64,000 nucleotides of DNA. It comes from Bacteroidota bacterium. Its GTDB lineage: Bacteria; Bacteroidota; Bacteroidia; Chitinophagales; Chitinophagaceae. The stretch covers positions 39,105 to 103,104 of the forward strand of contig VBAT01000008.1 of NCBI GenBank assembly GCA_005884665.1, given 5' to 3'. Position 1 is the stretch's first letter; each line of letters opens with the position of its first letter. The notes under the pieces were generated by a model that ran no database searches, was not told the origin of the DNA, and saw only the letters and a program-made list of their open reading frames with translations. The translations under genes and the position numbers were made by a program. Below are positions 1 through 64,000 of the stretch, piece after piece.

Positions 1-1
1 A

Positions 2-160
2 CCGGCTTGTCCGGCTGCTCAGACCATACCGGTAGAAGTAGATCAGAAGGTGCGGCAGATCGAAGGAGTAAATGATGTGCATGTTGCAGTGACTTGGACG
101 CCGCCCTGGGACAAGAGCATGATGTCGGAAGCGGCGCAGTTGGAACTAGGAATGCTTTAA
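2..160 (+). CDS. SUF-type Fe-S assembly protein (DUF59/SufT-like), C-terminal fragment; 5' end lies outside the window
   Basis: Frame 2 reads PACPAAQTIPVEVDQKVRQIEGVNDVHVAVTWTPPWDKSMMSEAAQLELGML*. This is a typical DUF59 C-terminus (CP motif, TWxPPW, ELG end). Stop at 158-160. Confidence 0.7.
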   Translation, partial: PACPAAQTIPVEVDQKVRQIEGVNDVHVAVTWTPPWDKSMMSEAAQLELGML

Positions 161-243
161 AAAGAAACCTATAAGATTTCAGGGCGGATATCCCAACCTG
201 GATGAAACATAAAAAATCTTATAGGTTTAAAAAAATAAAAAAT

Positions 244-783
244 ATGGCACAGATAAATCTAAAAAGCCTGATGAATAACAATGCTCCCACTTATGATCCT
301 GAATTGGTTCAGCCTTTTCGGGATGAGCTGACAGCGGTCGGTTTCAAAGAATTGCTGACCCCGGCCGATGTGGACAATGCATTGAACAAGCAGGACGATA
401 AAGTGGTGTTGACAGTATTGAACTCCGTTTGCGGTTGTGCTGCCGGTAAAGCTCGTCCCGGCGTAATGGTGTCGATGCTGAATGGGCTGGTACCCGATGA
501 ATATGTTTCGATATTCGCTGGTATGGAGAAAGAGGCAGTGGAACATTTTCGCACAAAATACCTGGCAAGTGTTACCCCATCTTCTCCAAACATTGCGATT
601 TTTAAGAACGGGAAGCTGGTACACATTCTTCAACGCTACCAGGTCGAAGGTAAGTCAGCCTGGGATATAGCGGAAGAACTCACCACTGAGTATGACAGGG
701 TTTGTACCCGCAAAAACACAGAGGAAGAAAGAGGCAGTATTAAAAACTATGTTGAAAAAAAATACAACGTCACAATCGGCTAA
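244..783 (+). CDS. BrxA/BrxB-type bacilliredoxin (YphP/YqiW family, DUF1094) with a short C-terminal extension
   Basis: Carries the CGC redox motif in LNSVCGCAAGKARP and is colinear with B. subtilis YphP-like proteins (PELVQPFRDELTAVGFKELLT, SSPNIAIFKNGKLVH). The ORF track starts at 202, but codons 202-243 translate an A-rich leader (MKHKKSYRFKKIKN), so ATG 244 is preferred. Confidence 0.75.
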   Translation: MAQINLKSLMNNNAPTYDPELVQPFRDELTAVGFKELLTPADVDNALNKQDDKVVLTVLNSVCGCAAGKARPGVMVSMLNGLVPDEYVSIFAGMEKEAVEHFRTKYLASVTPSSPNIAIFKNGKLVHILQRYQVEGKSAWDIAEELTTEYDRVCTRKNTEEERGSIKNYVEKKYNVTIG

Positions 784-798
784 TCCAATATAAACGGT

Positions 799-1278
799 AT
801 GAAGATAACCTCACAGGAAGAATATGGTCTGCGAATATTGATCCGCATTGCCGCCTGTCGCAATGAAGGTGGGATGAGCATTCCGCAACTTAGCGAGGCG
901 GAAGGTATTACTCCTCATTATGTCGCCAAACTGACCCGCGTGCTTCGTATGGAGGGTTTTATCAATAGCACACCGGGAAACAGGGGTGGTTATATTCTCG
1001 CAAAACCCGCACAGGAGATTGTTATCCGCAATGTATTAAAAGCCCTCGGCGGCACTATGTTCAACAATGAGTTTTGCGGTACACATTCCGGGGCATTGAA
1101 CCTTTGTACCAACTCGGTAGATTGCTCTGCCCGCTCGCTTTGGAAAATGGTCCAGTTTACTGTCGACAATCTTTTGGATAAAATTACTCTCCACGAATTG
1201 GTGACCACAGAAAAGGAATCTACGAAAATCTTAAGCCAGATACTTGAGCAGGCTAATACTAATGCTGCTACCTCATGA
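799..1278 (+). CDS. Rrf2 family transcriptional regulator (IscR-like, Cys-rich)
   Basis: N-terminus MKITSQEEYGLRILIRIA, with winged-helix region SIPQLSEAEGITPHYVAKLTRVLRMEGFINS. The cluster CGTHSGALNLCTNSVDC is compatible with Fe-S ligation. Confidence 0.85.
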   Translation: MKITSQEEYGLRILIRIAACRNEGGMSIPQLSEAEGITPHYVAKLTRVLRMEGFINSTPGNRGGYILAKPAQEIVIRNVLKALGGTMFNNEFCGTHSGALNLCTNSVDCSARSLWKMVQFTVDNLLDKITLHELVTTEKESTKILSQILEQANTNAATS

Positions 1279-1424
1279 TAGCACGGTAGCAGGATGCTAG
1301 ATGTTTGATGCTGGATATCAGATTTCCATAGCTTCTTCTGTAGTTCCTAATGGAACGCGGATTGTGATAATGATTAAAATATCTTAAAATATCATCACAA
1401 TCATGATAATCAGCGTTCTCACTC

Positions 1425-4103
1425 TTATCTTAAAAATCTGTACGTGCATTTGATCAAAAATATACTCCTGCCCTGCTCATTGTTAAATGCATTGTCAAAA
1501 AGGCTGCTAAAGATCGGGGTATCCAGTTCATCGGCAACAGGTGGTGTATTTCCCTTTGACCATACCAGATAAAGTTCTGAACCTCGTTTGTATTCCCAGC
1601 GAATGACAAGATTTGAGCGAAACTGCACAAAATTGAAATCAGGTCTTGCAAAACTGTAGTCAGCGGCTCCATCGTGATTTTCATCCACTACATAAGCTGC
1701 GCTGTTGTTGTCATAGCTGATCTCGTTTGCAGAATAGGTATGAAAACGATCGTTGTACTCCTTTGCCATAGGACTGGATACATAGGCGAAATTGCCGTAC
1801 AAAGGCCTGGTGATATACGGCTGACCGTAGTACTGCAAAGTAAGATCGGGAGTGATATTGAAATTGATCCTGGCAACGAACCGGACAGTCCTTTGTTCTA
1901 CGGAAGCTACGATTGAACGGGTAGTATTGTTATAAAATATATTTTGAACAAACTGGTCCTGCCGGCGCCAGTTGTAAGAATAATTCCCGCTAAGACTTAC
2001 GCTAAGCGCATTCAGCGGCTGGAAGTTCACTAAAAGGCTAACGTTCCGATTCGTCACCGTATTTTCAAATCCGTAGAAACCACCAAGGTTGAGATTCACG
2101 TAAGCTTTTTTGCGGGTGTCACTTGTTACATAGATATTAGGCCCTACACCGATAGGTCTGCGCATGGCCGATGCTCCTCTTAATGCATTATTGGATATTT
2201 CAAACGGGTTGTAAGTAAAGCCGAAACCTGTTTGCCAGTTATTTTTAAATGTACCATGCATATTGGTATTCAACAGGTCGAAAAGAAAGCGACCGCTGCA
2301 ATCCCATTTTGCCCAATGGTTCAGGTTGATCCTCGCAGTACGGAAAACTGAGAATGGTTTTTGAAAATGCCATCCTGCCCAGGTAAACTGGTTGATCTCG
2401 TTGGCTGTTTGCATAAAACCGATATCGTTTAATTCCAGTTCCGGTGAACGGTAGGTAATACCTGTTTCAAATTTGAATACCTGTCCATGCTTTCCGGATC
2501 TGCCGCCTGATTTGCCAAAACGGATAGTTCCTGAGGTTCCCGTCAATGAGGTCCTTGCAGGATCTACCGAGACTTCTTTTGCATCGGGTCGCTGGAACAG
2601 ATGTTCAAATGCAGTTTGTGTGTTCAGGATCGCCTCTTTAGTCCCATTTACATGGCTGAATATTACATTGCCGCGAACATACCAGGTGCGATTTTTCCAG
2701 AGATGGATAAAATCAAGGCCCCCGGAGTAGGCATTGCGGTGAAGGATATCGTCCAGTCCTTTTGCCCTGTTCACACCGGTAAATATGCCTCCAACAATGG
2801 TATTGCCTTTATCAAAGTCCTGCTGCAGGCGGGTTGCCATAAAATTCGTGAACGGTTCCACCAACTCTTTTCTTTTTTGACCCTGGTAATCGATGGTTGC
2901 CATCTCGCGTTCGGTAACGCTTTCCAGTATTCCAATGCTTAATCCTTTTTTTGTTTTACCGCTGAACTTGGCTGCACCCAGTATTGAGGTGTTTTGCGGG
3001 TAGTCGACATATTCACCAGCCAAAGTATTGGGATAACCATGTGGTGCGCCTCCAATTCGACGAGAATAGAATAGCAGGTCGGCGTCATAGTCACCGCCCA
3101 GCTCAGAACCGGTAAGCTGGTAATCAAAAATATTACGGCTTTCAATGAAGAAAGGTCTTTGTTCGGGAAAGAAATTTTGGAACCCGTCTATTCGCACCTG
3201 CGATGGATCGGCTTCGACCTGTCCGAAATCGGGATTGACGGTAAAATCGAGAATAAGATCATTAGTAACTGCAAATTTACCATCGACGCCTGCGGAAAGT
3301 TTTTTATCAAAACCCGTAGCGAATGGATTACCCGGCTCTTTTTTATAGACGTCTGCCTGTGCCGTCACATAAGGTGCGATCTCCACCTGTTTGTGCATAG
3401 GAATATCTTTCAATCCATGCAATTCGCCAAAACGGCTGACCCATCCGCCTGAATTCTGCGGAATGTATTGCCAGAAAGATCTTTCTTCTTTCCTGAACAG
3501 GCGGCGTGTCACCTGGAACCCCCATACTTTTTCCTTTTCATTGCCGTAACGTAACTGGCTAAGAGGGATCTTTACTTCTGCGGTCCAGCCATTACTGTTG
3601 ATATGAGTTTTTGAATACCAGATAGGATTCCAGCTCGCATCCCAGTTATTACCATCGTTGGATACAAATTCATCACCACGAACACCGGACACCGATAGTG
3701 TAAATGAAAATGCGGTGCGCAGATCATGATAGCTGTCGATGTTTATTTCTATCCAGTCACCGGGAAACTGGTCTCTGCGACTCATACGTTTTACAATGGA
3801 ATCCGGGGAGGCATCCTGGCATTTGTATGCGATATAAAGAAATTTATCGTCGTATAGAATTTTAAAATTGCTTGGATAAGAAGGCTCCTTTCCCTCGTTT
3901 GGCTGCCATTGTATAAAATCACCTCCCCATTCCACGAGGTTCCAGGCTTCTTCGTTGGGTATACCATCCAGCGTAATGGTGCCGTGCAGTCGGTTGGTAA
4001 AATATTTTTTACGGGTAATGGTAGAATCGGAGGGTGTATCATCGGCAAAAGCGAAAAGAAAAACGAAGTTGGAAAGAATAAAAAATAAGCAGGGTTTTCT
4101 CAT
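1425..4103 (-). CDS. CBM9-like / DUF5916 domain-containing secreted protein
   Basis: 892-aa ORF with a signal peptide. The N-terminal region (ITLDGIPNEEAWNLVEWGGDFIQWQPNEG...GWTAEVKIPLSQLRY) resembles carbohydrate-binding family 9. The long beta-rich C-terminal part is typical of Bacteroidota DUF5916 proteins. Confidence 0.65.
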   Translation of the reverse strand: MRKPCLFFILSNFVFLFAFADDTPSDSTITRKKYFTNRLHGTITLDGIPNEEAWNLVEWGGDFIQWQPNEGKEPSYPSNFKILYDDKFLYIAYKCQDASPDSIVKRMSRRDQFPGDWIEINIDSYHDLRTAFSFTLSVSGVRGDEFVSNDGNNWDASWNPIWYSKTHINSNGWTAEVKIPLSQLRYGNEKEKVWGFQVTRRLFRKEERSFWQYIPQNSGGWVSRFGELHGLKDIPMHKQVEIAPYVTAQADVYKKEPGNPFATGFDKKLSAGVDGKFAVTNDLILDFTVNPDFGQVEADPSQVRIDGFQNFFPEQRPFFIESRNIFDYQLTGSELGGDYDADLLFYSRRIGGAPHGYPNTLAGEYVDYPQNTSILGAAKFSGKTKKGLSIGILESVTEREMATIDYQGQKRKELVEPFTNFMATRLQQDFDKGNTIVGGIFTGVNRAKGLDDILHRNAYSGGLDFIHLWKNRTWYVRGNVIFSHVNGTKEAILNTQTAFEHLFQRPDAKEVSVDPARTSLTGTSGTIRFGKSGGRSGKHGQVFKFETGITYRSPELELNDIGFMQTANEINQFTWAGWHFQKPFSVFRTARINLNHWAKWDCSGRFLFDLLNTNMHGTFKNNWQTGFGFTYNPFEISNNALRGASAMRRPIGVGPNIYVTSDTRKKAYVNLNLGGFYGFENTVTNRNVSLLVNFQPLNALSVSLSGNYSYNWRRQDQFVQNIFYNNTTRSIVASVEQRTVRFVARINFNITPDLTLQYYGQPYITRPLYGNFAYVSSPMAKEYNDRFHTYSANEISYDNNSAAYVVDENHDGAADYSFARPDFNFVQFRSNLVIRWEYKRGSELYLVWSKGNTPPVADELDTPIFSSLFDNAFNNEQGRSIFLIKCTYRFLR

Positions 4104-4192
4104 GAGGCAATAATACAGGCTGTTTTAAAAAAAGTAACCGTAAAATATAACAACGGCAATTTTCCGGAGATATGCGGCTTGACAGCTCTTAT

Positions 4193-4232
4193 TAAAAAAA
4201 TTTGCCTGCTGTTAACAAATCAACAGCAGGCA
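4193..4232 (-). terminator. Rho-independent terminator downstream of the DUF2911 gene
   Basis: Inverted repeat TTGCCTGCTGTT / AACAGCAGGCAG (4202-4232). On the minus strand it is followed by a T-run (A-run 4193-4200 on +). Confidence 0.7.
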
Positions 4233-4280
4233 GAAAAAAATAAGAAATGAACTTTATAAAAAAAGAACATAAAGCAGAAC

Positions 4281-4814
4281 TTATTTCACCTCAACAGGAA
4301 CCTTAAGGTTTTCCCAGTACAAAGCAATACCGCCCTTGTCCACCATATAGGTTAAACGTTCGTTGAATTCCGACGACTTTACGGGCTTCACTTTTACCCT
4401 TAGTACATCTTTTGCCGGGTCTTCCGTTGTCGTTCCGTCGCGATTGATGCCCCATTGACCGGTAGCCGAATTTAAGATGATGGTCCATTCTTTTTCTCCC
4501 GGGATCGCATACAGGCTGTATTTTCCTGCCGGTATTTTTTTACCTTCTATTTTGACTTCTTTGTCAAATGTGATCAGAGTGGCTTCATTGGCCCCGGCTC
4601 TCCATACCTGGTCGTAAGGCACCAACTCTCCCCAGATCTTTCTTCCTTTAACAGCGGGACTGCTATAATTAATGGTGACGGAAGCACCATCTTTTGTTTT
4701 ACCGGAGGCAGTTGCTGCGGGACTTGGCCTTGTATTCTGGGCAGTTATTGTCGACGATATCGTTATACCTATGAGGGCAAGAACAAATCCCTTTGTCGTT
4801 AATAGTTTTTTCAT
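4281..4814 (-). CDS. DUF2911 domain-containing protein (secreted)
   Basis: Signal peptide MKKLLTTKGFVLALIGITISSTITAQ. The stretch INYSSPAVKGRKIWGELVPYDQVWRAGANEATLITFDKEVKIEGKKIPAGKYSLYAIP matches the DUF2911 pattern. Confidence 0.75.
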   Translation of the reverse strand: MKKLLTTKGFVLALIGITISSTITAQNTRPSPAATASGKTKDGASVTINYSSPAVKGRKIWGELVPYDQVWRAGANEATLITFDKEVKIEGKKIPAGKYSLYAIPGEKEWTIILNSATGQWGINRDGTTTEDPAKDVLRVKVKPVKSSEFNERLTYMVDKGGIALYWENLKVPVEVK

Positions 4815-5011
4815 TTCATGAAGATTTAAAGATTAAAGAAGTCTTTTGGGACACTAAAATTAGGGATTTCCCCGCCCTGGTGACCCGGGTAAACAGGATG
4901 AACCGCAAAAAACAAGGGGTATAAGGCAGGAAAATTATGCACAGGGTCTAAAAAAGGGAATTCCGGGAGCTGAACTGTGGCAGTAAGGATAGATTGGTGA
5001 TCGATGAGAGC

Positions 5012-5881
5012 CTAGCCGTTTGAAGTTTCGCCCCAGTCCGGCCCGTAATCATCCCGCATAAATGAAATATTGGGTGATTGCTCCGGTTCTATATCTATTA
5101 CTTTTCCCTGGTTCACGGGGATCTGCCATTGCATCCGGTTACAGATCTCCAGCCACAGATTATTGTAGTAGATAATTGCCTTGCACTCCTTTGCCTGGTG
5201 AAAAATGGATTCCTTGGTCAGGGTGATTAATTCGATATCGGAATAAAAAGGTATGTAGTTATGGAGCATCCAGGATGCATGTTTGCGGTTATCGAGATAT
5301 TGTTTGTGAAGGACCTTATGCACCTGTACCATGTTATAAAAACTAAGTGTTTTCTTTGACAGGGCAGCATCCTCCTGCAATGAATCCATCAGCATGTTGT
5401 TACAATAAATAGAAAGCGGCGCCGGCAGGTTAGGGATCAACAGCAGGTCAGCTGCATTGAAAATATTCTCATGGACCATGAACCGGCCGGGGGAACAATC
5501 CACGATGCAGACATCATAATCCTGCTCTACTTCGGCCAGCGTGATCTTTATTAATTCATTATTCCCGAAGTTCAGGGTTGTCATCTTTGAAGCGTGTGTC
5601 ATGAAGTGATCGGAAAACAAAGGGTCGTTGCTGATAACATCTATCTGGTAACTGGCGGTTGAATGGATAACGTCGTAAATGGTAATATACCTGTCGAATA
5701 ACCGGCTATGTGTATTGGAATTGTGATTTTGCCGGTTGAAAAAGAAACTGCTGCCTCCTTGCGGATCCAGGTCCCAGAGCAAAACGCTAAGGCCGCTTTT
5801 AGCCAGGAAACAGGCCAGGTTAACGGAAGTGGTGGTCTTTCCTACGCCACCCTTGATATTATATACAGCGATCTTTTTCAG
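5012..5881 (-). CDS. ParA/Soj-family P-loop ATPase (orphan); start codon non-canonical or gene damaged
   Basis: The track ORF starts at ATG 5782 (MLWDLDPQGG). The same frame stays open up to the TAG at 5891-5893 and encodes FQFLKKIAVYNIKGGVGKTTTSVNLACFLAKSGLSV. This is the deviant Walker A box, which every ParA needs. There is no ATG/GTG/TTG in that stretch, so CTG at 5879-5881 is taken as a provisional start. Confidence 0.6.
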   Translation of the reverse strand: MKKIAVYNIKGGVGKTTTSVNLACFLAKSGLSVLLWDLDPQGGSSFFFNRQNHNSNTHSRLFDRYITIYDVIHSTASYQIDVISNDPLFSDHFMTHASKMTTLNFGNNELIKITLAEVEQDYDVCIVDCSPGRFMVHENIFNAADLLLIPNLPAPLSIYCNNMLMDSLQEDAALSKKTLSFYNMVQVHKVLHKQYLDNRKHASWMLHNYIPFYSDIELITLTKESIFHQAKECKAIIYYNNLWLEICNRMQWQIPVNQGKVIDIEPEQSPNISFMRDDYGPDWGETSNG

Positions 5882-6014
5882 AAATTGAAACTAGTCACCA
5901 AACTCCGCCTCTAATAACATTTGCAGGAATTCCATCCCGGTTCTGCAGGTAGTCCGGTAGGGGGACAGGTAAAAAGCCCCGTTGTTATCGGAAGGATGCG
6001 TGAAAGAAGGGAAA

Positions 6015-6110
6015 GAGCGAGAAAACAGAGCGAGAGCGATGATTCCTACATTTCGGTTTCCCTCCGCTCCCGCCTGCCTGCCGGTAGGCAGGCTCTGTTT
6101 CTCGCTCTCC
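6015..6110. repeat. Inverted-repeat element of the GAGCGAGAAACAGAGC family, with an internal CCTGCC..GGCAGG palindrome
   Basis: The left arm gagcgagaaaacagagcgagagcg (6015-6038) pairs with gctctgtttctcgctctcc (6092-6110). The inner palindrome is gcctgcctgccggtaggcaggc (~6072-6093). Related copies lie at 7754-7912, 42885-42905 and 49623-49660. Confidence 0.7.
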
Positions 6111-6146
6111 TTTGGCGGAATGTTGAATGATCGGGTGTCTTATTCA

Positions 6147-6968
6147 ATGTCAACCAAATATTTACAAGTTTTGGTAAAGAAATTCTCCGCCCTACTATCT
6201 TATATTGTAACGGCAATAATTTTTTGTGGGAAAATAGCAGCGCAGCAAAGCGCTGAAGAAGTTGCCAAAAAGCTTGCTAATCCTGTAGCAGGCATGATCA
6301 GTGTGCCATTTCAGAATAATACAGATTACGGAATTGGTGATGCGAAGGGCACTCGTAATACGATGAACCTTCAGCCTGTTGTTCCTATCAAGCTATCAAA
6401 AAAGCTGAATGTTATTACCCGGTACATAATACCAATTGTTACCCAATACCACATATCATCAACGGATGACAAACAGAATGGCTTGGGAGATGCTGTTATA
6501 AGCGCTTTTTTTTCTCCATCAAACAGTAAATTTATCTGGGGCGTTGGTCCGGTATTCCTTGTGCCCATTGCTACCGATGATCTCCTTGGAACAAAAAAGT
6601 TTGGTATTGGGCCGACAGCAGTTGCTCTCAAACAAACCGGACCTTGGACATTTGGAATGTTATTTAATCAAATCTGGTCAATTGCCGGCGATGATACAAG
6701 GTCAGATGTAAATCAACTTTTTCTTCAGCCTTTTATTACTCACAATTGGAAAAGTGGGGCAGGTGTTGGACTTTCGGCGGAGATCACGCAAAACTGGGAG
6801 ACCGGCACAACGGTAGCTTATATTATTCCAACTGCGTCCGGCGTAACTAAACTCGGCAAACAAACAATCAGCCTTGCAATAGGGCCACGATTCTCTTTGG
6901 CGCCGAATGATTTGCAGGCGGATTGGGGCTGGCGCGCAGCCGTGACATTTGTTTTTCCTAAAAACTGA
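6147..6968 (+). CDS. Putative outer-membrane beta-barrel transporter (MetA-pathway/phenol-degradation-like family)
   Basis: Signal-like N-terminus from ATG 6147 (MSTKYLQVLVKKFSALLSYIVTAIIFCGKIAAQQ), followed by AKKLANPVAGMISVPFQNNTDYGIG. Alternating beta-strand pattern, ending in VTFVFPKN. The track's 5982 start runs through the repeat element and is rejected. Confidence 0.5.
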   Translation: MSTKYLQVLVKKFSALLSYIVTAIIFCGKIAAQQSAEEVAKKLANPVAGMISVPFQNNTDYGIGDAKGTRNTMNLQPVVPIKLSKKLNVITRYIIPIVTQYHISSTDDKQNGLGDAVISAFFSPSNSKFIWGVGPVFLVPIATDDLLGTKKFGIGPTAVALKQTGPWTFGMLFNQIWSIAGDDTRSDVNQLFLQPFITHNWKSGAGVGLSAEITQNWETGTTVAYIIPTASGVTKLGKQTISLAIGPRFSLAPNDLQADWGWRAAVTFVFPKN

Positions 6969-7259
6969 AAAGACATTGCTACTTACTCCGCACTTTCTTT
7001 ATCTCACTTGCTGAGATCTTTAATCATAGTGAACAGCATTCTGGAGATTTAGTCACATAAGGACGTCATTTCCTCCTTAAGCTCAATAATATCAATGACG
7101 ATATTTAAATAATAGTTCGTCCTGATTTTTTCCTGATTCGTCCTGTATGATCATTTACTATCGAAATAGAGAAATACTTTGAGTAATAAATACCAAAACT
7201 TAACTTATGAGTAAAAGAATGAGCGAAGAAGCCAATGATTTAACTCAAACGGATAAATC

Positions 7260-7721
7260 ATGAGGGCTAAAATAATTTTAAGAGCAGCGGCCATCATCAT
7301 CTTTCTTCATGGTATAGGACATACAATGGCAGTATTAACATGGAAAGATGATCCCGATCCGAAAAAAATGGAAGTGGTCAGACAAATGACAGAGAACAAA
7401 TTTCCATTTATGGGAACTTCAAGAAGCATGGGAGAATATTTCGAGGGATTCGGCATTCAGGGTACCTTGTCTTTACTGCTAATCACACTGATCTTGTGGT
7501 ACGTTTCAGATGTAAGGGAGAGCAATAAAAATTTAAACAAGAAAATTATTCTTACTGTTTCCCTAATTTTATTAGTGTGGGGAATCATCGAATTGATCTA
7601 CTTTTTTCCTTTTGCTGCATCTTTTAGTTTGATCTCAAGCTTACTCGGTTTTTATTCACTTGCGTTATTGAATAAACCGGGTAATGTAAGAGGAAAAGAT
7701 AAACAACCCTCCAGGAACTGA
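7260..7721 (+). CDS. Hypothetical integral membrane protein
   Basis: 153-aa ORF with about 4 hydrophobic segments (IILRAAAIIIFLHGIGHTMAVL, LSLLLITLILWYV, ILTVSLILLVWGIIELIYFFPF...). No family recognised with confidence. Confidence 0.55.
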   Translation: MRAKIILRAAAIIIFLHGIGHTMAVLTWKDDPDPKKMEVVRQMTENKFPFMGTSRSMGEYFEGFGIQGTLSLLLITLILWYVSDVRESNKNLNKKIILTVSLILLVWGIIELIYFFPFAASFSLISSLLGFYSLALLNKPGNVRGKDKQPSRN

Positions 7722-7753
7722 AATCATTTGGCAAGAGAAAAAGCCCAGGTTCA

Positions 7754-7912
7754 GAGTGAGAAACAGAGCGGGAGCGAGGAGAAAGAAAACATAGGAAGCA
7801 CCGCGGTTCGTACTGTTTCTCCGCTCTTTTCTTTGACCGGGAGCGAGAAACAGTGCGGGAGCGAGGAAAAAAAAGGGAAACATCAACGCGCTTCGCTCTG
7901 TTTCCCCGCTCT
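7754..7912. repeat. Two consecutive inverted-repeat units of the GAGCGAGAAACAGAGC family
   Basis: gagtgagaaacagagcgggagcgagg (7754-7779) pairs with ctgtttctccgctc (7813-7826). gagcgagaaacagtgcgggagcgagg (~7840-7867) pairs with gctctgtttccccgctc (7896-7912). Confidence 0.7.
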
Positions 7913-7918
7913 TTTTTT

Positions 7919-7960
7919 TGTGCCCGGGACTGGATTACTGCATGATCCAGGTACTCCCAC
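7919..7960 (-). repeat. Degenerate duplicate of the 3' part (T-arm plus acceptor strand) of tRNA-Leu
   Basis: ttgtgcccgggactggatt at 7919-7937 is identical to 8084-8102, the 3' end of the tRNA-Leu gene. On the minus strand it continues as CTGGA-tcatgcagtaa-TCCAGTCCCGGGCA, a decayed T-arm. Confidence 0.65.
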
Positions 7961-8051
7961 GAGGGGCTTAGTCAAAGACCTTGCCCCGCTATCGCGGGCC
8001 TGGGGTTTTTTATTTGTCCGCGTCCACGAGCAAGCTCGCGCCGCTCCCGAA

Positions 8052-8079
8052 TAAAAAACCCCGACACTTTGTGTCAGGG
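8052..8079 (-). terminator. Rho-independent terminator of tRNA-Leu
   Basis: The minus strand reads CCCTGACAC-aaa-GTGTCGGGG followed by TTTTTT, immediately 3' of the tRNA. Confidence 0.8.
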
Positions 8080-8085
8080 TCTTTG

Positions 8086-8169
8086 TGCCCGGGACTGGAT
8101 TCGAACCAGCACAACCTTTCGGATGCTGCCACCTGAAGACAGTGCGTCTACCAATTTCGCCACCCGGGC
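8086..8169 (-). tRNA. tRNA-Leu (anticodon CAG), class II with long variable arm
   Basis: The minus strand reads GCCCGGGTGGCGAAATTGGTAGACGCACTGTCTTCAGGTGGCAGCATCCGAAAGGTTGTGCTGGTTCGAATCCAGTCCCGGGCA. It has a 7-bp acceptor stem, anticodon loop TTCAGGT, T-loop TTCGAAT and discriminator A. CCA is not encoded. Confidence 0.93.
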
Positions 8170-8463
8170 TTTTTGAGTCGTTAGTCGTTAGTACTGAGTC
8201 TATAGTCTGGTTTGTCTTTGGCCGCTAGATACTAAACTATTGACTCTTGACTCGAGAGTATGGACTTCCTCAAACGGCTGGCAAAGATAAGGGAACGAAT
8301 TATTTTTTCATGCCCCAGTTATGTGTCTCTGCAACATAAAATTCAGCCAACAAATAAATATTCACATAAGGGTTTAATCTGTAAAAATACTAACGGGTGT
8401 TAGCGAAAATATTTTATATTCGGCGGCAATAATTTTTACCACGTTAAAACCAACTTCAAAACT

Positions 8464-9681
8464 ATGAGAAGGATTGTACTCTCCGCAACGTTATTGTTGT
8501 GCGGTTCGGTATTGTTTGCACAGACCTATTGGTCGTCACATACCGATGCTGCCCGCATCACTACCGACAAGGCTGTAGCAAGACTATCATTCCCAACGGA
8601 ATTCAAATTATTTGATTTGAATAAGGCTCCATTGCAGAATGAATTGTTCCGGGTCGTCAACAATGGCACCAACCATTCAACCATCATCTCTCTACCTAAC
8701 GTGGACGGACAAATCGAACAATTCGAAGTAGTAGAAGCTTCCAACTTCGAACCTGCATTGCAGGCACAATTCCCGGAGATAAGAGCATTCTCCGGGCGTG
8801 GCATCACCGATCCCTATGCTACGCTGAAGCTAAGCTTATCGCCCCAGGGCATTCAAACCATGGTCTTCAGAACCGGAAGAGAAAATGAATTCATTGAACC
8901 TTATTCCCGCGATCATACAGTCTATGCTGTATTCCGGTCGCAACGTTCACCTCAAACTCTACCCTGGAGATGCACCACTCCCGATCAACAGCTGGAAAAT
9001 GGTTTGAATAAGCAGGTGACCAATGTTACTGCGAGGTCAACCGGCGATCTGAAAACGATGCGGCTTGCTCAATCTGTTACCGCTGAATACTCCAATTTTT
9101 TTGGAGCAACCAGTTCTTCACAGGTTTCGTTAGTTCTCGCTGCAGTAAATGCAACTCTTACTCGTTGTAATGGCGTGTATGAAAAAGACCTGGCCGTTCA
9201 CCTTAATCTCATCGCGGCTACCACCAGTGTTTTTTATTATAATCCTTCAACGGATCCTTATTCTCCTGCAAGCACAGGCGCAGGCGGCGCATGGAATAGT
9301 GAATTACAAAGCACGTTGACATCAGTCATTGGAGAAGCGAACTACGATATCGGGCACCTGTTTGGAGCTTCCGGTGGCGGTGGTAACGCAGGTTGTATTG
9401 GTTGTATCTGCACAAACAATCAAAAAGGCAGCGGTTTTACTTCTCCTGCAGATGGCATTCCCCAGGGGGATAATTTCGACATCGATTATGTAGTGCATGA
9501 AGTAGGCCATCAAATGGGAGCCAATCATACTTTTTCCATGAGCAATGAAGGAACAGGAGTAAACAAAGAACCCGGATCAGGTATTACCAACCTCATTCAA
9601 TCGATATTTATCACCAGGCTTCTATTGCCCAGATACAGTCTAATCTTGGGACCAAAACCTGCCCGGTTACAACAAGCATAG
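8464..9681 (+). CDS. Reprolysin-like (M12B-type) zinc metallopeptidase, N-terminal part of a frameshifted gene
   Basis: Signal peptide, propeptide-like region and zinc site HEVGHQMGANH. After EPGSGIT (~9585) the frame turns to nonsense (NLIQSIFITRLLLPRYS...) and stops at 9681. The homologous reading continues in the frame of the next ORF. Confidence 0.75.
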   Translation: MRRIVLSATLLLCGSVLFAQTYWSSHTDAARITTDKAVARLSFPTEFKLFDLNKAPLQNELFRVVNNGTNHSTIISLPNVDGQIEQFEVVEASNFEPALQAQFPEIRAFSGRGITDPYATLKLSLSPQGIQTMVFRTGRENEFIEPYSRDHTVYAVFRSQRSPQTLPWRCTTPDQQLENGLNKQVTNVTARSTGDLKTMRLAQSVTAEYSNFFGATSSSQVSLVLAAVNATLTRCNGVYEKDLAVHLNLIAATTSVFYYNPSTDPYSPASTGAGGAWNSELQSTLTSVIGEANYDIGHLFGASGGGGNAGCIGCICTNNQKGSGFTSPADGIPQGDNFDIDYVVHEVGHQMGANHTFSMSNEGTGVNKEPGSGITNLIQSIFITRLLLPRYSLILGPKPARLQQA

Positions 9682-9704
9682 CTGCAAACAACGCCACACC
9701 GGTC

Positions 9705-11975
9705 GTGAATGCTGGCAATAATTTTACAATTCCCATCAGCACACCTTTTGCTCTTACTGGTTCGGCCACAGATGCCAATGCCGGTGATGTGCTCACGTAT
9801 TGCTGGGAACAGAACGATAATGCATCTTCTTCGCAAACCAACGCTAACAGCGTAGCCAGTGCAACTAAAGCGACTGGCCCCAACTGGATTTCTTTTAGTC
9901 CAACCACATCGCCCACAAGATATTTTCCGAAAATGTCAACTATTCTTGCAGGCGGATTGATATCAGGTCCGTTACCTGGCGGTGACGCAGGTGCGAATAC
10001 CGAAGCGTTGAGTTCTGTTTCAAGAACATTAAACTTTCGCCTGACTGTAAGGGATAATGCAGTATTCAGTTCTACCGCCCCGGTTAGTGTTGGCCAAACT
10101 AATTTTGATGATGTGGTAGTTACGGTCACAAATAGTTCAGGACCTTTTTCTGTAACTGTACCGAATACAGCCGTATCATGGGCTGGTAACTCGTCCCAGA
10201 CTATCACCTGGGCTGTAGCAAACACGACAGCTGCTCCTGTAAGTTGCGCCAATGTTAAGATCTCCATTTCTACAGATGGGGGAAATAATTTTTCAACCCT
10301 GGTTGCCAGCACAACCAATGATGGCAGCGAAGTCGTAACAATTCCGAATACGCCTACAACGACGGCCAGGATCAAAGTGGAAGCGGTCGGTAATATCTTC
10401 TTTGACATTTCCAATACGAACTTTACGATCACGTCGGGCAGCGGTTGCGGAAGCCCCGCAGGATTGACCTCATCAGCCATTACTACTTCATCGGCTACCG
10501 TGAGTTGGTCGGCTGTCAGCGGTGCGAACTCGTATGATGTAGATTATAAATTAAATTCTACAGGTACATGGACAAATGCAGCAACTGGTACGACATCATT
10601 ATCAGTTAATCTTTCCGGTTTAACATCCGGCTCACTATACGACTGGAGGGTAAGGGCAAATTGTTCAGGCGGCAGCAGTGCTTACACCCAGGCACAATTC
10701 ACTACACAGTCGACAGTTACCTGCAATGCTCCAACGGGCCTTGCATCATCTGGCGTTACTGCATCGGCAGCTACGGTTAGCTGGACGGCAGTAAGCGGCG
10801 GATTGTCGTATGATGTGGATTATAAAACAAATGCATCAGGCACATGGACCAATGCTGCAACAGGAACGACTGCAACTGCGGTCAACTTAACTGGCCTGGC
10901 AGCCTCAACATTGTATGACTGGAGAGTTCGGACCAATTGTTCCGGTGGAAGCAGTACTTATTCCCAGGCACAGTTCACCACACAGGCCGCATCTGGCTGT
11001 GCTACCGCATTTGAGCCAAATGAAACACAGGCAACAGCGGCAGCGATCTCAACAGGCATTGCTAATTCTGCAGCAATTACAACAACGACCGATGTTGATT
11101 ATTTCAAAATAACCACAACATCCACGTCGAATAATGTATTCACACTGGCGGGGCCCAGCGGTAAAGATTATGATCTGTATATCTACAATAGTGCAGGCAC
11201 ACAGATCGGCTCCGGTCTTAGCAGCACCGCTAATGAAACTGTTACGTTGAATAACCAGGCAGCTGGCACTTACTATATCAAAGTGATCGGTTACAACGGA
11301 GCTAACAGCACGACCTGCTATACTATCACAGCCACGGCTACAACGGTTACCAGTTGTCAAAGCAGTTATGATGTATCGACCAACGGTTCTGCAAGTGGAG
11401 CAGCTTCCATTCCGTTTAATATGGATATCAAGGGTCTTATCAGCCCGAGTGGTGACGTTGATTATTACAAGTTCGTGATCACTACCGGCGGTACGGCAAC
11501 CGTTACCTTAACTACATTGCCTGGCGATTATGATATACAGTTGCTTTCCAGCAATGGTACGACCCAATTGGCGATCTCGCAAAATGGAGGTACATCAAGT
11601 GAAACGATCAGTCGGACTTATACGGCAGGTACTTATTATTTACGCGTTTACGGGTACAATGGCGCCAACAGTGCAACGAGCTGTTACACTTTGAAAGTTC
11701 AATTGGGAACAGCATCGAGAGAGGAGAATTTGATCGTCAGCGACAAGATCAGTGTATTCCCTAACCCGGTCAGCGGTGTTCTTACTGTTCAATCGGATGG
11801 TATTTCCGGAATGGCTGAAATCCGCATATTTGATGTTTATGGCAAGATGGTCATGCAACAGAGAAGCGCTTCGATCAAAACACAGCTGGATGTTTCAAAG
11901 CTTCCGGCCGGTGTTTACATGGTGAAGGTAAAAGACGATAAAAAGGAGATAAGTACGAAGATTGTAAAAGAGTAA
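9705..11975 (+). CDS. C-terminal part of the same metallopeptidase: Ig-like region, 2 fibronectin type III domains, 2 PPC (pre-peptidase C-terminal) domains and a T9SS sorting domain
   Basis: This frame is open from 9564 and reads QPHSIDIYHQASIAQIQSNLGTKTCPVTTSIAANNATPVVNAGNNF before the GTG at 9705. Two FN3-like repeats are present (PAGLTSSAITTSSATVSWSAVSGANSYDVDYK; PTGLASSGVTASAATVSWTAVSGGLSYDVDYK). Two PPC-like repeats are present (DVDYFKI...YYIKVIGYNG; DVDYYKF...YYLRVYGYNG). The C-terminus ISVFPNPVSGVLTVQ...GVYMVKVKDDKKEISTKIVKE is a type A T9SS CTD. Confidence 0.8.
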   Translation: MNAGNNFTIPISTPFALTGSATDANAGDVLTYCWEQNDNASSSQTNANSVASATKATGPNWISFSPTTSPTRYFPKMSTILAGGLISGPLPGGDAGANTEALSSVSRTLNFRLTVRDNAVFSSTAPVSVGQTNFDDVVVTVTNSSGPFSVTVPNTAVSWAGNSSQTITWAVANTTAAPVSCANVKISISTDGGNNFSTLVASTTNDGSEVVTIPNTPTTTARIKVEAVGNIFFDISNTNFTITSGSGCGSPAGLTSSAITTSSATVSWSAVSGANSYDVDYKLNSTGTWTNAATGTTSLSVNLSGLTSGSLYDWRVRANCSGGSSAYTQAQFTTQSTVTCNAPTGLASSGVTASAATVSWTAVSGGLSYDVDYKTNASGTWTNAATGTTATAVNLTGLAASTLYDWRVRTNCSGGSSTYSQAQFTTQAASGCATAFEPNETQATAAAISTGIANSAAITTTTDVDYFKITTTSTSNNVFTLAGPSGKDYDLYIYNSAGTQIGSGLSSTANETVTLNNQAAGTYYIKVIGYNGANSTTCYTITATATTVTSCQSSYDVSTNGSASGAASIPFNMDIKGLISPSGDVDYYKFVITTGGTATVTLTTLPGDYDIQLLSSNGTTQLAISQNGGTSSETISRTYTAGTYYLRVYGYNGANSATSCYTLKVQLGTASREENLIVSDKISVFPNPVSGVLTVQSDGISGMAEIRIFDVYGKMVMQQRSASIKTQLDVSKLPAGVYMVKVKDDKKEISTKIVKE

Positions 11976-11997
11976 GTTTTAGTGTTTAAATAGATAT

Positions 11998-12031
11998 GAC
12001 AAGCCCTCCTGTTATTGGGAGGGCTTGTTTG
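11998..12031 (+). terminator. Hairpin terminator between convergent genes
   Basis: CAAGCCCTCC-tgttattg-GGAGGGCTTG (12000-12027) followed by TTT. Confidence 0.65.
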
Positions 12032-12066
12032 GTATAATGAATTGCCACATTGAAACCGGGTGCGAC

Positions 12067-12354
12067 TTAAATATCTTTTGTTTTTCCGGGATTGTCGGTT
12101 AAGAAATTATCCAGCAAATCTGCTTTAACCTTTTTTTGTTTCGCTTTTCTTCGAAGCCTGTATCCAAGCAACAGTAAGATAATTGCCATGATCAACGGCA
12201 TATTATACCCAATGTAATAAGCTATGATATCAGTTGTTGTCGGATCGGGTGTAGAAGAGGGCCGACCCGGTCCACCACCCAGGTATGAGAGGACATTGAG
12301 AGCAAGTAGCAGCCAGCCCAGAATAATCAATATTAAACCTGTAATCTTCATCAA
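12067..12354 (-). CDS. Small hypothetical membrane protein
   Basis: 95 aa with two hydrophobic helices (ITGLILIILGWLLLALNVL; IIAYYIGYNMPLIMAIILLLLGY) and a basic tail. Sits just downstream of dapD, 6 nt from its stop. Confidence 0.5.
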   Translation of the reverse strand: MMKITGLILIILGWLLLALNVLSYLGGGPGRPSSTPDPTTTDIIAYYIGYNMPLIMAIILLLLGYRLRRKAKQKKVKADLLDNFLTDNPGKTKDI

Positions 12355-12360
12355 ATAAAT

Positions 12361-13167
12361 TTATACAGAAACATTAAAATCTCTCAATGCCTCATTCAAA
12401 CTTGTTTTCAGGTCTGTGCTTGATTTGCGCTGGCCAATGATCAGGGCGCAACTCACTCCATATTCGCCGGAAGGGAATTTTTTCATATAAGAGCCGGGGA
12501 TCACAACACTTCGTGCCGGTACCCTGCCTTTGTATTCTTTAGGTTCACTGCCGCTTACATCAATAATTTTTGTCGATTGGGTCAAAACAACATTAGCACC
12601 CAGCACCGCTTCTTTTTCTATCCTTACTCCCTCTACCACTATACAGCGGCTCCCGATAAAACATCCGTCCTCTACGATGACCGGTGAAGCCTGAAGCGGC
12701 TCGAGGACACCACCAATACCAACACCACCGCTCAGGTGAACGCCTTTGCCTATCTGTGCGCAACTGCCCACGGTAGCCCAGGTATCGACCATTGTACCCT
12801 CATCCACGTAAGCGCCTATGTTTACGTAAGAGGGCATTAGCACAACATTCTTTGCAATATAGGCGCCGTATCGGGCAATGGCATGTGGCACGGCACGAAC
12901 ACCGAGTTCTTTATAATTTTTTTTCAGTAACATTTTATCATAAAACTCGAATGGCTCCAAACTCCAGGTCTGCATTTGCTGGATACCGAAATACATCAGT
13001 ATGGTCTGTTTTACCCATTCATTGACTATCCACCCGTCATCGGTTGGCGTGGCTACACGCAGTCTGCCTTTGTCTATTTCTTCTATCGTAGTACGAACGG
13101 CGTCGGCATATTTATTTTGCTTCAGTAATTCACGATTGCTCCAGGCTTCCAATATGAGTTCTTTCAT
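12361..13167 (-). CDS. dapD: 2,3,4,5-tetrahydropyridine-2,6-dicarboxylate N-succinyltransferase
   Basis: Left-handed beta-helix hexapeptide repeats (GAYVDEGTMVDTWATVGSCAQIGKGVHLSGGVGIGGVLEP). The N-terminus IEEIDKGRLRVATPTDDGWIVNEWVKQTILMYF is typical of DapD. Confidence 0.88.
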   Translation of the reverse strand: MKELILEAWSNRELLKQNKYADAVRTTIEEIDKGRLRVATPTDDGWIVNEWVKQTILMYFGIQQMQTWSLEPFEFYDKMLLKKNYKELGVRAVPHAIARYGAYIAKNVVLMPSYVNIGAYVDEGTMVDTWATVGSCAQIGKGVHLSGGVGIGGVLEPLQASPVIVEDGCFIGSRCIVVEGVRIEKEAVLGANVVLTQSTKIIDVSGSEPKEYKGRVPARSVVIPGSYMKKFPSGEYGVSCALIIGQRKSSTDLKTSLNEALRDFNVSV

Positions 13168-13281
13168 GTTGTCATTTTGCTGCGAAAATAGTTTAAAGTC
13201 GGAAAGTCAGAAAAATCCGTAAGTCCGGAAGAATCCTGCTATGTGTTCGAGCCGACTTTCGGTCTCCCGGACATCCATCTG

Positions 13282-13893
13282 TTAAAAGCTTTTCAACGTC
13301 GGCGTTTCATTGCGAAAGACTATACAGGTAAGGCGATATTTTTTTCCAATGCGCAGGTGAGGATAGTATGTATGCTGCAGAAGCTTTCCAAAAAGGAACA
13401 GCGCTGCACCGATAGCTAAATTCGGCAGGTTCTGTTTGGCAAAGGGCGGAGAGTTGTGAGCCAAATCATTAATAATATTCAATGTGACATAGCTTGCACC
13501 CGCTATCTGGAATATATCGCCTCTTTTGAGCCATACAAACGACTCGTGACCAAGAGTAACATAGACCTGATCGTTGCGATAAACCGTATGTTCCTTTTTG
13601 GTAGGTAAAGCATGGACATCTGAGAGTGCAAATGCGAAACCGCTGAAATGTATGGTGTCATTTCGGATAAGTCCGTAACGTATGATCTCTTTGGTCAGGT
13701 AAAAAGAATCCGCTGTGATCCTTTTAATGATACCCCTTATCCATTCTTTATCCTGTTGCTGAAAAGTGATATAAGAGTCTTTCCAGAAATACTGAACACT
13801 TCTGTGCTTTTTTTTCAGCACCATGACGATGTCCTGTGAATACATTTCACAGCTGAATAGCAACGCCAGTACGATCAGTGTTGGCCGGTTCAT
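13282..13893 (-). CDS. Hypothetical secreted/membrane protein
   Basis: 203-aa ORF with a signal-like N-terminus MNRPTLIVLALLFSCEMYSQ and one C-terminal hydrophobic segment. No family recognised. Confidence 0.45.
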   Translation of the reverse strand: MNRPTLIVLALLFSCEMYSQDIVMVLKKKHRSVQYFWKDSYITFQQQDKEWIRGIIKRITADSFYLTKEIIRYGLIRNDTIHFSGFAFALSDVHALPTKKEHTVYRNDQVYVTLGHESFVWLKRGDIFQIAGASYVTLNIINDLAHNSPPFAKQNLPNLAIGAALFLFGKLLQHTYYPHLRIGKKYRLTCIVFRNETPTLKSF

Positions 13894-14026
13894 TCATCGT
13901 CAAGGTAAAAAAGCAATCGCAAAAGAAGTGTTAAACGGATAGTCCGAAAACCCGAAACAAGCCTCTTCTTGTCTTGAACATTCTTCGGTCTTTCGATCTT
14001 CCGGACTTCCCGACTATCTTTACAAC

Positions 14027-15175
14027 ATGAACATCGGCTTTGATGCAAAAATGGCTTACCACAATGGCACCGGGCTGGGTCATTTCAGCAGGACACTTAT
14101 TAATTCGCTCTCTCAGTACTACCCGGCTCATGAATATTTTTTATTTAACCCGCAACCATCTTCATTATTTCAGATGCCGGGAAAAAATATTCATGAAGTG
14201 CAGCCTTCCTCATCCATTGACAGGATTTTTTCTTCAGCCTGGCGGGACAGACGTATCAAAAAAGACCTGCAAAAACATAAGATCGACCTCTATCATGGGC
14301 TAGACCATGAGCTGCCCAATGGTATCGCTCAAACCGGGATAAAAAGTGTTGTTACTATCCATGACCTCATCTATGAACGATATCCCAAACAATTTTCTGC
14401 CAGGGACATAAAAAGATTCTCCGTTCTTTTTCGTTATGCTTGTGAACAGGCAGACAAGGTCATAGCAATTAGTCAGCAAACCCGCGAAGATATCGTGGAA
14501 TTTTTTAAGACGCCAGAGGAGAAAATTGTGACCTGCTATCAAAGCTGCAACCCGGCCTTCGGGAAAGCCATTAGCCAGGAGGAGAAGCAAAGAGTACAGA
14601 AAATGTATGGACTTCCAGATGAATTTTTCTTATATGTCGGCTCGATTATTGAGAGAAAGAACCTTTTAACTATTTGCAAGGCCGTTTTTATTTTACGAAA
14701 CGAAATAGCGATCCCATTAGTTGTGATCGGAGATGGTAAAGTCTACAAGCAACAGGTGAAGGATTATATCCGCCAGAATGGCCTGGAGAAAAAAGTAATT
14801 TTTCTTTCGGATAATGCGGTGTTGCCGGCTTCCCTTTTTCAAACGGTTGCAGACTTTCCCGCCATCTATCAGTTGGCCATGGCCATGATCTATCCTTCAT
14901 TTTTTGAAGGATTTGGTATACCGGTACTTGAAGCGTTATGGAGCAGGTTGCCGGTTATCACTTCTGGCGTATCTTGCCTGCCGGAAACAGGGGGTGATGC
15001 TGCCTACTACGTCAATCCAAACAGTGCCGGGGAAATTGCAGAGGGTATGAAAAAAATTTGCGATGACCGTCAATTGAGAGAAACGATGAAAGAAAAAGGA
15101 TGGAAGCATGCCCAGAACTTTACACAACAAAAATCCGCAGCGGCAGTAATGAGAGTATATGAAGGGCTCGTGTAG
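14027..15175 (+). CDS. Glycosyltransferase family 4 (Glycos_transf_1 fold)
   Basis: Carries the E-x7-E region PSFFEGFGIPVLEALWSRLPVITS and has GT-B architecture. N-terminus MNIGFDAKMAYHNGTGLGHFSR. Confidence 0.85.
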   Translation: MNIGFDAKMAYHNGTGLGHFSRTLINSLSQYYPAHEYFLFNPQPSSLFQMPGKNIHEVQPSSSIDRIFSSAWRDRRIKKDLQKHKIDLYHGLDHELPNGIAQTGIKSVVTIHDLIYERYPKQFSARDIKRFSVLFRYACEQADKVIAISQQTREDIVEFFKTPEEKIVTCYQSCNPAFGKAISQEEKQRVQKMYGLPDEFFLYVGSIIERKNLLTICKAVFILRNEIAIPLVVIGDGKVYKQQVKDYIRQNGLEKKVIFLSDNAVLPASLFQTVADFPAIYQLAMAMIYPSFFEGFGIPVLEALWSRLPVITSGVSCLPETGGDAAYYVNPNSAGEIAEGMKKICDDRQLRETMKEKGWKHAQNFTQQKSAAAVMRVYEGLV

Positions 15176-15261
15176 ACCTTAAACGGGAACTGTATTTATT
15201 CACAACACCGGCGCTTATGCCGGGAAAACAGGAAATCAAATGGGCATTGGCCCCGATTGCT

Positions 15262-15828
15262 ATGAATTTTGAAAAAGACATCGAGTTATGCCTGCAGGCA
15301 CTAAGAGGCGGGGGTATCATTCTCTATCCCACGGATACCGTTTGGGGTATCGGTTGCGATGCCACAAACGAAAAAGCAGTGGATCGTATTTATAAATTGA
15401 AAAAGCGTACGGATAACAAAGCAATGATCGTGCTGGTGACCGAACAACGTGACATATTGCAGTACGTTGCAAACCCCGATACAAGAGTATTTGAATACCT
15501 GGAGAATGTTACCAGGCCAACCACCGTGATTTACAGGGGAGCAATCGGACTGGCAGAGAACGTGGTGAGCAAGGATGGAAGCGTTGCTATGAGGATCTGC
15601 CAGGATGAATTTTGCCGCACCCTCATCAAGCGGTTTCGCAAACCACTGGTTTCAACATCGGCCAATCTTTCCGGCAAACCCATTGCCGCCACTTATGACG
15701 AGATAAGTATCGATATTAAGATCGGGGTAGATTATATCGTCACTCACCGCCAGGATGATAAGACACCGGCTGCGCCCTCCACATTGATCAAATGGGAGAA
15801 AGGACAGCCGACAGTTATCCGGGAGTAA
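15262..15828 (+). CDS. tsaC: L-threonylcarbamoyladenylate synthase (YrdC/TsaC type)
   Basis: GGIILYPTDTVWGIGCDATNEKAVDRIYKLKKR and STSANLSGKP motifs. The track start 15217 adds 15 residues. ATG 15262 (MNFEKDIELCLQALRGGG) fits the length of known family members better. Confidence 0.85.
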   Translation: MNFEKDIELCLQALRGGGIILYPTDTVWGIGCDATNEKAVDRIYKLKKRTDNKAMIVLVTEQRDILQYVANPDTRVFEYLENVTRPTTVIYRGAIGLAENVVSKDGSVAMRICQDEFCRTLIKRFRKPLVSTSANLSGKPIAATYDEISIDIKIGVDYIVTHRQDDKTPAAPSTLIKWEKGQPTVIRE

Positions 15829-15836
15829 CTACCAAC

Positions 15837-16841
15837 ATGCAAAGGTTCCTGATCATACAGACAGCGTTTATCGGTGACGTTGTATTGGCCACATCGATTA
15901 TTGAAAAACTACATTTCCATTTTCCGGAGTCACAGATAGACTTTTTACTCAGAAAGGGAAATGAAAGTTTGCTCGCGGGCCATCCTTTGCTGAATGAAGT
16001 CATGATCTGGGACAAACAAAAAAATAAGTTCCGCAATCTCTGGAAGACGATCCGCATGGTGCGGAAAAGAAAATATGACAAGGTCATCAATATCCAGCGA
16101 TTCGCGGCCACCGGTATTTTAACGGCGTTATCAGGTGGAGGGGAAAGAATCGGGTTCGACAAGAACCCTTTTAGTTTTCTTTTCACAACAAAAGTGAAAC
16201 ACATCATTGGTGAGGGCGGCCTGCATGAAATAGATCGAAACACGGAGTTGATCCGGCATTTTACGGATGCTCCTGTTTTCAAACCGCGGCTATATCCTTC
16301 AACACAGGATGAAGCTGCTGTGGTGAATTATAAAAAAGGGGATTATATCACGATCTCGCCCTCTTCGGTCTGGTTTACCAAGCAATTTCCGAAGGAAAAA
16401 TGGATAGAACTAATCCGGATATTGCCGGCTCAATACACTATTTACCTGCTGGGTGGTGCTGCCGATATTGAACTGGGCGAAACGATAAAACGTGACGCCG
16501 GTCATCCCTCAGTCGTAAATCTGTCGGGTCGCCTGAGTTTTCTGCAATCAGCTGTTCTCATGAAAGATGCCGTGATGAATTATGTAAACGATTCTGCGCC
16601 GATGCATTTTGCGTCATCAGTCAACGCCCCTGTTACTGCAGTCTATTGTTCAACACTGCCATCATTTGGCTTTGGTCCTTTATCCGACAGCCAGAGGATT
16701 GTTGAAATCGACTATCATTTATATTGCCGCCCCTGCGGTTTGCATGGAAAAAAACAATGCCCGGAGGGACATTTTAAATGTGCTTATGATATAAAGATCG
16801 CTCAGCTCAGCTCTTCATTACCTTCTTACCAGGACAAATAG
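15837..16841 (+). CDS. Glycosyltransferase family 9 (heptosyltransferase-like)
   Basis: MQRFLIIQTAFIGDVVLATSIIEKL at the N-terminus, then YLLGGAADIELGE and VNDSAPMHFASSVNAPVTAVY. ATG 15837 lies 9 nt after the tsaC stop. The track's 15792 start overlaps tsaC. Confidence 0.85.
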   Translation: MQRFLIIQTAFIGDVVLATSIIEKLHFHFPESQIDFLLRKGNESLLAGHPLLNEVMIWDKQKNKFRNLWKTIRMVRKRKYDKVINIQRFAATGILTALSGGGERIGFDKNPFSFLFTTKVKHIIGEGGLHEIDRNTELIRHFTDAPVFKPRLYPSTQDEAAVVNYKKGDYITISPSSVWFTKQFPKEKWIELIRILPAQYTIYLLGGAADIELGETIKRDAGHPSVVNLSGRLSFLQSAVLMKDAVMNYVNDSAPMHFASSVNAPVTAVYCSTLPSFGFGPLSDSQRIVEIDYHLYCRPCGLHGKKQCPEGHFKCAYDIKIAQLSSSLPSYQDK

Positions 16842-17089
16842 TCTGAATCATCTTCACCAATCTCTTTCTTATTTTTGGGTAGTTGTCTCATCCGATGGCT
16901 ATCGGATTTGAATTTGCCCACTGAGGACCGCTGAGAATAGTCGGGGGCCGCAGGGAAAGACGATTCCGTGGCTCTCTCTCCTGTTGCCTTGGTGTCGCCA
17001 TGTCGAAGCAAGGCCGGCAAGGCACGATTTGTTTCTCCCTGTGGCTGTTCTGATTTTTCAAACAGGGACACTACATATTTTTGTATTTC

Positions 17090-18559
17090 ATGAATGTTCA
17101 ATTTTCAGATACGGAATCATATATCTTTCAGCAAATTGGCAATGCTGCTGAACAGGTCAGGGTGGAAACTTATTTGATAGGTGGATTTGTGAGAGATAAG
17201 ATCCTCGGGCGACCCACAAAGGATGCAGATATAGTTTGTGCAGGCGATGGTATTGAATTGGCAAAAGCTGTCGCAAAAAAATTCCATCCCGTTCCACAGG
17301 TCAGTTATTTCAAAAATTTCGGAACTGCGCATATCAGGATAGAACCTTCCACGCAAAACGGGTTCCCGATACACTCGGGGGAGAAGGAGCCTGGCTTCGA
17401 CATTGAATTTGTTGGCGCCCGTAAGGAAAGCTATAGTTCGCATTCTCGCAAACCTGCAGTTATGCCTGGCTCGTTGGAAGACGATCAGAAACGGCGGGAT
17501 TTTACAATGAACGCACTTGCCATCAGTTTGAATAAAGATGACTATGGCAGGCTGGTTGATCCTTTTAACGGACTTGAGGATATCAGCGATAAGATCATCC
17601 GGACCCCGCTTGATCCGCTACAAACATTTAGTGATGATCCCTTGCGGATGATGCGGGCGATCAGGTTTGCCACGCAACTCAATTTTAGCATTGAAGAAAA
17701 AACGCTAAAAGCCATTAGCGATGATGCTGACCGGATCAACATTATTTCACAGGAACGGATCACGGATGAATTGAACAAGATCATCCAGGCAAAAAAACCT
17801 TCGATTGGGTTTGATCTTTTATACAGGACTGGTCTGCTGCATATCATCTTTCCACAAATGGTGGAACTGGCGGGAGCCGAGTACAAAGATGGGCACGGGC
17901 ACAAGGATAATTTTTATCATACACTACAGGTGTTGGATAACGTTGCCGAAAGTTCAGATGATATCTGGTTGCGCTGGGCCGCAGTGCTTCATGACATAGC
18001 CAAGCCGGTCACCAAAAAATTTGAAGAAGGACATGGCTGGACATTTCATGGGCATGAAGTGGTAGGAGGGAGAATGGTGCCAAAAATATTTGCAAGGCTA
18101 AAGCTTCCGCAAAATGACCGCATGCGCTTTGTAAGAAAACTGGTTGAGCTTCACCTGCGGCCGATCAGTTTGACAAAAGAAAACATTACCGATTCCGCCA
18201 TCAGGCGCCTGCTCTTTGATGCAGGAGAAGATTTTGAATCATTGATGCTGCTGTGTGAAGCAGATATCACATCCAAGAATAAAGTAAAAGTAAAAAAATA
18301 CCTGGAAAACTTTAAGATGGTAAGAGAGCGTTGCAGGGAAGTAGAGGAAAATGATCATATCCGGAGCTGGCAACCCCCCATAACCGGTGAAAAAATCATG
18401 GAGATGTTTGAGCTACCTCCTTCCAAGCCGGTAGGTATCCTTAAAAATGCTTTAAAAGACGCAATATTGGATGGTGAAATACCAAATTCTTATGAAGCGG
18501 CACACGATTTTCTTATCACAAAGGCAGGTGAAATGGGTTTAAAAGCAATAAAATCTTAA
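17090..18559 (+). CDS. cca: CCA tRNA nucleotidyltransferase / poly(A) polymerase-family protein with HD domain
   Basis: Pol-beta head motif YLIGGFVRDKILGRPTKDADIV, then RRDFTMNALA and the HD region WAAVLHDIAKP. Confidence 0.8.
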   Translation: MNVQFSDTESYIFQQIGNAAEQVRVETYLIGGFVRDKILGRPTKDADIVCAGDGIELAKAVAKKFHPVPQVSYFKNFGTAHIRIEPSTQNGFPIHSGEKEPGFDIEFVGARKESYSSHSRKPAVMPGSLEDDQKRRDFTMNALAISLNKDDYGRLVDPFNGLEDISDKIIRTPLDPLQTFSDDPLRMMRAIRFATQLNFSIEEKTLKAISDDADRINIISQERITDELNKIIQAKKPSIGFDLLYRTGLLHIIFPQMVELAGAEYKDGHGHKDNFYHTLQVLDNVAESSDDIWLRWAAVLHDIAKPVTKKFEEGHGWTFHGHEVVGGRMVPKIFARLKLPQNDRMRFVRKLVELHLRPISLTKENITDSAIRRLLFDAGEDFESLMLLCEADITSKNKVKVKKYLENFKMVRERCREVEENDHIRSWQPPITGEKIMEMFELPPSKPVGILKNALKDAILDGEIPNSYEAAHDFLITKAGEMGLKAIKS

Positions 18560-18567
18560 ATTTGTGT

Positions 18568-19146
18568 ATGGCAATTCTGAGATTCAGGATATATTTTGAA
18601 GAAGATGAGAGCGTGTACCGTGATGTCTCTATCCGTCACACCCAATCTTTTCTCGAAATGCATGAAGCGATACTTAGAGCTTACGAGTTTGACAATAAAC
18701 ATAAGGCTACTTTTTACCGCAGTAACGACCATTGGCAACGGGGTCGCGAGATCAGCCTGGAACAATATGAAAAAGAGTACAAGGCTGCTCCTTTATTAAT
18801 GAAGGATACAACGATCGGGTCTGAGATCAAAAACCCCAACCAAAAGTTTATCTACCAGTACGATTTCAATAAGAACTGGACATTCCTGGTAGAATTGATC
18901 AATGTGTCAAAAGAAGAAAATCCCAAAATAAGTTATCCTTCGACCATGCGCACTGAAGGCATAGCGCCGAGCCAGTATGGGACCAAGGGTTTGCTGGGAG
19001 AAAAATTCGCCGATGTAGAAGAGAAATATGATCTCACTCAAGGTGCCGATGGTTTTGTTGAAGAAGGAGAAGGAGAGACGGAAACGGAAGGCAGTGATGT
19101 TGCCGGTGATGAAGCCGGCGAAGAAAGTACCACCGAAGAGATCTGA
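18568..19146 (+). CDS. pRiA4b ORF-3-like family protein (IS1096 passenger TnpR-like) with acidic tail
   Basis: Pattern ILRFRIYFEEDESVYRDVSIRHTQSFLEMHEAILRAYEFD...FIYQYDFNKNWTFLVELINV is typical of PF07929-type proteins. The C-terminus is rich in E, G and D. Confidence 0.55.
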   Translation: MAILRFRIYFEEDESVYRDVSIRHTQSFLEMHEAILRAYEFDNKHKATFYRSNDHWQRGREISLEQYEKEYKAAPLLMKDTTIGSEIKNPNQKFIYQYDFNKNWTFLVELINVSKEENPKISYPSTMRTEGIAPSQYGTKGLLGEKFADVEEKYDLTQGADGFVEEGEGETETEGSDVAGDEAGEESTTEEI

Positions 19147-19194
19147 ACAGGTGATTGCACTCCAGATGATCCTAAATTGATATATTATTAATGA

Positions 19195-19226
19195 CCCCGG
19201 TTTCGATTGTCGAAGCCGGGGTTTTT
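19195..19226 (+). terminator. Rho-independent terminator
   Basis: CCCCGGTTTCGA-ttg-TCGAAGCCGGGG followed by TTTTT. It overlaps the TTG 19207 start proposed by the ORF track for miaA, which argues for ATG 19234 instead. Confidence 0.8.
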
Positions 19227-19233
19227 ACTGACA

Positions 19234-20142
19234 ATGCCAGCCGCAAAAAATAAAAAAGTAATAATTGTTGAAGGTCCAACGGCTGTTGGCAAAACGGCTG
19301 TGGCCATTGCCCTCGCGGAACATTTCAAAACCGAGATCATTTCGGCAGACAGCCGGCAATGTTACAGGGAATTAAACATTGGTGTGGCAAGACCTTTACC
19401 GGCAGAATTACAACAAATAAAACATCATTTCATTGCCTCGCATTCGATAAGAGATGAAGTAAGTGCGGCCGGTTTTGAACAGTACGCATTGAAAAAAGCA
19501 GCCGAATTGTTTGAGCAATATGAAAATATTGTAATGGTCGGTGGGACCGGTCTTTATATTAAAGCGTTTAGTGAAGGACTGGATGAGATCCCGGAAACAA
19601 ATCCTGAGATCCGCAAAGAGATAATTTCTAAATACGAAAAAAATGGGCTTCCCTGGTTGCAGCATGAAATGAGTGAAAAGGATCCGGAATTTTTTAAAGT
19701 AGGCGAAATACAAAACCCGCAACGTATGTTAAGGGCCCTGGAGGTTATCGAATCGACTGGCAAATCAATTCTTTATTTCCGCAAAGGAAAAAAAGCCGAA
19801 CGGGACTTTTCAATAGTAAAGATCGGGTTGGAATTGCCCAAGGAGCAATTGCATGAAAACATCCATCAGCGAACCGACAAAATGATTGACGAGGGACTTG
19901 TGCAGGAAGTAAAAAGTTTACAGCCCTATTATAAGCTTAACGCGTTGCAAACGGTAGGCTATTCAGAAATATTTGACTATCTCAATGGTAAAATATCTCT
20001 CAGCGAAGCGACCCGAAACATAAAAACCAATACACGACGGTATGCCAAGCGGCAGATGACCTGGTTCAGGAAAGATAAGGAGGTGAAATGGTTTGCGCCG
20101 GAAGAAATCGATATGATCGTTTCTTATATAGAGAACGGTTAA
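19234..20142 (+). CDS. miaA: tRNA dimethylallyltransferase
   Basis: P-loop VEGPTAVGKTAVAIALA, then ISADSRQCYRELNIGVARP and the YAKRQMTWFR motif. Confidence 0.9.
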   Translation: MPAAKNKKVIIVEGPTAVGKTAVAIALAEHFKTEIISADSRQCYRELNIGVARPLPAELQQIKHHFIASHSIRDEVSAAGFEQYALKKAAELFEQYENIVMVGGTGLYIKAFSEGLDEIPETNPEIRKEIISKYEKNGLPWLQHEMSEKDPEFFKVGEIQNPQRMLRALEVIESTGKSILYFRKGKKAERDFSIVKIGLELPKEQLHENIHQRTDKMIDEGLVQEVKSLQPYYKLNALQTVGYSEIFDYLNGKISLSEATRNIKTNTRRYAKRQMTWFRKDKEVKWFAPEEIDMIVSYIENG

Positions 20143-20230
20143 GGTGAGTGATGAGTGGTGAATACTCAATAGTCAATAGTCTATAGTCTATAGTGAGTGC
20201 TCATAACTTACAACCTGCCAGCCAGCAGGC

Positions 20231-20956
20231 TTATAACTTCTCCGCAATCCACGCAGCTAACTCCCTCTTTATCGCTTCGCCAATTTTCTTTCTTCCTTCC
20301 TCACTGATCAATAATTCACGGCTGATAGCATTATCACCTATTTCCATCAGCACCCGATAAGGAGCGGTATTGATATTCTCATCCAGGCTATAAAAAGAAA
20401 GTTTGCCGGTAACCTGGCATCGATAGTCATTTCTCCCGGTAGTGCTATCGAGCCACACCCCCCGGTCTTCGAGACCGACCGCTACAGAGATAGCTTTTGC
20501 CAATCTCCCGGCCAGTTCCCTATTCTCGGCTTCGTATTTGTCGCCATAGTGAATATATCCCCAGACCGCATTTCTTTTTGTGCCCCCATTGTTATGTACG
20601 GCGATAAATACCGTGGGATGAAGTTTGTTTGATTCCTGCAATTCATACGCATAACCGGAAATTTTTCCTTCTTCGATTGCGGTCGTATGGGATATCTTGG
20701 TATTGCTTCCTGAGTCAGCATGATGATATTCACTTTTGCCCAGGCTCCATACTTTATATTCCTTATACTTTGGTTTCGTTTTCATAGCCGCGTCAATAAT
20801 AGCTCCGCAGGTAGCGGCCTCGCTGAAATCTTTGCCCGTATCTGTTTGGTGAGAAGGCTGCCATACAACAATGATCTTCTTTTTCGTAACCGAACGATGG
20901 AATGACTGTGTCAATACAAACAAAAGCAACACGATCGACATTAAATTTCTACTCAT
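20231..20956 (-). CDS. Putative N-acetylmuramoyl-L-alanine amidase-like protein (weak call)
   Basis: Signal peptide after M at 20956/20941. FIAVHNNGGTKRNAVWGYIH and ENRELAGRLAKAI resemble Amidase_3-type motifs. Assignment is tentative. The track start 21001 overlaps the upstream gene by 53 nt. Confidence 0.4.
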   Translation of the reverse strand: MSRNLMSIVLLLFVLTQSFHRSVTKKKIIVVWQPSHQTDTGKDFSEAATCGAIIDAAMKTKPKYKEYKVWSLGKSEYHHADSGSNTKISHTTAIEEGKISGYAYELQESNKLHPTVFIAVHNNGGTKRNAVWGYIHYGDKYEAENRELAGRLAKAISVAVGLEDRGVWLDSTTGRNDYRCQVTGKLSFYSLDENINTAPYRVLMEIGDNAISRELLISEEGRKKIGEAIKRELAAWIAEKL

Positions 20957-21452
20957 AAAGGGTTTGATTTTCGTGTTTAATTTTTTTAGCCGGCGACTCA
21001 AGGTTAGTTAAGAAGCGGTTGATAGACTTTTTATTAAATCGGGCGACCCGGAATTCTATGCTGTTAAATTTTCCATTGACCCGTATAAGGAGGCGCCTTG
21101 ACAGCAATAGAAAAATAAATGATATTGTGAGCGGGAATAGTGATGCAACCAGCATGTAGTTCTCGTATGCGACCAGACTAAGAATCCATGGCACTTTTCC
21201 CAAACTGTACTCAAACGGCCAAAGTCGATTATAGCCTTTTGCCAGCAGTATAAACACAGTGATGGTTGTAAAAATAACAGTAAGAATTTTATAGTTGCCA
21301 ATATGGTAGTCTTTTAATTCATAGTTTAAAAAATCTTCCAGCATCACCTGCTGTTTGTCAGAACCCGCATGATGAATGACCCTGTGCGTTGTCAATACCA
21401 CAGAGTGGTCATCTGAAAACATTAGTGTTTCTTCATTCTTTAATTCAAACAT
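20949..21452 (-). CDS. Hypothetical membrane protein
   Basis: Start MFELKNEETLMFSDDHSVVLTTHRVIHH at 21452, two nt after the upstream stop codon (21455-21457). Two or three TM helices (ILTVIFTTITVFILLA; LVASLFPLTISFIFLLL). Confidence 0.5.
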   Translation of the reverse strand: MFELKNEETLMFSDDHSVVLTTHRVIHHAGSDKQQVMLEDFLNYELKDYHIGNYKILTVIFTTITVFILLAKGYNRLWPFEYSLGKVPWILSLVAYENYMLVASLFPLTISFIFLLLSRRLLIRVNGKFNSIEFRVARFNKKSINRFLTNLESPAKKIKHENQTLYE

Positions 21453-21454
21453 GC

Positions 21455-22960
21455 TCAATCTTTCTTGTACAATACCCAAATATCGTTGATCGTGTTTATT
21501 TTTTTCGAAGCTAAGAACTCGTTGATATTCCACAGTAGTTTTGAGGAATAAAGGACTGGCTTATAACCAAGACTGTCGAGCATCGGTCTTCCCTGTTTCA
21601 GGTCATTGTAAGTTACCGCCAGGTAAATATTATCGCCAAGCAGCCTTCTCACGGAATCTGCATATGCAATTTTCTTCAGGTCGAGATTATTAAATGATCG
21701 TTTGTAAAAAATAAGCGGTGAACCTCCCGGCGTTTCAAACGGACTTCGTAATAAATAATAGACTGTGGAGGGCCTCCTGCCAAATTCTTTTTTTAGTTTG
21801 GAAGTAAAGTGAACCGACTGCGAATAGGGGATAACCGCAAATAATATCAACACAACAGTATTCAATACGATGCTTATGACCAATGCGAGCCTGATCAGCG
21901 ATGCGATCCATTTTTTGCATTTATGATAATAGTCGAAGAGATCAGGAAGTGCAAAGCCGATCACGATGGGTAGTGCGTTGAATACCGGGAACAGGAATCT
22001 CTCCTCTTTATGCCCTACGAGACAATGAAAAAGGATAAAAAGGAACACAGCCAGGACGACGGGTTGCCTGAATTTTTTAATGACGGCTTTACAGCCATAA
22101 TAAAATAAAATCAGGCTGAAAGGTGGGGCTGTGATAACGGCGATAAGCAGGCTGATATATCGCAGGAAACTGGATGTTCCGAACTGGGAAGCACGCCCCT
22201 GGGTAATATTGGCGGAAAAATATTCGTAGGGAATAAATATCCATTCCCCGTAAAAACGACTATCCATATAAACATTCAACGCGGTCGCTAATAAAAATCC
22301 CAGGATCATAGGAAATATGTGTCGGTATCTTTTTTCTATAAAGAGCAGCCACAAGCCAAATCCTACGATGCAAAATCCCATTTGAAACCGGAAAAAAAAT
22401 GCAAGTCCTAATAAGAACCCTGTCAAAGCGGGATACCACCAGCCGGGTCTTTGTTTTTTTACCTCGTACAAATAAAGGGCGGCGAAGAAAAACAAAGACG
22501 ATACGATCTCCGAGCAAAACAGTGTTCGTGTATAGGGCAGCATCCAGGAAAAATCCAGGATCAGCAACACGCTATATAGGACCTTCGGGTTTTTATTTTT
22601 AAAATAGAAAAGAGCGAGAAGATTGAAAACTGTGAACATCGCCAGTCCAAGCACGATCCTTAATAGCGTCAGCTGTGTGTAAGGGTCGTCTATATTTAAA
22701 AACGTGCAGAGTTTGTAATAACCGGAAAAAAGATAGATCTGTAAGCTGGCTCTTACGAAATGAGTAAATTCCCAAACATGGCTTACCCCGGATTCTTTTC
22801 CCAACTGCCAGGAAGAAAACTCTATGATCGAAAAATGCTGGTCGGGATGATAAAAACCGGTTGCCGTGATGCAGGTAACAAATTGAATAATGAAACCACC
22901 GGCTAAGATCATTTGCAATTTCCGGTCCTTTTGTATCAATTTCTTTACTTCAGCGAGCAT
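21455..22960 (-). CDS. Membrane glycosyltransferase, GT22 (Alg9/PIG-B-like mannosyltransferase) family
   Basis: About 10 TM segments. The N-terminal loop motif HPDQHFSIIEF matches the GT22 HPDExFQ signature. Confidence 0.6.
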   Translation of the reverse strand: MLAEVKKLIQKDRKLQMILAGGFIIQFVTCITATGFYHPDQHFSIIEFSSWQLGKESGVSHVWEFTHFVRASLQIYLFSGYYKLCTFLNIDDPYTQLTLLRIVLGLAMFTVFNLLALFYFKNKNPKVLYSVLLILDFSWMLPYTRTLFCSEIVSSLFFFAALYLYEVKKQRPGWWYPALTGFLLGLAFFFRFQMGFCIVGFGLWLLFIEKRYRHIFPMILGFLLATALNVYMDSRFYGEWIFIPYEYFSANITQGRASQFGTSSFLRYISLLIAVITAPPFSLILFYYGCKAVIKKFRQPVVLAVFLFILFHCLVGHKEERFLFPVFNALPIVIGFALPDLFDYYHKCKKWIASLIRLALVISIVLNTVVLILFAVIPYSQSVHFTSKLKKEFGRRPSTVYYLLRSPFETPGGSPLIFYKRSFNNLDLKKIAYADSVRRLLGDNIYLAVTYNDLKQGRPMLDSLGYKPVLYSSKLLWNINEFLASKKINTINDIWVLYKKD

Positions 22961-23007
22961 GCGCTAAAGTAATGGATAAATCAGATTGGTATTACTCTTA
23001 GTGCAAA

Positions 23008-23036
23008 TAAAAAAGGGTGTCGGAGGACACCCTTTC
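23008..23036 (-). terminator. Rho-independent terminator downstream of the 23057-24598 gene
   Basis: The minus strand reads AGGGTGTCC-tc-CGACACCCT followed by TTTTTT (A-run 23008-23013 on +). Confidence 0.75.
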
Positions 23037-23056
23037 GTCGTGGTACTATTCCGTTA

Positions 23057-24598
23057 TTATATCTTAAATCCAATGGTCAATACGGCATTGCCTCCCGTTT
23101 GCTTTAAGGTTGCGGCTGTAAACGGTGAGCTTTGCAGGCGATAAGGGAAATGAACATCCTTTCCCATAGTGTGCATATAAGCTACGTCTATAAAAAACCC
23201 TTTGTTGCGATAACCCAATCCGCCAGATAACTGGAAGCGGCTTCCTTTTTCCCCAGCAAGATTTTTATAAGGATTTCCATAATAAGCGCCGCCCAGGCGG
23301 ACCATGAAGGTGGTAAATTTCAATTCACCGCCTAACCGGAAATTAAGCGCCCCTTTATAGGCATTGTCAATGGCTGTATTTAACGACTTGAGATAATCTT
23401 TTGTAGTCTGTGTGTTGTCTCCGTCGTTTGAGGTACTATAGGAGGAAGCCTTGTAGTTTGTGTATTCAATATCCGCGGTCACAAATCCTTTTTGTTTCCT
23501 GACATCTTCTACTTCGCGGAATACATAAGAGCCGCTGATCATGACACGGTAGGGTGTTCGGAGGTTATATTTAAACTCAGCATCTTTACCATCATTAAAA
23601 TCATTTGAACTTTGCGTCCATTCATGCTGATAGTTCTCGGTATTTGTCGTCACGGAAGAATTGTATTCGTCGGTCAATGAATAGAATGTTGGAGTATGAA
23701 TGGCCAGCCCCAGCCTGATATATTCTACTGGTTTGTAGATCGCGCCCAGTTTCACATTGAAGCCCGCCCCACTGGTAGTAAGATTTTCGGTAATGGTACC
23801 GAAATCAAAGTTATTGTCATCGGTGGTTGGGTCGGCTTCTAGGAATGTAGATTCTTTTCTATAATGAAGGAAAGGAATTCCAATTGCACCACCTATTAGA
23901 AATTTTTCGTTGTAATTGAATGCACCGGCCAAAGAAATTTCCGTGATACCACCCCTGTTCTTCACAGTTTGTTGCTGCAACAAACCTCCGTGAGCCAGCA
24001 ACGGCGTAGCCAATGACACAAATTGTTTATTGCCACCTGTCCATCCATTGGCGGTATCAATCCAGAACGTGTTAAAGGCCAGACTTGTTCCAAACGGGTA
24101 GTTTATTGCCACCGAACTTGGATCATTATCCTTATTGTTAGCTATCTCTTCGAGGAATTTTTGCGAATAGGATGATTCATTGTTAAGACCCCTGTATAAA
24201 ATATCGCTGTTAAAGTTGGCTGTCTGGTTAACTGCCAACGCGATCGCGGAACTCTTGTTCTTACGATCACTATTGCCAAATACTACCCCCGATGTACCAA
24301 AGGAAAAAACATCTCTTCCCTCTTTTTCAGTTCTGCCAAAATAGGAAGCTTTGTTAGTTGAAAACCGGTAAGCCGGGGTCAATACAAAATCGCCTGTTTT
24401 ATAAAAACCAAGGCCTGCAGGATTAATAAAGGTGGCTGAGATATCGCCGCCTAACGACCCTCCAGCTCCTCCAATCGCCTGTTGCCTGGCGGTTCCGTTC
24501 GGAGCATACCATGAAAATCTAAGAGCATCGGCCGGTTCCTGCGCCCGGAGGTATTGCATCGAGGCAATACTGATCAATATGAAAAATATCTTTTTCAT
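23057..24598 (-). CDS. Outer-membrane beta-barrel protein (FadL/TodX-like transport family, tentative)
   Basis: Signal peptide. N-terminus AQEPADALRFSWYAPNGTARQQAIGGAGGSLGGDISATFINPAGLG, alternating beta pattern, C-terminal LTIGFKI. Confidence 0.5.
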   Translation of the reverse strand: MKKIFFILISIASMQYLRAQEPADALRFSWYAPNGTARQQAIGGAGGSLGGDISATFINPAGLGFYKTGDFVLTPAYRFSTNKASYFGRTEKEGRDVFSFGTSGVVFGNSDRKNKSSAIALAVNQTANFNSDILYRGLNNESSYSQKFLEEIANNKDNDPSSVAINYPFGTSLAFNTFWIDTANGWTGGNKQFVSLATPLLAHGGLLQQQTVKNRGGITEISLAGAFNYNEKFLIGGAIGIPFLHYRKESTFLEADPTTDDNNFDFGTITENLTTSGAGFNVKLGAIYKPVEYIRLGLAIHTPTFYSLTDEYNSSVTTNTENYQHEWTQSSNDFNDGKDAEFKYNLRTPYRVMISGSYVFREVEDVRKQKGFVTADIEYTNYKASSYSTSNDGDNTQTTKDYLKSLNTAIDNAYKGALNFRLGGELKFTTFMVRLGGAYYGNPYKNLAGEKGSRFQLSGGLGYRNKGFFIDVAYMHTMGKDVHFPYRLQSSPFTAATLKQTGGNAVLTIGFKI

Positions 24599-24674
24599 TC
24601 TATTGAAAGTTATCGGTATTAATAAAAGTTGTTGCCTGAGCAGCCTGCCTACCGGCAGGCAGGTCGTTTCATTT

Positions 24675-24708
24675 TAAAAACCCTCTTGCAGTTTCCTGCA
24701 AAAGGGCT
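24675..24708 (-). terminator. Rho-independent terminator downstream of the lipoprotein gene
   Basis: The minus strand reads CCCTTTTGCAG-gaaa-CTGCAAGAGGG followed by TTTTT. Confidence 0.75.
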
Positions 24709-24716
24709 TAAAAGTA

Positions 24717-25430
24717 TTAAAATCTTCTTACAGGTGCATGGCCACCGCCACCGGATGAACCTGAACTTGAACTGCTGGAAGAAGAGGAAGAGCTGCTTGA
24801 TCTCGGGCTTGAAGAACTTCCAGAAGAACTGTTGGAACTTCCGGAACTGCCACCGTTAAATACATTGCGTAAGAAATTTCCGGCGCCACTGTTACCGCTA
24901 TTACTATTATTACTGCTGCTATTGTTGCTGTATGAGCTTTGATAGGGTCTTACACCACCTTTGGGGTGATTAGGATTTGAATACTGGCTATTCGTCAGCA
25001 TATTGTTGTTGTAAGTATTCAGGTTCACAGTTCTCGGATGATTAAAAACGGGACTCTTGGGGGTAACAATAACATAGCTTTGATAATAGGGATTGTAATG
25101 ACTGTTCCAGTATGTGCAGGGCGAGTAAGGATTGCTCCAGTAAAAACCATTGTAATAACTATAGTCATAACGGTTGCCATAATAGTAGTAATCGTCGAGA
25201 GCCGACCACTGAGTCCTGTTATGCACTCTCATCCGCAGGTAACGATCATCATAATATTCTTCCCTGCTTTGATAGCGTGGCTGTTCTCTTTTTTCTGTAC
25301 GCACATATTCATCTTGCGGGCGCGTAGGAGAAAAATAAACATCATCGGGAGTTTGGCCGGTCTTGTACGCGGTGGTGCAGCTACTCAAGGCGGCAACTAC
25401 TAATGCCAGAAGTAAAATTTGAGATTTCAT
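24717..25430 (-). CDS. Hypothetical lipoprotein with a Tyr/Asn-rich core and poly-Ser tail
   Basis: Lipobox LSSC. Tyr-rich region (DDYYYYGNRYDYSYYNGFYWSNPYSP). C-terminal low complexity SSGSSSSPRSSSSSSSSSSSSSGSSGGGG. Confidence 0.6.
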   Translation of the reverse strand: MKSQILLLALVVAALSSCTTAYKTGQTPDDVYFSPTRPQDEYVRTEKREQPRYQSREEYYDDRYLRMRVHNRTQWSALDDYYYYGNRYDYSYYNGFYWSNPYSPCTYWNSHYNPYYQSYVIVTPKSPVFNHPRTVNLNTYNNNMLTNSQYSNPNHPKGGVRPYQSSYSNNSSSNNSNSGNSGAGNFLRNVFNGGSSGSSNSSSGSSSSPRSSSSSSSSSSSSSGSSGGGGHAPVRRF

Positions 25431-25486
25431 GGCAAATGGTTTTAGAGGTTTAAAATTGAAGTTACTACTTTTGTCCGGATTTCACC

Positions 25487-25506
25487 TTACACAAACGTTT
25501 GTGTAA
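25487..25506. promoter_or_regulatory. Perfect 20-bp palindrome, candidate operator
   Basis: TTACACAAAC|GTTTGTGTAA lies in the divergent intergenic region between the lipoprotein gene and proS. Confidence 0.35.
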
Positions 25507-25607
25507 CAAATTTGCGAATGTTGTTTGATAAAAGTATGTGCGACATTGTTAATTAAAATAAAAAGTTCACGGTTGCGGCGTAAGTCAACCCGGATTGGTA
25601 ACCAGTT

Positions 25608-27086
25608 ATGAGCAAGGAAATAACTTCAAGAGCACAGGATTATTCTCAATGGTACAATGATCTTGTCATTAAAGGCGAATTAGCAGATTATTCAGCAGTG
25701 AGAGGTTGTATGGTAATTAAACCATATGGCTTCGCCCTCTGGGAAAACATGAGGGACGCAATGGATAAGATGTTTAAGGACACTGGCCATCAGAATGCTT
25801 ACTTTCCCTTATTTGTTCCAAAAAGCCTGTTCGAAGCCGAAGAAAAGAATGCTGAGGGTTTTGCCAAGGAATGTGCGATCGTGACGCACTATCGGCTGAA
25901 AACCGATCCTGACAAAAAAGGAAAATTGATGGTTGATCCGGAAGCCAAACTCGAGGAAGAGCTGATCATCCGTCCTACAAGCGAAGCCATTATCTGGAAT
26001 ACCTACAAAGGATGGATCCAATCTTACCGCGATCTTCCGCTGTTGATCAATCAATGGTGCAACGTGGTCAGATGGGAAATGCGGACAAGATTGTTTCTCC
26101 GTACTGCGGAGTTTTTATGGCAGGAAGGACATACCGCTCATTCGACTTCAGAAGAAGCCGTTGCTGAAACCAGGCAGATGCTGGATGTCTATGCGGACTT
26201 CGTGGAAAACTGGATGGCTGTGCCAGTGATCAAAGGAGTAAAAACGGAAAGCGAACGCTTTGCAGGCGCAGTAGATACCTATTGCATCGAATCGTTGATG
26301 CAGGATGGTAAGGCATTGCAGTCGGGTACCTCGCATTTTCTCGGACAGAATTTCGCAAAAGCATTTGATGTAAAATTCCTGAATAAAGAAAATCAGCTGG
26401 AACATGTATGGGCTACGAGCTGGGGGGTAAGCACGAGGCTGGTAGGCGCATTGGTAATGGCCCATGGAGACGACCAGGGACTGATCTTACCGCCAAGGAT
26501 CGCTCCGCTGCAGGCTGTGATAGTACCGATATACAAAGGTGATCAGCAGAAAGCAACCGTTGATGCAAAGGCAAAAGAAATAATAAAGCAATTGAAGGAA
26601 CTTGGGATACGGGTAAAATATGATAACAATGATAACGCGAGACCGGGTTGGAAATTCGCGGAATATGAAATGAAAGGCGTACCGGTAAGGATCACGTTGG
26701 GAGCCAGGGATCTTGAAAACAATGTCGCCGAGATAGCCCGGCGTGATACCAAGGAAAAAAGAAACGTCTCCCTTGATGGCATTGCAGCCTATGTAAACGA
26801 ACTGCTGGCTGAAATACAAAAGAATTTATTTGACAGGGCAAAGTCTTTCCGTGATGAACATATCACGCCGGCCGATACCTGGAATGAATTTGAAAAATTG
26901 CTCGATGAGAAAGGCGGGTTTATCTCCGCTCATTGGGACGGTACAGCTGAAACGGAAGAAACCATTAAAGAAAAAACCAAGGCGACGATACGTTGTATTC
27001 CTCTCAATAACCCGCAGGAAGATGGCAAATGTATCCTGACAGGCAAATCATCCAAACAAAGAGTATTATTTGCAAGAGCGTATTAA
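25608..27086 (+). CDS. proS: Proline--tRNA ligase (archaeal/eukaryote-like type)
   Basis: [36 protein letters not shown], with class II motifs ([15 protein letters not shown]; [14 protein letters not shown]) and a C-terminal Zn-like region. Confidence 0.93.
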
Positions 27087-27099
27087 TTCAACTAAAGCA

Positions 27100-27138
27100 C
27101 CAAGAACCGAAGAACCAAGAACCAAGAACCAAGAACCG
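27100..27138. repeat. Short-period (7-8 nt) tandem repeat (AAGAACC)n, with an inverted partner at 27245-27253
   Basis: ccaagaaccgaagaaccaagaaccaagaaccaagaacc, with ggttcttgg about 110 nt downstream. A related copy is at 63593-63617. Confidence 0.8.
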
Positions 27139-27359
27139 AATAAGCTCCAAAACAAAATTATAAATCAAAAGGCGGTGTCGGAAAGTAGTTTTTGATATTC
27201 TGATTTATTATTTCCAATTTATTTATCCCACCAATTGGCGGGATTGGTTCTTGGAATTTGGAATTTCTTCCATCTAAGAGTGTGGCTTATTATTTTTTTC
27301 CGGTTAAGATCAATTAACTATTTTCGAAACCCGTATTTATTTCAATACGAAACCAACCT

Positions 27360-28025
27360 ATGCTGATTTGTCCCAACTGCGGAGCCAGGAATATTGATTC
27401 GGCGAAGTTTTGCGTCAATTGCGGTGCTGAGTTACCGGATGCAAGCAAAGAAAAATCTCCGGTTTCGCAAACTTCAGAGACTCCAGCTGTTTCCCGCAGT
27501 GGAGCCTCGCTGGTGACGGTAACTCAATCTCCCGCACCCCGTTCACATAACTATTCAAAGACACCTTTTTTTACGCACCTGGCATTCTGGGGAAGCCTGA
27601 TGATCATAGCCGGATTTTTTTTAAACTGGATCAATTTCGGCGAAGGAAATATTACAGGCCTGAGCATACTTTCAGCGGCCAGTAATGTTGCAAAGGAAAA
27701 CGATCCGGCGAACCTGGGAATGGGTATGTTAATAGTCGTGTCGGTCATACTTCTTTCAGCAGTCATTTGTTTTTTTTATGTTATCGGGGTCAGGATAGGA
27801 AGAGGCGTTTTTGCTTTTTTCAAAATCATACCATTGCTGGTATTAATTGCTCTGGTTGCTTATGTCCTAATACAAATCAGGCAGTCGGGTAAGAGTAGCG
27901 AAGAAGGTGATTTACTGGATCCGGCGAATTTTAGCAATACGTTTGAATGGAAAATGCTGGGAGTAGGCCTGTATCTCACGCTGGTTGGATCGGTGCTGAT
28001 GGCGATTTCACGAAGCAGGCGATAA
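27360..28025 (+). CDS. Zinc-ribbon domain-containing membrane protein
   Basis: N-terminal CPNCGARNIDSAKFCVNCGAEL, followed by 4 TM helices. Confidence 0.7.
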   Translation: MLICPNCGARNIDSAKFCVNCGAELPDASKEKSPVSQTSETPAVSRSGASLVTVTQSPAPRSHNYSKTPFFTHLAFWGSLMIIAGFFLNWINFGEGNITGLSILSAASNVAKENDPANLGMGMLIVVSVILLSAVICFFYVIGVRIGRGVFAFFKIIPLLVLIALVAYVLIQIRQSGKSSEEGDLLDPANFSNTFEWKMLGVGLYLTLVGSVLMAISRSRR

Positions 28026-28103
28026 ACTTTATAGTTTACTTTTTTGCGATAATTGTTTCAATCGACGCATAACCTGGCCGACAACAAACTAAAACCAACT
28101 AAT

Positions 28104-28574
28104 ATGGAACAAAATGAAAACAAGTCCTTATTTGGACTGAATATCGATCTCAATTCTAAAAATCATTTATCGGCGGCAGCCGGTTGGGCCAAATTCCTGG
28201 CGATAGTCGGATTTATTGGCTGCGGCCTGCTTATCTTGTTCGGAATTTTTGCCGGATCAATTTTTCAATCCTACAATTCGCGCTATGAAGGCTTCGACAG
28301 AAATCCCATGATGGGCACAAGAGGGTTTGGCGCTTTCGCAGCTACATTTTATATTCTTATCGCGTTGCTTTATTTCTTTCCCTGCCTCTTCCTTTTCAAT
28401 TTCGCGTCGAAAATGAAATCGGCGCTGCTTGCCGACGACCAGGACCAGCTGAATTCTTCTTTTCAAAACCTGAAACGGACATTCCGCTATATGGGTGTGC
28501 TTACGATTATCGGGTTATCGTTTTATGTGCTGGCAATACTGGTGGTGCTTCTCATGGCGTCTTCATCACGGTAA
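28104..28574 (+). CDS. Hypothetical membrane protein
   Basis: Starts MEQNENKSLFGLNIDLNS with about 4 TM helices. The track's 28053 TTG start is less likely. Confidence 0.5.
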   Translation: MEQNENKSLFGLNIDLNSKNHLSAAAGWAKFLAIVGFIGCGLLILFGIFAGSIFQSYNSRYEGFDRNPMMGTRGFGAFAATFYILIALLYFFPCLFLFNFASKMKSALLADDQDQLNSSFQNLKRTFRYMGVLTIIGLSFYVLAILVVLLMASSSR

Positions 28575-28588
28575 CCGAAGTAAGGGAA

Positions 28589-29407
28589 TTATTTTACAGA
28601 AAGATAGTTGTAGTCTTTTAGCAATACATCCAGGAAATCAAAAGGCGACATGGAGGAATTGATCTTCAGGTGAGCTTTTATTTTCTCGCTGGCTGTTGCT
28701 GCCATGTTGAAATCTCCTTTTCTCTTCGCCGTTTCCAATATGCTTTTGATGGCGTTGATATCCTTATCGCTCAGCTGCATGATCTGGGGAAAAACGGGAG
28801 TATAGGTATCAGCTACTTCCTGGAATACCGTTTCTTCGATATTTGCCCGCGTATTGGTGCGAATAAGAATGGTATGAGCCAGTACGTCTCCGATGCGTTG
28901 TCCTTTTTTTGAAGAAACCACCAAAACAATATCAGTGATCAGGAAAGAGAGCGCTGCCAATACGATGAATGTGGCCTCAGCATCGTTCCAAAAACCTACG
29001 CCAAAAGCAAGGATCAGGACAAGCACCGCGATCCATACATCAGATACTCTTAGCAGCCAGCGGATCAGGAACTGACCAATACTCGCTCTTCCCCCGTTTT
29101 CATGCACCACCTTTATTCCCATTATCTTTTTCCCAATACTTTGACCATTCATTGTTAGCTCCAGTATGATATGATATAACAGGAGAGGCAAAAGTAGCAT
29201 TAGCCATACAGCTTGCATATTATATGGGGTATCGTCAGAAAGGGGATCGGTGCTCTGTGCTATTTTGTTCGCTATCCAGATCGCCAGTAATAAATACAGG
29301 AACTCAAGCACCATATCGATCAGCAGCGATAGCAGCCGCCGGTAGAATTCGGGCACTTCAAATTCAACATCAATATTGAAACTGGTAGGTATTTTTATTA
29401 CAGACAT
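28589..29407 (-). CDS. RDD family membrane protein
   Basis: FYRRLLSLLIDMVLEF..., GQSIGKKIMGIKV and 3 TM helices. Divergent from the SpoIIM-like/MoxR cluster. Confidence 0.65.
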   Translation of the reverse strand: MSVIKIPTSFNIDVEFEVPEFYRRLLSLLIDMVLEFLYLLLAIWIANKIAQSTDPLSDDTPYNMQAVWLMLLLPLLLYHIILELTMNGQSIGKKIMGIKVVHENGGRASIGQFLIRWLLRVSDVWIAVLVLILAFGVGFWNDAEATFIVLAALSFLITDIVLVVSSKKGQRIGDVLAHTILIRTNTRANIEETVFQEVADTYTPVFPQIMQLSDKDINAIKSILETAKRKGDFNMAATASEKIKAHLKINSSMSPFDFLDVLLKDYNYLSVK

Positions 29408-29710
29408 AAGGCAGTTGCATATCCGGCCTCAATTTCGGGTATCCGGTTTGCAAATCAAAATCCCCTGTCTGGAATCGTGCTGTTTGAATCAGTTCTCGTT
29501 CGTCCAAGAAGACAAAATTGATCTGTATCAAACCACGGATTGAATTGTCATTAATACAAACAAACACAGATACATAAGGATCTGGCATTAACTGGCAAAA
29601 CCCTTTACCAGCTGGGATTTTCCATGCAGAAAATAATTTCTCTGGTAAAGAAAACCTTCATCATTAAATCTGAAATTTTCCAGTATTTTACAACCAGAAA
29701 CTATTAACCA

Positions 29711-30679
29711 TTGAGGGAAGCCTTATTTATTAAAAAGAACCGTGACCGCTGGCTGCGGAATCAGCATATGCCTGCTGAAGATGCCGATGAAATGGCCCGG
29801 GATTTTACCCAGTTGGTCGACGATCTTGCTTATGCAAAAACGTTTTATCCTTCGGGCAAGGTGACCCAGTTTATCAATGCCCAGGCTTCCAGGATCTACC
29901 TGAGTATTTACAAGAACCGGAAAGAAGAATCGAACCGGCTCGTGACATTCTGGAAATATGATCTTCCGCTCACCATCCGCAAACACCATGGCGCCATACT
30001 GTTTTGCTTTATCATTTTTATCATTTTCTGGACTCTTGGGTTTTTTATTACCAGGCAGGATGAAACTGTGGCCCAAAGTCTGCTTGGCGCTGGTTACATT
30101 GAGCATACCCAGCAAAACATCGACAAAGGCAATCCCTTTGGTATTTACGAACATGGCAATCCTATCCTCAGCTGGATATGGATCATGATCAATAATATAA
30201 AGGTGTCCCTGCGTTATTTTGTAGAAGGAATATTTTGCGGGCTTCCGTCTGTTTACGAGTTGTCAAAAGAATCTGCACGGCTGGGCGCATTCCACGAATT
30301 CTTTGCTGCGAGAGGACTGGGGGTCCAGGTATTCCTGGTGGTTTTCGTACATGGTACGCTTGAGCTGACTGCCATTATTATTGCCTGCGCAGCTGGGTTG
30401 GTGTTGGGAAAAAGTTTCCTGTTCCCGGGCACGATTAAAAGAATTGACGCATTTAAGAAAGGAGCTAAAGATGGTGTAAAGATCCTTATCGGGCTGATGC
30501 CGGTTTTCGCTCTTGCTGCTTTTTTTGAAGGGCTGTTTACCCGGCTTTACAACGATATCTCGATATTGACCACTGCGATCGTTTCCCTATCTGTTCTTTT
30601 CGTGATTTGGTATTTTATTATTTACCCGATCCGAATTTCAAGAAAATTAGCTGTTCAACTAAATGAGGAGGACGTATAA
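29711..30679 (+). CDS. Stage II sporulation protein M-like (DUF95) membrane protein
   Basis: TTG start gives MREALFIKKNRDRWL, the usual N-terminus of this family. FVHGTLELTAIIIACAAG motif and 5-6 TM helices. Confidence 0.6.
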   Translation: MREALFIKKNRDRWLRNQHMPAEDADEMARDFTQLVDDLAYAKTFYPSGKVTQFINAQASRIYLSIYKNRKEESNRLVTFWKYDLPLTIRKHHGAILFCFIIFIIFWTLGFFITRQDETVAQSLLGAGYIEHTQQNIDKGNPFGIYEHGNPILSWIWIMINNIKVSLRYFVEGIFCGLPSVYELSKESARLGAFHEFFAARGLGVQVFLVVFVHGTLELTAIIIACAAGLVLGKSFLFPGTIKRIDAFKKGAKDGVKILIGLMPVFALAAFFEGLFTRLYNDISILTTAIVSLSVLFVIWYFIIYPIRISRKLAVQLNEEDV

Positions 30680-31504
30680 GTGTTACCCGGTCTAAAAAAT
30701 ATCGCTGCAAAAAAGATCACACTGTTTCTTTCTCTATCGCTGCTATCATTGGCTACAATGGCCCAGGATGATACTTCCGACAAGTCGACCGTTGAACCAG
30801 TGGATACAACCGACCACGAAGCCTATTATCAACCTTCCGAGGATGGGTCTGCTACCACAACAAAAAATAATTATTTTCTTGAAAAGCAGGTACACGACGA
30901 AGGGCCCGATTCTTTTTGGGCGCGGAACCTGCCCGATACCGTTGTCAGGAGATTACAGAACAGGGATGAATTCTGGTACGTGAATTATCCTTTTGAAAAG
31001 GAAGAGGAGAAGGCGAACGATGCAGATGAACCTTTTATTGAATCAGATATTTTCCAGGCCCTGCTATGGATATTGATAATCGCCGGCTTTGCCTTGTTTG
31101 TGGCGGTTTACCTCTCAAACAGCAATATTGGGTTATTCAGGCGATCGGGTAAATCGATTGCTTCGGAAGATGGAGAGCTGCAGGAAACGGACAATATTTT
31201 CGAGATCAACTACCAGCGCGATATCGATAAAGCTATCAGTGCAGGCAATTACCGGTTAGCCGTCCGGCTGATGTTTCTCCGCGTGTTAAAAAATCTTTCC
31301 GACAAAAACATTATCCAGTACAGGCAGGATCGTACCAATTTCGATTACCTGATGCAGATGGATGCCACAAAATATTACCAGGATTTTTTCCGCATTACCC
31401 GCGAGTATGAATACTGCTGGTACGGCCGATTTGATATCGAGCCGGAAAAATTTGCTGTTATCAAAAACGATTTTGAAAATTTTGGCAATAACCTGAATCG
31501 TTGA
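30680..31504 (+). CDS. DUF4129 domain-containing protein
   Basis: GTG start directly abuts the previous stop. One TM helix, then C-terminal YYQDFFRITREYEYCWYGRFDIEPEKF, typical of DUF4129. Confidence 0.55.
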   Translation: MLPGLKNIAAKKITLFLSLSLLSLATMAQDDTSDKSTVEPVDTTDHEAYYQPSEDGSATTTKNNYFLEKQVHDEGPDSFWARNLPDTVVRRLQNRDEFWYVNYPFEKEEEKANDADEPFIESDIFQALLWILIIAGFALFVAVYLSNSNIGLFRRSGKSIASEDGELQETDNIFEINYQRDIDKAISAGNYRLAVRLMFLRVLKNLSDKNIIQYRQDRTNFDYLMQMDATKYYQDFFRITREYEYCWYGRFDIEPEKFAVIKNDFENFGNNLNR

Positions 31505-32751
31505 AGAAGATTTTACCATACATCCTTGCCGGAGTCATTCTGGCCGCCGTTATCATCCTTGTCTACACCAGCAGGGGTGACAGGAAGAAGACTTTGAATG
31601 AGCGGTTGTCCTTTCGTAAAAAAGATAAGATACCGTATGGCACTTACGTGGCCTTTGAAAATCTTCACTACATTTTCCCTGCTGCCCGCATCGTTACGAA
31701 TAAACAGGAACCCGGGTACTGGGATTCGTTGGACACCGATAAGCCGGGCCAGGCACTCATCATCGTGTCACCTATCTTTAATGCCGACGAATTCGAGATA
31801 AAAAAGCTGATCGGTTTTGTGGAACAGGGAAACGATGTTTTTGTGAGTTCGGCAATCATTTCGGACGATACAAAAGAAATTCTTGGTTGCGGTATAAGCT
31901 ATGTCGATGTATATGACCTGTATCCAGGGGCTGATCTGTTAAAAGACACCTTGCAGGTTTCGCTAACAAATCCTCCCTTTCAACGCAGCTTTAACTATAC
32001 TTATCCCGGAAAGCGGTTGGACTCTCATTTTTTCAAGGTTGATTCTTCCATTACTACTGTCTTAGGAACAAGTCGGGGTGGAGACCCGAATTTTATCAGG
32101 CTGAGAGCAGGCAAAGGGAATTTGTATGTCCATCTTGCTCCCATGGTATTCAGTAATTATTTTTTGCTCAGGAACAGGAATATCAAATATTATGAAGACG
32201 TCTTATCGGTGATGTCACCAAAAACGAAAAAGGTGGCCTGGGATGAGTATTATTTAAATAAGCGATGGTCGTCGGGGAGTGGTTCTGATGATAGATCGGG
32301 AGCGCAGGATAAAGGATGGTGGGGAACATTATTCAAATTCAAAGGGCTTCGATGGGGTCTGTGGGTTTTCCTCCTGCTTTTACTGTTATACACACTTCTT
32401 GAAATGAGAAGAAAGCAGCGGCCAATACCGGTGATCGCCAAACCGCGGAATGATTCGCTGGATTTTGTAAAAACTATCGGGCGGCTTTATTATGACAAGG
32501 GAGATCATGGCAATCTTTGCCGCAAGATGGCATCTTATTTCCTGGAGCATGTCAGGAACAGGTATAAATTGCCAACAGCCGTCATGAATGAAGAGTTTAT
32601 TAAACAACTCCAGTTCAAGACCGGAGTTAGTGAAGAAGAAATAAGAGGCATCGTTTATTTTATCAGGGATATGGATATGGCTCCGGCCATCACCGACCAC
32701 CAGTTGCAATTTTTTCATAAACAATTAGAATCTTTTTACAGTAAAGCTTAA
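31501..32751 (+). CDS. DUF4350-like membrane-anchored protein
   Basis: TTGA start/stop overlap with the upstream gene. N-terminal TM, an internal TM (LWVFLLLLLLYTLLEM) and position immediately upstream of MoxR, as in conserved clusters. Confidence 0.5.
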   Translation: MKKILPYILAGVILAAVIILVYTSRGDRKKTLNERLSFRKKDKIPYGTYVAFENLHYIFPAARIVTNKQEPGYWDSLDTDKPGQALIIVSPIFNADEFEIKKLIGFVEQGNDVFVSSAIISDDTKEILGCGISYVDVYDLYPGADLLKDTLQVSLTNPPFQRSFNYTYPGKRLDSHFFKVDSSITTVLGTSRGGDPNFIRLRAGKGNLYVHLAPMVFSNYFLLRNRNIKYYEDVLSVMSPKTKKVAWDEYYLNKRWSSGSGSDDRSGAQDKGWWGTLFKFKGLRWGLWVFLLLLLLYTLLEMRRKQRPIPVIAKPRNDSLDFVKTIGRLYYDKGDHGNLCRKMASYFLEHVRNRYKLPTAVMNEEFIKQLQFKTGVSEEEIRGIVYFIRDMDMAPAITDHQLQFFHKQLESFYSKA

Positions 32752-32790
32752 TGCCTCATCCCGGAGCGATGAATGGCTTAAATCATCAGT

Positions 32791-33768
32791 ATGGAAGAAC
32801 AATTATTCAAACAGCGAACCGATCTGACTGCCTTAAATGAAGCAGTGTTAGCTATCCGGAATGAAATCAGGAAAATCATCGTTGGCCAGGATGAAATGGT
32901 AAAATTGATCATGGCCGCGTTATTGGCCGATGGGCATGTTCTGATCGAGGGCGTACCGGGAGTAGCCAAGACATTAACCGCGAAACTGGTTGCCCGTTGC
33001 CTGGATACCGGTTTTTCCCGGATCCAGTTCACACCTGACTTAATGCCTTCCGATGTACTGGGTACGCCGGTTTTTAATCCCAAAGAAGCGTCCTTTGAAT
33101 TTAAAAAGGGACCTGTATTCAGCAACATCGTACTGGTCGACGAGATCAACAGGGCGCCTGCAAAAACACAGTCAGCCTTGCTGGAAATAATGGAAGAACG
33201 GCAGGCTTCGGTCGATGGTAAAACGTACCCGATGGCGACACCGTTCATGGTTCTGGCAACGCAAAACCCGGTTGAGCAGGAAGGAACTTATCGCCTGCCG
33301 GAAGCACAGCTTGACCGTTTCCTGTTTAAGGTCATTGTTCCTTACCCCATCGAGCAGGAAGAGCTGGCCATCCTTACAAAGTTTCACCAGATGGGAAATG
33401 CGCAAGTCAATGATGTCGTGAAACCAGTTATCAGTGGCCGGCAGATAAATGACCTGAAGCAGCAGATCAGGGGAATCCTGATGGAAGAAAAATTATTGCA
33501 ATTCATCGCAAGACTAATTCACCAGACAAGAAATCATAAATCCATCTACCTGGGTGCATCGCCGCGAGCGTCGCTTTCGATCATGAATGCGGCCAAGGCT
33601 ATTGCTGCCATGCAGGGCCGGGATTTTGTTACACCGGATGATATCCGCGAAGTGGTGATCCCTGTTCTCCGTCATCGTATTATTCTTGCACCTGATAAGG
33701 AAATGGAAGGTGTTACGGAAGATGAAGTGATAAGGCAGATTATTCAGAGTATGGATGTACCGAGGTAG
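32791..33768 (+). CDS. MoxR-family AAA+ ATPase
   Basis: Walker A GVPGVAKT, Walker B VLVDEINRAP, then ATQNPVEQEGTYRLPEAQLDRF and GASPRASL. Confidence 0.92.
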   Translation: MEEQLFKQRTDLTALNEAVLAIRNEIRKIIVGQDEMVKLIMAALLADGHVLIEGVPGVAKTLTAKLVARCLDTGFSRIQFTPDLMPSDVLGTPVFNPKEASFEFKKGPVFSNIVLVDEINRAPAKTQSALLEIMEERQASVDGKTYPMATPFMVLATQNPVEQEGTYRLPEAQLDRFLFKVIVPYPIEQEELAILTKFHQMGNAQVNDVVKPVISGRQINDLKQQIRGILMEEKLLQFIARLIHQTRNHKSIYLGASPRASLSIMNAAKAIAAMQGRDFVTPDDIREVVIPVLRHRIILAPDKEMEGVTEDEVIRQIIQSMDVPR

Positions 33769-33804
33769 GCGGAGCCAGTCGATACTCGATAGTTAGAACC
33801 TGGA

Positions 33805-33849
33805 ACTATCGACTATCGACTATCGACTATCGACTATCGACTATCGACT
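33805..33849. repeat. Perfect heptanucleotide microsatellite (ACTATCG) x 6.4
   Basis: Six exact copies from 33805 to 33846 plus a partial copy, preceded by a degenerate version (gtcgatactcgatagt). It lies in the MoxR-DUF58 spacer, 27 nt upstream of the DUF58 start. Confidence 0.9.
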
Positions 33850-33875
33850 CTTAAATAGGGGATCTCAAAATTTAT

Positions 33876-35201
33876 ATGATTAAATCTTTTTACTTAAATA
33901 GGATCGTCTACATCATCACTGGTGCTGCAGCCGCCGTCTTTATGGTGAGCTATTTTTTTCCTTCGCTCTTTCGGATAGCGAGCCTGATGTTGCTGCTTCT
34001 TGGTATCGCTGTGGTGATTGACGCATTGCTTATTTACAGCAAGGGAAGCGGATTTAGTGCAACACGCAGCACTGCTGGCCGGTTCAGTATCGGAGATGAG
34101 AACAGGATCGAGCTGCACCTTCACAACAAATATCTTTTCCCGGTAAGGATTAGTATAATTGACGAATTGCCCATCCAGTTCCAGGACAGGAACTGGCTCC
34201 GTAAAGCAAAGCTTGCCAGCAACGAGAAAAAAGAACTCGAATATTTTTTACGCCCTGCTTCCCGCGGTGAATATATTTTTGATAACATCAACATATATGT
34301 GCACGCACCGCTGCAGTTGGTAAAACGGCGGTATACATTCGCTGCCAGAGAGGTCGTCAAGGTCTATCCATCCTACATTCAAATGCGGCGTTACCAGTTG
34401 CTGGCCGTGAGTAACCGGCTACAGGAAGTGGGAGTGAAGCGGGTGAGGAGACTGGGTCACAGTATGGAGTTTGAGCAGATCAAGGAATATGTGAGAGGAG
34501 ATGACTATCGTACCATCAACTGGAAAGCTACGGCCCGCAAGGATGCACTGATGGTCAACAACTACACGGATGAACGCAGCCAGCAGATCTATTGCCTCGT
34601 CAATAAAGGACGGGTGATGAAAATGCCTTTTGCCGGGCTTACACTACTGGATCATGCGATCAATGCCTCGCTTGTGTTGTCAAATGTTGCATTGGTAAAA
34701 CAGGATAAGGCCGGTCTCATCACATTCGCCGAGAACCTTGACACGTTTGTACTGGCTGATAAGAAGCCAACACAGATGAGCATTATCCTGGAGACCCTGT
34801 ACAAGCAGCAAACGCGTTTCCTCGAATCGGATTTTGAAAAATTATTTTCCGTTATACGAAACCGTATTACCAACCGCAGCCTGCTCATTTTATTTACCAA
34901 TTTTGAATCGTTGGAAAGCCTGCAAAGAGAAATGCCGGCGCTTAAAAAGATTGCTCACTATCACCTGCTGCTCGTGGTATTCTTTGAAAATACAGAGTTG
35001 AAATCGGTGATAGGAAGCAAAGTCAGCAGGATGGAAGACATTTATATCAAGACCATCGCCGAAAAGTTTGCTTTTGAAAAAAGATTAATGGTAAAAGAAC
35101 TGCATAAAAATGGTATCCCTTCTATCCTAACTACGCCCGAGAACCTGACCGTGAATACTGTGAATAAGTACCTGGAATTAAAGACCCGAATGTCTATTTA
35201 A
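33876..35201 (+). CDS. DUF58 domain-containing protein (vWA-like, MoxR partner)
   Basis: Two N-terminal TM helices. GHSMEFEQIKEYVRGDDYRTINWKATAR is the DUF58 signature. Confidence 0.85.
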   Translation: MIKSFYLNRIVYIITGAAAAVFMVSYFFPSLFRIASLMLLLLGIAVVIDALLIYSKGSGFSATRSTAGRFSIGDENRIELHLHNKYLFPVRISIIDELPIQFQDRNWLRKAKLASNEKKELEYFLRPASRGEYIFDNINIYVHAPLQLVKRRYTFAAREVVKVYPSYIQMRRYQLLAVSNRLQEVGVKRVRRLGHSMEFEQIKEYVRGDDYRTINWKATARKDALMVNNYTDERSQQIYCLVNKGRVMKMPFAGLTLLDHAINASLVLSNVALVKQDKAGLITFAENLDTFVLADKKPTQMSIILETLYKQQTRFLESDFEKLFSVIRNRITNRSLLILFTNFESLESLQREMPALKKIAHYHLLLVVFFENTELKSVIGSKVSRMEDIYIKTIAEKFAFEKRLMVKELHKNGIPSILTTPENLTVNTVNKYLELKTRMSI

Positions 35202-35294
35202 ATCCGAATTAAGAATATCGAAATCCGAAATTAGCGAAGCACGAATTTTCGAGTTTCGTGTTTTAAGATTCGAATTTTAGCATCATCTTGCAGC

Positions 35295-35960
35295 ATGAAT
35301 AATTTTGAAGAAGGCCGAGTGTTACTGATCAACAAACCCCTGCGCTGGACCTCGTTCGATGCTGTGCGGAAGATCCGGAATCTTATTCGCATCAAAAAAG
35401 TGGGTCATGCCGGCACCCTCGATCCGTTGGCAACAGGTCTTCTTATCATCTGCACGGGTAAATTCACAAAGAAGATCAATGAATATATGGCGAGAGAGAA
35501 AGAGTACACAGGAAGCTTTACCCTGGGCGCTACTACGCCAACTTACGATCTGGAAAGCGAGCCGGTAAATTTTAAACCGTTTGAACATATCACTTCTTCA
35601 CTTATTAAAGATGCGGCTGCCCGGTTGACCGGTGAGATCATGCAGGTGCCGCCTGCCCATTCGGCAATAAAAATTGAAGGGAAGAGAGTGTATGAACTGG
35701 CGCGACAGGGAAAAGAAGTAAAAATAGATCCGCGCAAAGTAACGATCAAAGAATTTGAAATAACCGCGATTGAATTACCATTAGTGCATTTTCGAGTGGT
35801 ATGTTCAACAGGTACGTATATCAGGAGTTTGGCCAATGATTTTGGAGAAGGATTGGGTTGCGGGGCCCATCTCAGCAGCCTGTGCCGGACGCGTATCGGG
35901 GAGTTTAAACTGGAAGAAGCGACTACGATAGAGGAAATGGTTGAAAGTTTTAAGTTGTAA
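35295..35960 (+). CDS. truB: tRNA pseudouridine(55) synthase
   Basis: LLINKPLRWTSFDAVRKIR, with catalytic GHAGTLDPLATGLL and then PPAHSAIKIEGKRVYELAR. Confidence 0.92.
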   Translation: MNNFEEGRVLLINKPLRWTSFDAVRKIRNLIRIKKVGHAGTLDPLATGLLIICTGKFTKKINEYMAREKEYTGSFTLGATTPTYDLESEPVNFKPFEHITSSLIKDAAARLTGEIMQVPPAHSAIKIEGKRVYELARQGKEVKIDPRKVTIKEFEITAIELPLVHFRVVCSTGTYIRSLANDFGEGLGCGAHLSSLCRTRIGEFKLEEATTIEEMVESFKL

Positions 35961-36000
35961 TCTCGGCGGCCGCACGCCCTGGCAACTGGCAACCCACACC

Positions 36001-38346
36001 TCAAAATATAAACGGATATCCAATACCCAACTGGAACTGTGCTCCTTTGAAAAACCGGTAAGCAAACCATTTATTTTGCAGCGCCGCATCACCTTCATTA
36101 GGGCTTGGGTCTTTTACTTTATACGAATAATCCAGCCGGATCACGAAGAACCCAAAGTCAACGCGTAAACCGGCGCCCGCGCCGATAGCAATGTCATTTA
36201 AGAAACGATTGAACTGAAAGACCGCTTCAGGTGGCCCTGCTTCCTTTTTCAACAGCCACACATTACCCATATCGATGAACCCGGCTCCGGATAGTTTAAA
36301 TCCAAGCGGTTTGCCCAACGGGAAACGATATTCCCCATTCATTTCAAACTGTATATCGCCATAGCGATCCGACGCTCCATCAGGACCGGTGAAATTCTTG
36401 ATGATCGATCCGGGTCCCAACCTTCTCAGGGCCCATGCCCGCATGCTGTTAGGGCCGCCACTAAAGTATTGTTTAAAGAAAGGCAGTGCATTTTTCTTCT
36501 CAGGATTTACAGTTGTATGAAAAGGGTCTGCGATCCCGACACCCACGAAGAATCGAAGGGCAATGGCGGATTTTGGCCGGCGTATCAGTCTCGCGCCTTC
36601 CACATCTGCTTTTATAAAACGATATACCTCGGTGTCGAGAAAAGGACTGTGAAATAACGCCAGTACGGTGGGGGCGCCCTCAAAGTTGACATGTAGAACG
36701 TTCAGGTTATTTTTCTTTCCACCTGTTACTGTGTAGTTGACGACGGCCGAAAGTACGAGTCCATCTGTGAATATATTTCTGAGTGCAGGATTAAGCGCGA
36801 TTAAGTGGTCAAGGCTATCGGTCTTGTTGAGAAGCGAATACTCAATATTGGGAAATTTAAAGGTCCAGATCTTATTTCTTCGCTGGTACTCATAAGCCCA
36901 GGAAGCATTAATGGTGGTTTGGTCGTACAACAGACGTCTCAATGTATAAGTAACATTGCCGCTGATAATCGTTCTCCAGTTATCTTTCCGGTTTTCAGGT
37001 ATCACCTTATTCAGCAGGATCGCCCTCGGAAAAACGATATTACGGCCCAGGCTTATCGTCTGTGTTTGTATGAACTGTTTACTTCCACTTCCGCCAAACT
37101 CGATACCGTACCGGGCATTCCAGCTGTCAAAGTTGGCGGCCCTGGCAAAGTTGCGGTTCTGTACTCCCACATTTACGCCCACTCCAAAAAGCCTTCCTGA
37201 AGTAGCAGTCTGGTTGATGCTTCCTTCAAGGTTGGTTGTAAAAGAAAACTTTTTAGCCGGCGTGAGGCGAATGGTATAATCTACCGTGTCTGTATTGCCA
37301 CGCGGTTTTTGATCAATATTTACGAGACGCCAGGTGCCGATCAGGTTCAGCCGATTGACTGTCCTGATATATCGGCGAAGCCGGTAGAGGCTGTCATGCG
37401 GCAGGTAAATATTGGGAGAGAATATCCCGGGCTTGAATTGACGATTGTATTGAATAACCGTTATGTGATGTGTTGTATCGACCGTTGTATCTGCTACCAA
37501 CCCTGCAGGATCGGTAGTATAATTGGGATAGATCGTTACTTCTCCATTATAATACCTGTTGAGCTTGACGCTATCTATTGTACGCAGGCGGATCTCCAGC
37601 TTGGCAGTAGGACTTTGCTTTCGTTCCTTCAGGCGCTGCAACACGCGAAGTTGTTCGAAAGGATCCAGCGTGGGCTGCAACAACGACACATCGAGCGTAT
37701 CCCAGACGCCGATAAGTTCATCACGGTTGAAACGCAGGTAGCCGTTATTGCGGAACAATTCGGTCAGCCTGTCAATTTCCGATGAAATAGGTCCTTTGGC
37801 AAATGGGTCACCTTTTTTTATTCGTGCATCCCTGCTGCTGGATTCGACCAACTTTTGCAGGCCGGAGTCGCGAAGATTATAAACAACGGTATCAAGCCGC
37901 CATAAACGTCGTGGTGCTACATCAAATGTTATGATGGCCCGGTACTGGTTGGTGCCTTTCAGGATGATAGTATCACGATGGCCTATCGAATCATCAAAAT
38001 ATCCCAGTGAAACCAGCAACGCTTTCATGAAGATGATCGATTTGTCCGCATTGGCACTGTCGTATACTGGCGGGTGTTTCATGACTGACCATAGCAGTTT
38101 ATCAAGCTTTCGCGGGCGCATGCTATCATCGAGTTGAGTCTTTAGCCCACTCAGGAGTATTTGCCCCTCTTCGTTTGAAAAGTTACCAATTAGGTTGATA
38201 TTTGTTTCGTAGACAAAAGGCTTCTGTACCGGGTACTTCTTTACAATGATGGGTATTTTGCACGATGAAGCTGCTGCTGCCAAAAAACATCCGGCAATGA
38301 ATGTCTTCAAGAGGTTGGAGAAGGAAAACAGGCGGGCAGCTGACAT
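36001..38346 (-). CDS. BamA/TamA-family outer membrane protein (surface antigen D15 domain)
   Basis: 781 aa. N-terminal POTRA-like region and a C-terminal barrel ending QFQLGIGYPFIF (aromatic terminus). Confidence 0.7.
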   Translation of the reverse strand: MSAARLFSFSNLLKTFIAGCFLAAAASSCKIPIIVKKYPVQKPFVYETNINLIGNFSNEEGQILLSGLKTQLDDSMRPRKLDKLLWSVMKHPPVYDSANADKSIIFMKALLVSLGYFDDSIGHRDTIILKGTNQYRAIITFDVAPRRLWRLDTVVYNLRDSGLQKLVESSSRDARIKKGDPFAKGPISSEIDRLTELFRNNGYLRFNRDELIGVWDTLDVSLLQPTLDPFEQLRVLQRLKERKQSPTAKLEIRLRTIDSVKLNRYYNGEVTIYPNYTTDPAGLVADTTVDTTHHITVIQYNRQFKPGIFSPNIYLPHDSLYRLRRYIRTVNRLNLIGTWRLVNIDQKPRGNTDTVDYTIRLTPAKKFSFTTNLEGSINQTATSGRLFGVGVNVGVQNRNFARAANFDSWNARYGIEFGGSGSKQFIQTQTISLGRNIVFPRAILLNKVIPENRKDNWRTIISGNVTYTLRRLLYDQTTINASWAYEYQRRNKIWTFKFPNIEYSLLNKTDSLDHLIALNPALRNIFTDGLVLSAVVNYTVTGGKKNNLNVLHVNFEGAPTVLALFHSPFLDTEVYRFIKADVEGARLIRRPKSAIALRFFVGVGIADPFHTTVNPEKKNALPFFKQYFSGGPNSMRAWALRRLGPGSIIKNFTGPDGASDRYGDIQFEMNGEYRFPLGKPLGFKLSGAGFIDMGNVWLLKKEAGPPEAVFQFNRFLNDIAIGAGAGLRVDFGFFVIRLDYSYKVKDPSPNEGDAALQNKWFAYRFFKGAQFQLGIGYPFIF

Positions 38347-38366
38347 AAATTTTTTAAACGAACAGG

Positions 38367-39095
38367 ATGTTGGTTAAAGCGAAGGCCAAATATATTCAAA
38401 GTTTAGGCCAGAAAAAACACAGGGACTCAGAAGGGCGATTTATTGCTGAAGGCCCTAAGATAGTTTCTGAACTTCTGGACGCTGCACCGAATTACATCGA
38501 TGAGGTGTATGCTGTTAAAGAATGGCTAAAAGAATATCCATCACGAAAGGATTTTATCGAAGTAACGGAAGAGGAATTGGAAAAGCTTTCGCAGTTAAAG
38601 ACCCCGAACCAGGTAGTAGCAGTGTTGAGAAAATTCAATAACGATCATCCAATTGAAGTCAAAGGAAGATTATCGCTCGTGTTGGATACGATACAGGACC
38701 CCGGAAATTTGGGTACCATCATCCGTATCGCTGACTGGTTTGGTATCGAGCAGGTCATTTGCAGTAATGACTGTGCGGATGTATACAATCCAAAGGTGGT
38801 GCAGGCAAGTATGGGAAGTATTGCCAGAGTGAAAGTTTTTTATGCGGAGCTGGAAGAATGGCTTTACAAACAAAAAGATATTCCGATCTATGCTACTGCG
38901 CTGGAAGGAAAAGATTTCACAAAGATGAGCGCAGTTGCAGAAGGACTGATTGTTATCGGTAATGAATCAAAAGGAATTCATGAAAGGATACTGGCAATGA
39001 CCAACGAAAGGATAACAATTCCCAGGAAGGGTAAAGCGGAGTCGCTGAATGCAGCGGTGGCTGTTGGGATTGTGTTGTCGAGGCTGGCAGGGTAA
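38367..39095 (+). CDS. TrmH/SpoU-family RNA 2'-O-methyltransferase
   Basis: LVLDTIQDPGNLGTIIRIADWFG, VIGNESKGI and ESLNAAVAVGIVL motifs. Confidence 0.85.
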   Translation: MLVKAKAKYIQSLGQKKHRDSEGRFIAEGPKIVSELLDAAPNYIDEVYAVKEWLKEYPSRKDFIEVTEEELEKLSQLKTPNQVVAVLRKFNNDHPIEVKGRLSLVLDTIQDPGNLGTIIRIADWFGIEQVICSNDCADVYNPKVVQASMGSIARVKVFYAELEEWLYKQKDIPIYATALEGKDFTKMSAVAEGLIVIGNESKGIHERILAMTNERITIPRKGKAESLNAAVAVGIVLSRLAG

Positions 39096-39219
39096 AATTA
39101 TTTTAGGACGCGGGATGCCAGATACCGGATGATGGTTGCTAATAGTTAGATCAGATTATCTGGGATTAATTCTGTTAAGAGGATGGCAGAGCCGGTCTGT
39201 CGTTTCATTAATTGAATAT

Positions 39220-40479
39220 CTACCTGAAATGTATCGCTTTCACCGGTTGTATCCTTCTCACAACGATTGAAGGGATCATTAACACAAGGAAACATACCAG
39301 TAAAGTGCCGGCACAAATGATCCCGATCTGCCACCAAACGATTTTTACAGCAGCTTCGCTTAGATAATAAGCATCTTCCTGCAATTTGATAAAACCTGTC
39401 GCCTGTTGCAGGTATAAAACCCCGAGCGCAACAGCCGCACCGATTATGATACCGGTGATCGTAATAAAAACTGAATGCTGGAGAAATATTTTTTGAATGG
39501 TCCAGTTAGTAGCGCCCAAAGATTTAAGTATGCCGATCATTCTCACCCTTTCGATCACCAGCACGATCAGGCAGGTGATCAGGTTGACGACGGCTATAGC
39601 CACCATGATCCCGATCAGTACATTACGGGTTACATCCTGCATGTTCAGCCAGTCGAAGATATTGGGAGAAACGCTGGTCACTCCCTGGGTATCCCAGGTT
39701 TCAGGGAAATCTTTGAGATTGTAGATCTCATCGACCCCCTTATCTATCTTCTTATAATTTTTTAAAAATATCTCGTAGCCGCCGATCATATTTCTGTATT
39801 CTCCATTGTCCAATGTTGTGCTATCCGCATTCATCCGTTGAATAAGCTGGATATCTGCTATGGCAAACAACTGGTCATATTCGGAAATACCAGTCTTGTA
39901 AATCCCGGACACAATAAGTCTTCTTGCCCGGGGCGGGCCATCCGGTTGAATAAAATAAATAGACAGGGTATCGTTGACCTTTATTTTTAGCTGCCTGGCC
40001 GTGTAATCCGAAAGCATGATCTCCTTGCTGTAGGTTGAATCATTGTATTGTATCGGTCTGCCTTCCTTAATGAAGCGGCGGATATGATCGAAATTATATG
40101 AGCTATCAAGTCCTTTGATCAGGACGCCTTCGATTTCGTCTTTTGTTTTCAAAATGGCACGGCGCGTAGCAAAAGCATAGATATCGTCAACCAGCGGGTT
40201 TTTTTTGATTTCGGTGACCAGGCTGTCACTTTTACGGATTGGGATGTCTTCGGCGATCAGTGACTTGAAATCCTGCTTTTCCTGTATACGCATATGCCCC
40301 AGGAAACTGAATATTTTCTGGCTTACGGTTTCCTGGAACCCATTGGCAAAAGACAGCGTGATGATCATTATCGCCACGCTGATCACAGTAGCGGCGATAG
40401 AAAGCCGGATGATAAAACGGGAAAACGACTTTTGCTGATTAAATGCTATACGGTTTGCTATGAAGCCTGCAACCTTCAA
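39220..40479 (-). CDS. FtsX-like ABC transporter permease (LolC/LolE-type)
   Basis: N-terminus MKVAGFIANRIAFNQQKSFSRFIIRLSIAATVISVAIMIITLSFANGFQ and the C-terminal FtsX domain RMIGILKSLGATNWTIQKIFL. Confidence 0.82.
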   Translation of the reverse strand: MKVAGFIANRIAFNQQKSFSRFIIRLSIAATVISVAIMIITLSFANGFQETVSQKIFSFLGHMRIQEKQDFKSLIAEDIPIRKSDSLVTEIKKNPLVDDIYAFATRRAILKTKDEIEGVLIKGLDSSYNFDHIRRFIKEGRPIQYNDSTYSKEIMLSDYTARQLKIKVNDTLSIYFIQPDGPPRARRLIVSGIYKTGISEYDQLFAIADIQLIQRMNADSTTLDNGEYRNMIGGYEIFLKNYKKIDKGVDEIYNLKDFPETWDTQGVTSVSPNIFDWLNMQDVTRNVLIGIMVAIAVVNLITCLIVLVIERVRMIGILKSLGATNWTIQKIFLQHSVFITITGIIIGAAVALGVLYLQQATGFIKLQEDAYYLSEAAVKIVWWQIGIICAGTLLVCFLVLMIPSIVVRRIQPVKAIHFR

Positions 40480-40603
40480 ATTGAATTATTTGTCTACGTT
40501 TTGATAACTCGTTCGGACAAAAGTAAGCCGCCTGAAATATTTTACCTGTTTTTTTAATCAATTTTCGCAAATTGCATAGAATACAATAAACTGAAGGTGC
40601 CTG

Positions 40604-41878
40604 ATGAAAAAGATTATAACGTTTCTTTTGCTGTTTAGTACGCTGGTGGCGCGCCCGCAATTGCCAGATCACGTTTACAAGCCCAATATACGGACGGTTA
40701 AATTGTACAAAGCCGGCGATATCTATAGTTATCCCGTAATGGGGCTTAATAGCGCAGACCTGCTGGAACTACATTTTGATGATCTTGATGCAAGTGCTAA
40801 GAATTGTTATTATACTTACCTGCTTTGCAATGCTGACTGGACCCCTTCTGAGCTTCAACCTTTCGATTATATCCGGGGCTTTCAGTCCATGCGAATTACC
40901 ACATATCGCTATTCTTCGCTGAGTTTTACCAAATACACGCATTACCAGGCCACTCTTCCTGACAAAAACTGCATGCCGTTCAAGTCGGGCAATTACCTGC
41001 TGAAGGTTTTCCTGAATAACGACACCTCGGATCTCCTTTTTACCAAAAGATTCATGGTCGTGGATACAAGGATATCTATTGGCGCGCAATTACTGAAGCC
41101 ATTTAACCTACAACTGGCATTGAGCAACCAGCGCATCCAGATAGGCGTGAGCACCACAAATGCGCAGATCAATGCTTTTTCACCGCAGGACCTGAAAGTG
41201 GTCGTCTTGCAAAACAATACCTGGGCAACGGCTATGATGATAAACAAGCCTAATATCTATCGCGGCAATTATTATGAATACAACGACGATGCGATCTCTT
41301 TCCCGGCCGGAAAGGAATGGAGGTGGGTCGATCTTCGTACTATGCGACTAAGGAGCGACCGGGTAGCAAAGATCGTGGATACTTCTAAACGCGTTGACAT
41401 ATATGTGCAACCCGATGTCGAACGAAAAGCACAGATGTATGTTTACTACCATGACCTGGATGGAATTTATACGGTTGAGAATGCAGATGGCAACAACCCC
41501 GACTGGCAAAGCGATTATGCATATGTACATTTTACCTATGTACCTCCTGGCAACCAGGCCTATCCTGGGAGTGATCTTTATTTATTCGGCGAGCTTACCA
41601 ATTATACAGCCGATAATGCTTCCCGCATGACATTTAATCCCGATAAAGGTGCATATGAGGGGACACTTTTCCTGAAGCAGGGATACTATAACTACTCGTA
41701 TGTAATGGTGGCTCCCGATGAAGACGGACGGAACCGCATTACACTGGCCAACACTGAAGGGAACTATGACGTTACGGAGAATACCTATACGATCCTTGTA
41801 TATTATAAGGCATTTGGCGCCCGTTACGATGAGTTGTTGGGATATACACAATTTAGCACCCTCGGGTCGCGCAGGTAG
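40604..41878 (+). CDS. DUF5103 domain protein (T9SS plug-protein-like)
   Basis: Signal peptide, then YKPNIRTVKLYKAGDIYSYPVMGLNSADLLELHFDDLDA...YYYTYLLCNADWTPS, the typical DUF5103 N-terminus. Confidence 0.55.
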   Translation: MKKIITFLLLFSTLVARPQLPDHVYKPNIRTVKLYKAGDIYSYPVMGLNSADLLELHFDDLDASAKNCYYTYLLCNADWTPSELQPFDYIRGFQSMRITTYRYSSLSFTKYTHYQATLPDKNCMPFKSGNYLLKVFLNNDTSDLLFTKRFMVVDTRISIGAQLLKPFNLQLALSNQRIQIGVSTTNAQINAFSPQDLKVVVLQNNTWATAMMINKPNIYRGNYYEYNDDAISFPAGKEWRWVDLRTMRLRSDRVAKIVDTSKRVDIYVQPDVERKAQMYVYYHDLDGIYTVENADGNNPDWQSDYAYVHFTYVPPGNQAYPGSDLYLFGELTNYTADNASRMTFNPDKGAYEGTLFLKQGYYNYSYVMVAPDEDGRNRITLANTEGNYDVTENTYTILVYYKAFGARYDELLGYTQFSTLGSRR

Positions 41879-42010
41879 TCAATAGACCAGGGATATACAT
41901 TATAAAAACGTGGCAACTCTTACCCATCGGGGCATAATAAATTAGATGGTTGCTTTCTTAAAGTTTTTCATTACTTAAATCTTTTAATAAGCGAAAGCTT
42001 TACCTTTGCG

Positions 42011-42110
42011 GCCGGCAGGTCTTACACGACCAGCTCCTGCTGAACCCTCCCAGGGCCGGAAGGCAGCAAGAGTAGGTGGTTGAGCGGTGCGATGTAATAA
42101 GCCTGCCTTT
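42011..42110 (+). ncRNA. ffs: Signal recognition particle RNA (small bacterial type, 4.5S-like)
   Basis: The domain IV motif CAGGGCCGGAAGGCAGCAAG has a GGAA tetraloop (compare E. coli CAGGUCCGGAAGGAAGCAGC). The closing helix is GGCAGGTCTTAC ... GTAATAAGCCTGCC, followed by T8. A TAccTTTG -7 box lies at 42001-42008. Confidence 0.8.
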
Positions 42111-42147
42111 TTTTTACTTTAAAAACTCCGCCACGGGAGATCTCTAT

Positions 42148-42801
42148 ATGAAATTCTTTATCGACACAGCCAATCTTGCACAGATCAAGGAAGCCAACGA
42201 ACTGGGAATACTCGATGGGGTGACCACCAACCCTTCGTTAATGGCAAAAGAGGGTGTCAGGGGACATGATGCGATTGTCAATCATTATAGGACCATTTGT
42301 GAAATGGTGGATGGTGACATCAGTGCCGAAGTCGTTTCCACCGTTTTTAAAGATATTGTCGAGGAAGGAAAGAAACTGGCGGCTATTCATCCCAATATAG
42401 TCGTCAAGGTCCCGATGATCAAAGATGGTGTAAAAGCGATGAAATGGTTTACCGATAATGGTATCCGCACCAATTGTACGCTTTGTTTTTCTGCTGGCCA
42501 GGCTATTCTGGCTGCTAAAGCAGGCGCAGCCTATATTTCTCCGTTTATCGGCCGTATTGATGATAGCGGTTGGGATGGGGTGCTTCTTATAGAAGAGATC
42601 GTAAAAATTTATAAGGTGCAGGGATATAAAACGGAAATACTTGCTGCTTCTATCCGCAGTCCCAATCATATCATTCGCTGCGCCGCAGCCGGGGCACATG
42701 TATGCACCAGTCCGCTCGAATCTATTCTTGGATTATTAAAACATCCGCTGACAGATATTGGGCTAGCCAAGTTTTTAGAGGATGCCAAGAAGTCGGTTTA
42801 A
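42148..42801 (+). CDS. fsa: Fructose-6-phosphate aldolase / transaldolase (type 3B)
   Basis: MKFFIDTANLAQIKEANELGILDGVTTNPSL, with Schiff-base lysine region NIVVKVP and then ISPFIGRIDD. The track's 42076 start would read through the SRP RNA. Confidence 0.9.
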   Translation: MKFFIDTANLAQIKEANELGILDGVTTNPSLMAKEGVRGHDAIVNHYRTICEMVDGDISAEVVSTVFKDIVEEGKKLAAIHPNIVVKVPMIKDGVKAMKWFTDNGIRTNCTLCFSAGQAILAAKAGAAYISPFIGRIDDSGWDGVLLIEEIVKIYKVQGYKTEILAASIRSPNHIIRCAAAGAHVCTSPLESILGLLKHPLTDIGLAKFLEDAKKSV

Positions 42802-43128
42802 GGGCTAAGACGTTAAGGAGGGAAAGAGAAAAGGAGAAGAGTTTAATGGTAACTCACTACGAATTGCGGGGACAAACTTATTGCTGTGCTCTGTTTCTCG
42901 CTCTACCGCAATGACTCGCTCGCGGTTCCGATCACAATTACGATCCCGCATTCAAAATAATTGTTCAAATACGCAGCATTCAGCCCTCATTCAAAATTCA
43001 TTGCTTCGCTCCGCTCGCAATGACGAACATTCAAGATAATTGTTCAAGTTCTTAGGGTGCCGCATTCATTCAACATTCATCATTTAACATTCAAAATAAT
43101 TCAGGAACTTCCGTAAAAATATGCTGTA

Positions 43129-45996
43129 ATGCGTCGAACACTGCTTGCTGTCCTGGTTGCTCTGTCTATTTCTACTTTCTCATTTTCCCAACGTTTCGGC
43201 GGTAACCCGCCTTCGTTGAAATGGAAGCAGGTAAATACCGATACGGCAAGGATTATCTTTCCCGAGGGGCTGGACAGCCAGGCAATGAGAGTTGCTTCGT
43301 TGGTTCATTATCTTGCCGGGCAACCTCTCGCCGGCCAGGGATTGGCGCTCGGAAATAAGTTGTATAAAATAAATATTGTATTACAGAATCAAACTGTCAT
43401 TCCCAATGCTTACGTGGGCCTGGGGCCTTATCGCAGCGAGTTTTTCCTGACGCCGCCGCCGGGCAATTTTGACCAGGGTACTATCTCATGGCCCGATCAA
43501 CTGGCCATCCACGAATATCGCCACGTTCAGCAGTTCAATAATTTTCGGAGAGGACTTAGCAAACTGGTGTATATTTTATTTGGGCAGGAAGGGTATTCTG
43601 TAGCCATCAATGCATCTATCCCCGACTGGTTTTACGAAGGTGATGCGGTATACAATGAAACCATTTTATCAGAGCAGGGCAGGGGAAGAATACCACAGTT
43701 CCTGAACGCCTATCCATCTCTCTGGCAGGCCGGGAAAAATTATTCCTGGATGAAACTGCGGAATGGTTCGTTGAAAGATTATGTACCGGATCACTATCAT
43801 TTAGGTTACCTGCTGGTAAATTATGGCCGGGAAAAATATGGCCTTGATTTCTGGAGCAAGGTCACGGCAGACGCGGCAGCCTACAAAGGATTGTTCTACC
43901 CGTTTCAACATGCTATAAAAAAAGAGGCGGGCATCAGCTACAAAACTTTTACTGCTGATGCGTTTGCATACTATAAGAGCCTCCCCTCAGCCCCCTCGAA
44001 GAGAGATCTCCCCCAAACTCCCTCCCAAGGAGGGGGCTTAACGAACGGAAAAAATATTTTTAAGGTCAATAAGAAGGTGCTTACAAGTTACCTGTTTCCT
44101 TACCGCATTTCTGCCGATTCATTGATCTATTTAAAAGCAAGCAATGACCACAGACCCGCATTTTATATAAAAGACCAGGGAGGTGAGCATATGCTACGCG
44201 CAAGGGATATCTCTGCCGATCAACAGTTCTCTTATCGCAATGGTAAGCTGGTCTACACGGCGTATGAAACCGATCCACGCTGGGCCTGGCGTGACTACAG
44301 CGTAATAAAATTGTTGGATATACATTCAAATACCCAGCGGGCTTTTGGTCACAAGACGAAATATTTTTCACCCGATCTTTCCCCCTCTGGTACTAAGATA
44401 GCAGCAGTGCATGTGGATGAAAATGGAAAGAGTGAGATACATATTTTAGATGCGGAAAGTGGTGGGGTGACAAATACGATCAAATCCGCCGATATAACTT
44501 TATTTACTGATCCAAAGTTCATCGATGATGCTTCACTGGTTTGCGTGGTCCGTTTGAAGGATGGAAAAGCGGCACTGGCCATAGCAGATATCGCTTCGGG
44601 AAATACAGAAAGACTAACTACTCCATCCTATAATGTTGTCGGCTATCCCTGTGTAACCGAAGGGAAAGTTTATTTTACTGCATCATATGGTGGGAACGAC
44701 GATGTGTTTGTATTGCAGTTGAGCAATAAAAAGATATCACGGGTTACCAATAGCTCAATGGGTAATTATTTTGTAAACGCAGGTAGTGGTAAAATAACCT
44801 GGTCAACATTTACTGCCGAAGGTTATCAACTGCAGGAGGTTGATGAAAAGGATATCAAATTGATCCCGGTAGATGATGCTACCGTGGAGAAAACGGCAAT
44901 AGAGTTTCCGGTGAGTCATGCCAATGAGATCCCGGATGTGTTATTGAACCCGGTGGTAAACCGGCAGTTTCCTGAGAAAAATTACAGCAAGGGAAGGGGC
45001 CTGTTCAATTTTCATAGCTGGCGACCTTATTATGAAGATCCCATCTTTACATATTCAATATATGGAGAAAATATTCTAAATACTTTTCAAAGCGAATTAT
45101 ATTATCTCTACAACCAGGATGATAAAACCAATGCCGTGGGCGCCAATCTTGTCTATGGTGCCTGGTTCCCTTACCTAAGCATCGGAACACAATACACATT
45201 TGACCGCCAGGTAGTGGTCAGCAACAAGGTGAAACAATGGGACCAGCTCGATTCGCGGATCGGTTTTAATATCCCTTTGAGCTGGGTAGTCGGTAAAGCC
45301 TTTGACCGCCTAAACTTTGGCAGCAGCTATGTTTACCGGAATGATTTTAATAAGGGAGTTAATAAAGACCTGTTCACAAAGATCAGTTTCAGTTACCTGT
45401 CTCATTTTATCACCTGGGCACAGGAAGCGCAAATGGCGCCGCAACATATTTTTCCAAGACTTGGTTATAATTTGACCTTTAATTATCGACATGCAATAAC
45501 TAATTATAAGAGCTGGCAACCATTGCTGACTGGTAATATTTATCTTCCGGGTGCATTGCCTACACATAGCCTGGTGATATCCGGCGCTTTCCAGGAAACA
45601 GATACGTTGAATACTTTATTTGCCAATCGCTTTCCCTATTCAAGAGGATTTAATGAAGCTTATTTTGCCCGGATGTGGAAGATAACAGGTGAATATCATT
45701 TCCCGATCCTGTATCCGGATTTTGGATTTGCCAATATTCTGTATTTGCAAAGGTTCAGAGGAGACCTGTTCTATGATCTCACCCGTGTGTATTCAAGGGA
45801 CAAATCGGTCACCAGGGACCAGAGAAGTTATGGAGCGGAAATTTTTGTTGATACAAAATGGTGGAATCAATACCCCCTAACTTTTGGCTTCAGGATCTCT
45901 CATTTGCTGGACAACGATCTCCTGAACCGAACCGGCATGCCGGCCGGGACCAATGTTTTTGAATTTATATTACCTGTTAGCATAATCCCGAGATAG
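43129..45996 (+). CDS. Large secreted protein with an HExxH motif and a TolB/PD40-like beta-propeller region (function unknown)
   Basis: Signal peptide. LAIHEYRHVQQF contains HEYRH. The middle region has propeller-like repeats (FSPDLSPSGTKIAAVHVDENGKSEIHILD...) and the C-terminus is beta-rich. Confidence 0.45.
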   Translation: MRRTLLAVLVALSISTFSFSQRFGGNPPSLKWKQVNTDTARIIFPEGLDSQAMRVASLVHYLAGQPLAGQGLALGNKLYKINIVLQNQTVIPNAYVGLGPYRSEFFLTPPPGNFDQGTISWPDQLAIHEYRHVQQFNNFRRGLSKLVYILFGQEGYSVAINASIPDWFYEGDAVYNETILSEQGRGRIPQFLNAYPSLWQAGKNYSWMKLRNGSLKDYVPDHYHLGYLLVNYGREKYGLDFWSKVTADAAAYKGLFYPFQHAIKKEAGISYKTFTADAFAYYKSLPSAPSKRDLPQTPSQGGGLTNGKNIFKVNKKVLTSYLFPYRISADSLIYLKASNDHRPAFYIKDQGGEHMLRARDISADQQFSYRNGKLVYTAYETDPRWAWRDYSVIKLLDIHSNTQRAFGHKTKYFSPDLSPSGTKIAAVHVDENGKSEIHILDAESGGVTNTIKSADITLFTDPKFIDDASLVCVVRLKDGKAALAIADIASGNTERLTTPSYNVVGYPCVTEGKVYFTASYGGNDDVFVLQLSNKKISRVTNSSMGNYFVNAGSGKITWSTFTAEGYQLQEVDEKDIKLIPVDDATVEKTAIEFPVSHANEIPDVLLNPVVNRQFPEKNYSKGRGLFNFHSWRPYYEDPIFTYSIYGENILNTFQSELYYLYNQDDKTNAVGANLVYGAWFPYLSIGTQYTFDRQVVVSNKVKQWDQLDSRIGFNIPLSWVVGKAFDRLNFGSSYVYRNDFNKGVNKDLFTKISFSYLSHFITWAQEAQMAPQHIFPRLGYNLTFNYRHAITNYKSWQPLLTGNIYLPGALPTHSLVISGAFQETDTLNTLFANRFPYSRGFNEAYFARMWKITGEYHFPILYPDFGFANILYLQRFRGDLFYDLTRVYSRDKSVTRDQRSYGAEIFVDTKWWNQYPLTFGFRISHLLDNDLLNRTGMPAGTNVFEFILPVSIIPR

Positions 45997-46100
45997 CCAT
46001 GCGGCCCACAGAGCGCGACGGGAATACACGGAGAGCCGCTGAGATGGATTGAATGAGATAGGAAGTAACTCCGTGGAACTCTGCGCGCCCTCAGTGGCCT

Positions 46101-48797
46101 TTACAGGCTTTGCAGGCTTTCTTCTATTGCTTTGATCTTTGCTTCAGCATCGGCCTTTTTCTGCTTTTCAACTTCCACCACTTCCGGCTTTGCGTTTTGA
46201 ACAAAACGTTCATTACCTAACTTTTTCTCTACAGAAGCAAGAAATCCTTTTTGATAGTCCAGGTCTTTTATCAGCTGGTCTCTTTGCGAAGATGTATCCA
46301 TTAAGGCTGTAGCGGCAATAAAGAATTTATCCTTACCAACAACAACCGTTATGCTGTTGTTGATCGCTGCATCGGTAAAAGCAACCTCTGCATTTGCCTG
46401 TTTGACCAGTATGGATTCAATGGACTTATATTGTGCTGCATTGTCAGAAAGAATATGCAGTTGTATAGGGTCCCTTGGTTTTAGTTGCGCTTTGACCCTG
46501 GCATCGCGAATGGCTGTGATGACTTCTTTCAGGAGTGCTCCGAGATTGGTGATCCCTGGTTTTATGGATCCCGGTTGTGCAAGCTGTTTTACCGTGAGAT
46601 CGTCAGACCTTTCCTTTAATTGGTGATAGATCTCTTCAGTAATAAAGGGCATGAACGGATGCAGCAATTGCATCAGTTGTTCAAAGAAATCAGTCGTCTT
46701 TTCATAAACGCTTTTATCGATGGGTTGTTCAAAACCGGGTTTCACCCATTCAAGATACCAGCTACAGAAATCGTCCCAGATCAGGGAATAAATCGTTTTG
46801 AGAATTTCACTTAAGCGAAAGTCTTTGTACAACCCATCGATCTCTGTTTTGGCCTCATTCAGCCGGTTTTCAAACCAGTCGACTGCAAAGTTTGCATCCG
46901 CCTGCCCACCGGTAGCAGCTTGTCGGCCTTCCCACATTTTTACGAGCTTCAAGGCATTCCATATCTTATTATTGAAATGTGACCCCTGTTCATTGCTTGC
47001 TTCATCCCATAGCAGGTCATTACCAGCAGGTGAGGAGATCATGATGCCGAACCGCACGGCGTCGGCGCCGTATTTATCGATCAAAGCGAGAAGATCGGGC
47101 GAGTTGCCGAGACTCTTGCTCATTTTTCTTCCCTGCTTATCGCGAACAATACCTGTAAAATAAACGTCGTTGAATGGTTTTTCGCCCTGGTACTCGAAAC
47201 CAGCCATGATCATCCTGGCTACCCAGAAAAAAATAATCTCGGGAGCTGTCACTAATGTATTGGTGGGATAATAGTATTTGAGATCCGGGTTTCCGGGATT
47301 ACTGTATCCATCAAAGACTTCGAACGGCCAGAGCCAACTGGAAAACCAGGTGTCGAGGCAGTCTTCGTCTTGTTTGAGATCGGCAATAGTCAACGGTGTC
47401 CCGATAGCCATCGGCACGTGAATGGAGTCTCCTGATTGACCATCGACCTCCCGATGGCTATCGGGAGACGATTCATGAACAAGTAGATTGAAGGCTTCTT
47501 CCTTTGTAGCTGCGACTGCAAAGCGCCCGTCCGGCGTAAACCATGCGGGAATGCGATGTCCCCACCAAAGCTGGCGACTGATGCACCAGTCCTTTATGTT
47601 CTCCATCCAGTGGCGATAGAGATTCTTGAACTTTACGGGATAGAACTTGATATCATCGTCCACCACGGCTTTCAGGGCCGGACCGGATATTTTCTTCATA
47701 TCCACCCACCATTGAAGACTTAGACGAGGCTCTACTACTGCATCTGTTCTTTCGCTATAGCCGACCTCGCTGGTATAATCTTCGGTTTTTACGATATACC
47801 CTTTGGCATCGAGCTCCGCAACGATCTTTTTTCTCGCTTCGAAGCGATCTTCGCCGATATAGATCTGCGCTTCTTTGTTCAGCGTTCCATCTTCATTAAA
47901 TATGTCCACGATCTCGAGCTTATGTTTTTGTCCAAGCTGATAGTCGTTCATATCATGAGCAGGTGTGATCTTCAATGCACCGGTCCCGAAATCCATCGTT
48001 ACATATTCGTCGGTAATAATGGGAATGCGGCGGTTAATAAGTGGTACAAAGGCAAACCTGCCATGAAGATGCTTGTATCTCTCGTCGGCGGGATGTACAC
48101 AAATCGCTGTGTCTCCCATAATAGTTTCGGGTCTGACAGTTGCAATGGTAATAAACTCTTCCGAAGGACGGGAGGATCTATCTTCCAGGAAGTATTTTAA
48201 ATAATATAATTTCTGCTGTGTTTCTTTCCGTATCACTTCTTCATCACTCAACGCAGTTTTCGCCTTCGCATCCCAGTTGATCATTCTCTTACCTCTGTAG
48301 ATATATCCTTTGTTATAGAGGTCTATGAATACATCGATGACGGCCTGGTAGTAGTCTGGGTCCATGGTGAAGGTGGTCCTCTCCCAATCGGCGCTGCATC
48401 CCAGTTTCCTTAATTGCTGGAGAATGATACCACCATATTTTTCTTTCCATTCCCAGGCATATTTTAAAAACTCATCGCGGCTGAGGGAAGACTTGCTTAT
48501 TCCTCTTTCCCGGAGCATCTGCACCACTTTTGCCTCGGTGGCTATGGAAGCATGATCGGTTCCTGGCACCCAACAGGCATTCTTTCCCTGCATTCTTGCG
48601 CGGCGGATCAAAATATCCTGGATGCTGTTGTTGAGACAATGGCCCATGTGTAACACACCCGTAACGTTGGGAGGGGGCATCACGATGGTATAGGGTTCCC
48701 GTCCGTCTGGCTGGCTGTGGAAATATTTTTTGGCTAACCAGTGCTGGTACCATTTCTGCTCGGCCGCACTATGCTCGAAATTCTTTGAAAGGCTCAT
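46101..48797 (-). CDS. valS: Valine--tRNA ligase
   Basis: PPPNVTGVLHMGHCLN (HIGH), KMSKSLGN, an editing domain and a C-terminal coiled coil. Contains an atypical insert, SSPDSHREVDGQSGDSIHVPMAIG (see findings). Confidence 0.95.
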   Translation of the reverse strand: MSLSKNFEHSAAEQKWYQHWLAKKYFHSQPDGREPYTIVMPPPNVTGVLHMGHCLNNSIQDILIRRARMQGKNACWVPGTDHASIATEAKVVQMLRERGISKSSLSRDEFLKYAWEWKEKYGGIILQQLRKLGCSADWERTTFTMDPDYYQAVIDVFIDLYNKGYIYRGKRMINWDAKAKTALSDEEVIRKETQQKLYYLKYFLEDRSSRPSEEFITIATVRPETIMGDTAICVHPADERYKHLHGRFAFVPLINRRIPIITDEYVTMDFGTGALKITPAHDMNDYQLGQKHKLEIVDIFNEDGTLNKEAQIYIGEDRFEARKKIVAELDAKGYIVKTEDYTSEVGYSERTDAVVEPRLSLQWWVDMKKISGPALKAVVDDDIKFYPVKFKNLYRHWMENIKDWCISRQLWWGHRIPAWFTPDGRFAVAATKEEAFNLLVHESSPDSHREVDGQSGDSIHVPMAIGTPLTIADLKQDEDCLDTWFSSWLWPFEVFDGYSNPGNPDLKYYYPTNTLVTAPEIIFFWVARMIMAGFEYQGEKPFNDVYFTGIVRDKQGRKMSKSLGNSPDLLALIDKYGADAVRFGIMISSPAGNDLLWDEASNEQGSHFNNKIWNALKLVKMWEGRQAATGGQADANFAVDWFENRLNEAKTEIDGLYKDFRLSEILKTIYSLIWDDFCSWYLEWVKPGFEQPIDKSVYEKTTDFFEQLMQLLHPFMPFITEEIYHQLKERSDDLTVKQLAQPGSIKPGITNLGALLKEVITAIRDARVKAQLKPRDPIQLHILSDNAAQYKSIESILVKQANAEVAFTDAAINNSITVVVGKDKFFIAATALMDTSSQRDQLIKDLDYQKGFLASVEKKLGNERFVQNAKPEVVEVEKQKKADAEAKIKAIEESLQSL

Positions 48798-49004
48798 AAG
48801 GCGGCAAATTTACCGGCTTTTACGAAGATTTAGAAAGGACAGATGCTAGATGCTGGATGCGAGATGCTTGATAGCAGGAAGCAACAAGCTGCCGCTAAGG
48901 GGTGAATGGCGAGGAAACTTAGCGAAGCTACGAATTTGGTGAACAATGTCGCTATCACTCCCTCTCCTTGGAGAGGGAGCCGGAGGGAGAGGCCAGCATC
49001 TGCA

Positions 49005-49430
49005 CTACTCCCCTTTCGCCTGTAATTTTTTTCTTATCTCGGTGCAGATATAATTTTCACCTTCGTAGACTCTTTCGATCGCCATGGTCAGTTCGGAAAA
49101 GGCCGAGGTCTTTGTTACGAATCCTTTTGCCCCATGGTTGATCATCTTTGTTGCATACTTTGGGCTGTTGTGAATGGAGATACCAATGACTTTTACCGCG
49201 GGATTAATATTGGTGATCCTTTGGGTGGCTTCAAACCCGTTTATAGGTGACATGTTGATGTCCATCAGTATCACATCGGGAGCCAATTTTTCGGAAAGCT
49301 CGATAGCCTCGGCACCGTTATTACAATGGGAGATGATCGAGAAGCGGGCGTCTTTTTCGAGTAACATTTTGAAGGATTCACGAACGAGGTCATGATCATC
49401 CACTAAAATAATTCTAATAGGGTACGGCAT
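49005..49430 (-). CDS. Stand-alone response regulator receiver protein (NarL/FixJ-like REC, no output domain)
   Basis: IRIILVDDHDLVRESF, with phospho-acceptor region PDVILMDINMSPINGFE, then KVIGISIH and GAKGFVTK. Only 141 aa. Confidence 0.8.
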   Translation of the reverse strand: MPYPIRIILVDDHDLVRESFKMLLEKDARFSIISHCNNGAEAIELSEKLAPDVILMDINMSPINGFEATQRITNINPAVKVIGISIHNSPKYATKMINHGAKGFVTKTSAFSELTMAIERVYEGENYICTEIRKKLQAKGE

Positions 49431-49754
49431 GTAATAATTTAGGCGTGACGAAGGATGGTTTACGCATTCTCTGGGTTTGATCTGTGGTTTGCTAATGAAA
49501 AGGGATGGTGGCTCTCCGCGGGTAGGACTTCAATGTTAGTAAAAATACTGTATAACTAAAGTAATACTACTTGTGTAAATAACCAAGTAATTTTACTGAT
49601 CTTTTCGTGAATTAGGGGTTAATATAGAATTAGAGGGCGAGAAACAGAGCGAAGAAACAGAGCGGAGTGCCCCAGAAGACACTGAATAGGGGATGCCGTC
49701 ATTGCGAGGAGCGAGGAAGCAACAGCATCCACCATCTGTCTTTACCTTCGCATT

Positions 49755-50489
49755 ATGACAAAACAACTCACATCCTGGTACAGCCCATCCCTGAATAAAG
49801 AAATGCCGATCGCCGTCTATGGCGACTACGGTTTTGCTTTGTTGTTGATACCGACAGCCGCAGCGGATTATCTCGAATATGAACGGTTTCAGCTAATGGA
49901 TCACCTGGCCCCGTTTATTGATGGCGGTAAAGTGAAAGTGTTTTCCATCGACAGCATTAACAATGAAAGCTGGATGAATAATACTATGGACCCCTGGCAA
50001 AAATCGGTAAGGCACCAGCAATGGAATGATTATGTCTTCAATGAGGTCATACCATTCGTGCAAAACAATACCAGCGGGGAAACGCCCATCATCACCTGCG
50101 GCGCTTCATTTGGCGCTTTGCATAGCATGAATTTATTTTTAAAACGCCCCGATATTATCGATGGTGTAATTGCCATGAGTGGCGTCTATGATCTTACCGA
50201 GTACACCAGGGGGCACTATGATGATAATGTATATTACAACAGCCCTATGCATTACATACCCCAGCTGACCGATCATTCTATCCTTGAACAAATAAGGCAA
50301 AGCCGGCATATCCATATAGTCACGGGCGGTGGCGCTTATGAGGACCCCGCTGCGAGTGGACATTTTGCCAAAGTACTTTATGATAAGGGCATCTGGTATG
50401 AGCTTGACCAGTGGGGACCCGAATGGCCGCGTGACTGGAATACATGGCGGGCCATGTTAGCGCACTATCTTTCTACACGGTTTAATTGA
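49755..50489 (+). CDS. Esterase family protein (alpha/beta hydrolase)
   Basis: GxSxG-type nucleophile elbow in ITCGASFGALHSMN. The size and layout match the putative esterase family. Confidence 0.6.
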   Translation: MTKQLTSWYSPSLNKEMPIAVYGDYGFALLLIPTAAADYLEYERFQLMDHLAPFIDGGKVKVFSIDSINNESWMNNTMDPWQKSVRHQQWNDYVFNEVIPFVQNNTSGETPIITCGASFGALHSMNLFLKRPDIIDGVIAMSGVYDLTEYTRGHYDDNVYYNSPMHYIPQLTDHSILEQIRQSRHIHIVTGGGAYEDPAASGHFAKVLYDKGIWYELDQWGPEWPRDWNTWRAMLAHYLSTRFN

Positions 50490-51159
50490 CCGGGACCTTT
50501 AGCAGCGATAAAGGTGGGATCAGTTCGTCCAGCAATCGTACAAAATCGTCGCGTAGGATCATTTTGGCCCCGAAACTTTCAAGATACTCGGTGTAGACCT
50601 GGCAATCTATCAGTTCAATGCCTTCAGCCGTTAATTGCTGGATGTATTTGATAAATGCATAGCGCGAGGCGTTGCTTTCTTTGCTAAACATACTTTCCCC
50701 GAAGAACACTTTTCCCATTTTGATCCCATATAATCCTCCTGACAACTCACCGTCCCTCCATACTTCGGCGCTATGGGCATAACCCAGTTCATGCATTTTA
50801 ATAAATGCTTTTTCTACTTCATCGGTTATCCATGTGCCTTCCTGTCCAGGGCGCCGGATCTTTTTACACAGATTGATCACCTTTTTAAAAGCCTTGTTGA
50901 CGGTAAATTCAAACTCATCTCTCTTCAGCAGCGGCTTCATGCTTTTATGAATTTTCAGATCGTCCGGGAAAAGGACAAAGCGCGGATCGGGACACCACCA
51001 TAAAATGTGATCGCCCTCGTACCAGGGAAAAATGCCATTGCGGTAAGCTATTAATAGTCTTTCAGGAGACAGGTCACCGCCCATTGCAAGAAGGCCATCG
51101 GACCCGGCCAGGTGAACCGGCGGAAAGTTCAGGTCTTTATCCAAAACAAACAGGGGCAT
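50482..51159 (-). CDS. aat: Leucyl/phenylalanyl-tRNA--protein transferase
   Basis: LLIAYRNGIFPWYEGDHILWWCPDPRFVLF and GESMFS motifs. Adjacent to clpS (N-end rule pair). Confidence 0.9.
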   Translation of the reverse strand: MPLFVLDKDLNFPPVHLAGSDGLLAMGGDLSPERLLIAYRNGIFPWYEGDHILWWCPDPRFVLFPDDLKIHKSMKPLLKRDEFEFTVNKAFKKVINLCKKIRRPGQEGTWITDEVEKAFIKMHELGYAHSAEVWRDGELSGGLYGIKMGKVFFGESMFSKESNASRYAFIKYIQQLTAEGIELIDCQVYTEYLESFGAKMILRDDFVRLLDELIPPLSLLKVPVN

Positions 51160-51181
51160 GAAAGGGAGGAGAGGAAACGGG

Positions 51182-51481
51182 TTATGCCATTACTTCGATA
51201 GTAGCGCCAATACCTCTTTCGGTAATGGCGTCGCACTGGGGTTTTAACTCATCATACGAGCCTTCTTTCACGGCATATTTTCCTTTATAGTGAATAAAAT
51301 AGGAACATTGTTCAGCCTGCTCCGGGCTATGACCGCATACTTCGATCAGGGTTTCGATCACCCATTCAAATGTGTTTACCTCGTCATTCCAGACAACGAG
51401 GCTACAAGGCTCTTCATAACCTGTAAGAAGATCGGTTTCTGAATGACTTTGAGTAAGAGTATTGTATTTGATCTGTTCCAT
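51182..51481 (-). CDS. clpS: ATP-dependent Clp protease adaptor ClpS
   Basis: CSLVVWNDEVNTFEWVIETLIEVCGHSPEQAEQCSYFIHYKGKYAV. Confidence 0.9.
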   Translation of the reverse strand: MEQIKYNTLTQSHSETDLLTGYEEPCSLVVWNDEVNTFEWVIETLIEVCGHSPEQAEQCSYFIHYKGKYAVKEGSYDELKPQCDAITERGIGATIEVMA

Positions 51482-51564
51482 GTCTGACGTCCTTCACAAA
51501 ATTAAAAAGAATATTCTTTGTGAGCGAGTTTTGTGGGGTCTCTTTCCTAAATTACTTTAAAATA

Positions 51565-51957
51565 ATGAGCATGAAAAAGATAACCGGGCTCGGCGGCGTA
51601 TTCATCAAAGCCTCAGACCCTAAGGCGCTTGCGGCCTGGTACCAGGAAGTTCTCGGTATTGGGTTTAATGGTAATGTATACGTAGATTTTCCATTCACCG
51701 ATGAGGAAGGTAAAATTACGCCTGGTTCTAATGTGTTGTCTTTTTTCAAGTCCACCAGCGATTACTTTGATCCCAGCACCAGCCAGGTAATGCTCAACCT
51801 GCGGGTGTCCGATCTTCTCGGCTTACTGGATGAACTAAGAGCAAAGAACGTAACGATAACTGGTGATCCTTTGGTCGAAGACTACGGCAAATTCGCCTGG
51901 ATCATGGATCCCGAAGGACATAAGATTGAATTGTGGGAGCCACCGGTGAAGTCGTGA
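51565..51957 (+). CDS. VOC (glyoxalase/bleomycin-resistance) family protein
   Basis: GLGGVFIKASDPKALAAWYQEVLG ... FAWIMDPEGHKIELWEP. ATG 51565 is preferred to the GTG at 51520. Confidence 0.7.
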   Translation: MSMKKITGLGGVFIKASDPKALAAWYQEVLGIGFNGNVYVDFPFTDEEGKITPGSNVLSFFKSTSDYFDPSTSQVMLNLRVSDLLGLLDELRAKNVTITGDPLVEDYGKFAWIMDPEGHKIELWEPPVKS

Positions 51958-52176
51958 ATGGTGTCCCGATGGCAATCGGGAGGTGAGAAGTCTTCGCGAA
52001 CAGTTTTGTGTCACTTCGTGTCTTGGTGTCTTAATGGTTCCCTCTTTGCGCCTCCTATATTTCCCTATCCTTTCTTTTATCTTACAATTCATCAGAAACT
52101 TTTCGCAATCCATTCCTCTGTTGTTATTAAATGTTTTTTCTGCGTTGCATATTCGCCACGCAATTAAAAACACTGT

Positions 52177-54258
52177 ATGAAATCAAGACCCTCAACCTTA
52201 GCCTCAGCCTCAACCTTTATCTTAACCTTAGCCTTAACCTTATTAATTAGCACTAGTTCCTTTTCCCAAAACATCAGCATCAGCAGCACTGCAGCATCAC
52301 CTGATCCCAGTGCTATGCTCGACATACAAAGCACCAGCAAAGGTCTGCTTGTTCCGCGTATGTCCCAGGCACAACGAATTGGTATCAACAATCCTGCTAC
52401 CGGATTATTGGTTTACCAGGTTGATACCGACAGCGGATTTTACTACAACGGCGGATCGAAAGCACTGCCTAAATGGATCAGTCTTCAAAACCAGTCGGGC
52501 GGCTGGAGCACCCGGGGCAATGCCGGGACAGATACTACTATAAACTTTATCGGTACCACAGATGTGGTTCCGCTCGTATTCAAACAAAATAATGTGAGGG
52601 CAGGTTTGCTTGATTCCATCCGGGCTGAGACGGCGCTCGGCTACAGAGCGATGGGCTCAACGACTAGCGGCTCTCATAATTCGGCTTTTGGTTACAAATC
52701 GCTCGAACTAAATACAACCGGTTTCAACAATGTTGCCATCGGATCAAATTCAATGCGATTCAATACTACCGGTAATGATAATACAGCCGCCGGTTTCCTG
52801 TCTTTGCGAGCTAATACAACCGGTATCGATAATGTTGCATTCGGAAGTAATGCGCTTTTATCCAATACAACTGGTAGCTATAACCATGCAAGCGGGTACG
52901 GCGCCCTGAATCAGAATACTACAGGTGCTTTTAATACTGCTGTTGGAAACATTGCACTGTTGAACAACACCATTGGGAGCAGCAATTCAGCTTTAGGAAG
53001 TGATGCGCTGAGATATAACATCAGCGGGAATAATAATGTCGGAATGGGTTATACTGCGTTATACTTTAATAACACAGGCAATAGCAATACCGGTATCGGT
53101 GTAGGTGCACTATTCAATAATAACTCCGGGTATTCGAATGTTGCCATTGGGATGAATGCGTTGTTCAATACAGGTAACCGTTCCAACCTTGTCGCTGTGG
53201 GTGATTCCGCATTGTATAATAATGGAGTCGGAGTTACCCAGGGGACACAGGCGACCTACAATACTGCCCTTGGTTCCAAATCACTTTATGCAAATAATAT
53301 CGGGTCTTATAATACGGGACTTGGCAATGGAGCATTAACCTCCAACACCAATGGTAACTGGAATACTGCTGCAGGAGTGAGTGCAATGGCATATAATACC
53401 ACCGGTGCTTCCAACACTGCATTTGGAGGCTCCGCTCTTTTGTCTAATTCAACAGGTAGTTTCAATACTGCTATCGGATATAATTCTGGTACATTAGGTG
53501 ATGGCATTAGTTATTCAACGGCTGTAGGAGCGTTGGCGACTGTTGGTTGCAACAATTGTCTGGTGCTTGGACATTCACAAGCTAAAGTAGGTATTGCCAC
53601 TTCTTACCCAGCTGCAGCCAGGCTTGATGTTGCCGGCGCCAATGCCTGGGATCTTGTCAATTCAGAAGGCGATGTCCGCATAGGCGATGCCAATTACAGG
53701 TTGAAGATCGGTGTAGCATTAGGTGGTGGTGGTGCGGGCGCTGTAGGCCTAATGCAATACGGTACTAATGGCGGATACAATGTAATGATGTTGGGCTCAC
53801 AGGGAACGGGGATACTTTATTTAAATGGAAACACCGGCAGGGTCGGAATTGGTACCGATAATCCTACACAAAAGCTCTCCGTGAATGGAAATATTTGTTA
53901 TACCGGTTCCATCGGTGCCTGTTCAGACATACGATATAAAACCAATCTTCATCGCATCGAAAATCCTTTGCAGAAGATTCTTTCTCTGAATGGTTTTTAT
54001 TACAACTGGGACCGCAAAAAATTCCCTGACATGGAATTCAGCGATGATCGGCAGCTTGGGTTCTCTGCCCAGGAAGTAGAAAAGCTTTTCCCCGAGATCG
54101 TTCAGACCAATGATAAAGGATATAAATCGGTGGACTACGGAAGGCTGACGCCGGTATTGGTAGAAGCGGTCAAAGAACAGCAGGAGGAAATCGACGCGTT
54201 AAAAGAAATAGTAATGGATTTACAAAAGCAGGTTAAGAAGCTGAGAAATAAAAACTAA
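52177..54258 (+). CDS. Tail-fibre-like surface protein with a C-terminal peptidase S74 intramolecular chaperone domain
   Basis: N-terminal module SAMLDIQSTSKGLLVPRMSQAQRIGINNPATGLLVYQVDTDSGFYYNGG. About 20 degenerate 14-15-aa repeats follow (NTAxGxxALxxNTTGxxN). The C-terminus is SDIRYKTNLHRIENPLQKILSLNGFYYNWD...GFSAQEVEKLFPEIV...VDYGRLTPVLVEAVKEQQEEI. Confidence 0.8.
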   Translation: MKSRPSTLASASTFILTLALTLLISTSSFSQNISISSTAASPDPSAMLDIQSTSKGLLVPRMSQAQRIGINNPATGLLVYQVDTDSGFYYNGGSKALPKWISLQNQSGGWSTRGNAGTDTTINFIGTTDVVPLVFKQNNVRAGLLDSIRAETALGYRAMGSTTSGSHNSAFGYKSLELNTTGFNNVAIGSNSMRFNTTGNDNTAAGFLSLRANTTGIDNVAFGSNALLSNTTGSYNHASGYGALNQNTTGAFNTAVGNIALLNNTIGSSNSALGSDALRYNISGNNNVGMGYTALYFNNTGNSNTGIGVGALFNNNSGYSNVAIGMNALFNTGNRSNLVAVGDSALYNNGVGVTQGTQATYNTALGSKSLYANNIGSYNTGLGNGALTSNTNGNWNTAAGVSAMAYNTTGASNTAFGGSALLSNSTGSFNTAIGYNSGTLGDGISYSTAVGALATVGCNNCLVLGHSQAKVGIATSYPAAARLDVAGANAWDLVNSEGDVRIGDANYRLKIGVALGGGGAGAVGLMQYGTNGGYNVMMLGSQGTGILYLNGNTGRVGIGTDNPTQKLSVNGNICYTGSIGACSDIRYKTNLHRIENPLQKILSLNGFYYNWDRKKFPDMEFSDDRQLGFSAQEVEKLFPEIVQTNDKGYKSVDYGRLTPVLVEAVKEQQEEIDALKEIVMDLQKQVKKLRNKN

Positions 54259-54293
54259 GGCAGTTCGGCCGGGCTTTTAGTGGGGCAAAAAAA

Positions 54294-54324
54294 TTTGGCT
54301 AAAAGCTATTCAGGACTATCTTTG
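54294..54324 (+). promoter_or_regulatory. Bacteroidota-type sigma-A promoter for the tRNA array
   Basis: TTTG (54294-54297), a 19-nt spacer, then TAtcTTTG (54317-54324). It lies about 38 nt upstream of tRNA-Val. Confidence 0.6.
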
Positions 54325-54361
54325 CACTCCTAAAAATGCAGACCGCGTCGCGGCGCTCGCG

Positions 54362-54436
54362 GGGAGTTTAGCTCAGCTGGTTCAGAGCATCTGCCTTACA
54401 AGCAGAGGGTCGGCGGTTCGATCCCGTCAACTCCCA
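54362..54436 (+). tRNA. tRNA-Val (anticodon TAC)
   Basis: GGGAGTT-TA-GCTC-AGCTGGTTCA-GAGC-A-TCTGC-CTTACAA-GCAGA-GGGTC-GGCGG-TTCGATC-CCGTC-AACTCCC-A. Canonical cloverleaf; CCA not encoded. Confidence 0.92.
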
Positions 54437-54473
54437 CAGTGAAAGGTTTCAGTTAATACTGGAACCTTTTTTT

Positions 54474-54549
54474 TGGAGTTTAGCTCAGCGGTTCAGAGCA
54501 TCCCGACTACCAGTCGGGAGGGTCGGCGGTTCGATCCCGTCAACTCCCA
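54474..54549 (+). tRNA. Non-canonical tRNA-like gene, copy L1 (Val-type body, 19-nt anticodon arm with ACC in the loop)
   Basis: T-GGAGTT-TA-GCTC-AGCGGTTCA-GAGC-A-TCCCGA-CTACCAG-TCGGGA-GGGTC-GGCGG-TTCGATC-CCGTC-AACTCCC-A. It has a U1/C72 mismatch and a 6-bp anticodon stem. Confidence 0.5.
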
Positions 54550-54586
54550 CAGTGAAAGGTTTCAGTTAATACTGGAACCTTTTTTT

Positions 54587-54662
54587 TGGAGTTTAGCTCA
54601 GCGGTTCAGAGCATCCCGACTACCAGTCGGGAGAGTCGGCGGTTCGATCCCGTCAACTCCCA
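54587..54662 (+). tRNA. Non-canonical tRNA-like gene, copy L2
   Basis: Identical to L1 except for one G>A in the variable loop (gggagAgtc, ~54634). Confidence 0.5.
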
Positions 54663-54699
54663 CAGTGAAAGGTTTCAGTTAATACTGGAACCTTTTTTT

Positions 54700-54775
54700 T
54701 GGAGTTTAGCTCAGCGGTTCAGAGCATCCCGACTACCAGTCGGGAGGGTCGGCGGTTCGATCCCGTCAACTCCCA
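54700..54775 (+). tRNA. Non-canonical tRNA-like gene, copy L3
   Basis: Identical to L1. It is followed by a different trailer (cccaatccc...) and a diverged terminator hairpin. Confidence 0.5.
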
Positions 54776-54826
54776 CCCAATCCCAGCGAGGGTTTCAGCC
54801 AATGAAGCCCTTTTTGGTTTTACCCA

Positions 54827-54857
54827 TTTGCATACAATTTGCATACATTTGCATACA
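54827..54857 (+). promoter_or_regulatory. Three tandem TTTGCATACA boxes (10-11-bp phasing); overlapping TAnnTTTG promoter-like motifs
   Basis: tttgcataca occurs at 54827, 54838 and 54848. TAcaTTTG (-7-like) motifs are embedded. The boxes lie about 90 nt upstream of the 54946 gene. Confidence 0.45.
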
Positions 54858-54945
54858 AATACCTTTTTAGCATCATTTCTCCAACCGGATTTGCAGCATC
54901 ATTTTATCATACCTTCAGCCTGTATTAAAATTTATAGTCACCACC

Positions 54946-55563
54946 ATGGTTAGTTTTCCGAAGGCAACTTTTTTTATTGTGCTGACATTTGCAGTCATCA
55001 GCCTGATTTCTTGCACCAACAAGTTTTTTCAATACCAGGTTACAATGACGCACCCGGTCAAAAGCAAAGTGTTGGAATATGAAAACGATACCTTTTACAT
55101 TTCCTTTGCCATCAGATACCAGTCAATCAAGTTTCTTATCCTAAATAAGCTATACGATGGCATGAAAATAAATTGGGATGAAGTGTCTTTTTCAATAAAT
55201 GGAAAGGCTCAACGTGCTGTTCATAAAGAAACCGGTGTTTTAAAAGTAAACGATGTGCAACCGCCGACTACAATTCCACCAAAATCGACACTCGAAGATT
55301 TCCTGATCCCGACCAGCAGCTTGCATTACGCGACTAATTCATCAAATACTTATACGATCGTTGGCTACATTTTACCTTATGAGGAATCCGGCAAATCAAA
55401 ACAACAGGCCGTAATAAACAGGTTTAAGGGAACACGAATTACAGTGTTTCTGCCGTTCTATTTGGGCGGCATTTATCACTCCAAGTATTACGATTTTATG
55501 ATCGACGACGTAATCCTCATCAAAAATAAACCCGACCCGATTGAGTTGCCTGCCCGGCGCTAG
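54946..55563 (+). CDS. Hypothetical lipoprotein (islet cassette 1)
   Basis: Lipobox LISC after a hydrophobic signal (FFIVLTFAVISLISC). 205 aa, no recognisable family. AT-rich codon usage by eye. Confidence 0.55.
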   Translation: MVSFPKATFFIVLTFAVISLISCTNKFFQYQVTMTHPVKSKVLEYENDTFYISFAIRYQSIKFLILNKLYDGMKINWDEVSFSINGKAQRAVHKETGVLKVNDVQPPTTIPPKSTLEDFLIPTSSLHYATNSSNTYTIVGYILPYEESGKSKQQAVINRFKGTRITVFLPFYLGGIYHSKYYDFMIDDVILIKNKPDPIELPARR

Positions 55564-55835
55564 CCAACATGGGGCTTGGTGCTATGGCTGGCTGACGAAT
55601 ATAAGCTTATCGTTCCGTCGATACACAGTGTCAGTTCCGGTTGATGAATAAGGTCGGGCAAAAGAATATAACATCAACTACATTAACTTTACTCAGCGGC
55701 GGTTCGGGCTTAAAGTAATGCGGAATATCAGCACAGCAGAAAGCCCTGACCGTTGTATGTAGTGCTAAACGACCACTTCAAAAAAACAGTGCAACGGTTG
55801 CTAACAAAAAGTTGTCATCATTAAAACGAATTGTC

Positions 55836-56396
55836 ATGAAAGTAAGAGCCTTAACTATAATAATGCTGTTTGTGCTGACTTTTTCAAGTTGCAAAAAAGA
55901 AGCGGCCAACTATCAAATCATACCAATTCCAAACGGTGACTTTGAACAGTGGGACAACATGCCAAATTTGGCGATTTGGCACACAAACAGTTGCCCTGCT
56001 TGTGTGCCACCTTACGAGACTTACATTGTTAAGAAAATAACAGAAGCTGAAAACGGCCAGTTCGCAGCTAAGTTTGTGTACAATAATGTTTACAGTAGTT
56101 ATGCAAACAATAAATTCGCTATTTCTTTACATCCAACTTCATTGATAGGATACATAAAATCTAATATTGCAAGTGGCGACACCGCAATTATTCACATAGA
56201 CTTGTTTTCAGGAAATAATATAGTTGACAATGGGGTTTTTTATGAGACATCATCAAATGCCAACTATAGAAAAATAAATATTCCAATTTCACAGTCCGCA
56301 ACAAATGTTGACTCGGCGTTAATAAAAATTGTTGGTGGGAAAAAACAAAATACAGAACTGTCTGTTGACAACTTGGTGTTTCTAAAGAACGACTAA
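55836..56396 (+). CDS. Hypothetical lipoprotein (islet cassette 2; possibly PCMD-like beta-sandwich)
   Basis: MKVRALTIIMLFVLTFSSC lipobox. IPNGDFEQWDN and the C-terminal ELSVDNLVFL are reminiscent of jelly-roll/PCMD-type domains (tentative). The track's TTG 55812 start is possible. Confidence 0.55.
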   Translation: MKVRALTIIMLFVLTFSSCKKEAANYQIIPIPNGDFEQWDNMPNLAIWHTNSCPACVPPYETYIVKKITEAENGQFAAKFVYNNVYSSYANNKFAISLHPTSLIGYIKSNIASGDTAIIHIDLFSGNNIVDNGVFYETSSNANYRKINIPISQSATNVDSALIKIVGGKKQNTELSVDNLVFLKND

Positions 56397-56538
56397 CAAG
56401 AAGCACTACATACAACATGGGGTTTTCTGCTATGCTGGCTGAACCTGCCGGCAGACAGGTACACCTGATCGACATATCGATGCCATCTGTCGACCTGCAT
56501 TGCAACATCAATTGAAGTTTACTGGAACCTTTTATATT

Positions 56539-56629
56539 GGGTTTAGCTCTCCAGATAGCCATCGGGATGGTTCAGAGCATCACGACAAAGTCGGAAGGCT
56601 GGGTCCCAGAGCTCCAGGATCAACTCCCA
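56539..56629 (+). pseudogene. Degenerate fifth tRNA-like copy with an insertion in the D region
   Basis: GGGTTTAGCTC[tccagatagccatcgggat]GGTTCAGAGCATCACGACAAAGTCGGAAGG...GATCAACTCCCACAG. It is preceded by a remnant of the array spacer (agtttactggaacctttt, 56516-56534). Confidence 0.6.
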
Positions 56630-56807
56630 CAGAATAGAAGATTTAAACTTGGTTGAAGCCTTTTTTAATTGAGATTGATCTTATGTCACTGCATCTATAA
56701 ATAGTCGGGGTGGAGTAAAAAAAAGAGGCCATCTCTCTGGACAACCTCCTTTCATTGTAAATACTTAAAAGGATAGCCGGATCTAACCAGCAATTACCTC
56801 AATCCAA

Positions 56808-58760
56808 TTAATTATTATAAGCATTACTACTAACATACGCCGCCAGTTCATTCTTGCTCGCCTGCGATGAAAGTAGATTATATAACTGGCTGAAATTTTC
56901 GGGGTCAGTAATATTGTTGTAAGATAATTTAGCCAGCTCCAGCCTGTTTTTTTCTGAGCTCACTAGTTGAATCAGCTGCTTTGCCTGGGCTACAGTGAAA
57001 TAATTCGTTTCGGTATTAAAAATTTGCGTAAGCCTGCTATATTTTGCGCCAAAACCAAATGTCAACTCCACCTGGGTGTACATGTCTCTAAATGTCGATT
57101 CAGGCATCGCAATCTTTGCCGTTGTCGTAGTTCCATTTTGCATATTTGCGGCAAAAGTTGTGAGATCATTCTTCATTGCAGTAGAGGTGAACAAATCAGA
57201 TAACTGCGAATAATTTGCCGGGTCTACTATATTATCGTAGGCATTCTTTGCCAACGGAAGCCTGTCATTCTCTCTACTGAGGGTCATCAATAATTGCTTT
57301 ACCTGGGAAGTTGTAAAATAATTAGTACTCTTATTAAATGCGTCCGACACCAACTGTACTTTTGATGAAGACGACCAGGCGCTATTGACCGTTCTATATA
57401 AATTATTGAAATCGGCGTCGCTCATGGCGACATCGCTGCCGCCTGTTGATACATTCTCAAAGTCGTTCACATATTTTTTTAGATCATTCCTACTGGCGGT
57501 TGTGTTGAGGAGATCATTAAACTGCTGATAGTTGGACCGATCGACCAGGACTCTATAGGCTGCCTTTGTCAACAGCAGCCTGTTTGCCTCACCACTTACC
57601 AGCGAGATAAGTTTCTTTGCCTGCGCAGCGGTAAAATAATTTCCGGTTGTCGTAAACGCGGCATTAATGGTGTTATAACGCGATGTCGAACTATAAGTAT
57701 TGCTAACCGATTGGTACAATCTGTCAAATTTCGCTGTTGTCATTGCTGTACGTGGACTGGTATTTTCATAGCTGTTGATGTAGGTTTGCAAGGCTGACCT
57801 ATTGGCGTAACTGCTCAACAAGGGATAAATAGTATTGTAGTTCTCCCTGTCAGTGATGCCCCTGTAGGCCGCTTTTGCGAGGGCTAACCTGTCCTCTTCT
57901 CCAGATACCAATTCGATAAATTGTTTGGCTTGTGCTGAAGTGTAAAAATTAAAATCGCGGCCGAAAAAATTGTTGAGATAATAGGTTCTGTCATTAACCG
58001 TTGGCTCAGCCAGTACCTCATTATAAATAACCCTGAATTTTTCATCCGTTATCGCTGCCGTTGTATTATTGTTTTGCGTTTCATCATTTGTCTCAAGAGT
58101 GGTGGTATAGGCATTTAATTCGTTCCTGTTATTCGTGCTGTTCAGCAGGTTACTCACCAGGCTGAAGTTGGTCTTGTCAGAGATCTTTGCATAAGACAGC
58201 TTAGCCAGTTTGAGCCTGGAACTTTCGGAGTTCACCAATTGTATCAATTGACTTGCCTGTTTGGCCGTCATTAGTCTTGTCGAAGTGTTGAATTCGGTTT
58301 CGAGGAAGGAAGTTCTTGTAGCAGAAGAGGTTTTGGCTTTTGTCTGCGAATACAATTTATTGAATGCTGTTGTAGTAATCTGCTTATTTCCATTATAAGT
58401 ATTTCCATTATAAGTTTGTCCCGCGGATCTTGTTTCAGAAGTACTGATACTGCCATTTGAGGCTATGTTTATGGTCAGATCATAGCCGCTCCTTACTGTA
58501 AAACTGGTTTTTGTCGGCTGCCTATAGCTGTTGGAATTACTTCTTGTCAATTCCAGGGTATGCAGCCCCGGCGTCACGTCATTGATCACAATTTCTTTTA
58601 CATCCGTAGTAGTAGTATTGTCGATCGTATAACTATTGTTATCGACGATAATCTGTTTGTGTCGGTTGCCAGTTGCATTTATGGTAACGGTGGATAGGGT
58701 TTGAGTAAAGACGGGACTGGCTGCGATCAGCAATGCCAGGCTAATAAGTAAATTTTTCAT
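56808..58760 (-). CDS. Secreted protein with five tandem DUF4476-like repeats
   Basis: Signal peptide and an N-terminal beta-rich domain of about 125 aa. Five repeats of about 104 aa follow (F..LY...; YFT.AQAKQLI.LVS.E..RL.LAK.aY..I.D..NY; ...L..Y). Confidence 0.65.
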   Translation of the reverse strand: MKNLLISLALLIAASPVFTQTLSTVTINATGNRHKQIIVDNNSYTIDNTTTTDVKEIVINDVTPGLHTLELTRSNSNSYRQPTKTSFTVRSGYDLTINIASNGSISTSETRSAGQTYNGNTYNGNKQITTTAFNKLYSQTKAKTSSATRTSFLETEFNTSTRLMTAKQASQLIQLVNSESSRLKLAKLSYAKISDKTNFSLVSNLLNSTNNRNELNAYTTTLETNDETQNNNTTAAITDEKFRVIYNEVLAEPTVNDRTYYLNNFFGRDFNFYTSAQAKQFIELVSGEEDRLALAKAAYRGITDRENYNTIYPLLSSYANRSALQTYINSYENTSPRTAMTTAKFDRLYQSVSNTYSSTSRYNTINAAFTTTGNYFTAAQAKKLISLVSGEANRLLLTKAAYRVLVDRSNYQQFNDLLNTTASRNDLKKYVNDFENVSTGGSDVAMSDADFNNLYRTVNSAWSSSSKVQLVSDAFNKSTNYFTTSQVKQLLMTLSRENDRLPLAKNAYDNIVDPANYSQLSDLFTSTAMKNDLTTFAANMQNGTTTTAKIAMPESTFRDMYTQVELTFGFGAKYSRLTQIFNTETNYFTVAQAKQLIQLVSSEKNRLELAKLSYNNITDPENFSQLYNLLSSQASKNELAAYVSSNAYNN

Positions 58761-59374
58761 ATCACGAGAATTTTATTATTAACCTAATCAGGTACCAACG
58801 CTGTACCAGCACATAAATCCATCTGTGTCAGAGCAAAGCGATTTGGAATTAATTCGCATCGGTAATTACACGAGGAACATGGGGGAGAAAAAGCCCCAAT
58901 TGGTTGGATCGGCGTCTGAAATCCTGTGAGCGATTGCTATCGGGATCGGGCCGGCAATTCTTATCGGGTCTCAGGATTTTTTACTTCGATTGTGTCGTTA
59001 GGAATGTCCGTCGGAATAAATTTTCAATCAGGAAATATTCTAAAGCAGAATTTATGTTCATCAATTTTTCTTTAATCAAATCTAACTATCCTGTTTCTTC
59101 ATTTCTAAAAAAGAAGATCTACATTGGTTAGGTTTGCACCTTGTCTGAAGGTAGATAGTAATTAAGCAGTTGAGAAAAATCAAATTTTCTTGTCTGCTAA
59201 TACAACCCCGAACAAACCGACACATCCTTGGCATTAATTTTGAATATGTTTTTGTCTTCTTTTGACGTCCTTCTAATCCGCACCCCGTAATACATAATCC
59301 AACAAAAATAAGTTTCGTATTCAAGCCATTGTTCTTCACCGAAGGGGATTTTATTATCCAATAATATCCTATAT

Positions 59375-60883
59375 ATGAAACAGGTACCACCCGCTATGAA
59401 AAGCATTTTCATTCAATGTTATCGTCGCTTTTCGGTTTTAGTAAGAGTTCCCGATAATCACTTGGGAAATAGTCAACGGATCACTTCAATGAAAAATTGG
59501 TTAGTGAATTTGTTTTCGATCAGCATCACGGATGCAATTGACGATTATGAAAAAAGAAAAATTGGCATTTTTAACAAGCTAAACTTCTTTCAGTTTATTA
59601 CTGGAGCAATCGTTCCGGTTACGGGGTTGTTTTATACTTCAAAATTTTCTTTAACGGCATGGCTGATAAGCTGCCTTCCCTCTGTAATAAGCCTGCTTGT
59701 AATGATCCTGAATAGCCGTCAAAAATTCCAGGCCGCTTTTTTTTGTTACTTTATTTTTTATCCCGTGCTCACCTGCCTCGTTTATCTTAATGGAATAAAT
59801 ACGGGATATGAATTGTCATTTATACTTTACGGTATCCTGTCTGTTTTCTTTTTGCAGAATATGGGTTTTATGCTTTTCGCAATCAATCTTTCGATGATCA
59901 GCTATTTTGTGATGTTCATTCTCTGGAAAGAAAACTCTTACCTGTTGAAACCCGTCAACGATGCTGTCTACCTCGCAAACCAGGTGCTGGCTATCGGATA
60001 TATATTCTTTGCATTGCATCTCATAAAACGGGAAAACAGCGGCTACCAGCTGAGCATACTCGCCAGGAACAGGGAGCTTCATGAAAAAAACGCAGAGATC
60101 GAAAAACAAAAAACAGAAATTTCCGAAAAAGCCAGCCTCCTTGAAGAGCAAACGGTGAGGCTGAAAGAAAGTAATCGCGTAAAAAGCAAACTTTTTTCCA
60201 TCATCTCTCATGATCTGAAAACTCCCGTGTTTGCTTTACGTGATGTTTTCAGGCATGCAAAGGAAATGAATGTTTCAACTGAGTACATCCGGGCAATGGT
60301 GCCAGAGATACTGGATGAGTTGAATGACTCATCGGTACTGATCGAAAATCTTTTGCAATGGTCCAAATACCAGATACAGGATAATAGTGTAAGGAGACAA
60401 CTACTCGACCTCGGCAGGCTGGCCAATGAAGCTGTGCGGGCTTTACATCTGCCAGCGAATGCCAAACAGTTATGCATCGAAAAAAGAATAACGTCCCCCG
60501 TCTATGCTTATGCTGACAGGAACATGATCAGCATTGTCCTTCGGAATTTATTATCGAATGCAATCAAGTTTACTCCCGAAAAAGGTCACATCACCATTTG
60601 TGCAGTACAATCCTCTTTTTGCACGGAGTTATATGTACAGGATTCCGGGAAAGGCATCAGCCTGGAAGAAATGAAAAAAATTAATGCCAGCATTTTTTAT
60701 AGTACCAGGGGTACCGGGAATGAAAATGGCACCGGGCTGGGCCTGATGCTTTGCAGAGAATTTATATCAAAAAATGATGGCTGCCTGATGATTGAAAGCG
60801 AGCCGGGCAGAGGTAGCAAATTCTCGTTTACACTGCCTCTTGCAGCAGAGTTTGAAGAAGAGGTGGCCACTGATATCTTTTAA
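59375..60883 (+). CDS. Membrane sensor histidine kinase
   Basis: About 6 TM helices, a coiled-coil linker, H-box FSIISHDLKTPV, N-box LLSNAIKFT, and G-boxes DSGKGI and GTGLGL. The true start may be ATG 59489 (MKNWLVNLF). Confidence 0.85.
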   Translation: MKQVPPAMKSIFIQCYRRFSVLVRVPDNHLGNSQRITSMKNWLVNLFSISITDAIDDYEKRKIGIFNKLNFFQFITGAIVPVTGLFYTSKFSLTAWLISCLPSVISLLVMILNSRQKFQAAFFCYFIFYPVLTCLVYLNGINTGYELSFILYGILSVFFLQNMGFMLFAINLSMISYFVMFILWKENSYLLKPVNDAVYLANQVLAIGYIFFALHLIKRENSGYQLSILARNRELHEKNAEIEKQKTEISEKASLLEEQTVRLKESNRVKSKLFSIISHDLKTPVFALRDVFRHAKEMNVSTEYIRAMVPEILDELNDSSVLIENLLQWSKYQIQDNSVRRQLLDLGRLANEAVRALHLPANAKQLCIEKRITSPVYAYADRNMISIVLRNLLSNAIKFTPEKGHITICAVQSSFCTELYVQDSGKGISLEEMKKINASIFYSTRGTGNENGTGLGLMLCREFISKNDGCLMIESEPGRGSKFSFTLPLAAEFEEEVATDIF

Positions 60884-60960
60884 TCCTGTGAACCAACATA
60901 TCCGGTCCCTGGAAAAGAGCCGCCGGTATTCCCTGCCCTCAGTTGTTCCCGCCTATTATT

Positions 60961-61003
60961 AAGCCTTGCTCCACCTTGAATGCAAGGCTTTTTACTTTTT
61001 TTT
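60961..61003 (+). terminator. Rho-independent terminator of the histidine kinase gene
   Basis: AAGCCTTGC-tccaccttgaat-GCAAGGCTT followed by TTTacTTTTTTTT. Confidence 0.7.
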
Positions 61004-61023
61004 GAAAAAGGGCGATACCGCCT

Positions 61024-61782
61024 TTAAAGAAATTTCACCTCTCCGGTCTTCAAATCATAATACGCGCCCACAATCTTTATCTCACCTTTGCTCTCCATGG
61101 CTTTTAAGACAGGACTTTTTGACCGTACCATTTCCATTGTATTACGGACATTGTTTTTGACGACATATTCTACGTATGGGTCGTTCTCCGGGGTTTTTTC
61201 GCCTGTGAAATCTTTCGATTTAACGAGCGCCGGTTTTATTTTCGAGAGCATAGCTGTAATATTTCCCAGGTGGACATCTTCGATAGCTGCTTTTACGGCG
61301 CCACAGGATTCATGACCAAGGATCACGACAAGCTTCGCGCCTGCTTCCGCGCATCCATACTCCAGGCTGCCCAGGATGTCTTCATCGACAATGTTACCTG
61401 CTATCCTTGCAACAAAAAGGTCTCCTATACGGGCATCGAAGATGTCTTCTACCAATACACGACTGTCTAAACAAGAAAGGATAACCGCCTCGGGATGTTG
61501 GGAGACCAATGCATCGCGAACAATAGAAGAATGATCCCTGGCGGTGATACCACTGCTTGTAAAACGTTTGTTCCCTTCTTTCAAACTGACAATGATTCGA
61601 TCAGGCGTCAATGCATGTTGCTCTGCAGCTGTCAGCACAGTTCTTGGAGGCTTCTGCCTTGGAGATGTTATTGAGTCGTTTTCAGGATAAGGCTTGGAAT
61701 TGGTTTCAGATGAGCTGTGGCAGGAGAGGAGCAATGCAGTAAATCCTACTGCAATACCAATAGGGAAGATTAAGGATTTCAT
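61024..61782 (-). CDS. Beta-class carbonic anhydrase (lipoprotein/secreted form)
   Basis: Zinc ligand motifs CLDSRV and GHESCGAV, with signal/lipobox LLSC. Confidence 0.88.
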   Translation of the reverse strand: MKSLIFPIGIAVGFTALLLSCHSSSETNSKPYPENDSITSPRQKPPRTVLTAAEQHALTPDRIIVSLKEGNKRFTSSGITARDHSSIVRDALVSQHPEAVILSCLDSRVLVEDIFDARIGDLFVARIAGNIVDEDILGSLEYGCAEAGAKLVVILGHESCGAVKAAIEDVHLGNITAMLSKIKPALVKSKDFTGEKTPENDPYVEYVVKNNVRNTMEMVRSKSPVLKAMESKGEIKIVGAYYDLKTGEVKFL

Positions 61783-62066
61783 TGTTTTAATAATTTACTT
61801 GTAAATCGAATGATTCAACCGTAGTGCGGAGACAGAAATGCCAGATGCTGGTCGCTGGATGCTGGATGTCGTCATTGCGAGAAGCGAAGCGACGAAGCAA
61901 TTGGATGCGGCGTAATGCAAGCCAAAGGTAATCAGTTTGCTTTAGCCGAGGGACAATAAATATAAGCAGCAAGAATCGGGTTCCAGCCACGCTAATTGCG
62001 GCACAAAGAAATTCGAAAGCCGATAGGTTCGAATTTCAAGTTTCTGGAGATTGCTACAGGGATCTT

Positions 62067-63272
62067 TTAAAACTGTATGATAGGTAGATCAGGCGGAAGG
62101 CCAAAATATACCTGGCCCGCTGTTTCATAGCGGTTTTCATTCATAAACCCATGCTGGCGGAGCACCTGCGCATCTACCAGGTAATGGGCCAATTTGTTCT
62201 TCATATAAATGCCAGTGGTTCCCGAGGCGGTATATACCAGTTCAATCGCTTCAACACAACTTTGATTGGCGTGGGTAGCCGCTAAGAGCAAACCGGCTTT
62301 TTCTTCTAAGGAAATCGTTTCGCCCCCATTAACCCTGTTCCAGCATTTCCTTATTGTGTGATGCAGGTATGCCCTGTTCCCCTGTACAAGGGCTTCAGCT
62401 CTTCCCAATTTTCTTTGTATAACACCTCTTTCCCTGATTGGCACCATTGACCCCAGAGGTGTTTTCTTATCAGCCAACGTTTTTAGTTCGTTGATTGCGT
62501 TGCGGGCGACACCGATTGTTACCGGCGCAAGAAGACATGCGATATTGGACCCCGCGGCTGGAAACCGGTAAAGGACCCCGGTGTAATACTTGTTAGGTTG
62601 AAAATCGGGAATCAACGGGAAAACCAGATGATCGGGTACAAACACTTCTTTAGCTTCCGCATCATTGCTGTCGGTCGCACGCATTCCCAACGTATTCCAG
62701 GTGTCTATTATCTGGCAATCGGTTGCTTTCATGAAAGCGGCGATTACCTCGGGATGGCCATTAGTCATTTTTGGCTGTTGACCTTCCATTATCAACGCCG
62801 TGGTAAAGATCCACTGTGCCTCATGAATATTACTCAGCAATGGATTTCTTCCATTAATAGCGAAACCGCCCGATACCCGGTTCGCCCGCATCGGCGGATG
62901 AATGCTACCTGCAATAAAAGGATCGGGGTTGTTGTAAAATATTTCCTCTATGCCTTTTTCGGAGAGATGTCCGCCCATAGCAAAGCCGGTATTAACTACC
63001 ATCAATGACCAGGCTGCGGCCGTGTTGTGCCTTGCGATTTCTTCAACCACTTTCGCAGTGGTAAGTGGATCCGCCTCAAGACCTCCTAAGGATTTTGGCG
63101 TAAATAATTTATAAAAACCAGCTTCACGAAGAGTTTTTACCACGGTAGATGATATTCTTCCATTGTTTTCTTCTTCAGTAATATGTTGATTCAAAGCCGG
63201 ACCCAAATCCCGGGCAAGTTGCACAAGATTTTTTTCAGCGACGGGAGTAGCAGTAGCGATCATTGATTCCAT
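62067..63272 (-). CDS. Acyl-CoA dehydrogenase-fold flavoprotein (type-2 ACAD / monooxygenase-like)
   Basis: 401 aa. The N-terminal helical, middle beta and C-terminal helical layout (FYKLFTPKSLGGLEADPLT...; GSNIACLLAPVTIGVARNA...) is typical of ACAD-family proteins. Confidence 0.6.
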   Translation of the reverse strand: MESMIATATPVAEKNLVQLARDLGPALNQHITEEENNGRISSTVVKTLREAGFYKLFTPKSLGGLEADPLTTAKVVEEIARHNTAAAWSLMVVNTGFAMGGHLSEKGIEEIFYNNPDPFIAGSIHPPMRANRVSGGFAINGRNPLLSNIHEAQWIFTTALIMEGQQPKMTNGHPEVIAAFMKATDCQIIDTWNTLGMRATDSNDAEAKEVFVPDHLVFPLIPDFQPNKYYTGVLYRFPAAGSNIACLLAPVTIGVARNAINELKTLADKKTPLGSMVPIRERGVIQRKLGRAEALVQGNRAYLHHTIRKCWNRVNGGETISLEEKAGLLLAATHANQSCVEAIELVYTASGTTGIYMKNKLAHYLVDAQVLRQHGFMNENRYETAGQVYFGLPPDLPIIQF

Positions 63273-63655
63273 ATAAAGATGTTTTAGATGGTGAACCCAT
63301 GGACCTTCAGTAAAACAGTTTAAGGCAACTCCTATGTGCCATACAAGACATCGGGATGCTTGACTGAAAAGATCCAGGGAAAATTAACGGGCTAATCTAT
63401 ATTCTTTTTTCGCCGGTGCCTATAGCATGTTTGTGCTGTTTTGCGATCAATTCGAAGAACCAGGAACGAATCCCGTCAACTGACGGGACTACGAGTGCCA
63501 GGGCCAGGTGAAAAAGCAAAAGTTCGCTGTAAAAAAGCATGGATACTTGCGTACTGGTATTTTAATTTAAAATTTAGTGCTTTTAATTTATTTGGTTCTT
63601 GGATCTTGGTTCTTAGATTATAATTTCGTGCTATCATTCACCTCAGGTAGAAATT

Positions 63656-64000
63656 ATGGCAACATCCTATTGCGATTTTGTTCAAAACTCCGGCAGAGAC
63701 ACCGTTCACCGTCATTACCACGACAATGAATATGGCTTTCCCCTCAAGACCGATGATGAACTATTTGCCAGGTTGGTGCTGGAAATTAACCAGGCCGGTC
63801 TGAGCTGGGAAACGATCCTGAAAAAGAAAGACAATTTCTTTAAGGCCTTCGACAATTTCGATATTGATAAAGTGTCACGGTATACCGGGAAGAAAAAAGA
63901 AAAATTAATGGAGGATGCCGGCATTATCCGCAACCGGCTTAAGATCGAGGCTACGATTGACAACGCAAAAAAAATAAAAACTATCCAAAAAGAATTCGGA
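63656..64000 (+). CDS. tag: DNA-3-methyladenine glycosylase I, 3' end outside the window
   Basis: ATG 63656 gives MATSYCDFVQNSGRDTVHRHYHDNEYGFPLKTDDELFARLVLEINQAGLSWETILKKKDNFFKAFDNFD... This is the Tag signature. The frame is open to the window edge, so it is absent from the ORF track. Confidence 0.88.
   Translation, partial: MATSYCDFVQNSGRDTVHRHYHDNEYGFPLKTDDELFARLVLEINQAGLSWETILKKKDNFFKAFDNFDIDKVSRYTGKKKEKLMEDAGIIRNRLKIEATIDNAKKIKTIQKEFG

What the first reader, a model, noticed from the sequence alone, without database searches (positions are those of the whole stretch)
54362..54775. One canonical tRNA-Val followed by three near-identical, structurally non-canonical tRNA-like genes at an exact 113-bp period
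The stretch 54362-54436 is a standard tRNA-Val(TAC). The same body recurs three times (54474-54549, 54587-54662, 54700-54775). Each copy is separated by an identical hairpin+T8 spacer (AAGGTTTCAG-ttaata-CTGGAACCTT-TTTTTTTT). The three copies differ from each other by a single G>A (~54634). They differ from the Val gene in three structural ways. (i) Position 1 is T opposite C72, leaving only 6 acceptor base pairs. (ii) The D-loop is one nt shorter (AGCGGTTCA). (iii) The anticodon arm is 19 nt, TCCCGA-CTACCAG-TCGGGA. That folds as a 6-bp stem with a 7-nt loop whose central triplet is ACC. ACC is an A34 Gly-type anticodon, which bacteria normally do not encode. Alternative folds give 5 bp with a 9-nt loop, or 7 bp with a 5-nt loop. 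The T-arm, variable loop, 3' acceptor strand and A73 are those of tRNA-Val. Only one promoter (54294-54324) precedes the array, and every unit ends in a terminator-like hairpin. Copies 2-4 would therefore need read-through, or the hairpins act as processing signals. The near-perfect identity of the three copies suggests recent amplification or selection. Possible roles, all inference: an unusual decoder or suppressor tRNA, a tRNA mimic or decoy (for example for a tRNA-targeting enzyme), or an amplified integration target.
Basis: partly seen in the sequence, partly recalled or inferred. Interest (0 to 1): 0.75.

Follow-up and report, generated by a model that had tools for sequence, protein, structure and literature searches.

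The report
Disabled tRNA-Val copies from nuclease cassettes
The three odd "tRNA-Gly(ACC)" genes are non-decoding, doubly disabled copies of the neighbouring tRNA-Val gene, and they belong to a widespread, apparently undescribed Bacteroidota repeat family that normally carries a tiny GIY-YIG nuclease gene.

Summary
In detail: tRNA-Val(UAC) at 54362-54436 is followed by three near-identical tRNA-like units at a 113-bp period, each ending in a hairpin plus T-run.

The decoder reading is not supported. The 19-nt "anticodon arm" is a perfect 8-bp hairpin with a 3-nt loop. A metagenome scan found at least 119 loci with the same design, mostly downstream of tRNA-Val(UAC). In these, the outer five pairs (UCCCG/CGGGA) never change, the inner pairs covary, and the central triplet differs from locus to locus.

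In 97 of 160 units the 5' half is replaced by an 80-120 aa GIY-YIG nuclease gene. That gene's last codons (…GSEHPD) lie in the D-arm and hairpin, and its stop codon sits in the loop.

Contigs of the same species carry this nuclease gene in the last slot of the same array. Their loop reads UAA, one base from the window's UAC. "ACC" is therefore an accident of a former stop codon.

The units also lack the first acceptor pair, and none of the Gly or Val identity elements I checked fits.

Best reading: these are ORF-less relics of a selfish tRNA-Val-flanked nuclease cassette, amplified by recombination as described for phage SegB. I found no publication or Rfam family describing it.

The parts
54294..54324 (+). 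Promoter-like motif of Bacteroidota type (TTTG, 19 nt, TAtcTTTG). It is the only one upstream of the array.
   Evidence: Read from the sequence. The same TATCTTTGC motif precedes tRNA-Val in L058 and L078. Function is inferred.
54362..54436 (+). Canonical tRNA-Val(UAC), the resident functional gene.
   Evidence: Rfam tRNA 69.7 bits and ARAGORN Val(tac).
54437..54473 (+). Terminator-like spacer A (hairpin AAAGGTTTCAG/CTGGAACCTTT plus T-run). It recurs at 54550-54586 and 54663-54699.
   Evidence: Fold -16.1 kcal/mol, z -6.15. It is repeated with each unit.
54474..54549 (+). tRNA-Val-like unit 1, ORF-less. U1 opposite C72. Remodelled arm at 54501-54519.
   Evidence: Rfam tRNA 44.1 bits. The arm folds as 8 bp plus a 3-nt loop. 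The 30-nt 3' part is identical to the canonical gene.
54587..54662 (+). tRNA-Val-like unit 2, with G>A at 54634 in the variable loop. Arm at 54614-54632.
   Evidence: The same GAG variant is seen in same-species contigs L165, L167 and L168.
54700..54775 (+). tRNA-Val-like unit 3. Arm at 54727-54745. This slot holds a GIY-YIG gene plus a UAA-loop module in sister contigs.
54776..54816 (+). Terminator B. It flanks the array in all alleles of this species examined, so it is probably the native tRNA-Val terminator.

Best explanation
The three units are ORF-less members of a family of tRNA-Val(UAC)-derived repeats that accompany a minimal GIY-YIG (UPF0213-like) nuclease gene in Bacteroidota.

A full cassette runs: [terminator][80-120 aa nuclease ORF][D-arm 3' strand][remodelled hairpin UCCCG…CGGGA][variable loop, T-arm and 3' acceptor strand, usually identical to the local tRNA-Val][terminator]. 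Cassettes stack in tandem after the real tRNA-Val gene.

The ORF ends inside the tRNA-like part. Its tail …GSEHPD is encoded by the D-arm and the 5' strand of the hairpin, and its stop codon lies in the hairpin loop.

The extra copies are disabled twice as tRNAs. The anticodon loop is zipped into a 7-8 bp helix, and the first 1-3 acceptor pairs are missing. They do not decode. The window's 'ACC' is a UAA-to-UAC variant of the stop-codon loop.

Inferred, not shown: the tRNA-derived flanks act as portable homology. They would let the cassette insert at tRNA-Val loci and expand or contract by homologous recombination, possibly stimulated by nuclease-made breaks, as shown for phage SegB. Expression would come from read-through of the tRNA terminator. 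The window's array would then be a nuclease-less, recently amplified remnant.
For: Family and layout:
- The upstream in-frame ORFs are GIY-YIG proteins (PF01541, E 1e-13; UPF0213 structure 1zg2).
- 97 of 160 units are ORF-linked. 106 homologues of 78-95 aa mostly end in …SEHPD(L).
- All 73 canonical/like pairs have the like unit downstream on the same strand. 51 of 73 have identical 30-nt 3' parts, although these parts differ between loci.

Hairpin:
- Pairs 1-5 are invariant. Pair 6 is AU 44, GC 7, CG 5, UA 5. Pair 7 is CG 39, UA 14, AU 2, GC 2.
- 95.9% of cells are paired, against 82% in shuffles and at most 58% in slid controls.

Same species:
- L167 and L168 carry an 85-aa GIY-YIG ORF ending CCC GAC TAA in the last slot. 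L169 shows one ACC unit. The window shows three.

Other genomes:
- The same layout occurs in Bacteroidales and Crocinitomicaceae MAGs and in a contig of an assembly labelled Oscillatoria amoena, which I suspect belongs to a Bacteroidota contaminant.

Precedent:
- The GIY-YIG nuclease SegB cuts inside tRNA genes and drives tandem amplification of tRNA plus segB by homologous recombination (PMC13096335).
Against: - No nuclease gene lies in the 64-kb window, so amplification here need not have involved it.
- The 85-aa protein is a bare catalytic domain with no DNA-binding domain. Its substrate is unknown.
- The hairpin covariation shows selection, or a mutational bias, for pairing. That is not explained by 'homology arm' alone, and an RNA-level role is possible.
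- Copy-number differences among short-read contigs could partly be assembly collapse, because the 113-bp period is shorter than the apparent k of 141 (judged from contig names).
- Truncated arm-bearing copies also occur upstream of tRNA-Val in L145, L176 and L112. The simple model does not predict these.
Confidence: 0.7

Rival explanations
1. The units are functional non-canonical tRNAs: a Gly(ACC) decoder, or a suppressor or frameshift tRNA using a 7- or 9-nt loop.
For: They pass the Rfam tRNA gathering score (44 bits against 29). Real phage tRNA-Gly(ACC) genes with a GA-CUACCAG-UC arm exist (L001, L003, L004). PGAP seems to have annotated four tRNA features here, judging only from the locus-tag gap E6H09_02735 to 02760.
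Against: The arm folds as 8 bp plus a 3-nt loop. The equivalents of positions 32:38 and 33:37 are Watson-Crick and covary across the family. The triplet varies freely (ACC, UUC, GAA, AAA, UAU, CUU, UAA and more). The window's triplet is one nt from a stop codon in the sister allele. The 1:72 position is U·C. A73 and G2:C71 contradict the bacterial Gly identity set, and C35 contradicts the Val set (textbook identity rules). No such gene occurs in 185,579 species genomes.
Confidence: 0.03
2. The tRNA-like RNA itself is functional. It could act as a stable structured RNA that binds, inhibits or guides the GIY-YIG nuclease (antitoxin-like or decoy), or as a 3' processing or stability module of the nuclease mRNA. 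ORF-less units would then be orphan copies of it.
For: Hairpin pairing is kept even where that changes the encoded amino acid (GAC, GAU, GCC, GGC). The same UCCCGA…UCGGGA hairpin recurs in T-loops and D-loops of units. Each unit has its own terminator. Type III toxin-antitoxin systems and the MALAT1/mascRNA pair offer precedents from general knowledge.
Against: There are no expression data. Most ORF-linked units lack an acceptor stem, so RNase P or Z processing is unlikely. Units lack promoters and sit behind terminators. Palindrome 'correction' by template switching can mimic covariation without any RNA function.
Confidence: 0.15
3. The units are plain neutral tandem duplications of tRNA-Val that are decaying, unrelated to any element.
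For: The three copies are near-identical and so young. They are absent from GTDB species representatives.
Against: The same remodelled arm, with five invariant outer pairs, occurs in more than 100 loci from several Bacteroidota orders and is tied to one protein family. Free decay would not reproduce it.
Confidence: 0.07
4. The units are att-site scars of integrase-mediated integration into tRNA-Val.
For: tRNA 3' ends are classic integration sites, and the repeats share the tRNA 3' part.
Against: I saw no integrase at or near the arrays. The units contain 5' halves or D-arms, not only the 3' segment. Their arm differs from the target's arm. The units are only 113-420 bp. The arm pattern has no hits in 2.9 million viral contigs.
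Confidence: 0.03

Closest known systems
Free-standing GIY-YIG homing endonuclease SegB in T-even phage tRNA clusters (PMC2330249, PMC13096335)
   Same: A GIY-YIG nuclease gene embedded among tRNA sequences. Tandem segmental amplification of tRNA plus nuclease units by homologous recombination. Presence or absence polymorphism.
   Different: SegB is phage-borne, about 220 aa with a DNA-binding domain, and the amplified tRNAs are functional. Here the element is chromosomal with no viral hits. The nuclease is an 80-120 aa bare catalytic domain of UPF0213 type. The ORF overlaps the tRNA-like module, and the copies are systematically disabled.
UPF0213 / YhbQ / BH0048 small GIY-YIG proteins (PDB 1zg2), the Slx1-like branch
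   Same: Best solved-structure relative (E 4e-6). Same size and same conserved residues.
   Different: I found no tRNA-like 3' module or tandem arrays reported for that family. Its function is also unknown.
tRNA-gene 3'-end duplications at integrative-element att sites
   Same: Direct repeats of the tRNA 3' part lie downstream of an intact tRNA gene.
   Different: No integrase, tiny units, a remodelled anticodon arm, and the D-arm is included.
REP/RAYT elements and Rickettsia palindromic elements
   Same: A short conserved palindrome recurs at many sites, including in-frame inside a protein gene (ValRS), and is associated with a nuclease gene family.
   Different: The palindromes are only 15-19 nt. 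The associated enzyme is GIY-YIG rather than a HUH or Y1 transposase. The link between nuclease and palindrome is an inference.

Membership tests
Functional elongator tRNA (Gly or Val) | Cloverleaf scoring above the tRNA covariance-model threshold | tested here: met
   RF00005 43.8-44.1 bits against a gathering score of 29. This is 25 bits below the neighbouring tRNA-Val.
Functional elongator tRNA (Gly or Val) | Open 7-nt anticodon loop on a 5-bp stem | tested here: not met
   The arm is 19 nt. Its minimum-free-energy fold is 8 bp plus a 3-nt loop. Family-wide, the extra pairs are Watson-Crick and covary.
Functional elongator tRNA (Gly or Val) | Full 7-bp acceptor stem and isotype identity elements (Gly: G1:C72, C2:G71, G3:C70, U73, C35, C36. 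Val: A35, C36, A73.) | tested here: not met
   U1 opposite C72, G2:C71 and A73 with C35. The identity sets are taken from established knowledge.
Functional elongator tRNA (Gly or Val) | Anticodon conserved among orthologues | tested here: not met
   31 different 7-nt loop sequences among the 19-nt arms, out of 63 unique arms. ACC appears only in this species and in L078.
GIY-YIG-linked tRNA-Val-like repeat (family defined here) | Lies downstream of tRNA-Val(UAC) on the same strand | tested here: met
   True in the window and in 73 of 73 pairs.
GIY-YIG-linked tRNA-Val-like repeat (family defined here) | CAGAGCA followed by a UCCCG…CGGGA hairpin, then GGGUC and the T-arm | tested here: met
GIY-YIG-linked tRNA-Val-like repeat (family defined here) | 3' part identical to the local canonical tRNA-Val | tested here: met
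   0, 1 and 0 mismatches over 30 nt for the three units.
GIY-YIG-linked tRNA-Val-like repeat (family defined here) | GIY-YIG ORF running into the unit | tested here: not met
   Absent in the window. Present at the same slot in same-species contigs L167 and L168. About a quarter of family units are ORF-less.
Homing endonuclease cassette | Site-specific cleavage of the ORF-less allele, with an immune donor allele | not testable with these tools
   Only the ORF+ and ORF- alleles with clean boundaries (…CTCCCAC | … | GTTCAGAGCA) were observed.
Integrase att-site duplication | Adjacent tyrosine or serine recombinase | tested here: not met
   None of the array-flanking ORFs scanned in the window matches a recombinase family, and no recombinase appears among the gene calls of related loci.

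The most novel reading that the evidence does not exclude
The conserved UCCCGA…UCGGGA hairpin may be the recognition or cleavage substrate, as ssDNA or a cruciform, of the minimal GIY-YIG nuclease. Alternatively it may be a partner RNA of that nuclease. Together they would form a new kind of palindrome-plus-nuclease selfish system, a GIY-YIG counterpart of REP/RAYT. Such a system would use tRNA-Val as a safe harbour and also seed 15-19-nt palindromes into T-loops, D-loops and even coding genes such as ValRS.
Probability: 0.15. Interest if true: 0.8.

Novelty: new variant of a known kind. Interest (0 to 1): 0.6.

Why it matters
Three reasons.

1. Annotation. It removes a false 'exotic decoder'. 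tRNA finders will call these units tRNA-Gly(ACC), tRNA-Stop(tta), tRNA-Lys(ctt) and similar in many Bacteroidota genomes. They should be masked as pseudo-tRNAs.

2. An uncharacterised protein family. The small UPF0213-type GIY-YIG proteins of Bacteroidota turn out to sit in a fixed genetic setting: tandem cassettes at tRNA-Val, with the ORF ending inside a remodelled tRNA. This gives a concrete, testable hypothesis for a family that has no known function.

3. Reach of a recent result. It extends the phage SegB finding, nuclease-driven amplification of tRNA segments, to bacterial chromosomes.

Tried and rejected
- Phage-derived tRNA-Gly(ACC). The exact arm occurs in a phage tRNA-Gly (L001), and GACUNCCAGUC is a common phage Gly arm. 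The resemblance is coincidental, because the window's arm derives from the UAA-loop module of the local nuclease cassette.
- Genome-wide scan for the ACC arm plus a T-loop. All 15 hits were chance matches with no tRNA.
- Link to the nearby ValRS and Leu/Phe-tRNA-protein transferase genes. Other loci have unrelated neighbours, so this is a coincidence.
- Rfam. No family other than tRNA matches the window or ten related loci.
- Protein libraries. NCBIfam, PADLOC and PHROGs gave nothing specific for the nuclease.
- Viral origin. The arm pattern has 0 hits in IMG/VR.
- Literature. Seven searches found no description of the association.
- Integrase, CRISPR-like and type III toxin-antitoxin readings. 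No matching genes or architecture were found.

Full report
**1. The observation**

ARAGORN and the Rfam tRNA model find tRNA-Val(UAC) at 54362-54436 (69.7 bits). They also find three further hits at 54474-54549, 54587-54662 and 54700-54775 (about 44 bits; ARAGORN labels them Gly-ACC). TRF reports a 113-bp period.

- T at position 1 opposite C72;
- a D-loop one nt shorter;
- the 19-nt arm TCCCGACTACCAGTCGGGA;
- one G>A at 54634;
- identical hairpin-plus-T8 spacers.

The last unit is followed by a different terminator. One point needs correcting. The arm is a perfect palindrome, and its minimum-free-energy fold is 8 bp with a 3-nt loop.

The window comes from a soil MAG labelled 'Bacteroidetes bacterium'. 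Its close relatives are Chitinophagaceae.

**2. A false lead**

The exact arm also occurs in a phage tRNA-Gly(ACC) (L001). GACUNCCAGUC turned out to be a common arm of phage tRNA-Gly genes. A scan of 185,579 species genomes for this arm plus a T-loop gave only 15 chance hits, none of them a tRNA. The Val-bodied ACC unit is therefore not a conserved gene.

**3. The family**

I scanned metagenomes for a Val-type D-arm and T-arm separated by an over-long arm. Nearly all share CAGAGCA-UCCCG…CGGGA-GGGUC-T-arm-…CUCCCA.

Among 63 unique arms, the five outer pairs are essentially invariant and the next pairs covary:
- pair 6: AU 44, GC 7, CG 5, UA 5;
- pair 7: CG 39, UA 14, AU 2, GC 2;
- pair 8: UA 37, CG 5.

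The result is a 7-8 bp helix with a 3-5 nt loop. On a 45-sequence alignment, 95.9% of cells pair. Shuffles give 82% and slid controls at most 58%. The central 'anticodon' differs from locus to locus. This is not an anticodon loop.

**4. The associated gene**

Reading upstream in the frame GGU UCA GAG CAU CCC GAC gives a conserved protein ending …KSRKxIExLIxGSEHPD. The stop codon lies in the hairpin loop, or in some loci at the U8-A9-G10 'TAG' of the tRNA-like part.

The protein is a bare GIY-YIG catalytic domain (PF01541). Its nearest solved structure is the UPF0213 protein BH0048.
- 97 of 160 units are ORF-linked, and at least 33 are ORF-less with a tRNA-like 5' half.
- 331 homologues were found, named from Chitinophagaceae, Agriterribacter, Sphingobacteriales, Crocinitomicaceae and Bacteroidales.
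- 106 homologues of 78-95 aa keep the catalytic residues, and most end in …SEHPD(L). The fusion with the tRNA-like module is therefore a trait of the whole family.

**5. Position and concerted evolution**

Wherever a canonical tRNA-Val(UAC) lies within 2.5 kb, the unit sits downstream on the same strand (73 of 73 pairs). In 51 of 73 pairs the 30-nt 3' part is identical to the local tRNA-Val, even though that part differs between loci.

Four more loci show the same layout: several assemblies of a Bacteroidales MAG lineage, a Crocinitomicaceae MAG, and a contig from an assembly labelled Oscillatoria amoena. I suspect that last contig comes from a Bacteroidota contaminant.

ORF-less units and units whose ORF stops at the U8-A9-G10 TAG usually lack the first 1-3 acceptor pairs. 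The extra copies are thus disabled twice. Truncated arm-bearing copies also occur upstream of tRNA-Val in L145, L176 and L112.

**6. The same species**

These contigs encode the identical 205-aa downstream protein:
- L169: tRNA-Val plus one ACC unit;
- L165 and L166: two units each;
- L167 and L168, from separate samples: an ACC unit, a different terminator, an 85-aa GIY-YIG ORF ending CCC GAC TAA inside the arm TCCCGACTAACAGTCGGGA, and then the same final terminator.

The window's ACC loop is one base from that stop-codon loop. The ORF-plus and ORF-minus alleles differ by a clean replacement, bounded by …CTCCCAC on the left and GTTCAGAGCA on the right. Copy-number differences among short-read contigs may partly reflect assembly collapse. 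The ORF polymorphism cannot be explained that way.

L078 carries the identical Val-plus-ACC array in a different upstream context.

**7. Mechanism**

Shown here:
- the architecture of the cassette;
- the disabling features;
- covariation in the hairpin;
- identity of flanks between unit and local tRNA-Val;
- strain-level polymorphism.

Inferred:
- The tRNA-derived repeats act as portable homology for insertion at tRNA-Val and for unequal recombination.
- The nuclease may stimulate this. The GIY-YIG endonuclease SegB cuts within tRNA genes at the motif RAWTSGAAC and drives tandem amplification of tRNA plus segB through homologous recombination (PMC13096335). By my own comparison, that motif matches the T-loop DNA GGTTCGAAC at 8 of 9 positions.
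- I saw no promoter-like motif in the short stretch between the terminator T-run and the ATG. The nuclease is therefore probably expressed by terminator read-through from the tRNA promoter.

What selects the hairpin is unresolved. It could be a DNA target, an RNA role, or palindrome correction by template switching.

**8. Comparison and novelty**

Rfam has only the generic tRNA hit. NCBIfam, PADLOC and PHROGs give nothing specific. The arm pattern is absent from IMG/VR. Seven literature searches found no description.

I rate this a new variant of a known kind: a free-standing GIY-YIG nuclease tied to tRNA genes. The window's own copies are ordinary relics. The family they reveal is the interesting part.

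Noticed in passing
window 47401-47414, 47451-47464 (inside the ValRS ORF 46101-48797, minus strand), 16892-16905, 51966-51979: There are four copies of the palindrome CCGAT-N4-ATCGG (expected 0.04). It has the same stem as the remodelled tRNA arm. The two copies in ValRS encode PMAIG and PDSHR. Each of these is absent from some ValRS proteins that are at least 90% identical (P0008; P0009 and P0010). They therefore look like in-frame palindromic insertions, polymorphic among close relatives.
   Followed up: partly
L053 845-863; L070 1898-1916 and 2282-2300; L172 1293-1310; L069 347-364; L089 65-82; L075 ~2209; L104 2015-2029: Second copies of the UCCCGA…UCGGGA hairpin are inserted in the T-loop, in the D-loop or before position 10 of tRNA-like units. 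The hairpin behaves like a recurrent module rather than a single ancestral change.
   Followed up: partly
L145 1376-1690; L176 750-975; L112 ~915-1140: Three or four tandem ~75-82-bp partial units lie upstream of the canonical tRNA-Val, between its promoter and the gene. Each has an intact tRNA-Val 5' half, the remodelled arm and GGGTCGG, but lacks a proper T-arm and 3' strand.
   Followed up: partly
L001 1345-1417; L003 7586-7657 (-); L004 11256-11327 (-): Viral contigs encode apparently genuine tRNA-Gly genes with anticodon ACC (A34). They have G1:C72, C2:G71, G3:C70, U73 and a canonical 5-bp stem with a 7-nt loop. Sister phages carry UCC or GCC versions of the same tRNA.
   Followed up: partly
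window 54826-54858: An 11-bp tandem repeat, ATTTGCATACA x3, lies upstream of the 205-aa gene. Same-species contigs L167 and L168 have only two copies.
   Followed up: no
window 42006-42112: The Rfam 'Bacteroidales small SRP' model hits at 87 bits in what appears to be a Chitinophagaceae-related MAG. The model's name is narrower than its actual reach.
   Followed up: no
L078 2493-3301: The identical tRNA-Val(UAC), spacer and ACC-unit array sits in a different upstream context, after tRNA-Val(GAC) and a small ORF. It is either a second locus or a related organism, which suggests transfer or conversion of the whole array.
   Followed up: no
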